NCBI RefSeq assembly: GCF_900199515.1
Contig: NZ_LT963434.1
Coordinates: 933,272 to 965,271 of the forward strand
Length of the DNA stretch: 32,000 nt
Direction of reading: 5' to 3'
Source: Massilicoli timonensis
Lineage (GTDB): Bacteria; Bacillota_I; Bacilli_A; Erysipelotrichales; Erysipelotrichaceae
The translations under genes were made by a program, and so were the position numbers. Shown one piece after another: positions 1 through 32,000 of the stretch. The notes under the pieces were generated by a model, which saw nothing but the letters and a program-made list of their open reading frames with translations, made no database searches and was not told the origin of the DNA. Position 1 is the stretch's first letter, and every line of letters starts with the position of its first letter.

Positions 1-1098
1 TTCATATTTCGTATCGCTGATTTCAGGAAAATCCGCAAACATATGGCCTTTCAGATATTCCATGATGCTTTCATAATCGCCAAAGCCGGTGCTTGTTTCT
101 CCCAACAGCTGATCCATTACCTCTGGATCGCTCATCAATGCCTCATAAAGATCGTTAAAGCCGTTCTCAAATTCCTGTGTCATCCATTCTTCGATTTCAT
201 CGATCGAACGATCAGAACCGATCCCCGCCTGAAACAGCAGTTCATAGTATTCTTTGCCATGTTCAAACTGTGCCAGCCCTTCCATATGATTATCGCCATC
301 TGTTTGAAATTCGATCATGGCTGCACGAATATCCTCGTAAGCAGGAATAAACGATTCATCAAAGGCCGCTTTCAACTCTTCTTTGTAAGCCTGTGTTTGT
401 TCAGCGCTTAACCCCAGCGCATCTAAACGCGCATAGATAGAAGCCAAGACCGCGCTGTTCTCCCGGTTTTCCAAAATACCGTCACAATGTTCGATGATGC
501 TTTCCAGATCCAGCATCAACAAACCTTTTTCTTCCTGCCGTTTGGTATAATCCAGTGCACTGTCTACATATGGTTTTGTATCACGCAGGATCACGATCAG
601 ATCCTGTACATCTTTTTCATCGCGCAGTTCCCAATCCGCAAAGGTCGTAGCCAAAGCATAGTGTAACCCGCCGGCACTGGAAAACAGGCATTCATAATAA
701 TCAAAACGATCTTCCAACAGTTTTTCTTCGATCGCAAAATTAAATGCATAAAGATCATAAAGCTGACGCTGTTTTTCATTCAGCAGCGATCGATCAAACT
801 CCCCAAAGGCATCGATCGTCTTTTTTCTTTCCGCTTTTCCCGCAGCTAAGGTTTCTTCATCATACCGCGCGCCTAGGCTTACCTCCACTTGTTCCTCATC
901 TACACCAAATTTTTCCGGCTGTTCCATCAGCTGATGCATGGTGGCATAGTCTGACTCCATCGTATTGATAAAATCCTGTTCTACGAACGCATCAAACTTC
1001 TTCTGCTCTTCTTTCGGGTCTTTCCCTCCACAGCCTTGTAATGTGCCGATGAGAAGTGCCGCTGCCAGAAACAGTGTGCTTTTTCTTAGTCGTTTCAT
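1..1098 (-). CDS. DUF885-family lipoprotein, partial (C-terminus lies beyond the window start)
   Basis: Not in the ORF track because it runs off the window edge. ATG at 1098-1096 follows GGGAGG (1101-1106, read on the minus strand). Hand translation gives MKRLRKSTLFLAAALLIGTLQGCGGKDPKEEQKKFDAFVEQDFINTMESDYATMHQLMEQPEKFGV..., a signal peptide with lipobox L-Q-G-C. The frame stays open to position 1 (366 codons). The N-terminal pattern resembles Firmicute DUF885 lipoproteins from memory; the family call is unverified. Confidence 0.6.
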   Translation of the reverse strand, partial: MKRLRKSTLFLAAALLIGTLQGCGGKDPKEEQKKFDAFVEQDFINTMESDYATMHQLMEQPEKFGVDEEQVEVSLGARYDEETLAAGKAERKKTIDAFGEFDRSLLNEKQRQLYDLYAFNFAIEEKLLEDRFDYYECLFSSAGGLHYALATTFADWELRDEKDVQDLIVILRDTKPYVDSALDYTKRQEEKGLLMLDLESIIEHCDGILENRENSAVLASIYARLDALGLSAEQTQAYKEELKAAFDESFIPAYEDIRAAMIEFQTDGDNHMEGLAQFEHGKEYYELLFQAGIGSDRSIDEIEEWMTQEFENGFNDLYEALMSDPEVMDQLLGETSTGFGDYESIMEYLKGHMFADFPEISDTKYE

Positions 1099-1310
1099 AT
1101 GATTCCTCCCATAGATGCAATTTTACTTTTGTATTGCTTTATCCATAGTATAACATGATTCGCATGAAATTATCGCTATGTTTGGCATAAATCCTATTTT
1201 TTGATCAGCCAAGCGCAAAAAAGCGCATAAAGCTATCACGGTCTTTCTTTATTACTTTCTGCACCTGGTTTTACCTGATGCATAGGATAATTTAGGAAAG
1301 AGGTGAAATT

Positions 1311-1877
1311 TTGGCAGTAAAGATCTTTATCGATCAGGGTCATAATCCCGGTTCTATCAACGGCGGAGCGGCTGCCAACGGTTTAGAGGAAGCGACGATC
1401 AATTATCAGGTCGGCATCTATCTGATGAATTTCTTACAGAATGATACACGTTTCGCAGTCATGAGCAGCCGTGTTTCCTCCACTCAGGTATTAGGTACCA
1501 ATTCCGCTACCTCTTTGCAAGAGCGGGTAGCGATGGCCAATACTTGGAGAGCCGACTACTTTATCAGCATTCACTGCAATGCCAACGCCAATCCGCTCAT
1601 TCGCGGCAGTGAAGTATATGTATATCAGATTCCTTCCACTGCTGCTATGCTGGCAAGAGCGGTATTAGATGCCATTACGAGCGAGATCGCGATCCCTGAC
1701 AATCAGGTGCGGGCCAATCCCAATCTGCTGGTGTTAAGAGCAACGGCCATGCCGGCAATCTTAGTAGAACTTGGCTATTTGACCAACAGTGAAGATGCGG
1801 CACTGCTGCGTACAAAACAGTTTCAATTTGCTTATGCGATCTATCAGGGTATCCTGCACTATCTAAATCTGCCATGA
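1311..1877 (+). CDS. N-acetylmuramoyl-L-alanine amidase, catalytic domain only (Amidase_3 type)
   Basis: 188 aa with a TTG start 7 nt after GAAAGAGGTGA. Amidase_3-like motifs: 'IDQGHN' (His), 'GLEE' (Glu), 'ISIHCNA' (His), 'PAILVELGYLTN'. No signal peptide and no wall-binding repeats. Confidence 0.8.
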   Translation: MAVKIFIDQGHNPGSINGGAAANGLEEATINYQVGIYLMNFLQNDTRFAVMSSRVSSTQVLGTNSATSLQERVAMANTWRADYFISIHCNANANPLIRGSEVYVYQIPSTAAMLARAVLDAITSEIAIPDNQVRANPNLLVLRATAMPAILVELGYLTNSEDAALLRTKQFQFAYAIYQGILHYLNLP

Positions 1878-1882
1878 TAAAA

Positions 1883-1953
1883 AAGGAAATCTGCTTGCCA
1901 TTGCTTTTTGAGAAAACGATACGCTCGCTGTTCTCATATGGCACGATTTCCTT
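1883..1953. terminator. Long compound hairpin between the convergent amidase and cad-operon genes; likely bidirectional terminator
   Basis: AAGGAAATC (1883-1891) pairs with GATTTCCTT (1945-1953). Inner TGCCAT/ATGGCA and GAGAA/TTCTC pairs extend the stem. An A-run lies on the left and ATTTTTA on the right, so a U-run follows the stem on either strand. Confidence 0.5.
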
Positions 1954-1979
1954 ATTTTTATCAAGAAGCAACTATTTCT

Positions 1980-2342
1980 TTATTCTTCTTCCACATGCTC
2001 TAAGCCTTGATCAATGATCGTTCGCACATGATCGTCCGCAAGTGAATAGAAAATTGATTTGCCTTCCCGCCGACTTTTGACCAGCTTGTTCTGTTTCAAA
2101 ATACGTAATTGATGAGAAATTGCGGACTGGTTCATATGCAAAGCTTCCGCCAGATCACAGACACAGACCTCCGCCTCCAACAAGATGAACAGAATACGGA
2201 TACGTGTCGAATCACCGAATACTTTGAATAATTCAGCCAGATCATATAATTTCAATTCCGGCGGCATCTTTTCTGCCACGATCTTCAACAGCTCCGCATG
2301 TACTTCTTTTTTCTCACAGCATTCCAATACTTGTTCTTCCAT
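1980..2342 (-). CDS. cadC: ArsR/SmtB-family metalloregulator, CadC/SmtB-like
   Basis: 120 aa. wHTH 'CVCDLAEALHMNQSAISHQLRILKQNKLV'. Cys8-Cys9 in the N-terminal arm plus C60-V-C62 give an alpha3N-type thiolate site. D103-x-H105-x10-H116-x2-E119 matches SmtB alpha5-site spacing. Last gene of the cassette. The symbol is approximate. Confidence 0.85.
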   Translation of the reverse strand: MEEQVLECCEKKEVHAELLKIVAEKMPPELKLYDLAELFKVFGDSTRIRILFILLEAEVCVCDLAEALHMNQSAISHQLRILKQNKLVKSRREGKSIFYSLADDHVRTIIDQGLEHVEEE

Positions 2343-2353
2343 TTTCTACCTCA

Positions 2354-4225
2354 CTAACATCGCTGCACCGATAAGGCGCGGATCGCATTTAATACAGCGA
2401 TTACCATGACTCCGACATCCGCAAAGATCGCCAGCCACATATTGGCGATTCCCACTGCTCCAAGCAGCAGACAAAGCACTTTTACACCGATAGCAAAATA
2501 AATGTTTTCATATACGATGCGGATACACTTTTTGGCAATGCGGATCGCTTTTGCGATCTTGAGCGGATCATCATCCATCAAGACGACATCTGCGGCTTCG
2601 ATCGCTGCATCACTTCCCAGCACTCCCATGGCGATCCCGACATCAGCTCTTGAAAGCACCGGTGCGTCATTGATGCCATCACCCACAAAAGCTACTTTTG
2701 CCTTTGCGTCTTTGCTTGCAAGCAGCTCTTCTACTTTTTCTACTTTGTCTTTTGGTAATAACTCACTATATAATACATCAATTCCCAAGGTTTTGCCAAC
2801 TGCTTTTGCGACATGTTCCCGATCACCGCTCAGCATGACCGTCTTTTTGATGCCGATTTTCTTCAGCTCTTGAATCGCCGCCTTGGCGCTTTCTTTGATC
2901 TGATCGGCTATTAAAAGATGTCCGGCATATTGATTATTCAAAGCGATGTGCACGCTTGTGCCGATACCGCTGCATTCCTGATAAGGGATATGGTGCGTCT
3001 TCATCAAACGTCCGTTTCCCGCCATGACTTTGGTATCATCAATTTGTGCGATCACACCTTGTCCGCTGATTTCTTCTACAGCCTTGATGCGTTTTCCATC
3101 GATTACTTTGCCATAGGCTTCCTGAATGCTCTTGCTAATCGGATGCGTGGAATTCGCTTCCGCATACGCCGCATAAGCGAGCAGTTCTTCTTCCGGTATT
3201 ACCGCATGATGGATTCCACTCAGTGCAAATTCTCCTTTTGTCATCGTTCCTGTCTTGTCAAAGACGACATATCGGGTCTGTGCCAGTGTTTCCAGATAAT
3301 TGGAGCCTTTTACCAAAACCCCAGCCTTGCTGGCACCACCGATACCGGCAAAAAAGGTAAGCGGAATACTGATGACAAGGGCGCAAGGACAGCTGATCAC
3401 CAAGAAAGTCAGCGCTCTGGATATCCACTCTTCCCACATCGGATCCATGCCTAAGATGATCGCGGCAAACGGCGGCAGAAGGGCTAATACAAGCGCACTG
3501 TAACAAACTGCCGGTGTATAGTAACGTGCGAATTTTGAAATAAAATTCTCGGAACGCGATTTTTTAGAACTGGCATTTTCTACTAAATCTAATATTTTGG
3601 AAACGGTTGATTCCGAAAATTCTTTTGTTGTTTTTACTTTGATCAATCCGTTTAGATTGATACAGCCACTCATGATTTCATCATTGACCCTCACTTCACG
3701 CGGCAGGCTTTCCCCGGTCAAGGCGCTAGTATTCAAGGTGGTTTCTCCCTCTATCACAATTCCATCGATCGCAACCTTTTCTCCCGGCTTTACAATGATG
3801 ATCGAGCCGATCGGCACATCCTGTGGATCCACCATTTTGATTTCTCCATTACACTCCATATTGGCATAGTCAGGGCGAATATCCATCAAAGCACTGATAT
3901 TGCGGCGGCTCTTCCCGACTGCATAGCTTTGAAACAGCTCACCGATTTGATAAAACAGCATAACGGCAACACTCTCTTTATAATCTCCAAGCAAAATCGC
4001 ACCGACGGTCGCGATCGCCATTAAAAAGTTTTCATCAAAAATCTGCCTATTGAGAATCCCCTTAACAGCTTTCTTTAGGATATCATAGCCGATAATGAGA
4101 TAAGGGATCATATAAGCTGCCCACTGCGCAAAATCTTCTAATTTCACAAACTGCAATAGGATCATGCCTATTGCCGCAACTAGGATACGTCCCAGCATTC
4201 GTTTTTGTTTATGATTCATCATCAT
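2354..4225 (-). CDS. cadA: Heavy-metal-translocating P1B-type ATPase (Zn/Cd/Pb class), lacking an N-terminal metal-binding domain
   Basis: 623 aa. Motifs: 'TGES', 'SCPCALVISIP' (CPC), 'DKTGTMT', 'STHP', 'GDGINDAP', and 'FADVG' in the last TM. It starts directly with a TM region. The symbol is approximate (cadA/zntA type). Confidence 0.9.
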   Translation of the reverse strand: MMMNHKQKRMLGRILVAAIGMILLQFVKLEDFAQWAAYMIPYLIIGYDILKKAVKGILNRQIFDENFLMAIATVGAILLGDYKESVAVMLFYQIGELFQSYAVGKSRRNISALMDIRPDYANMECNGEIKMVDPQDVPIGSIIIVKPGEKVAIDGIVIEGETTLNTSALTGESLPREVRVNDEIMSGCINLNGLIKVKTTKEFSESTVSKILDLVENASSKKSRSENFISKFARYYTPAVCYSALVLALLPPFAAIILGMDPMWEEWISRALTFLVISCPCALVISIPLTFFAGIGGASKAGVLVKGSNYLETLAQTRYVVFDKTGTMTKGEFALSGIHHAVIPEEELLAYAAYAEANSTHPISKSIQEAYGKVIDGKRIKAVEEISGQGVIAQIDDTKVMAGNGRLMKTHHIPYQECSGIGTSVHIALNNQYAGHLLIADQIKESAKAAIQELKKIGIKKTVMLSGDREHVAKAVGKTLGIDVLYSELLPKDKVEKVEELLASKDAKAKVAFVGDGINDAPVLSRADVGIAMGVLGSDAAIEAADVVLMDDDPLKIAKAIRIAKKCIRIVYENIYFAIGVKVLCLLLGAVGIANMWLAIFADVGVMVIAVLNAIRALSVQRC

Positions 4226-4258
4226 CGCTCCAATCTATCATAAATCTTCCTATTCTTA

Positions 4259-4480
4259 TTAAGAAAGGTAGATTTCGCAATCATCTTCTACGATCTTGCA
4301 CGCCTTACGCACCTGTTCCATGACGGTTTTCACATCAGCGTCATCTTCAAATTCCACTGACATTTTCAAGGTCATAAAATTGACACTGGCATCCTTGACG
4401 CCTTCTGTGCGTTTCGCTGCTTCCTCCATTTTATTTGCGCAGTTTGCGCAGTCCACTTCGATTCGATATGTTTTTCTCAT
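4259..4480 (-). CDS. Stand-alone heavy-metal-associated (HMA) domain protein
   Basis: The track ORF is 87 aa. The start is moved to ATG 4480 (MRKTYRIEVDCANCANKMEE...) because GAGGAG lies 8 nt upstream. The 'DCANCANK' CxxC motif is typical of CadA N-terminal domains. 73 aa. Confidence 0.8.
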   Translation of the reverse strand: MRKTYRIEVDCANCANKMEEAAKRTEGVKDASVNFMTLKMSVEFEDDADVKTVMEQVRKACKIVEDDCEIYLS

Positions 4481-4504
4481 TGTTTCTGCTCCTCTCATTT
4501 TATT

Positions 4505-4524
4505 ATATGAACAGTTGTTCATAT
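4505..4524. promoter_or_regulatory. ArsR/SmtB-type operator, perfect 9-2-9 inverted repeat
   Basis: ATATGAACA-GT-TGTTCATAT. The TGAACA..TGTTCA core is as in CadC/CzrA/SmtB operators. It sits between the predicted -10 (4534-4539) and the HMA start codon (4480). Confidence 0.7.
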
Positions 4525-4533
4525 GTTGATTTT

Positions 4534-4561
4534 ATTATAGCACTTTTTTTAAGTAATACAA
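4534..4561 (-). promoter_or_regulatory. Sigma-A-type promoter of the HMA-ATPase-repressor operon
   Basis: Read on the minus strand: TTGTAT (4561-4556), 16 nt, TATAAT (4539-4534). An A-rich tract lies upstream. Confidence 0.5.
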
Positions 4562-4666
4562 GTAGGAGCGTTTATTTTTTGCATCTTTCTTTTTCATTCT
4601 TTTACATCATTATGAGTTTTATGATTTCATTTTTCTCTCTATGCCTTTTTTTCTCTATCCTCTCTA

Positions 4667-4675
4667 TGATATAAT
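4667..4675 (+). promoter_or_regulatory. Extended -10 promoter (TGATATAAT) placed to give a leaderless transcript of the fusion gene
   Basis: TG-A-TATAAT at 4667-4675, then a 6-nt spacer, then ATG at 4682. No Shine-Dalgarno sequence upstream and no recognisable -35. Confidence 0.45.
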
Positions 4676-4681
4676 ACATTT

Positions 4682-6436
4682 ATGACGAATTTTAGACAGA
4701 AACATTTGATCCTGCCTGCGGCTGTTTCCGTAGGCGTTCTGCTGCTGTCAAACTTAACAGCACTACAATCTGGACACTTTTTGGACATGCAATTGAACGG
4801 AGGTGTTTCTTTTTTCCCTTTTGCTTATCTGGCCGGCAGTTACCTTGCCAAAGCCAATGACAGCCGAATGGTCAAAAGTGTGTACTTGATTGCTTTCACA
4901 GCACAGCTTGCGGTAATTGTGAGCGCGTGGTTGTTGAAGATAGAGGAGAATAGGCTGTGGCTGATGGGAACGCTCCTATGCGCTTATCTCGCCGCAAATT
5001 TCCTCAATGATTGGTTCGTTCGCAGACAAAATCCTCTGATGCTTTCATTTGCACTGTCTCAGCTATTGGCGGTCGCAGTGTTTGGCGTGATCGGTATATC
5101 TGTACTTTTTTCACCAAAAGAAGTCCTCTTTACCGTTTTTATCAATTATGGAGCCGGTATCCTGCTAAGTCTGCTTTGTGTATGGATCGTATTTATGATC
5201 GGTAAATCTGTTCAAAGAAATCGAGATACGTATCAAAATGATAACCGCTTTTATTTTGAAATTACACAAAAAATACCGGGTAAATTGGGACGGGCCGGAA
5301 TCATCCACACGCCTCATGGCGACATCCAAACACCGGCTTTCATGTCAGTAGGCACCAAAGGCGAAGTACGCTTTCTCTCGATGGAGGAATTAAAAAGCGT
5401 CGGTGCCCAGGCTATGCTCAGCAATGGCTATCATTTGCGCAACCGTTCTGTTGAAATTGCGAAACAGGGTGGATTGGCAAAATGGTCCGGTTGGGATGGC
5501 CCTACTTTAACAGATTCAGGCGGCTTTCAGGTAATGTCGCTGGGATCTGGCTTAGGCAAGGTCGTCAGCATGGAGCGGGAAAAAGAGGTTGTCAATACTG
5601 ATCCAAAAGATCGCCTTACGACCGTAAGCGAGGATGGCGTACAGTTTGTGGATCCCTTCACCAATCAGCTTGATTTTATCGGCCCTGAAGAATCGATGCA
5701 GATCCAGTGTCGCATCGGTGCTGATATTCATATGGCATATGATGAGCTTACTTCACTGGCGGACAGTTATGAATACAATGTCGAAGCGCTGGCAAGAACG
5801 GAACGATGGGCGGTACGCTCCTTGAACGAGCATGAAAAGCACTGCGATGATCTTGGCTATCATCAGGCGCTCTATGGTGTGATCCAAGGAGGCAGATGGG
5901 AAGATCTGCGGCGTTCTACCGCTAAAAAATTCGCGAAAATGAACTTTGACGGCTATGGTCTAGGAGGCGCCTTCTTAAAAGAAAACTTAGGTGATATCCT
6001 GCGCTGGTGCAACGAAGAACTGCCGGAACAAAAACCGCGCCATTTATTGGGATTGTCGCGTCCTGATGATATTCTCATCGGTACGGAAATGGGTGCAGAT
6101 ACCTTTGACTGTGTTGCACCGACAAGAGAAGCACGACATGGCCGCATTTATACCAAATACGGAAATATCAATATCAAGAAATTCGCGGACAGCGATGAAC
6201 TCCTGGATGAACACTGTGATTGTCCTACTTGCAAGGCCGGCTACACACGTTCTCAGCTGCGTGCTTTATTGAAGTCAGAAAATCCTGAGGAGCGCAGTCT
6301 CTACTTCAAATTAGCATCTATGCACAATCTGCGTTTCATTATTCGTTTAACTGAAGAAGCGCGTGAAGCAATCATCCAAGGCAACTTTGCAGAGTATAAA
6401 GAACGTTTTTTACGCGATTATTATGGACATCGATAA
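4682..6436 (+). CDS. tgt: Fusion protein: YhhQ/VUT-like (COG1738/DUF165-like) 6-TM domain plus tRNA-guanine transglycosylase (queuine tRNA-ribosyltransferase family) domain
   Basis: 584 aa. Residues ~8-178 form six hydrophobic helices with 'LLLSNLTALQ', 'FFPFAYLA' and 'AANFLNDWFVRR', resembling E. coli YhhQ. Residues ~189-584 are collinear with bacterial Tgt: 'HTPHGDIQTPAFMSVGT', 'LTDSGGFQV', 'YDE', 'GVIQGG', 'FDGYGLGG', 'TFDCVAPTREARHG', and the Zn site 'CDCPTC...H'. The TGT call is strong; the membrane-domain family call is moderate. Confidence 0.85.
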   Translation: MTNFRQKHLILPAAVSVGVLLLSNLTALQSGHFLDMQLNGGVSFFPFAYLAGSYLAKANDSRMVKSVYLIAFTAQLAVIVSAWLLKIEENRLWLMGTLLCAYLAANFLNDWFVRRQNPLMLSFALSQLLAVAVFGVIGISVLFSPKEVLFTVFINYGAGILLSLLCVWIVFMIGKSVQRNRDTYQNDNRFYFEITQKIPGKLGRAGIIHTPHGDIQTPAFMSVGTKGEVRFLSMEELKSVGAQAMLSNGYHLRNRSVEIAKQGGLAKWSGWDGPTLTDSGGFQVMSLGSGLGKVVSMEREKEVVNTDPKDRLTTVSEDGVQFVDPFTNQLDFIGPEESMQIQCRIGADIHMAYDELTSLADSYEYNVEALARTERWAVRSLNEHEKHCDDLGYHQALYGVIQGGRWEDLRRSTAKKFAKMNFDGYGLGGAFLKENLGDILRWCNEELPEQKPRHLLGLSRPDDILIGTEMGADTFDCVAPTREARHGRIYTKYGNINIKKFADSDELLDEHCDCPTCKAGYTRSQLRALLKSENPEERSLYFKLASMHNLRFIIRLTEEAREAIIQGNFAEYKERFLRDYYGHR

Positions 6437-6471
6437 GCGTCTATTCGTATCATGCGAATAAACGCTTTTTT
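6436..6471 (+). terminator. Rho-independent terminator of the fusion gene
   Basis: AGCGT-c-TATTCG-tatcatg-CGAATA-a-ACGCT followed by TTTTT. It starts at the stop codon. Confidence 0.8.
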
Positions 6472-6625
6472 ACTAACCGATTTGTGATAAGAAATGATCA
6501 TTACGATCAGCAATCGCATTGGTCTTTTTTCTACATTCCTAACAAGATCAAGAATGCGCTTTGAAAGACTACCAACGCACGCATCAAAATACGCGCTTAT
6601 TATCCAATCTGCTCCTTTTGCATAG

Positions 6626-6677
6626 AAAAAGATCTTTCTTTGAAGCCTGTTTATCAACCAGCCTCAAGAAAGACCCT
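6626..6677 (-). terminator. Terminator of the alpha operon (after rplQ), possibly bidirectional
   Basis: Minus strand: GGGTCTTTCTTGAGGCTG...CAGGCTTCAAAGAAAGATC, an imperfect stem with G-U pairs, followed by TTTTT (6630-6626). On the plus strand the same stem is followed by TTTTTTT (6677-6683). Confidence 0.65.
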
Positions 6678-6681
6678 TTTT

Positions 6682-7047
6682 TTATTTTACAAATTCAACG
6701 ATTGCCATAGATGCTGCATCGCCGCGGCGTACTCTTGTCTTGATGACGCGAGTATAACCGCCGTTACGCTGTGCATACATCGGCGCGATTTCATCAAACA
6801 GTTTCTGAACAGCTGTCTGTCCGGTTTTTTCATTGGCAACAACATCGCGAACGAAGCTTGCCACCTGACGGCGTGCATGCAAATCGCCACGCTTAGCAAG
6901 TGTTACCAATTCATCTACAACGGAACGCAGTTCTTTTGCTTTCATTTCTGTTGTTTCAACCTGTCCGCTGATGATCAGTGATGTTGCTAGATTACGGAAC
7001 ATCGCTTTGCGGTGGTCGGCTGTACGTCCTAATTTACGATTCCACAT
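6682..7047 (-). CDS. rplQ: 50S ribosomal protein L17
   Basis: 121 aa, '[22 protein letters not shown]'. GGGAGG lies 9 nt upstream. Last gene of the alpha operon. Confidence 0.97.
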
Positions 7048-7070
7048 CGTGAATAACCTCCCTTATCTCA

Positions 7071-8030
7071 CTATTCGTATGACTTAAAGCTCAATCCTAA
7101 GTCATAGATCTTGTCTTTCACTTCTTTCAGTGATTTTTTGCCTAAGTTTCTAACTCTCATCATTTCATCTTCTGTACGCTGCGTTAATTCTTCTACCGTC
7201 TGAATGCCGGCACGTTTTAAGCAGTTATAACTGCGTACAGAGAGATCAAGATCTTCAATCATCATTACCAAGCCTTTATTTGGAACTTCACCCTGCGCTT
7301 CTTTCATCACTGAATCCATGTCATTCACTTCTTCATGAACATGAGTCAGTAGTTCAAGGTGATCGACCAGGATCTTAGATGCCAGTGCGATTGATTCCTG
7401 CGGCGTGATGGATCCGTCCGTCCAGATTTCCATCGTACATTTATCATACTTCGCGTTCTGTCCAACTCGTGCTGGCTCTGCGTTATAGGAAACCTTTTCG
7501 ATCGGTGTATAAATAGAGTCGGTATAAATCGTGCCAAGCGGTTGGTTCTGGGTTTGATACAGCTGTTTGTTTGTATCGGAGCTCACATAACCGCGACCTA
7601 CGCGCGCCTGTAATTCCATTTCCAGAGATCCGCCTTCCGCTAAGGTACAAATGTGCAGATCCTTGCTTAAAATCTCTACGCCCTCAGGGCAGATAATATC
7701 AGCACCGGTTACGACACCCGGTCCTTTTTTAGAGATACGCAGTGTATAAACTTCATCATCCTGAATGGTCATGATCAACTTCTTGATATTCAAGATGATT
7801 GCCGTAACATCTTCTACGATGCCCGGAATCGCGGTAAATTCATGGTAAACACCATCTACCTTGATTGCAAATACAGCTCCTCCGGGTAAAGAGGATAACA
7901 GAACACGTCTTAACGCATTACCGATCGTTGTACCGAATCCTCTTTCCAAAGGTTCGATGACAAACTTTCCATAATGCTCATCTTCAACATATTCCTTTAC
8001 TTCAAAATGTGCACGTTCGAATTTCTGCAT
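7071..8030 (-). CDS. rpoA: DNA-directed RNA polymerase subunit alpha
   Basis: 319 aa, 'GFGTTIGNALRRVLLSSLPG', alpha-CTD 'SVRSYNCLKRAGIQTVEEL'. GGAGG RBS. Confidence 0.98.
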   Translation of the reverse strand: MQKFERAHFEVKEYVEDEHYGKFVIEPLERGFGTTIGNALRRVLLSSLPGGAVFAIKVDGVYHEFTAIPGIVEDVTAIILNIKKLIMTIQDDEVYTLRISKKGPGVVTGADIICPEGVEILSKDLHICTLAEGGSLEMELQARVGRGYVSSDTNKQLYQTQNQPLGTIYTDSIYTPIEKVSYNAEPARVGQNAKYDKCTMEIWTDGSITPQESIALASKILVDHLELLTHVHEEVNDMDSVMKEAQGEVPNKGLVMMIEDLDLSVRSYNCLKRAGIQTVEELTQRTEDEMMRVRNLGKKSLKEVKDKIYDLGLSFKSYE

Positions 8031-8057
8031 ATGATACCTCCTCTGTTTCGGTTAAGA

Positions 8058-8453
8058 TTAACCACGTGGTCGTTTTGGTGGACGACATCCGTTGTGAGGA
8101 ATAGGAGTTACATCATTGATCATTGTAATTTCCAATCCTGCAACCTGTAATGCTCTTACTGCAGCTTCGCGTCCCGGACCAGGTCCTTTTACGCTGACTG
8201 CAACTGCTTTCATACCATTATCAACGGCAGCTTTACCTGCTGCTTCACCTGCTAACTGTGCTGCATACGGTGTTGATTTACGAGAACCCTTAAACCCTAA
8301 TGCACCTGCGCTAGACCATGCGACAGCATTTCCGCTTTCATCAGTAATAGTTACGATTGTGTTGTTAAAAGTTGAATGAATATGCGCGCAGCCGCGGGCA
8401 ATATTCTTGCGGACACGACGTTTGCGTGAACCGGCTTTTGTATTCTTTGCCAT
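8058..8453 (-). CDS. rpsK: 30S ribosomal protein S11
   Basis: 131 aa, '[22 protein letters not shown]'. Confidence 0.98.
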
Positions 8454-8473
8454 CTTTACTTCCTCCTATCGTC

Positions 8474-8839
8474 CTATTTCTTCTTACCTGCTACTGTGCG
8501 AGCTGGTCCTTTGCGTGTACGCGCGTTTGTCTTTGTACGCTGTCCACGAACCGGAAGTCCCTTACGGTGACGAATTCCACGATAACATCCGATTTCCATC
8601 AGACGTTTGATATTTAATGATACTTCACGGCGAAGATCACCTTCTACCTTGATACCGTCTACTTCCTGACGGATCAGATTCATCTGTTCTTCGCTTAAAT
8701 CTTTGACACGGATATCTTCGCTGATCCCAACCTTTTTCAAAATGTTGGAAGCAGTGGTGCGTCCGATACCGTAAACATAAGTTAAAGACACTACGACACG
8801 CTTGTCGTTAGGAATGTCTACACCTGCAATACGAGCCAT
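8474..8839 (-). CDS. rpsM: 30S ribosomal protein S13
   Basis: The track ORF is N-terminally over-extended. The true start is ATG 8839 ([15 protein letters not shown]), with GGAGG 10 nt upstream. 121 aa. Confidence 0.97.
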
Positions 8840-8855
8840 TGTTTTTCTACCTCCA

Positions 8856-8972
8856 TTAGTTTCCTTGTCTTTGTTTGTGTTTTGGATTTTCACAAATTAC
8901 CATAACGCGACCTTTGCGTTTAATTACGCGGCATTTGTCGCAGATCGGTTTTACTGACGGTCTTACTTTCAT
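8856..8972 (-). CDS. rpmJ: 50S ribosomal protein L36 (zinc-ribbon C+ form)
   Basis: Absent from the ORF track (<60 aa). Hand translation: [43 protein letters not shown] lies upstream of ATG 8972. Confidence 0.95.
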
Positions 8973-8993
8973 GCGTCTTTCCTCCTTGTGGCA

Positions 8994-9212
8994 CTATTTA
9001 TGCCGGAATGTAATGCGCCCACGTGTTAAGTCATAAGGTGAAATTTCAACGGTTACGCGATCCCCTGGTAAAATGCGGATGTAGTGCATACGGATTTTAC
9101 CAGAAACGTGAGCCAGTATTTCGTGTCCGTTTACCAATTTCACTTTGAACTGCGTGTTAGGCAGAGTATCGACTACTGTGCCTTCGATCTCAATAACATC
9201 TTGTTTACCCAT
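8994..9212 (-). CDS. infA: Translation initiation factor IF-1
   Basis: 72 aa, '[43 protein letters not shown]'. The start overlaps the map stop by 8 nt. Confidence 0.98.
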
Positions 9213-9981
9213 TCTTTTGGCAATCCTCCTTATCGGTTAAAGTGGTAAGTATTTCGTACCCATCGCGGGTGATGACGATTGTGTGTTCAAAATGTGCAGT
9301 CGGCCTCCCATCCTTTGCCACAACGCTCCATCCATCGTGCAGCGTTTTGACATGAGGCTTGCCCATCAGAACCATCGGCTCAACCGCAAAAGTCATGCCT
9401 TCTTTCAAAAGGACACCTTTTCCAGACGGGCCAAAATTAGGAACACTGGGATCTTCGTGCACACTTGTGCCGATTCCATGACCGGAAAAATCCCTAGCAA
9501 CGGAAAAACCATGCGAAAACACGTATTCTCCAATCGCATGTGATATATCGGTCAAACGATTCCCAGCTTTTGCCTGTTTTAATCCTTCAAATAAAGATTG
9601 TCTGGTTACATCCATCAATTCTTGCACTTCCTCACTGATCGCACCGACCCCATAAGTCCATGCCGAATCGCCGTGATAACCGTGAATGCAGGCACCAATA
9701 TCTACTGAGACAACATCTCCATCTTTTAGTATCGTATCATCTGGAATTCCATGCACCAGCACAGAATTTACGGAGATACACGCTGCTGCGGGAAACCCGT
9801 ACAGTCCCTTAAAGGAAGGAGATGCACCATGTGATATAATAACATTTTCAACTATCTTATTCAAGTATTTTGTCGAAATTCCCGGTTTCATCTCTTTTTG
9901 TACGGCTTTGTGTGCCAATGCCACAATTCTTCCCGCTTCACGCATATATTCGATTTCTTTTTCGGTTTTACAGAGTGCCAC
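9205..9981 (-). CDS. map: Type I methionine aminopeptidase
   Basis: 258 aa. GTG start at 9981 directly abuts the adk stop. '[13 protein letters not shown]', and metal ligands in '[12 protein letters not shown]', 'GHGIG', 'FAVEP', 'HFEHT'. Confidence 0.93.
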
Positions 9982-10626
9982 TTACTTCTCCAAAGCGTTC
10001 ATGACATGCTGCCAAACCGCTTCGATCGGCTGATCCGCATTGATGCGGGTAAGCAGACCTTTTTCTTCATAATAGGCAAGTACAGGCTCCGTTGATTTGC
10101 TGTATTCACCAAGGCGCACCTGTAAGCTTTCCACTGTGTCATCCTTGCGCTGGTATAATTCACCGCCGCATTTATCGCAAACCCCTTCCACTTTGGACGG
10201 ATGATTTTTGATATGATAGATTTCTTCACAGTTCTTACAGATCCTTCTGCCGGTGATACGATCCTTCAAAACTTCAAAATCAAGTTCTAAAGCGATGACT
10301 TTCTCCACTGCCAGATCACTGCCGACAGTCAATTCATCAAATGCTTTCGCCTGATCAAGCGTACGCGGATAGCCATCCAGCAAATAACCGTTTTTGTTGT
10401 CCAGCTTCTCAAGAAAGCTCTTTACCATCGGATTGGTTACTTCATCCGGTACGAGCAGACCTTTCTCTGTATAACTTTTGGCTTGTAAGCCCAGTTCGGT
10501 TTCATTTTTGATTTCACTGCGGAAAATGTTTCCGGTTGAAATGTGATTTACCTGATATTTTTCAACGATTTTCGCGGACATCGTGCCTTTTCCGGCACCC
10601 GGTCCTCCCATAATCAAAATATTCAT
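9982..10626 (-). CDS. adk: Adenylate kinase (Zn-lid form)
   Basis: 214 aa. P-loop 'GGPGAGKGT'. Lid 'CKNCEEIYH...CDKCGGEL' (4-Cys). Confidence 0.97.
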   Translation of the reverse strand: MNILIMGGPGAGKGTMSAKIVEKYQVNHISTGNIFRSEIKNETELGLQAKSYTEKGLLVPDEVTNPMVKSFLEKLDNKNGYLLDGYPRTLDQAKAFDELTVGSDLAVEKVIALELDFEVLKDRITGRRICKNCEEIYHIKNHPSKVEGVCDKCGGELYQRKDDTVESLQVRLGEYSKSTEPVLAYYEEKGLLTRINADQPIEAVWQHVMNALEK

Positions 10627-10640
10627 CTGTACTCACCTTC

Positions 10641-11930
10641 TTAATGTTGAATAAAGCCACGATATGATTTCTGTGTCAGCTGCCCTTTCAGGCCTTTTAC
10701 CGTTTCCATCGCTACCCCGACAACGATGATGATCCCCGTACCGCCTAAACCGATAGAACGCGGCAAATTGGTGAACATCACGATCACATATGGAAGCGAC
10801 GCGATCGCAGCCAGCCATAGTGCTCCCAGCACGGTAATGCGGTTGAGCACTTTGCTCAGATACTGTTTTGTTTCACTGCCCGGTCTGATTCCCGGAATAT
10901 AAGTTCCGGACTTACCGAGATTTTCTGAAATCTTAGCAGGATCGACCGTTAAGTTCGTATAGAAGAAAGTAAACAGTATCGTTAATACCACATAGATCGT
11001 TAATCCGACCGGCTTGGTCATATCCGTATAGCTTTGGATCGTTGTCGCCACTTCTCCAGCGCCCAGCAAGGCAGCAATCGTAGAAGGTGCAACCATGATC
11101 GCATTCGCAAAGATGACCGGAATGACACTTGCGGAATTGATCTTTAACGGCAGATAAGTCATATCGCGTTTCTGCATCTGTACGGTACTTGACGTATATT
11201 GGATCGGGATCTTGCGCACAGCTGTCTGCATAAAGACAACCGTTACGATAATGATCAGATATACGACCACATACAGCGAGAATTCCAGAATGCCATTAAA
11301 CATGGCAGAACTGCTTGATGTATCGACCATCTGTTCGAACACGCTTACGAATTCAGATGGCATACGCGCAACGATTCCCGCAAAGATTAAAATGGAAACG
11401 CCGTTTCCAATGCCCTTTGTCGAAATACGATCACCGATCCATAATAAGAACATCGAACCGGCAGTCAAGATCGTTGCGATATACAAATAATTCGACAACG
11501 CCGTATCGGCAATGATGCTGTATTGGCTGTTTAATGCCTGCATCATCGTAAAGGCCTGAATAAAGCCTAATATCACTGCCAGATAGCGCGTATATTTGTC
11601 AATTTGTTTTCTCCCGCTCTGTCCCTGTTTGCTTAATTCCGTAAAATAAGGAATTACATCCATGGACAACAGCTGCAGGATGATAGAAGCAGTGATGTAA
11701 GGTCCGACCCCGAGGGAGAAGATAGACAACTGCTGTATCATACCTCCACCCAACAGGTTGATCATATCTAAGAATGATCCCGTATTGACCCCTTGCATCA
11801 ACTGTGACGTATCTACACCCGGCACGATGATCGCCGCACCGAATCGAAATACAAACAGCATTGCCAAAGTATAAAGAATGCGATTACGAATATCTTTATT
11901 CTTAAACATGCTGATCACAGTGGCGAACAT
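10641..11930 (-). CDS. secY: Preprotein translocase subunit SecY
   Basis: 429 aa polytopic membrane protein at the conserved position between rplO and adk. 'GVGPYITASIILQLL'. Confidence 0.97.
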   Translation of the reverse strand: MFATVISMFKNKDIRNRILYTLAMLFVFRFGAAIIVPGVDTSQLMQGVNTGSFLDMINLLGGGMIQQLSIFSLGVGPYITASIILQLLSMDVIPYFTELSKQGQSGRKQIDKYTRYLAVILGFIQAFTMMQALNSQYSIIADTALSNYLYIATILTAGSMFLLWIGDRISTKGIGNGVSILIFAGIVARMPSEFVSVFEQMVDTSSSSAMFNGILEFSLYVVVYLIIIVTVVFMQTAVRKIPIQYTSSTVQMQKRDMTYLPLKINSASVIPVIFANAIMVAPSTIAALLGAGEVATTIQSYTDMTKPVGLTIYVVLTILFTFFYTNLTVDPAKISENLGKSGTYIPGIRPGSETKQYLSKVLNRITVLGALWLAAIASLPYVIVMFTNLPRSIGLGGTGIIIVVGVAMETVKGLKGQLTQKSYRGFIQH

Positions 11931-11931
11931 A

Positions 11932-12372
11932 TTAGATTACCTCTGCTTTTCCGCCCGCCTGCTCAATAACAGCCACAGCAGATTTAGAGAATTTATGTGC
12001 TTTTACAGTTAATGTCTTCTCTAATTCTCCCTGACCTAAAATCTTAATTCCATCCAGTTCTTTGCGAACTAACTTGGTTTCAATTAACAGTTCCGGAGTT
12101 ACTTCTGTTCCGTTTTCAAAACGATTCAGGCTTTCAACATTAACGATTGCATATTCTTTACGTGTAAAATTCGTAAATCCACGTTTCGGCAAACGTCTTG
12201 CAAGCGGCGTCTGTCCACCTTCAAAGCCAAGGCGAACACCGCCACCGCTTCTTGAACCCTGTCCTTTCTGACCGCGTCCAGCAGTTTTTCCATTACCGGA
12301 TCCCTGACCGCGTCCTACACGGTTGCGGCTTTTGCGGGAACCTTCTGTGTATTTCATTTCATGTAATTTCAT
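11932..12372 (-). CDS. rplO: 50S ribosomal protein L15
   Basis: 146 aa, '[19 protein letters not shown]'. Confidence 0.97.
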
Positions 12373-12387
12373 GTCAGTTTCCTCCTA

Positions 12388-12903
12388 TTAACCACGAATT
12401 TCTTCTGGTTTTTTACCACGGAGACGAGCAACTTCTTCTACCGTTTTCAATGACTGCAGCGCAGATACAGTTGCATGTACCATGTTGATTGGAGTACGAG
12501 ATCCGATACATTTCGTCAGGATATCGTTAATACCAGCAACTTCCAATACATCACGAACAGGACCGCCGGCGATAACACCAGTACCCTCTGAAGCAGGGCG
12601 AAGGAATACTTCTCCGGCTCCGAAGCGTCCGGTAACTTCATGAGGAATGGTAGTGCCATTGACGATAGGTACATTGATCACATTCTTCTTAGCGTCTTCG
12701 ATCGCTTTTTTAATTGCGTCAGGTACTTCGTTGGCTTTACCGGTTCCGAAACCGACACGGCCTTTTTTATCACCGATTACAACAAGTGCAGCGAAACGGA
12801 AGCGACGTCCACCTTTTACAACTTTTGTAACACGGTTAATCGTGACAACGCGTTCTTCAAATTCTTTTTCAACGTTACGATCTTTTCTTGGTTTACGTTC
12901 CAT
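12388..12903 (-). CDS. rpsE: 30S ribosomal protein S5
   Basis: 171 aa, '[44 protein letters not shown]'. Confidence 0.98.
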
Positions 12904-12914
12904 GTCGCTACCTC

Positions 12915-13271
12915 CTAAAATTTCAGTCCGGCTTCTCTGGCTGCTTCTGCCAGGGCCTGAACACGTCCGTGGTAAACATAACCGCCACGGTCAAATACTA
13001 CATTTTCAATCTTAGCAGCGATTGCACGCTTAGCGATTTCGCTTCCAACTGCTTTCGCAGCTTCCACATTTCCGCCGTTTGCTAATTTCATTTCCACACT
13101 GCTTGCGGCAACCAGTGTCTTGCCATTCACATCGTCGATGATCTGTGCATGAATGTGTGCATTTGAACGGAATACGTTCAGACGTGGACATTCAGGAGTT
13201 CCGCTGATCTTTTTACGTACACGTAAGTGACGACGCTGACGTTCAACGTTTTTAGATACTTTCTTTAACAT
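12915..13271 (-). CDS. rplR: 50S ribosomal protein L18
   Basis: 118 aa, '[35 protein letters not shown]'. Confidence 0.97.
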
Positions 13272-13292
13272 ATGCTTCTAACTCCTTTCCCA

Positions 13293-13838
13293 CTATTTCT
13301 TACCGGCTGTCTTACCTTCCTTACGACGAACATGTTCACCCTGATAACGGATACCCTTGCCCTTGTAAGGTTCCGGCTTGCGGACAGCCCGGATATTTGC
13401 AGCCCATTCACCAACACGCTGTTTATCGATTCCGGAAACGACGATTTCCGTTGGTGATTTGCATTCTACTTTAATGCCTTCTTCAACAATGAATTCAACC
13501 GGATGTGAATAACCGACATTCAAAGTCAGCTTGTTTCCCGATACCGCTGAACGGAAACCGATACCGACTAATTCCAGCGTTTTGCTGAAGCCGTTGGATA
13601 CACCTTCCACCATGTTGAATAACAGGGCGCGGGTCGTACCATGCAGCTGTTTTGTATGTTTTTCTTCATTCGGTCTTGTTACAGTTAAAATGTTTTCTTC
13701 GATCTTGATGCCCAAGATGTCAGAGAACTGACGAGTCAAAGTTCCCTTTGGACCTTTAACAGTCACCTCATTCCCAGCGGCTACTGTAACTTCTACGCCG
13801 GCAGGAATGGTAATCGTTTTATTACCGATACGTGACAT
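13293..13838 (-). CDS. rplF: 50S ribosomal protein L6
   Basis: 181 aa, '[17 protein letters not shown]'. Confidence 0.97.
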
Positions 13839-13857
13839 TGTATTTTACCTCCAGATT

Positions 13858-14256
13858 TTACCAAATGTAGGCAAGCACTTCGCCGCCGACATGTTTTGCT
13901 TTTGCTTCTTTATCAGTCATCAGACCGTGAGAAGTGGAGATGATCGCAATACCAAGTCCGTTTAATACGCGAGGGATCTTGTCCACTTTCGCATATGCGC
14001 GAAGACCCGGTTTTGAGATTCTCTTAAGACCATTGATTACTTTTTCACCGTTAGGTCCGTATTTCAAAACAACGGTCATTGTTTTCTTAACATCACCTTC
14101 TACGCTGTAGTCAGTGATGAAACCTTCTTCTTTTAAGATTCTGGCGATTTCCACTTTTTCTTTGCTTGCAGGAACTTCTACTGTTTCGTGACGTGCCTGA
14201 AGGCCGTTACGAATTCTAGTTAACATATCTGCAATTGGATCTGTCATAATCATCAT
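13858..14256 (-). CDS. rpsH: 30S ribosomal protein S8
   Basis: 132 aa, '[14 protein letters not shown]'. AGGAGG lies 8 nt upstream of the first ATG. Confidence 0.97.
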
Positions 14257-14272
14257 GACCTATTCCTCCTTT

Positions 14273-14458
14273 TTACCAGCTGGCCTTCTTTACTCCAGGG
14301 ATCTGGCCTTTATAAGCCAGTTCGCGGAAGCAAATACGGCACAGTTTGTATTTACGTAATACTGAGTGAGGACGTCCACAACGTTCACAACGTGTGTACT
14401 CGCGCACTTTGAATTTCTGAGGACGGTTTGTTTTGTTAATCATCGCTTTTTTTGCCAT
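14273..14458 (-). CDS. rpsN: 30S ribosomal protein S14, short zinc-binding type (type Z)
   Basis: 61 aa, '[23 protein letters not shown]' (CxxC...CxxC). Confidence 0.97.
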
Positions 14459-14472
14459 AAGTCAAGTCCTCC

Positions 14473-15012
14473 TTATTTCTTGAACGGCATGCCCATTTCG
14501 CTTAACAGGGCAGCGCCTTCTTCGTTCGTATTGGCTGTCGTTACGATCACAACATCCATACCACGCACTTTATTGACTTTATCATAATTGATTTCCGGGA
14601 AGATGATCTGTTCTTTCACACCCAGCGTATAGTTTCCACGTCCGTCAAAGGCCGTCTTGGAAACACCGCGGAAATCACGTACACGAGGCAGCGAGATGTT
14701 CATCAGCTTATCCAGGAATTCATACATTCTTTCACCGCGCAAGGTTACTTTGCAGCCAATGGCCATACCTTCACGCAGCTTGAAGTTCGCGATGGATTTT
14801 TTTGCCTTTGTTACGATTGGCTTCTGACCGCAGATCTGGGTGATCTCCGCAACAACTTCTTCCATCGCTTTCGGATTGGCGATCGCATCACCAACACCGA
14901 CGTTGATTACCACTTTTTCAATTTTCGGTGCCTGCATGATAGAAGAATACTGAAACTGTTTCATCAATGCAGGAACGACCTGTTCCTTATATCTCTGTTC
15001 TAGGCGGTTCAT
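14473..15012 (-). CDS. rplE: 50S ribosomal protein L5
   Basis: 179 aa, '[22 protein letters not shown]...[11 protein letters not shown]'. Confidence 0.97.
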
Positions 15013-15024
15013 GCTCTAACCCTC

Positions 15025-15333
15025 CTACTTCATCGTCGCGCCGGTTTTCTTCAGGACGCGAACTTTTTTGCCTTTTTCTTCTTTGTACCCGATACGGCTT
15101 GCTTTCTTTGCCTTGGCATCGTAAGCCATCACATTGGATACATGGATCGGCGCTTCTTTTTCAATAATGCCGCCGTCCGGATTTGCCTGAGTCGGTTTCT
15201 GGTGTTTCTTTACGATGTTGACACCTTCTACGATAACCTTGTTTTCCTTAGGCATAGCTTTGATTACTTCTGCAACAGTGCCCTTGTAAGCACCTGTAAT
15301 AACTTTTACCTTATCACCTTTTTTGATTTTCAC
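15025..15333 (-). CDS. rplX: 50S ribosomal protein L24
   Basis: The track start (GTG 15342) lies inside the SD AGGAGGT (15347-15341). The start is moved to GTG 15333, 7 nt after the SD, giving (M)[17 protein letters not shown]. 102 aa. Confidence 0.93.
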
Positions 15334-15346
15334 TAGGGGCACCTCC

Positions 15347-15715
15347 TTACAGTACTTCCGGTGCCAAAGACACGATCTTCATAAAGTCTTTGTCACGCAG
15401 TTCACGGGCAACCGGTCCGAAAATACGAGTGCCGCGTGGTGTTTTATCGTCTTTGATGATTACAACAGCGTTGTCATCGAATTTGATGTAAGTGCCGTTG
15501 CTTCTGCGGATACCGTATTTCGTACGAACGATGACCGCTTTCACAACATCACCTTTTTTAACAGTTCCGCCAGGAGCTGCCTGCTTAACAGTACAAACTA
15601 CGATGTCACCGATGTTAGAACTTCTGCGTCTGCTTCCGCCTAAGCCACGGATCACCAATACTTCCTTAGCTCCGGTATTGTCAGCAACGCGCAGTCTTGT
15701 TTCGTTATGAATCAT
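15347..15715 (-). CDS. rplN: 50S ribosomal protein L14
   Basis: 122 aa, '[18 protein letters not shown]'. Confidence 0.98.
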
Positions 15716-15733
15716 ATACGCTTACCTCCTGAC

Positions 15734-15994
15734 TTACAGTACAACCGCTTTTTCCACGATACGAACCAAGCGGAAACGCTTTGTTGCAGATAATGGACGT
15801 GTTTCCATGATTTCTACAACATCACCGATCTTCGCTTCATTCATCTCGTCATGCGCTTTGAACTTTTTAGAATATTTCTGACGCTTACCATATAATGGGT
15901 GCATCTTCTTTGTTTCAACTACAACAGTAATTGTTTTATCCATTTTATCGGAAACAACAGTTCCACGATATACTTTACGGTTAGATCTTTCCAT
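15734..15994 (-). CDS. rpsQ: 30S ribosomal protein S17
   Basis: 86 aa, '[17 protein letters not shown]...HPLYGK'. Confidence 0.97.
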
Positions 15995-16008
15995 TTACAC
16001 GATCCTCC

Positions 16009-16209
16009 TTATTCCTGAGAACCATTTTCACGTTCGCTCAAGATGGTCTTGATACGTGCAATGGTTTTCTTAACGGTTTTCATACGGGCAGTGTTGGTTA
16101 AGTTGCCGACTGCCTGCTGGAAACGAAGGTTAAAGAGTTCTTCTTTCAGCGTTTCGATTTCTTGCTGTAATTCAGTGTTGCTTTTTTCTCTGATCTCTTT
16201 CGCTGTCAT
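16009..16209 (-). CDS. rpmC: 50S ribosomal protein L29
   Basis: 66 aa, '[20 protein letters not shown]'. Confidence 0.96.
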
Positions 16210-16212
16210 GTC

Positions 16213-16629
16213 TTACTCCTCCTCACCTTTCCGTACAAATTTACATTTTACAGGCAGTTTGTGAGAAGCCAGGCGGAATGCTTCCCGCGCGATTTCTTCA
16301 CTTACACCTGCGATCTCAAACATTACGCGGCCCGGTTTTACAACTGCTACCCATCCTTCAGGCGCACCTTTACCGGAACCCATACGTACTTCCAATGGTT
16401 TCTTCGTTCTTGCTAAGTGAGGGAAAATTTTGATCCAAACTTTACCGCCACGTTTCATGTAACGAGTCATGGCAATACGTGCTGCTTCAATCTGGCGATT
16501 GCTTACATAGTTACCCGTTTCAGCAACCAGACCATATTCACCGAAAGCAACGCTGCGTCCTGCTTTCGCACGCCCTTCATAGCTTAAACGGTGAGGTCTT
16601 CTATATTTTGTTCTGTTAGGCATCAACAT
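16213..16629 (-). CDS. rplP: 50S ribosomal protein L16
   Basis: 138 aa, '[14 protein letters not shown]'. Confidence 0.97.
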
Positions 16630-16631
16630 AA

Positions 16632-17420
16632 TTAGTTACCTCCTTCCGTCTTAGGAGCATCTGCTTTTACTTCCGTTTTTTCTACACGGTTCGCATTGCG
16701 ATTGTCGCTGCGTCCGCCTCTAGGACGACGGTTGTTGCGGCGACGACGGTCATTACCGCCCTTAGGTGCTTCCGGTTCACTTACCATCTGACCTGGCAGC
16801 ACTTCACCACGGCAGATCCAAACCTTTACTCCCAGACGTCCATAAGTAGTCGCTGCTTCTTCATGCGCATAGTCAATATCCGCACGTAATGTATGCAGTG
16901 GAACTACACCTTCTGAATAGCCTTCGCTGCGCGCCATATCGGCACCGCCCAAACGTCCGGAAACCAGTGTCTTGATTCCTTTTGCGCCGCTTCTCATCGT
17001 TCTCTGGATCACTTTTTTCTGCGCTGTACGGAATGACGCACGCTGTTCCAGCTGATCTGCGATCGAACGAGCTACCAGTCTTGCGTCCAGATCCGGATTG
17101 GCAATTTCCAGCACTTTCAGGAATACATTTTTTCCACCGGTCATCTTTTCCAGTTTCTTTTTCAGGTTTTCTACGTTTTCACCGTTTGTGCCGATGATCA
17201 CACCCGGACGAGCAGAACGGATCATGATTTCCACACGGTTTTTAGAACGTTCAATTTCAACTCTTGATACCGAAGCCGTTTTCAGCTCAGCCATCAGGAA
17301 TTCACGGATTTTAATATCTTCTAACAACAGATCGGCATAATCCTTGTCAGCGTACCATCTTGATTCCCAATCACGAATGACGCCGACACGAAATCCGATC
17401 GGACTTACTTTCTGTCCCAT
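16632..17420 (-). CDS. rpsC: 30S ribosomal protein S3, with an extended basic C-terminal tail
   Basis: Start moved to ATG 17420 ([11 protein letters not shown]), with AAGGAGG 7 nt upstream. 262 aa. KH domain plus '[12 protein letters not shown]'. The tail runs 52 aa beyond the conserved 'RGEVLPG', see findings. Confidence 0.96.
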
Positions 17421-17432
17421 GAGCAAACCTCC

Positions 17433-17768
17433 TTATTCCCGCTCATCAACCACAACAGTAATGTGGCTGGTGCGTTTGTGGATCGCACTTGCAGATCCTT
17501 TTGCACGTGGCATGTAGCGTTTCAAAGTGATGCCTTCGTTTGCATAGCATGCTTTCACGTATAATTTTTCTTCATCCATGTCATTGTTGTTTACCGCGTT
17601 CGCAACAGCTGATTTTAAGGTTTTACCAATGGCAACTGCCGCTGCGTTCGGCGTAAATCTTAAGATTGCGGCTGCTTCCGCAACGTCTTTCCCACGAATC
17701 AGGTCGATAACCAGACGAGCTTTTCTAGGTGGGATTCTCAATGTTTTTGCAGTAGCTTTTACTTCCAT
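17433..17768 (-). CDS. rplV: 50S ribosomal protein L22
   Basis: 111 aa, '[18 protein letters not shown]'. Confidence 0.97.
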
Positions 17769-17779
17769 GATTTCTCCTC

Positions 17780-18058
17780 CTATCGTCTAGCTTTCTTGTC
17801 ATCTGTTCCATGACCGCCGTTTTTGCGTGTCGGAACAAATTCACCCAGCTTGTGTCCTACCATATCTTCTGTCACATATACAGGCAGATGTTCTTTCCCG
17901 TTGTAAACCGCAAAAGTGTGTTCTACGAACTGTGGGAAGATAGTTGAACGGCGTGACCAAGTTTTAATCACTTCTTTTTTACCTGACGCATTCAGGGCTT
18001 CCACTTTTTTCATCAAGTGGTCGTCACAGAAAGGTCCTTTTTTCAAACTACGACTCAT
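17780..18058 (-). CDS. rpsS: 30S ribosomal protein S19
   Basis: 92 aa, '[10 protein letters not shown]...[28 protein letters not shown]'. Confidence 0.98.
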
Positions 18059-18078
18059 CTCATTTTCCTCCTTTGCGC

Positions 18079-18912
18079 TTACTTAGCATTGCGGCGACGT
18101 ACGATCAGTTTCGTAGAAGCCAGCTTATTCTTACGAGTTTTCACACCCATAGCTTTCTTACCCCAAGGAGTCATCGGTGATTTACGTCCAACCGGTGTAC
18201 GTCCTTCACCACCACCGTGAGGGTGATCGTTCGGGTTCATAACAGAACCGCGCACTGTCGGACGAATTCCTTTCCAGCGGGAACGTCCGGCTTTACCTAA
18301 GTTCACCAAAGAATGATCTTCGTTGCCGACCTGACCAATCGTAGCACGGCAGTTCGCCAGTACCTTGCGCACTTCGCCTGATGCCAAACGAATGGTTACA
18401 TATTTTTCTTCGATACCGAGGATCTGTGCAGACACACCTGCTGAACGAGCCAGCTGTCCGCCTTTTCCCGGTTTTAATTCCACATTGTGAATGAAAGTAC
18501 CTTCCGGCATATCTCTTAATTCCAATGCGTTTCCGACTTTGATGTCAGCACCCTTGCCGGACATCACGCTCATACCTACGCTTAATCCTTTTGGCGCTAA
18601 GATGTAACGTTTTTCTCCATCTGCATAGTGCAGCAGGGCGATGTTAGCCGAGCGGTTCGGATCATATTCGATCGTTGCTACCTTTGCAGGGATACCATCT
18701 TTATTTCTTTTGAAATCGATAATACGGTATGCACGTTTGTGTCCGCCGCCTTGATGACGCGTCGTGATGCGTCCTTTGTTATTACGTCCGCCTTTGCTCT
18801 TCAAAGGGGCCAGCAGCGATTTTTCCGGTTTGCTTGTCGTGATTTCTTCAAACGTCAAGCTCGTCATACCACGGCGACCGTTAGTGGTCGGTTTATATGC
18901 TCTAATTGGCAT
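18079..18912 (-). CDS. rplB: 50S ribosomal protein L2
   Basis: 277 aa, 'RHQGGGHKR', '[16 protein letters not shown]'. Confidence 0.98.
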
Positions 18913-18965
18913 GATTTTTCCTCCTTACGCAATATTTAGTCGGGAAATAGCGTTCTTCTTCCCGA

Positions 18966-19262
18966 TTATTCGGCTTCTTCACCGAATAAGTTGATATCCT
19001 GTCCTTCCGCAATCTTTACGATCGCTTTGCGAACAGCCTTTGTCTTACCGACATATTTACCCATTCTCTTTGTTTTCGGCTTCACGTTGATCACGTTTAC
19101 CTGTTCTACTTTCACACCGAAGATTGCTTCTACGGCCTGACGAATCTGAATCTTGTTCGTGCCTTTCGCCACCTCGAATGTTACTTTGTTGTCTGCATCC
19201 ATGTATTTCATGGTTTTTTCAGTGATGATTGGGCGGATGATAATATCTCTGTAATTATTCAT
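18966..19262 (-). CDS. rplW: 50S ribosomal protein L23
   Basis: 98 aa, '[10 protein letters not shown]'. Overlaps the rplD stop by 8 nt. Confidence 0.96.
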
Positions 19263-19890
19263 TTCCTAACGCCTCCTCAACTGTTTTTAACGCTGCTTCC
19301 GTAAACACGATCTGATTTGCATTCACAATATCATACACGTTGATTCCATCAGCAGTCAGCATCATCATGCTTGGGATGTTGCGCATTGACAAATACGCGT
19401 TTTCATAATCTTCTTCACCGTCAACGACAAACAAGGTCTTTTTCGGTGCTTTGATCGCATCGATGATCTTAACAAATTCTTTTGTTTTCGGCGCTTCCAG
19501 TTTGAAAGCGTCAACAACGCTCATCGCGTTTTCCAGCACTTTTTCACTCAGAACTGACTTCAGTGCCAAGCGACGCACTTTTTTGTTTAAGCGGTAAGCA
19601 TAGCTTCTAGGCGTAGGGCCGAACACCGTTCCACCACCGCGCCACTGTGTTGCACGGATAGAACCCTGACGAGCACGTCCGGTGCCTTTCTGACGCCAAG
19701 GCTTGCGTCCACCGCCGCTTACTTCGCTGCGCCCTTTTGTATCATGCGTTCCCTGACGCATGCTTGCGCGCTGCATCACGATCGCATCAAAGATACACTG
19801 CTGATTTGGCTCGATGCCAAATACAGATTCGCAAAGAGTTACTTCATGAAGCTCTTTGCCTTCCTGGTTCAATACTACCAACTTAGGCAT
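19255..19890 (-). CDS. rplD: 50S ribosomal protein L4
   Basis: 211 aa, '[29 protein letters not shown]'. Confidence 0.98.
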
Positions 19891-19893
19891 CTT

Positions 19894-20583
19894 TTATTCC
19901 TCCTCTGTACTTGTGTAATCCACCAAAGCAACTGCCGGTTTATTTCCTTTAGATGTCTTTGCGGATTTAACCATAACCATACCGCGTTTTGGTCCCGGTA
20001 CGTTTCCTTTGATCAGCAGATAGTTGTTTTCCACATCCACCTTGATGATCGTCAAATTCTGGTTTGTTGTTGTTTTGTGTCCTTCATGACCCGGCATAAC
20101 CGTTCCTTTGGCGATCTTACCTGCACGAGAGGTAATACCCAAAGTAGCCAATGAACCGACATGTCTGTGATGTCCTGAACCGTGCGCTGCCGGACCTAAG
20201 TGTCCATTGCCGCGATAGATCTGGCCCATAAAGCCTTTTCCCTTGCTTGTTCCGGTTACATCGACAACATCACCGGCTGCGAAGATGTCTACCTTCACTT
20301 CCGCGCCGACTTCATACTGCATCATTTCTGCAGAACGAATTTCTCTGGCAAAGCGCTTTGGTGCAGTATTGGCCTTAGCCGCATGCTTCAGCGCCGCTTT
20401 CGTCGCGCGTCTTTCTTTTACGTCCTCAAAGCCCAGCTGTACGGCTTCGTATCCGTCATTTTCCATTGTTTTTTTCTGTAACACAATGTTTGGTGTTGCT
20501 TCTACCACAGTTACCGGGATCAACGTACCGTCTTCTGTGAATACCTGCGTCATACCCAGTTTGCGTCCTAAGATTCCTTTCAT
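19894..20583 (-). CDS. rplC: 50S ribosomal protein L3
   Basis: Start moved to ATG 20583 ([15 protein letters not shown]), with GGAGGTG 6 nt upstream. 229 aa. Confidence 0.96.
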
Positions 20584-20600
20584 GATGTTCACCTCCACCA

Positions 20601-20912
20601 TTACAGCTTGATTTCGATGTCAACACCGCTTGGCAGTTCTAAACGGCTCAAAGAGTCGATAGTTTCTGCTGTCGGTCCGACGATCTCAATCAAACGCTTG
20701 TGAGTTCTGATTTCAAACTGTTCACGAGAGTCTTTGTATTTGTGTACCGCTCTTAAGATTGTAACAACCTGTTTTTCCGTTGGAAGAGGTACCGGTCCAA
20801 CGATCTTTTTGGCACCGTGAGCTTGTGCCGCCTGCACGATCTTTTCTGCAGATGCATCTAAGATTCTGTGCTCGTAAGCTTTAAGACGAATTCTTACGCT
20901 GTTTTTTGCCAT
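20601..20912 (-). CDS. rpsJ: 30S ribosomal protein S10
   Basis: Start moved to ATG 20912 ([19 protein letters not shown]), with AAGGAG 8 nt upstream. 103 aa. Confidence 0.96.
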
Positions 20913-21031
20913 GAATAATACTCCTTTCGTCAATATCATGATTGACTCGCTCGATGCGAATTCCCCGATACACCGTTATCCATGACAACGCTTGTCGGTG
21001 TGTCGGCAACCTCGCACGTCCGTGCGGTCGT
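20913..21031 (-). promoter_or_regulatory. Structured ~118-nt 5' leader of the S10 operon
   Basis: GC-rich relative to its flanks. Hairpin CGCAC-n4-GTGCG (21013-21026). A stem pairing 10 of 11 positions, 20965-20975 with 20996-21006, encloses ACAA-cgc-TTGT (20985-20995). Confidence 0.45.
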
Positions 21032-21037
21032 AACGAT

Positions 21038-21066
21038 ATTATAGCAATACTCCTAACTGAATGCAA
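21038..21066 (-). promoter_or_regulatory. Sigma-A promoter of the S10-spc-alpha cluster
   Basis: Minus strand: TTGCAT (21066-21061), 17 nt, TATAAT (21043-21038). A-tracts just upstream (AAAAAAGTAAAAAAAG) look like an UP element. Confidence 0.75.
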
Positions 21067-21317
21067 GCACTTTTTTTACTTTTTTAATTCAGTGATCTGC
21101 AGTGAGAAAGCGACCAGTTTATCACGCATATTTCCACTCTTGCATTCCCTGATCCATATCCTTTCTCCCATTGATGTCCACCACTTTTTCGCAATCTCCG
21201 TCATTATTACAGTTATGGAATATTTTGCTTTTTCTATGCTTATTTTTATAATCCTCATGTATAAAGCACCCGCATCTCTACAATATTTTCGCTCTGTTTT
21301 TCTATGTCCGCATGCAC

Positions 21318-21368
21318 AAAAAAAGGATCTTGGCACAACGCATGATGATTGCCATTGATCCTTTTTTT
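21318..21368 (-). terminator. Terminator after the EamA permease gene (A7-stem-T7, potentially bidirectional)
   Basis: AAAAAAA-GGATCttGGC...GCCattGATCC-TTTTTTT, 37 nt downstream of the permease stop. Confidence 0.55.
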
Positions 21369-21404
21369 CATCATCATTCATCTAAATATGAGAAAACCTG
21401 CTCC

Positions 21405-22370
21405 TTATTCCATATTAGATAAACTGCTATACTTGTTTGAAATACCATCCGATTCTTTGACGCTTTTTCGCTGCGGCAGCTGTGCGATCACGATCGCCAC
21501 AAACATCAGCAGACATCCGATCATTTCCTTTGTGCTTAATACTTCATGCAGAAAGATCCAGCCGGCTATTACCGAAATACAGGATTCTAAGCTCAAGATC
21601 AGCGCCGCAACTGTTGGATTCATATCCTTCTGCCCGACAATCTGCAGCGTATATGCAACTCCACACGACATGATCCCCGCATAAAAAAGCGGAAACGCCG
21701 CCGCAAGCAGCGCCTCTATATCACTGCTTTCAAATAAGAAAGCCGCGATCAAAGTCAATATGCCGCAAATCATAAACTGCATCCAGGAAAGTAATACACC
21801 ATCGACGCGCGACGCAAAGTGATCGATCGCCAATATATGCAAAGAAAACAAAATCGCACTTAGAAACACCAATAGATCACCCAGCGCAAACGTAACCTGT
21901 TCACCCATGCAAAGCAAATATAAACCGCTCATTGCGATGGCGACGGCCATCCAGATCCTAAGTTTGACTTTTTTCTTCATAAAAAGCCCGAGCAAGGGCA
22001 CGATCACAATATAGCTGGAGGTAATGAAACCGGCTTTCCCCACCGTTGTATATTTTACTCCATATGCCTGCAAATTGGAAGCAAACGTAAAAAGCAGACC
22101 ACAGATCATTCCTCCAAATAACGCACTATGACGCAGCGAAGGATAATGAAGCTGTGAAGCAAGCGCCTGCTTTCGCTGTGGAAAGAGGTGATTGAGCAGC
22201 GCCATGCAAGGAAGCAGGAACAAGCCGCCGATCAAGCATCGTACCGCATTAAAAGTCAGCGGTTCTACTCGTTCCATTCCCACGCTCTGCGCCACAAAGG
22301 CAGTTCCCCAGATGGTCGCAGTCAAAAATAATATAAATGAGTTTCGTATTTGTTTTTCCACTTCTATCAC
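21405..22370 (-). CDS. EamA/DMT-superfamily permease
   Basis: 321 aa, about 10 hydrophobic helices. 'TATIWGTAFVAQ' resembles an EamA repeat start. Start uncertain: GTG 22370 has a poor SD, and GTG 22361 is preceded by AGGTGA. Confidence 0.75.
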   Translation of the reverse strand: MIEVEKQIRNSFILFLTATIWGTAFVAQSVGMERVEPLTFNAVRCLIGGLFLLPCMALLNHLFPQRKQALASQLHYPSLRHSALFGGMICGLLFTFASNLQAYGVKYTTVGKAGFITSSYIVIVPLLGLFMKKKVKLRIWMAVAIAMSGLYLLCMGEQVTFALGDLLVFLSAILFSLHILAIDHFASRVDGVLLSWMQFMICGILTLIAAFLFESSDIEALLAAAFPLFYAGIMSCGVAYTLQIVGQKDMNPTVAALILSLESCISVIAGWIFLHEVLSTKEMIGCLLMFVAIVIAQLPQRKSVKESDGISNKYSSLSNME

Positions 22371-22456
22371 CTATCTTTTGCGCATAGAAGTGTATCATCT
22401 TTCACGTCGAATGTAAATACAGGAAGTCTCAGCCTTTCCATTTTGTCTTTTCAAAT

Positions 22457-22486
22457 CAAAAAGAGGATTTCCTTAGGAAACCCTCT
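22457..22486 (-). terminator. Rho-independent terminator of the str operon (after tuf)
   Basis: Minus strand: AGAGGGTTTCC-taa-GGAAATCCTCT followed by TTTTTG. Confidence 0.85.
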
Positions 22487-22514
22487 ATCTTCTGATTTGT
22501 TGAAAAACTAAAAA

Positions 22515-23699
22515 CTATTCAACGATTTCAGTTACGTTACCGGCACCGACAGTACGTCCACCTTCACGGATAGAGAACTTTGTACCGTTTTCGATTGCGA
22601 TTGGCGCGATCAATTCAACGTTCATTTCTACGTTATCGCCCGGCATAACCATTTCAGTACCTTCCGGCAATGTGATTACACCAGTTACGTCAGTTGTACG
22701 GAAGTAGAACTGAGGACGGTAGTTAGAAACGAATGGAGTATGACGTCCACCTTCTTCTTTGCTCAGTACATATACCTGTGCTTTGAAAGTTGTATGTGGA
22801 TGAACAGTACCCGGTTTTACCAAAACCTGTCCACGCTGAATTTCATCACGGTTTACACCACGAAGCAGTGCACCGATGTTATCGCCGGCTTCCGCAAATT
22901 CCAACTGTTTACGGAACATTTCCAGACCGGTAATAACCGTTTTACGAGTATCATGGATACCAACGATTTCAACTTCTTCACCCAGTTTTACGATACCGCG
23001 TTCAACACGTCCGGTTGCAACCGTACCACGACCAGTGATTGTCATAACGTCTTCCACAGACATCAGGAACGGTTTATCTGTTTCACGAACCGGATCAGGG
23101 ATGTAGCTGTCAACAGCATCCATCAGTTCGTCGATCGCACCGATCCATTTTGCTTCGCCGTTCAGTGCACCTAATGCAGAACCACGGATGATCGGAGCGT
23201 TATCGCCGTCAAATCCGTATTCGTTCAGCAGTTCGCGAACTTCCATTTCAACCAGGTCGATCAATTCTTCATCGTCAACCATATCGCACTTGTTCAGGAA
23301 TACAACGATGTAAGGAACACCTACCTGACGAGCCAATAAGATGTGTTCACGAGTCTGAGGCATAGGACCATCAGAAGCCGCAACTACCAGGATCGCACCA
23401 TCCATCTGTGCAGCACCGGTGATCATGTTCTTTACATAGTCGGCATGACCCGGGCAGTCCACGTGTGCATAGTGACGTGTTGCAGTCTGATATTCTACGT
23501 GTGCCGTGTTGATCGTGATACCACGTTCTTTTTCTTCAGGAGCACCGTCGATCTGATCGTAAGCCTGTGCTTCAGCCTGTCCTTTAGAAGCAAGTACGTT
23601 AGTGATTGCCGCAGTTAAAGTTGTTTTACCGTGGTCAACGTGACCGATCGTACCAATATTAACATGCGTTTTACTTCTGTCAAATTTTTCTTTAGCCAT
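22515..23699 (-). CDS. tuf: Elongation factor Tu
   Basis: 394 aa, '[15 protein letters not shown]', 'DCPGHADY', 'NKCD'. Confidence 0.99.
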
Positions 23700-23768
23700 T
23701 GTTAAATATCCTCCTATATTTATACGATACTATTTTAATTCAAGTATGCGCTAAAAGCAACCTCTAAA

Positions 23769-25847
23769 TTAATTTTCTGATGCGTTTTCTTTGATAATCT
23801 TTTCCGCGATGCTCTTAGGCACTTCGGAATAATGATCAAACTTCATCGAGTAATTTCCACGTCCCTGTGTGAATGAACGCAGATCGGTTACATAGCCGAA
23901 CATTTCTGATAACGGAATCATCGCACGAACGATAATTGCCGTACCGCGTTCTTCCTGATCCGTGATCTGACCGCGACGGGAGCTTACATCACCCATAACG
24001 GAACCAAGGTATTCACTTGGTGCTGTTACTTCTACTTCCATGATCGGTTCCAAAATAACCGGCTTACATTTTTTCGCAGCTTCTTTCAAAGCCATGGAAG
24101 CGGCAATCTTATAAGCCATTTCTGAGGAATCGACATCATGGTAAGAACCATCGAATAAAGTCGCTTTGATGTCAATGACCGGATAACCCGCAAGCATACC
24201 GTGCTCTAAAGCAGCCTCTAAGCCTTCGCCTGTCGGTTTGATGTATTCGCGCGGTACGCTTCCGCCGACCGTCGCATCGACAAACTCGAAGCCTTTTCCT
24301 TCTTCCTGCGGTTCAAAACGGATCCATACATGACCATACTGACCGCGGCCACCTGACTGCTTGATGTATTTTCCTTCACATTCAGCGCTCTGACGAATCG
24401 TTTCACGATAAGCAACCTGAGGTGCACCGACATTTGCTTCAACCTTGAACTCACGGCGCAAACGGTCCACGATGATATCCAAATGAAGCTCTCCGACACC
24501 GGCGATGATCGTCTGACCGGTTTCTTTATCGGTATAAGTCTTGAAGGTTGGATCTTCTTCAGCAAGTTTTGACAGCGCAAGACCCATCTTGTCCTGATCC
24601 GCCTTCGTTTTCGGTTCTAGTGACATACGGATAACCGGTTCCGGGAATACCATGGATTCCAGGATGATGTGGCTGTCTTCTGCACACAGTGTATCACCGG
24701 TAGTCGTATCTTTTAAGCCGACAGCTGCCGCGATGTCTCCGCTGTAAACCGTATCGATTTCCTTGCGGGCATTGGCGTGCATCTGTACGATACGACCGAA
24801 ACGTTCTCTTTTCCCCTTCGTCGCATTTAATACATAGCTTCCTGATTTAGCCGTACCGGAATAAACGCGGAAGAACGCCAGTTTTCCAACGAATGGGTCA
24901 GTCATGATCTTGAAAGCCAGTGCCGCAAACGGTTCTTCATCGCTTGCATGACGTTCTACTTCCGTACCATCTTCTGTCGTACCTTTGATTGCCGGTACAT
25001 CTAATGGTGATGGCAGATAATCAATGACTGCGTCCAGCATTAACTGAACACCTTTGTTTTTGTATGCAGATCCACATAATACCGGGAAGAAATCACCTTT
25101 ACATACGGCAATACGCAGTACACGCTTGATTTCTTCAACAGAAGGTTCTTCCCCTTCCAATACTAGCATCATAAAATCTTCATCATAGTCTGCCAGATAT
25201 TCCAGCAGTTTGCCGCGGTATTCCTCACAGATCGCTACCAGATCTTCAGGAATGGCGATCTCTTCGATATCCGTGCCTAAGTCGTTCTTGTATAAGAATG
25301 CCTTGCGTTCGATGATATCGCAGATTCCACGGAAATCAGATTCAGCGCCGATCGGCATCTGAATCGGACAAGATTTTGCGCCTAAACGATCAATGATCGT
25401 ATTGCATGACATAATGAAGTCCGCACCGGTCGCATCCATCTTATTACAGAATACGATACGGGGAACGCCATATGTCGTAGCCTGACGCCAAACTGTTTCG
25501 GTCTGCGGTTCTACCCCTGCTTTTGAGTCAAGAACCGTAACCGCACCATCCAATACACGCAAAGAACGTTCTACTTCGACCGTGAAGTCTACGTGTCCCG
25601 GTGTATCGATGATATTGACGCGATGTCCCTTCCAGTGTGCAGTCGTAGCTGCGGAAGTAATGGTAATACCGCGTTCCTGTTCCTGTGCCATCCAGTCCAT
25701 CGTGGAAGCGCCGTCATGCGTTTCACCGATCTTATGGTTGACACCGGTATAATACAGGATACGTTCGGTAGTTGTTGTCTTACCGGCATCAATGTGAGCC
25801 ATGATACCAATGTTACGTGTTTTTTCTAATGAAAATTCGCGTGCCAT
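23769..25847 (-). CDS. fusA: Elongation factor G
   Basis: 692 aa, '[15 protein letters not shown]', 'DTPGHVDF'. Confidence 0.99.
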
Positions 25848-25861
25848 AGTTGACTCCTTTC

Positions 25862-26332
25862 CTACCAGCGATAGTGGGCAAATGCTTTGTTTGCTTCTGC
25901 CATCTTATGCGTATCTTCACGCTTCTTAACGGAAGCGCCGGAACCGTTTGCCGCATCTAAAATCTCTGCAGCTAATCTCTGTTCCATCGTTTTCTCATTT
26001 CTTAAACGAGCATAGTTTACGATCCAGCGAAGTCCTAATGTCAAACGGCGTTCCTGTGAAACTTCAACCGGCACCTGGTAGTTTGCACCACCGACACGGC
26101 GTACTTTCAGTTCCAGAACCGGCATAACGTTTTCCATTGCCTGTTCAAATACTTCCATTGGATTGCGTTCTGTTTTTACTTCAATAATATCAAATGCGTT
26201 GTACAGAATAGTCTGTGCTACACCTCTTTTTCCATCAATCATGATTTTGTTGATCAAACGAGTAACCAACTTGGAGTTGTAGATCGGATCTACCAGTACA
26301 TCACGTTTCGCGATATGTCCTTTTCTTGGCAT
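25862..26332 (-). CDS. rpsG: 30S ribosomal protein S7
   Basis: 156 aa, '[29 protein letters not shown]'. Confidence 0.98.
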
Positions 26333-26359
26333 CTTAATTTCCTCCTTTCATCACTGATG

Positions 26360-26782
26360 TTATTTCTTAGCAGCTTTTGGCTTTTTCGCACCGTATAAAG
26401 AACGGCTCTGGTTACGATTTGCCACACCTGCGCAGTCCAGTGTACCACGGATAATGTGGTAACGAACACCTGGCAAGTCTTTTACACGTCCACCACGGAT
26501 CAAAACAACTGAGTGTTCCTGCAAGTTGTGTCCGATTCCTGGGATGTATGCTGTTACTTCCATTCCGTTTGATAAACGAACACGGGCATACTTACGAAGC
26601 GCAGAGTTTGGTTTTTTCGGTGTCATCGTACCGACACGGGTACATACTCCACGTTTCTGCGGAGCGCTCAAGTTAGTAGGGCGGCGCTTTAATGAGTTGT
26701 AACCTCTATTCAAAGCAGGTGATTTAGAAACCCACACTTTACTTTCACGACCTTTACGAATTAACTGGTTAATTGTTGGCAT
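26360..26782 (-). CDS. rpsL: 30S ribosomal protein S12
   Basis: 140 aa, '[12 protein letters not shown]', '[11 protein letters not shown]', '[14 protein letters not shown]'. Confidence 0.98.
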
Positions 26783-26890
26783 GTTATCCTCCTTTCAAGC
26801 AATCATTTCTAACACACATTTCCGGGTGTGTCATTTCTAGCTCTAATTTTTGATCCCATTCACGGGGACCATTTTTTCACTAGCTTACAA

Positions 26891-26919
26891 ATAATAACAC
26901 CGGAAGGATGTACTGTCAA
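26891..26919 (-). promoter_or_regulatory. Sigma-A promoter of the str operon
   Basis: Minus strand: TTGACA (26919-26914), 17 nt, TATTAT (26896-26891). An AT-rich UP-like tract lies upstream. The leader to rpsL is about 100 nt. Confidence 0.7.
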
Positions 26920-27041
26920 TCATTAAATTAAAAAATAATGAAAATAATGTTGCACTAAAATTTCTCCCTGATCAAAAGAAAACAATAAAAAGCAAGCACG
27001 ATTCTTCTTAGAGGAAGAGAAGGTATTTGCTGTCTGACCAT

Positions 27042-27063
27042 AAAAAAAGCCTCGTTTAGAGGC
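27042..27063 (-). terminator. rRNA operon terminator
   Basis: Minus strand: GCCTC-taaac-GAGGC followed by TTTTTTT, immediately after the 5S 3' end. Confidence 0.8.
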
Positions 27064-27069
27064 AAGAAG

Positions 27070-27183
27070 GACCGGCGAAGTGCTATCTTGACTGAGGCAA
27101 GCCCAGCTATTGTCGCCGCTGAAGTGCTTAACTTCTGTGTTCGGGATGGGAACAGGTGTGTCCACTCCGCTATCATCACCGGA
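27070..27183 (-). rRNA. rrf: 5S ribosomal RNA
   Basis: The reverse complement reads TCCGGTGATGATAGCGGAGTGGACACACCTGTTCCCATCCCGAACACAGAAGTTAAGCACTTCAGCGGCGA...CTTCGCCGG, collinear with B. subtilis 5S. Ends are accurate to about +/-3 nt. Confidence 0.93.
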
Positions 27184-27246
27184 TCCTTTGAAAGGTTCGA
27201 CCTTTCAAAACTGAATATCAGATTCCTTACATGCCTTCCCTGCTTG

Positions 27247-30144
<2,898 letters not shown>

Positions 30145-30374
30145 ACTTCATGCTTTCCGCATGTTCGTGCTTTCGCTTCTTCTTGCTTCAGTGAACGGTT
30201 TAACTATTTTTTCTCTTAACTGCTTTTCCTCAGTTCCTTAGTTTTTCCGTTTCTTTTCAGAAAGATCATGTATGTCTTCTGTTTATTCAGTTTTCAAAGA
30301 TCGAGTTCCCTTGGGTCGCCTCTCGGCCTCCCAAAACTAAACAGGAATCCGTCCTCTTACACTCTTTCTCCTTA

Positions 30375-31910
<1,536 letters not shown>

Positions 31911-32000
31911 ATTTAGCTCTTACGCTTTCTAGCGTCTCTTTCCTTTTTCTTGAATCATTTCGATTCGGGTTTGAATTGACGTTTTCCTGTTTAGTTTTCA

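Follow-up and report, generated by a model that had tools for sequence, protein, structure and literature searches.

Does a gene that joins a queuosine-precursor transporter (QPTR) to a tRNA-guanine transglycosylase (TGT) encode a working importer-enzyme module? The question is raised by the tgt gene of Massilicoli timonensis (Erysipelotrichaceae), which lies in the window analyzed here, a 32,000-nucleotide stretch of DNA. The initial annotation read this gene as a possibly new architecture, an in-frame joining of a complete TGT to a six-helix membrane domain that resembles Escherichia coli YhhQ and would import the base that the enzyme inserts. The in-frame fusion of a YhhQ/QPTR-derived six-helix domain to a complete TGT stands, the architecture is not new, and a working module is unlikely. 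The Massilicoli gene probably encodes a membrane-tethered TGT that derives from a qptr-tgt fusion and whose eroded importer half no longer transports.

The fused gene and its expression signals

The qptr-tgt gene is a single uninterrupted ORF (Table 1), as first described, and its 584-codon frame is unbroken in at least seven DNA haplotypes of M. timonensis from dozens of independent assemblies. At least 11 protein haplotypes of 584 amino acids were found, two of which are indexed in 71 and 86 collection blocks. The same frame and the locus order ATPase, HMA, fusion gene, rplQ (the convergent downstream neighbor), and rpoA recur in independent Logan, ENA, and NCBI assemblies, and the gene is widespread and stable across gut metagenomes. 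NCBI records hold shortened Tgt calls of 413 and 549 amino acids for the Massilicoli gene. The 413-amino-acid call (P0121, locus L082) was rejected as a truncated gene, as it reflects the choice of start in annotation and the frame of L082 has the full 584 codons; a split locus (L083) was rejected as a pair of genes because a scaffold N-gap divides it.

Table 1. Features of the Massilicoli qptr-tgt gene (positions in the window)
Feature	Position	Strand	Basis or remark
Extended -10 promoter box, TGaTATAAT	4667..4675	+	Ends 6 nt before ATG; TGnTATAAT-N6-ATG conserved in clade
qptr-tgt fusion ORF	4682..6436	+	ATG at 4682, TAA at 6434-6436; 584 codons plus stop, no interruption
Eroded QPTR/YhhQ (Vut_1)-derived membrane domain, residues 1 to ~178	4682..5215	+	Six predicted helices
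In-frame deletion 1 (15 codons lost, T97/L98)	4970..4975	+	Alignment columns 155-169
In-frame deletion 2 (12 codons lost, P118/L119; loop 4-5)	5033..5038	+	Alignment columns 191-202
Fusion junction, residues 175-190 (KSVQRNRDTYQNDNRF)	5204..5251	+	DNA alignment with two-gene relatives
Complete tRNA-guanine(34) transglycosylase domain, residues 189-584	5246..6433	+	PF01702, TIGR00430, Z. mobilis TGT structures
Asp278, equivalent to Z. mobilis TGT Asp102 (TDSGGFQ motif)	5513..5515	+	HMMER alignment to PDB TGT chains
22-residue insertion, residues 290-311	5549..5614	+	Specific to this Erysipelotrichaceae TGT subfamily
D354-E355-L356	5741..5749	+	Asp156 kept (D354); Leu356 at Cys158 position
A430-F431-L432-K433-E434	5969..5983	+	In place of canonical pocket segment L231-A232-V233-G234-E235
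Asp476, equivalent to catalytic nucleophile Asp280 (FDCV motif)	6107..6109	+	HMMER alignment to PDB TGT chains
Zn site C512, C514, C517, H548	6215..6325	+	Aligned to Z. mobilis C318, C320, C323, H349
Intrinsic terminator, hairpin and U-tract	6435..6473	+	Directly after stop; RNA fold -14.8 kcal/mol, z = -4.4

The extended -10 box, 6 nt ahead of an ATG, is conserved upstream of qptr or of the fusion gene in nearly every relative that was compared. Shine-Dalgarno pairing is missing at codon 1 (dG -2.2), and the transcript from this box would be leaderless, its start being placed by sequence conservation only. At Rfam gathering thresholds, no preQ1 riboswitch was found upstream, nor any RNA family except rRNA. 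At the other end of the gene, none of 200 shuffled sequences folds as well as the terminator hairpin, which directly follows the stop codon, and the fusion gene is thus monocistronic.

Two-gene relatives have overlaps of the AAAGGAA...ATGA type at the equivalent position, and alignment of their DNA with the Massilicoli junction shows that it has lost three ancestral elements: the Shine-Dalgarno site and ATG of tgt and the stop codon of qptr. This agrees with the earlier description of a junction with neither a stop nor an internal start preceded by a Shine-Dalgarno site. Pairing of the internal Met172 with the 16S tail of this genome is weak: its dG of -4.9 lies close to the background (-4.1) and far from the median of the window's real genes (-10.2).

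The transglycosylase half

A bona fide bacterial TGT makes up the C-terminal 396 residues and is complete from residue ~189, as had been proposed. PF01702 matches residues 203 to 581 with an E value of 2.6e-107 (359.4 bits against a cutoff of 26.3), the NCBIfam Tgt equivalog TIGR00430 scores 332.8 bits against a cutoff of 306.75, and Z. mobilis TGT structures match this half at an E value of about 1e-67. The catalytic Asp residues (D278, D354, and D476) and the CxCxxC...H Zn site are invariant in the clade. Judged by its sequence, this half works as a transglycosylase under strong constraint and belongs to an Erysipelotrichaceae-specific subfamily.

With the canonical TGTs of Z. mobilis and E. 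coli (many PDB entries, 1ENU and 4E2V among them), the Massilicoli enzyme has in common Asp102, Asp156, Asp280, the Zn site, and a collinear TIM-barrel sequence; it differs from them in its N-terminal membrane domain, in the residues of its pocket, and in the insertion that follows the TDSGGFQ strand. This insertion is present in all clade loci, where the spacing between motifs is 71 residues rather than 49, and is missing from the Z. mobilis and E. coli enzymes. Cys158 and Val233 show high conservation across the Tgt enzymes of bacteria, and Cys158 affects the affinity for preQ1 (PMC3660597). Here, Leu356 takes the place of Cys158 and A-F-L-K that of L231-A232-V233-G234, with Leu432 at the Val233 position, and the whole clade has DEL and GG-AFLKE in these segments. 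Because the pocket is noncanonical, preQ1 cannot safely be inferred as the substrate of this TGT subfamily. The clade tgt also never adjoins queA, unlike canonical tgt: a search of every locus found no queA within 10 kb of tgt anywhere in the clade.

A QPTR is paired with a TGT that has a Leu at the Cys158 position in Chlamydia as well. As it is described in PMC11130926 and PMC12301720, Chlamydia trachomatis salvages queuine directly with a QPTR and a "BL-TGT" (Yuan et al. 2019), whose signature combines Leu at the Cys158 position with Gly at the Val233 position (PMC12301720). The Massilicoli subfamily shares the Leu (Leu356) but has Leu432 rather than Gly at position 233 and so falls outside this signature, and the Chlamydia genes are separate. 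For Holdemanella sp., from a related genus with this TGT subfamily, TGT is tabulated and QueA, QueG, and QueH are not, a profile that the authors take to be one of queuine salvage (PMC11130926/PMC12301720).

Descent and erosion of the membrane half

The initial annotation tied the identity of the membrane half to a significant Vut_1 match for residues 1 to 185, and formally the Pfam score falls short, at 18.4 bits against a gathering threshold of 27.2 (E = 0.0029; profile positions 2 to 151/152) and 13.4 bits in the full-length context. E. coli YhhQ, an importer of preQ0 and preQ1 (Zallot et al. 2017, PMC5372724), gives no tblastn match in the window at 1e-5, and it does match intact members of the clade. 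Closer relatives supply the connection. In BLASTP, the N-terminal domain matches the QPTR half of one clade fusion (P0002) at 5e-20 and the QPTRs of Traorella and Longicatena at 1e-12 to 1e-14, and a clade-specific QPTR HMM gives it 43.8 bits (E = 5.5e-12), intact copies scoring 329 to 391 bits. The domain also occupies the same position as the qptr of relatives, with the same start codon and promoter. When 1.84 billion representatives were searched exhaustively with phmmer, only five weak matches came back, all of them Vut_1 proteins and covering residues 1 to ~110. A word-indexed search with the N-terminal 188 residues alone returned no match, even though a 99%-identical protein (P0001) exists, and this result was put down to the insensitivity of the search. 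By these alignments, the descent of the N-terminal ~185 residues from a QPTR/YhhQ (Vut_1) gene is established, through closer relatives only.

An AlphaFold (AF2) model of residues 1 to 190, of moderate confidence (pLDDT 68), predicts helices at residues 3 to 28, 41 to 58, 61 to 84, 89 to 114, 119 to 140, and 145 to 181, in keeping with the six helices that had been recognized by eye. The landmarks named for TM1 ("SN"), TM2 ("FPF"), and TM4 ("AY...") fall in the same alignment columns as those of E. coli YhhQ, which belongs to the same family, has six helices in the inner membrane, and is encoded by a stand-alone gene; the motifs "SN" in TM1 and "GG..FP" in TM2 survive. With both termini predicted to be cytoplasmic, the inside segments carry 10 Lys and Arg residues and the outside segments 3, a topology that agrees with the proposed cytoplasmic location of the TGT domain. 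The GRAVY value of the membrane half, 0.80, exceeds the 0.29 ± 0.19 expected at random. The best Foldseek matches in the PDB, which holds no QPTR structure, are ECF S-components (TM about 0.49; E about 0.3), and none of them is significant.

The membrane half is eroded. Its Vut_1 score of 18.4 bits compares with 137 for Traorella and 41 to 44 for other eroded fusions, and its identity to intact QPTRs is 29%, whereas intact pairs average 69%; the TGT half is ~80 to 81% identical in both comparisons. Two deletions, both multiples of three, have removed ~27 residues in total, the first of them taking out loop 3-4 and the start of TM4 with a family-invariant Arg. E. coli YhhQ, P0139, and 13 intact clade members share the same residue in 21 alignment columns, and the Massilicoli domain keeps 11 of these and has lost 10, including both Asp residues and the Arg, which are all three of the conserved charged residues. 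The losses comprise Asp to S53, Asp to A130, the deleted Arg, Ser to L98, Pro to W168, Gly to D35, a deleted Phe, Ala to G138, Phe to I139, and Ala to V152. Such a loss of conserved residues suggests, and does not prove, a loss of function.

Polymorphism within the species sets the two halves apart. Among the haplotypes, the QPTR half has 12 nonsynonymous and 3 synonymous segregating sites (pN/pS 1.25; P = 1.0 against neutrality; 15 sites, one species), and the TGT half has 1 nonsynonymous and 12 synonymous sites (pN/pS 0.02; P = 1.3e-7 against neutrality; 13 sites, one species). The difference between the halves, which were compared in the same haplotypes, is significant by Fisher's test (P = 1.7e-4); both counts of sites are small. 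A first pairwise comparison had given a pN/pS of 2.2 for the QPTR half, whose polymorphic sites cluster in a cytoplasmic loop at a deletion scar. The frame itself has been kept, and no haplotype has a stop in the first 171 codons; among composition-matched shuffles, a fraction of only 5e-5 is stop free, and the other two frames over these codons contain 14 and 4 stops.

Three more fused genes are eroded, with clade HMM scores of 193 (L011), 137 (L007), and 75 bits (L006). Their QPTR halves are mutually 32 to 35% identical and their TGT halves 88 to 91%, a pattern in which erosion appears to recur independently in other fused genes.

Origin of the fusion and competing readings

Intact and fused forms of the gene pair coexist among the relatives. 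In Traorella, Longicatena, Faecalitalea, and others, an intact qptr of 210 to 214 amino acids lies directly upstream of tgt and overlaps it by 4 to 14 nt; Merdibacter, Copranaerobaculum, and Faecalicoccus have intact in-frame QPTR-TGT fusions; and stand-alone TGTs of 402 to 406 amino acids in related genera begin at the equivalent linker. Fusions occur in at least 15 Erysipelotrichaceae species representatives. No flank synteny was found with Traorella, Longicatena, Copranaerobaculum, and others, and orthology therefore rests on the gene pair itself. Because a neighbor-joining tree of the TGT domains is too weakly resolved for fusion events to be counted, the claim is limited to an interleaving of the states. 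The two-gene operon of Traorella, Longicatena, Faecalitalea, Ileibacterium, and Allobaculum holds the closest TGTs (79 to 83% identity) and a homologous membrane gene with the same start codon behind the same -10 box. Unlike Massilicoli, it consists of two ORFs (in Allobaculum ~160 nt apart rather than overlapping), its tgt has its own Shine-Dalgarno site and ATG, and its qptr is intact (329 to 391 bits).

The ancestor of the Massilicoli gene was probably a qptr and a tgt that overlapped by a few bases, behind a promoter abutting the qptr ATG. Joining the two into one frame would have cost qptr its stop and tgt both its ribosome-binding site and its start codon. With the latter two gone, TGT would be made only by translation through the former transporter, and the eroded membrane half would persist because the TGT has no start codon of its own. 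The transporter half would since have lost its family-defining polar residues and ~27 residues of its length, its amino acid sequence drifting almost neutrally. All that would still be maintained in it are the open frame, the hydrophobic helices, and the six passes with positive-inside charges, which, with their even number, would keep the TGT domain in the cytoplasm. A half that is eroded and yet open, hydrophobic, and six-pass is most likely an N-terminal membrane anchor and translated leader rather than an importer, and the 7-deazaguanine substrate presumably enters the cell by another route.

A doubtful extension of this scenario, offered tentatively, joins two linked readings. In the first, the fusion has trapped a dead transporter: because the TGT no longer has a start to itself, the decaying QPTR half can be neither interrupted nor deleted and would drift as an open hydrophobic leader, a state that would have arisen independently at least four times in the Erysipelotrichaceae (the window, L006, L007, and L011). 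In the second, the QPTR-linked TGT subfamily may be a third bacterial TGT specificity class, which would insert queuine or another 7-deazaguanine directly and which in Massilicoli would act at the membrane next to another importer. The features behind the third-class reading are Leu at both positions 158 and 233, the 22-residue insertion, a tgt that never adjoins queA, and the tabulation of Holdemanella without QueA, QueG, and QueH.

That the protein is a working one-polypeptide salvage module, whose membrane domain imports preQ1, preQ0, or queuine and hands the base to the tethered TGT, is unlikely. The architecture equals that of the intact fusions of related genera, where this reading is plausible (PMC11130926); six helices, topology signals, and the TM1 and TM2 motifs are retained; the frame is open; and the preserved hydrophobicity and topology could reflect a functional, highly diverged transporter. 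Against this, the Vut_1 score lies under the Pfam threshold, 10 of 21 invariants are gone along with 27 residues in two deletions, polymorphism is neutral looking next to a TGT half under strong purifying selection, the divergence from intact QPTRs is that of an outlier, and the diverged sequence has no relatives that share it.

It is also quite unlikely that a soluble TGT is made from the internal Met172, the start of the 413-amino-acid NCBI call, with codons 1 to 171 an untranslated or irrelevant remnant of a qptr pseudogene. The names and lengths of the two NCBI records, the neutral-looking polymorphism upstream, and the stand-alone TGTs that start at the equivalent linker fit this reading. 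It is opposed by the near-background pairing of Met172 with the 16S tail, by the full 584-codon frame of the genome behind the 413-amino-acid call and the scaffold gap behind the split locus, and by the conserved promoter, which puts the transcript start at codon 1. In addition, so diverged a sequence should hold stops and holds none, both deletions are in frame, and hydrophobicity has been kept.

Very improbable, in turn, is a repurposing of the membrane domain under positive selection, in which fast divergence would have fitted it to a new substrate or made it a sensor or a dock beside another importer. A pN/pS at or above 1, helices and topology that are kept, and the wide and stable occurrence of the gene in gut metagenomes would suit it; no new sequence pattern is conserved, though, the diverged form is confined to one species, other eroded fusions differ from Massilicoli as much as from each other, and the polymorphisms, clustered at a deletion scar, do not depart from neutrality (P = 1.0). 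An artifact, in which a 1-nt sequencing or assembly error merged two genes that overlap out of frame in the nearest relatives and that one indel could make to look fused, has a negligible probability and is ruled out by the independent assemblies, as the identical frame occurs in seven DNA haplotypes from separate projects and assemblers and the junction departs from the two-gene form by a missing ATG, Shine-Dalgarno site, and stop rather than by one base.

The eroded membrane anchor that we favor belongs to an architecture that is already catalogued, and the claim of novelty falls for this reason. Quaiyum et al. (2024, Epigenomes 8:16; PMC11130926, section 2.2 and Table S1) describe QPTR (PF02592) fused to bTGT, with A0A6N8U7W4 of Copranaerobaculum intestinale and A0A7W8D4S3 of Faecalicoccus acidiformans (615 amino acids each) among the entries, and such fusions are present in UniProt. 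The Massilicoli gene has this architecture, both domains lying in one continuous ORF with the QPTR N-terminal. The catalogued fusions resemble it in domain order, the linker motif Y-Q/K-N-x-N-x-F-x-F-E, TGT subfamily, overall identity (59 to 64%), and promoter and start arrangement. They differ in an intact Vut_1 domain (with a Pfam match on record and 366 to 389 bits in the clade HMM, against 44 bits in Massilicoli), the Massilicoli domain being ~27 residues shorter, devoid of the conserved Asp, Arg, and Asp, and neutral looking in its evolution.

With the importer-TGT fusion published, the Massilicoli gene is an added example whose particularity is the eroded transporter half. Inference from architecture alone would mislabel its product as a transporter-enzyme module, the NCBI pipeline silently trims the membrane part, and inventories of queuosine salvage in gut bacteria should look for erosion wherever a domain or a fusion is what scores a QPTR as present. 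An intact operon, an intact fusion, an eroded fusion, and tgt alone occur in one family, which would offer a clean natural case of a fusion freezing a decaying domain. The noncanonical pocket of the clade TGT and its uncoupling from queA make the choice between preQ1 and queuine as substrate directly testable, and this question bears on the traffic of queuine between gut bacteria and their host. Transporter domains are also fused to TGT in the Tsukamurella MFS-TGT and MMPL-TGT proteins (PMC11130926, Table S1), which, unlike the Massilicoli protein, involve unrelated transporter families, are 821 to 1,398 amino acids long, and come from Actinomycetota hosts.

A degenerate form of a known fusion

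The qptr-tgt gene of the window is a degenerate variant of a fusion already on record. Quaiyum et al. (2024) looked specifically for bTGT proteins that also carry a transporter domain, found three domains of this kind, and named QPTR (PF02592/COG1738) among them (PMC11130926), and the novelty that the initial annotation had entertained for this architecture falls away. The entries in their Table S1 for Copranaerobaculum intestinale and Faecalicoccus acidiformans, the species of loci L009 and L012 in the present survey, are 615 aa proteins given as "PF01702 TGT; PF02592 Vut_1" (PMC11130926). The claimed single uninterrupted reading frame of 584 codons was confirmed, being open from the ATG at 4682 to the stop at 6434-6436. 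A database protein of 584 aa (P0001) is 99% identical to the window protein and heads a 65-member cluster, the named members of which come from Massilicoli timonensis (Erysipelotrichaceae), which also goes by "Candidatus Onthosoma merdavium". The gene order of P-type ATPase, HMA protein, fusion, and convergent rplQ and rpoA is the same in assemblies of independent origin from Logan, ENA, and NCBI, and this recurrence of gene and context rules out an assembly artifact. For two haplotypes of 584 aa, the collection index lists 71 and 86 blocks. One apparently split locus was rejected as a pair of genes because it contains a scaffold gap (N's). The Pfam hits recorded for the 584 aa form are to TGT only, and NCBI gene calls start internally, giving 413 aa from Met172 (WP_346769764.1/HIR15185.1) and 549 aa from Met36 (WP_276833324.1), both named "Tgt"; the genome that yielded the 413 aa call keeps a fully intact frame upstream of Met172. 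This naming and these internal starts conceal the membrane domain in public annotations.

A scan of one genome per species yielded 59 close loci; a few come from Saccharibacteria MAGs and one from a Methanobrevibacter contig, and the rest are from Erysipelotrichaceae. Merdibacter, C. intestinale, F. acidiformans, and several MAGs carry an in-frame fusion with an intact Vut_1 domain. Traorella, Longicatena, Faecalitalea, and Ileibacterium have two genes, with an intact qptr of 210 to 214 aa overlapping tgt by 4 to 14 nt, and Allobaculum has a gap in place of the overlap. In Holdemanella, Amedibacillus, Absicoccus, Breznakia, and others, tgt stands alone. The membrane half of the window protein begins at the same codon as the qptr of its relatives and is homologous to the clade QPTRs, with BLASTP E values of 5e-20 to P0002, a related database protein with a QPTR half, and 1e-12 to 1e-14 to the QPTRs of Traorella and Longicatena. 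The N-terminal 188 aa, used alone as the query, found nothing in a word-indexed protein search, although the database contains a 96%-identical sequence (P0001); such an index may suit hydrophobic queries poorly.

Erosion and residual constraint in the membrane half

The N-terminal 188 residues, which include the domain that the initial annotation likened to YhhQ/Vut_1, score 18.4 bits against Vut_1 (PF02592; E = 0.0029), which is below the gathering score of 27.2 and formally short of the significant hit that the initial annotation had asked for, and the match spans profile positions 2 to 151 of 152. The Vut_1 scores of Traorella, L007, L006, and the window are 137, 44, 41, and 18 bits, respectively. 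On a clade QPTR profile built from 13 intact members, intact domains score 330 to 391 bits, and the window membrane half scores 44 bits. L011 (9830-11866), L007 (9926-11800), and L006 (2866-4707), which are fused qptr-tgt genes of the Merdibacter group with partly eroded transporter halves, score 193, 137, and 75 bits on the same profile. Pairwise mean identities among intact relatives are 69% for QPTR and 80% for TGT, and those of the window to the intact relatives are 29% and 81%, respectively. The window membrane half carries two in-frame deletions (15 and 12 codons) and keeps 11 of the 21 columns that are invariant from Escherichia coli YhhQ through the intact clade, with losses that include both aspartates, the arginine, a serine, and a proline. 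An exhaustive phmmer search with this domain against 1.84 billion representative proteins found only five matches (best E = 2.9e-6), all of them Vut_1 proteins aligned to residues 1 to about 110 only. The QPTR halves of the eroded fusions are 29 to 35% identical to one another, which is as unlike as they are to intact ones, and they have diverged even where the TGT halves are 88 to 91% identical; this pattern indicates repeated, independent decay and not a shared move toward a new function. Judged from these comparisons, the importer half in the window probably no longer imports.

In a small sample of seven distinct DNA haplotypes from one species, codons 1 to 188 have 12 nonsynonymous and 3 synonymous segregating sites (pN/pS of 1.25; P = 1.0 versus neutral), and the TGT domain has 1 and 12 (pN/pS of 0.02; P = 1.3e-7), the two domains differing by Fisher's exact test (P = 1.7e-4). 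Several features of the membrane half nevertheless stay constrained, namely, the open frame, the in-frame deletions, hydrophobicity, charge distribution, and six predicted helices. Every haplotype keeps the 171 codons before Met172 free of stops, as do only 5e-5 of shuffles matched in composition; in the other two frames, 14 and 4 stops occur. The length of each deletion is divisible by three. The GRAVY value is 0.80, whereas intact domains have 0.96 and random translations have 0.29 ± 0.19, and 10 Lys and Arg residues lie on predicted cytoplasmic segments versus 3 outside. AlphaFold predicts the six helices with moderate confidence; no QPTR structure was found in the PDB.

Expression of the fusion and alternative readings

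Since a conserved extended -10 box ends exactly six bases before the ATG, codon 1 of the fusion shows no Shine-Dalgarno pairing, and an Rfam search detected no riboswitch upstream of it, a leaderless mRNA is suggested for qptr(-tgt) across the clade. Many QPTR genes have an upstream preQ1 riboswitch, whereas those of the Erysipelotrichaceae clade apparently have none. Two-gene relatives have the qptr stop, the tgt ATG, and a ribosome-binding site of the AAAGGAA type at the junction, and all three are absent from the aligned window junction. A strong hairpin with a U-tract lies directly 3' of the fusion stop codon.

The simplest account, which we regard as fairly probable, is that fusion would have made TGT translation depend on the upstream frame, that transporter function may then have become dispensable, and that the membrane half may since have drifted, being kept only as a translated, membrane-inserting leader, the even number of membrane passes of which would keep TGT in the cytoplasm. 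The initial annotation had proposed an importer joined to TGT as a queuosine salvage module. A QPTR-derived domain fused to a complete TGT stands, but with the membrane half eroded, it is unlikely to be a still-working importer, its open frame and six predicted helices notwithstanding. A soluble TGT started at Met172, as in the 413 aa gene call, appears slightly less probable still, as Met172 has no ribosome-binding site (dG of -4.9; the in-ORF background is -4.1, and the real genes of the window have a median of -10.2). Repurposing of the membrane half is hardly plausible, as the mutual divergence of the eroded fusions favors independent decay.

The TGT half and neighboring genes

The claim of a complete TGT domain proved correct. 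Pfam TGT covers residues 203 to 581 (E = 2.6e-107), the NCBIfam Tgt equivalog TIGR00430 is passed (332.8 bits; cutoff, 306.75), and the protein aligns to Zymomonas mobilis TGT structures at an E value of about 1e-67. Asp102, Asp156, and Asp280 of Z. mobilis correspond to D278, D354, and D476, and the Zn ligands Cys318, Cys320, Cys323, and His349 correspond to C512, C514, C517, and H548. Canonical outgroup TGTs have DEC and L[A/S]VGE and no insertion, whereas clade TGTs show Leu158, A-F-L-K-E, and a 22-residue insertion. Cys158 and Val233 are regarded as the residues that decide whether the specificity is for preQ1 or queuine (PMC3660597), and the corresponding residues in queuine-inserting TGTs of the Chlamydia type are Leu and Gly (PMC12301720); the clade TGT has Leu at both positions, a combination that fits neither. 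For one Holdemanella genome, whose TGT is of the same subfamily, TGT is tabulated as present and QueA, QueG, and QueH as absent, a profile read by the table's authors as direct queuine salvage. queA never adjoins tgt in the Erysipelotrichaceae clade loci and is adjacent in outgroups only, but queA does lie next to tgt in two Saccharibacteria loci that carry Leu158, which counts against the queuine salvage reading. By its residues, the clade TGT is noncanonical. In some of its members (those of Allobaculum, Ileibacterium, and Absicoccus), the Glu235-equivalent residue is also replaced.

The same TGT subfamily, at 54 to 76% identity, occurs in Saccharibacteria/Nanosyncoccus MAGs (L042, L047, and L049), and it is also found on a 2.5-kb Methanobrevibacter curvatus contig (L057); qptr adjoins tgt in L042, L047, and L057. 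Its presence in CPR Saccharibacteria and on an archaeal contig could be due to horizontal transfer or contamination.

Features of the window and their positions
Feature	Position	Strand	Remark
ORF of 122 aa, no Pfam match	43-411	+	Upstream of the amidase gene
N-acetylmuramoyl-L-alanine amidase gene	1311-1877		
ArsR-family HTH_5 regulator	1980-2342	-	
CadA/ZntA-like P-type ATPase	2354-4225	-	
Small HMA-domain protein	4259-4522	-	
Extended -10 box TGnTATAAT, exactly 6 nt, ATG	4667-4684	+	Conserved upstream of the qptr or fusion start in the window and essentially all relatives (L001-L054)
qptr-tgt fusion	4682-6436	+	
22-residue insertion	5549-5614	+	Every clade locus (L001-L059)
Leu at the Cys158 position	5747-5749	+	Every clade locus (L001-L059)
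A-F-L-K-E replacing L-A-V-G-E (positions 231-235)	5969-5983	+	Erysipelotrichaceae TGT clade
str/S10/spc/alpha ribosomal-protein array (rplQ, rpoA, rpsK, rpsM, map, adk, secY ... tuf, fusA)	6682-26782	-	
EamA/DMT-family transporter gene	21405-22370	-	Between the S10 ribosomal-protein operon and tuf
Complete rRNA operon (5S, 23S, 16S)	27070-31910	-	

No evidence was found tying the EamA/DMT transporter gene to queuosine precursors. A metal resistance cluster (1980-4522) is divergent from the fusion gene, and its HMA protein probably starts in reality at the internal Met15, for which there is a GGGGAG ribosome-binding site.

What the first reader, a model, noticed from the sequence alone, without database searches (positions are those of the whole stretch)
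5546..6060. The TGT domain keeps its catalytic and Zn residues, but the base-pocket motifs differ from preQ1-type enzymes
Retained:
- Asp in 'LTDSGGFQV'
- Asp in 'YDE'
- 'VIQGG'
- nucleophile Asp in 'TFDCVAPTR'
- Zn site 'CDCPTC...H'

Changed relative to the canonical bacterial motifs I recall:
- 'FDEC' becomes 'YDEL' (Cys to Leu, nt 5741-5749)
- 'GGL[AS]VGE' becomes 'GGAFLKE' (nt 5963-5983)
- 'YLMGVG' becomes 'HLLGLS' (nt 6041-6058)
- an insertion of ~22-26 residues, 'SGLGKVVSMEREKEVVNTDPKDRLTT', follows 'FQVMSLG' (nt ~5546-5623)

In Z. mobilis numbering, Cys158, Leu231/Ala232, Val233 and Met260 line the preQ1 pocket. Cys158 and Val233 are the positions reported to distinguish preQ1-type (bacterial) from queuine-type (eukaryotic) enzymes. 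A pocket altered at all of them suggests a different substrate base, such as queuine, preQ0 or something else. This would fit the fusion to a transporter. The residue numbering is from memory.
Basis: partly seen in the sequence, partly recalled or inferred. Interest (0 to 1): 0.6.

Follow-up and report, generated by a model that had tools for sequence, protein, structure and literature searches.

The report
Remodelled-pocket tRNA-guanine transglycosylase for direct salvage
This gut bacterium's only tRNA-guanine-swapping enzyme has a rebuilt base pocket and sits in a genome lacking every enzyme needed to finish queuosine on tRNA, so it most likely inserts a ready-made scavenged base (probably queuine), as already predicted, but never tested, for its relatives.

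Summary
A proper alignment to Z. mobilis TGT confirms the catalytic Asps, Gln203, the Zn site, Cys158->Leu, YLMGVG->HLLGLS and a 22-residue insertion. One detail needs correcting. The GGxxVGE loop is not substituted one-for-one. It is three residues shorter (GGAFL, then the helix), so the Gly234-Glu235 pair, invariant in 48 canonical Tgt, is gone.

The pocket is invariant across 43 orthologues read from 21 genera of the same family. In sampled genomes the variant excludes queA (1 of 44) and queH (0 of 44). Relatives with a canonical pocket have both (44 of 44 and 36 of 36). The window's genome has no other TGT and no queA, queC, queF, queG or queH.

The variant clade is sister to the tgt-only Actinomycetota type (FDELT/GGALEK/HLLGIS). 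It shares Leu158, HLLG and the insertion with the Chlamydia-type TGT, which the literature reports to insert queuine. It lacks that type's hallmark Gly at Val233.

Best reading: a direct-salvage TGT, most likely for queuine (about 0.55). The substrate is untested. Tgt-only bacteria, the GGALE pocket and the YhhQ-TGT fusion are already in the literature. This scan also noted a similar yhhQ-tgt module on other DNA. Interest is moderate.

The parts
4682..6436 (+). Whole gene: a YhhQ-like membrane domain fused to a TGT, 584 aa. It is the only TGT in the genome.
4682..5233 (+). N-terminal membrane domain (aa 1-184), a degenerate QPTR/YhhQ (Vut_1) relative.
   Evidence: Vut_1 at E 0.003 and 18.3 bits, below the 27.2 cut-off. 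The same domain in the fused homologues P0003/P0004 scores 119-123 bits. It is 24-34% identical to the upstream YhhQ gene or domain of orthologous loci.
5288..6424 (+). TGT catalytic domain (aa 203-581).
   Evidence: Pfam PF01702 at E 2.6e-107. AF2 model pLDDT 93.3. VIA-align Z 51, rmsd 1.5-1.6 A to Z. mobilis TGT.
5513..5527 (+). DSGGF: Asp278 (=Asp102) and Phe282 (=Tyr106, the base-stacking residue).
5549..5614 (+). 22-residue insertion after SLGS. It is conserved in the clade as GxGK[VI]V[SAN]M..N....R[LF][AT].
   Evidence: Model confidence is low here (pLDDT 59-74). Insertions of 18-55 residues at the same site occur in Chlamydiae, Actinomycetota and CPR types.
5738..5749 (+). YDEL: Asp354 (=Asp156) and Leu356 in place of Cys158.
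5885..5887 (+). Gln402 (=Gln203).
5963..5980 (+). GGAFLK: the shortened pocket loop. It replaces GG[LT][AS]VGE(S/P)K and has no Gly234-Glu235 equivalent.
6041..6058 (+). HLLGLS in place of YLMGVG (Tyr258->His, Met260->Leu, Val262->Leu, Gly263->Ser).
6107..6109 (+). Asp476 (=Asp280, the nucleophile), within TFDCVAPTR.
6215..6325 (+). Zn site: Cys512, Cys514, Cys517 ... His548.

Best explanation
The gene encodes the cell's only tRNA-guanine(34) transglycosylase. It belongs to a distinct bacterial TGT lineage with a rebuilt 7-substituent pocket:
- Leu for Cys158
- a loop three residues shorter that lacks Gly234-Glu235
- His/Leu/Ser for Tyr258/Met260/Gly263
- an insertion after the Asp102 strand

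The enzyme most likely exchanges G34 of tRNA-Asp/Asn/His/Tyr directly for an imported, finished 7-deazaguanine base, most probably queuine. No on-tRNA maturation would then be needed. The base is brought in by a QPTR/YhhQ-type transporter. In most orthologous loci that transporter is encoded next to tgt or fused to it.

What is shown: the residues, their conservation, the gene content of the genomes, and the family placement. What is inferred: the tRNA substrate, the identity of the base, and which of the two YhhQ-type proteins does the transport in this organism.
For: 1. Catalytic apparatus intact. Asp102, Asp156, Gln203, Asp280 and the Zn ligands are present. The score is above the Tgt equivalog cut-off. 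The fold matches Z. mobilis TGT at Z 51.

2. Purifying selection on the new pocket. [FY]DELTS, LGGAFLK, HLLGLS and the insertion are invariant in 43 orthologues from 21 genera, at 70-84% overall identity.

3. No downstream pathway in this genome (97.4% complete). One TGT was found. No queA, queC, queF, queG, queH, Qng1, IU-nucleoside hydrolase or QueT was found.

4. Natural experiment within the family.
- queA: 1 of 44 variant genomes against 44 of 44 canonical genomes, one per genus.
- queH: 0 of 44 against 36 of 36.
- queG: 0 of 44 variant genomes.
- queF: none over the cut-off in either group, so both groups are salvagers.

5. The same pattern across phyla. queA was over the cut-off in 1 of 22 genomes with the short-loop/HLLG type, against 24 of 26 canonical genomes. 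All 9 genomes with FDEL lack it.

6. The clade is sister (support 0.94) to the Actinomycetota type FDELT/GGALEK/HLLGIS. PMC11130926 predicts that type to salvage queuine because those organisms lack QueA and QueG/H.

7. Leu at Cys158, HLLG and the insertion are shared with Chlamydiae TGTs. The C. trachomatis enzyme is reported to insert queuine, and BL-TGTs have Leu at that site (PMC12301720; PMC11570991).

8. Cys158->Val alone raises Km(preQ1) from 0.9 to 16 uM without affecting guanine (PMC3660597).

9. No preQ1 riboswitch was found at 16 loci, including this gene and the genome's second yhhQ.
Against: - The validated queuine-type enzymes (eukaryotic GGLSGGE, Chlamydia-type GGS[LM]GK) have Gly where Val233 sits. 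This clade has Leu or nothing there, and bulky Phe next to it.
- In the only published model of the sister GGALE pocket, queuine lies 1.8 A from the motif. That looks like a clash (Fig. S1 legend of PMC11570991).
- Bartonella shows that a tgt-only organism can insert preQ1 and stop there.
- The genome has no known enzyme to free queuine from queuosine.
- The relation to the Chlamydia type is not resolved in my trees, so the shared features may be ancestral or convergent.
- No coordinates were available, so nothing was docked.
Confidence: 0.55

Rival explanations
1. It inserts preQ1 (or preQ0) taken up by YhhQ and leaves it unmatured in tRNA, as proposed for Bartonella henselae.
For: E. coli-type QPTR/YhhQ carries preQ0 and preQ1. 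Bartonella has only tgt and yhhQ and uses preQ1. Bulky Phe/Leu in the loop, and the 1.8 A queuine distance in the sister-type model, suggest a pocket that may be too tight for queuine.
Against: Bartonella keeps the canonical GGLAVG pocket, whereas this pocket is rebuilt and then frozen. An aliphatic residue at Cys158 costs preQ1 affinity. Gly234-Glu235 is missing; Glu235 supports the Leu231/Ala232 peptide flip that exposes the carbonyl to preQ1. No preQ1 riboswitch was found.
Confidence: 0.22
2. It inserts a different, so far unassigned base (another 7-deazaguanine derivative or queuine-like vitamer). This would be specific to the FDELT / GGA[FL]xK / HLLG[IL]S subclade of Erysipelotrichaceae and Actinomycetota.
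For: The pocket matches neither published signature, GGLAVG for preQ1 or GG[LS][AS]G for queuine. The subclade is well separated and lacks all known tailoring enzymes.
Against: There is no positive evidence for any other base. No conserved third gene accompanies yhhQ-tgt in 43 loci. Queuine is the simplest finished base available in the gut.
Confidence: 0.15
3. It is a decaying or repurposed TGT with no role in tRNA position 34 modification: a relic after loss of the queuosine pathway, or an enzyme acting on another nucleic acid.
For: The pathway partners are lost. The window's transporter domain is degenerate. Fragmented tgt genes are known in some tgt-only lineages.
Against: All catalytic and Zn residues are kept. 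Identity is 70-84% across 21 genera with an invariant pocket, and only one of 45 copies carries a stop. It scores above the Tgt equivalog cut-off, with DpdA at 20.6 bits against a 200 cut-off and archaeal TgtA at 130.5 bits against a 350 cut-off.
Confidence: 0.05

Closest known systems
Actinomycetota tgt-only bTGT (e.g. Williamsia/Gordonia WP_062795755, Rothia, Arthrobacter, Mycolicibacterium; the Nakamurella 'GGALE' type of PMC11570991 Fig. S1)
   Same: Sister clade with support 0.94. Shares FDELT, the short loop GGA[LF]xK, HLLG[IL]S, an insertion of 22-33 residues at the same site, and absence of queA.
   Different: Loop GGALEK against GGAFLK. Not reported as fused to YhhQ. Different phylum. 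Also uncharacterised biochemically, with queuine salvage only predicted.
Chlamydia-type bacterial TGT (BL-TGT). The C. trachomatis TGT plus QPTR pair performs direct queuine salvage (Yuan et al. 2019 PNAS, as cited in PMC11570991 and PMC12301720).
   Same: A tgt plus yhhQ pair only, with no QueA/G/H. Leu at Cys158, an HLLG motif, an ~18-residue insertion at the same site, and no Glu235.
   Different: The Chlamydia type has GGS[LM]GK, with Gly at the Val233 position and Gly263 kept. Here the loop is GGAFLK and position 263 is Ser. The phylogenetic link is unresolved. I could not read the C. trachomatis sequence or the 2019 paper itself.
Canonical bacterial Tgt (Z. mobilis, E. coli; preQ1-inserting)
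   Same: Same fold (Z 51, rmsd 1.6 A), 37-38% identity, same catalytic Asps, Gln203 and Zn site.
   Different: Cys158, Gly234-Glu235, Tyr258, Met260 and Gly263 are all changed or missing. There is a 22-residue insertion. The genomic partners queA/queH are absent.
Eukaryotic QTRT1 (human 6h45; crab XP_050687663 = P0216)
   Same: Both have an aliphatic residue at Cys158 (Val against Leu) and Phe at Tyr106.
   Different: QTRT1 keeps the full-length loop GGLSGGE with Glu235, keeps Y[CV]MGVG, and has no insertion. It groups with canonical Tgt in the trees. This is a different structural route to an altered pocket.
QPTR(YhhQ)-bTGT fusion proteins of Erysipelotrichaceae listed by Quaiyum et al. 2024 (Copranaerobaculum intestinale A0A6N8U7W4, Faecalicoccus acidiformans A0A7W8D4S3, 615 aa)
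   Same: Same architecture, family and length class. My hits of 599-665 aa with PF02592+PF01702 are 60-64% identical.
   Different: That paper lists them only as evidence linking QPTR to TGT. I found no pocket analysis there. The window's copy has a shortened, degenerate transporter domain.

Membership tests
Bacterial tRNA-guanine(34) transglycosylase (Tgt, TIGR00430 / PF01702) | Profile score above the curated equivalog cut-off | tested here: met
   332.8 bits against 306.75. Pfam E 2.6e-107.
Bacterial tRNA-guanine(34) transglycosylase (Tgt, TIGR00430 / PF01702) | Catalytic Asp102, Asp156, nucleophile Asp280, Gln203 | tested here: met
   D278, D354, D476 and Q402 align to them.
Bacterial tRNA-guanine(34) transglycosylase (Tgt, TIGR00430 / PF01702) | Zn site CxCxxC...H | tested here: met
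   C512, C514, C517, H548
Bacterial tRNA-guanine(34) transglycosylase (Tgt, TIGR00430 / PF01702) | TIM-barrel TGT fold | tested here: met
   AF2 pLDDT 93.3. Z 51, rmsd 1.5-1.6 A over 366 residues to Z. mobilis TGT.
preQ1-type bTGT pocket | Cys158, GG[LVT][AS]VGE with Gly234-Glu235, YLMGVG | tested here: not met
   Leu356; a GGAFLK loop three residues shorter; HLLGLS.
preQ1-type bTGT pocket | Genome encodes QueA and QueG or QueH to finish Q on tRNA | tested here: not met
   None found in the own genome. 1 of 44, 0 of 44 and 0 of 44 in clade genomes.
Queuine-type TGT (eukaryotic QTRT1 / Chlamydia-type BL-TGT) | Aliphatic residue (Val/Leu) at the Cys158 position | tested here: met
   Leu356.
Queuine-type TGT (eukaryotic QTRT1 / Chlamydia-type BL-TGT) | Gly at the Val233 position (published signature GG[LS][AS]G) | tested here: not met
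   GGAFLK has no Gly after GG. The position is either Leu or deleted, depending on the alignment.
Queuine-type TGT (eukaryotic QTRT1 / Chlamydia-type BL-TGT) | Inserts queuine into tRNA | not testable with these tools
   Needs complementation, an in vitro assay, or tRNA mass spectrometry.
Queuine-type TGT (eukaryotic QTRT1 / Chlamydia-type BL-TGT) | tgt-only genome, with a QPTR/YhhQ transporter | tested here: met
   A second yhhQ lies at G000:C4:1131956.
QPTR/YhhQ (PF02592 Vut_1), N-terminal domain | Profile score above the Pfam gathering cut-off | tested here: not met
   18.3 bits against 27.2. Homology is shown only through orthologous loci, where tblastn gives E down to 1e-17 and the domains score 119-123 bits.
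Archaeal TgtA / DpdA (preQ0-inserting relatives) | Profile score above the curated cut-off | tested here: not met
   TgtA 130.5 bits against 350. DpdA 20.6 bits against 200.

The most novel reading that the evidence does not exclude
The FDELT / GGA[FL]xK / HLLG[IL]S subclade (these Erysipelotrichaceae plus tgt-only Actinomycetota) is not a queuine or preQ1 enzyme. It would put a third, so far unassigned base at tRNA position 34. Its pocket lacks both the Gly that admits queuine and the Gly-Glu that supports preQ1 binding.
Probability: 0.15. Interest if true: 0.75.

Novelty: new variant of a known kind. Interest (0 to 1): 0.42.

Why it matters
Queuine is a microbiome-derived micronutrient for the host. 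Gut bacteria that consume it directly compete with the host for it.

This family offers a clean natural experiment. Sister genera in one habitat, all unable to make the precursor, carry one of two arrangements. One is tgt-queA-queH with a canonical pocket. The other is a yhhQ-linked tgt with a rebuilt pocket and no tailoring enzymes.

That makes the open question of what sets preQ1 versus queuine specificity in bacterial TGTs directly testable. Engineering Z. mobilis Tgt did not settle it (PMC3660597). Here one can compare a pocket that reaches the same genomic state as Chlamydia by a different structural route.

If the base turned out to be neither queuine nor preQ1, it would be a new tRNA wobble modification in common gut and skin bacteria.

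Tried and rejected
- Docking or pocket geometry. Structure prediction returns no coordinates to the script box, so preQ0, preQ1 and queuine could not be placed. Only loop lengths from DSSP were compared.
- Reading Yuan et al. 2019 (PMC6754566) and the 2024 MMBR review (PMC10966956). Neither is held. Their claims are cited second-hand through PMC11570991, PMC11130926 and PMC12301720.
- Fetching the C. trachomatis TGT itself. This was not possible. Two environmental Chlamydiae MAG loci (L083, L087) and a choanoflagellate BL-TGT (P0243) stand in.
- preQ1 riboswitch search at 16 loci. Nothing reached the gathering score.
- Search for a conserved third gene next to yhhQ-tgt in 43 loci. None was found beyond within-genus synteny.
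FastTree local supports were used instead. Deep branching among HLLG-type lineages is unresolved, so I do not claim they form one clade or name a donor for a transfer.
- The idea that HLLG alone marks the tgt-only type was rejected. A Margulisiibacteriota genome has HLLGVG with a canonical loop and queA.
Phe is the commoner bacterial residue.
Full report
**What is there.** The finding lies inside one ORF, 4682..6436 on the + strand, 584 aa. Residues 203-581 are a full TGT domain: Pfam PF01702 at E 2.6e-107, and NCBIfam Tgt equivalog at 332.8 bits against a 306.75 cut-off. Residues 1-184 are a multi-helix membrane domain that only faintly matches the YhhQ/QPTR family (Vut_1, E 0.003, below the cut-off).

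**Checking the observation.**
- Asp102 = D278
- Asp156 = D354
- Gln203 = Q402
- Asp280 = D476
- Zn ligands C512/C514/C517/H548

It also confirms three of the changes:
- Cys158->Leu356 (YDEL, nt 5738-5749)
- YLMGVG->HLLGLS (nt 6041-6058)
- a 22-residue insertion after SLGS (nt 5549-5614)

Tyr106 is Phe. That is the commoner bacterial residue and has no kinetic effect (PMC3660597).

**One correction: the pocket loop.** Multiple alignments with relatives put a three-residue gap there. Two AlphaFold models agree:
- A canonical relative from the same family has eight residues (GGTSVGES) between the strand and the following helix.
- The window protein has five (GGAFL), and the helix starts at the Lys.

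The residue after that Lys is E, S, D or K among orthologues. So the Gly234-Glu235 pair is absent here. That pair is invariant in 48 of 48 canonical sequences. Glu235 supports the Leu231/Ala232 peptide flip that distinguishes guanine from preQ1 binding (PMC3660597).

**The changes are selected, not drift.** I sampled 297 genomes of the same order. The TGT domain splits them into two sharply separated classes.
- 45 genomes, all in one family (the window's genus plus 21 others), hold a 70-100% identical copy.
- Every other match is 41-47% identical and canonical.

In the 43 variant copies I read, several motifs are invariant: [FY]DELTS, LGGAFLK, PRHLLGLS[HR]PD, TFDCVAP[TS]RE, the Zn motif and the 22-residue insertion. 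Twenty canonical relatives have FDEC, GGTSVGE, YLMGVG and no insertion. Tyr258, Met260 and Gly263 are 100% conserved in 98 canonical-type sequences. Each is replaced by a different, 100% conserved residue in the variant clade.

**Genomic context.** The window's genome is 2.5 Mb, 97.4% complete. It has this one TGT and no queA, queC, queF, queG, queH, Qng1, IU-nucleoside hydrolase or QueT. It does have a second, canonical yhhQ elsewhere.

Across the family the pattern is almost perfect:

| Gene | Variant genomes | Canonical genomes |
|---|---|---|
| queA | 1 of 44 | 44 of 44 (one per genus) |
| queH | 0 of 44 | 36 of 36, usually in a tgt-queA-queH cluster |
| queG | 0 of 44 | not searched |
| queF (over cut-off) | 0 of 44 | 0 of 36 |

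Both groups therefore live on salvaged 7-deazaguanines. One group finishes Q on the tRNA and the other cannot. No variant genome holds a second TGT. These genomes are relatives, so the counts are not independent events. Even so, 21 genera against 44 genera without overlap is a strong pattern.

**Wider relatives.** A search of 1.8 billion representatives shows the variant is not a fast-evolving offshoot of the local Tgt (motif tables and trees). It groups with support 1.0 with a few metagenomic sequences. That group is sister (0.94) to the Tgt of Actinomycetota: Williamsia/Gordonia, Rothia, Arthrobacter, Luteococcus and Mycolicibacterium. Their motifs are FDELT, GGALEK, HLLGIS and an insertion of 25-33 residues.

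Related short-loop, HLLG, insertion-bearing types occur in several other groups:
- CPR bacteria, a DPANN archaeon and several proteobacterial lineages
- Chlamydiae MAGs (FDELP, GGS[LM]GK, HLLG[IM]G, 18-residue insertion)
- a choanoflagellate

Eukaryotic QTRT1 (LDDVV, GGLSGGE, YCMGVG) sits with the canonical enzymes. In 48 named genomes from many phyla, queA passes its cut-off in 1 of 22 with the short-loop type and in 24 of 26 canonical ones. All nine FDEL genomes lack it. Many of these are MAGs, so absences there are soft. The deep order of these lineages is unresolved in my FastTree trees, and I do not claim they form one clade.

**What the literature already says.**
- Tgt-only bacteria are a recognised class.
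- C. trachomatis TGT plus its YhhQ homologue salvage queuine directly (Yuan 2019, read only through PMC11570991, and PMC12301720).
- Chlamydia-type enzymes have Leu at Cys158 and Gly at Val233.
- The Actinomycete GGALE pocket was modelled with queuine, with a reported distance of 1.8 A, against 4.0 A for the GGSLG type (PMC11570991 Fig. S1 legend).
- The YhhQ-TGT fusion in two Erysipelotrichaceae species is listed in Table S1 of PMC11130926.
- Bartonella shows the opposite case. It is tgt-only, with a canonical GGLAVG pocket and preQ1 use.
- In Z. mobilis Tgt, Cys158Val alone raises Km(preQ1) eighteen-fold without touching guanine.

**Most likely mechanism.** The enzyme is an active G34 transglycosylase. 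Its 7-substituent subpocket has been rebuilt so that it takes a finished base, which removes the need for QueA and QueH. Queuine is the simplest candidate. It is available in the gut, it fits the gene content, and the Cys158->Leu change is shared with the validated queuine enzyme. Shortening the loop may open the space that Val233 blocks in preQ1 enzymes. This is an inference from loop length, not from geometry.

Against queuine:
- There is no Gly at the Val233 position.
- Bulky Phe and Leu sit in the loop.
- The published model of the sister type is tight.
- No known queuosine hydrolase is present.

My estimates are: queuine about 0.55, unmatured preQ1/preQ0 about 0.22, another base about 0.15, no position-34 role about 0.05.

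**The transporter.** In 29 of 44 variant genomes the only Vut_1 gene lies directly upstream of the variant tgt or is fused to it. Nine have only an unlinked yhhQ like the window genome's second copy. Six have none detected. Fusion is seen in 13 of 45 copies, in five genera.

The window's fused domain is about 30 residues shorter than its counterparts and only 24-34% identical to them, while the TGT domain is 80-85% identical. So the fusion supports a transporter-enzyme module in general. In this organism, though, the fused domain may no longer be the working transporter.

**Novelty.** The kind (tgt-only, direct-salvage bTGT), the sister pocket motif and the fusion are all published as genome observations. 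Three things are added here:
- the correct anatomy of this pocket: a three-residue loop deletion removing Gly-Glu, plus His/Leu/Ser replacements and Leu158
- its strict conservation
- its clean mutual exclusion with queA/queH inside one bacterial family

No member of the Erysipelotrichaceae/Actinomycetota subtype has been tested biochemically, as far as I could find. Earlier notes of this scan describe a similar yhhQ-tgt module with a divergent Tgt on other DNA (e1-2685160) and a tgt-yhhQ operon in a methanogen (e1-5211197).

Noticed in passing
window 4682-5233, and G000:C4:1131956-1132468 (L002:1303-2094): The fused N-terminal YhhQ-like domain is shortened and degenerate (Vut_1 18 bits), while orthologous domains score 115-141 bits. 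The genome also holds a second, unlinked canonical yhhQ (90.8 bits) next to a metallophosphoesterase gene. The fused domain may have become a mere membrane anchor.
   Followed up: partly
G218:C12:119675-120691 (not a locus): This is the one variant-TGT genome of 44 with a queA above the cut-off (278.7 bits). It has no queH or queG. It could be a relic, contamination (2%) or a transitional state.
   Followed up: no
G303, G304, G306 (genomes of L074, L075, L077, Solirubrobacterales): These genomes have a short-loop HLLG-type TGT and encode QueA-like proteins far below the family cut-off (133-146 bits against 267). This may be a divergent QueA paralogue of unknown role.
   Followed up: no
L116 (Margulisiibacteriota MAG) and L095 (Patescibacteria MAG): Mixed-feature TGTs. 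L116 has HLLGVG with a canonical GGLSVGE loop, no insertion, and queA present. L095 has HLLGIG plus a 19-residue insertion with a canonical GGVAVGE loop. The features of the tgt-only type can therefore occur separately.
   Followed up: partly
P0137 (Candidatus Aenigmatarchaeota MAG, MFH8092798.1): A DPANN archaeon carries a bacterial-type TGT of the short-loop HLLGIG class (FDECT, GGSLGK, 23-residue insertion). This echoes the methanogen tgt-yhhQ note of this scan.
   Followed up: no
L055 (G068:C1:58450-67643): In this genome the yhhQ and variant tgt pair sits between two rRNA operon segments (23S end at 1-1194, 16S at 6437-7972). The module's location is not conserved between genera, and no third gene travels with it.
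   Followed up: partly
G174:C11:9893-11089 (L023): This is the only variant tgt copy of 45 with an in-frame stop (one TAA) inside the match. It may be a pseudogene or a sequencing error.
   Followed up: no
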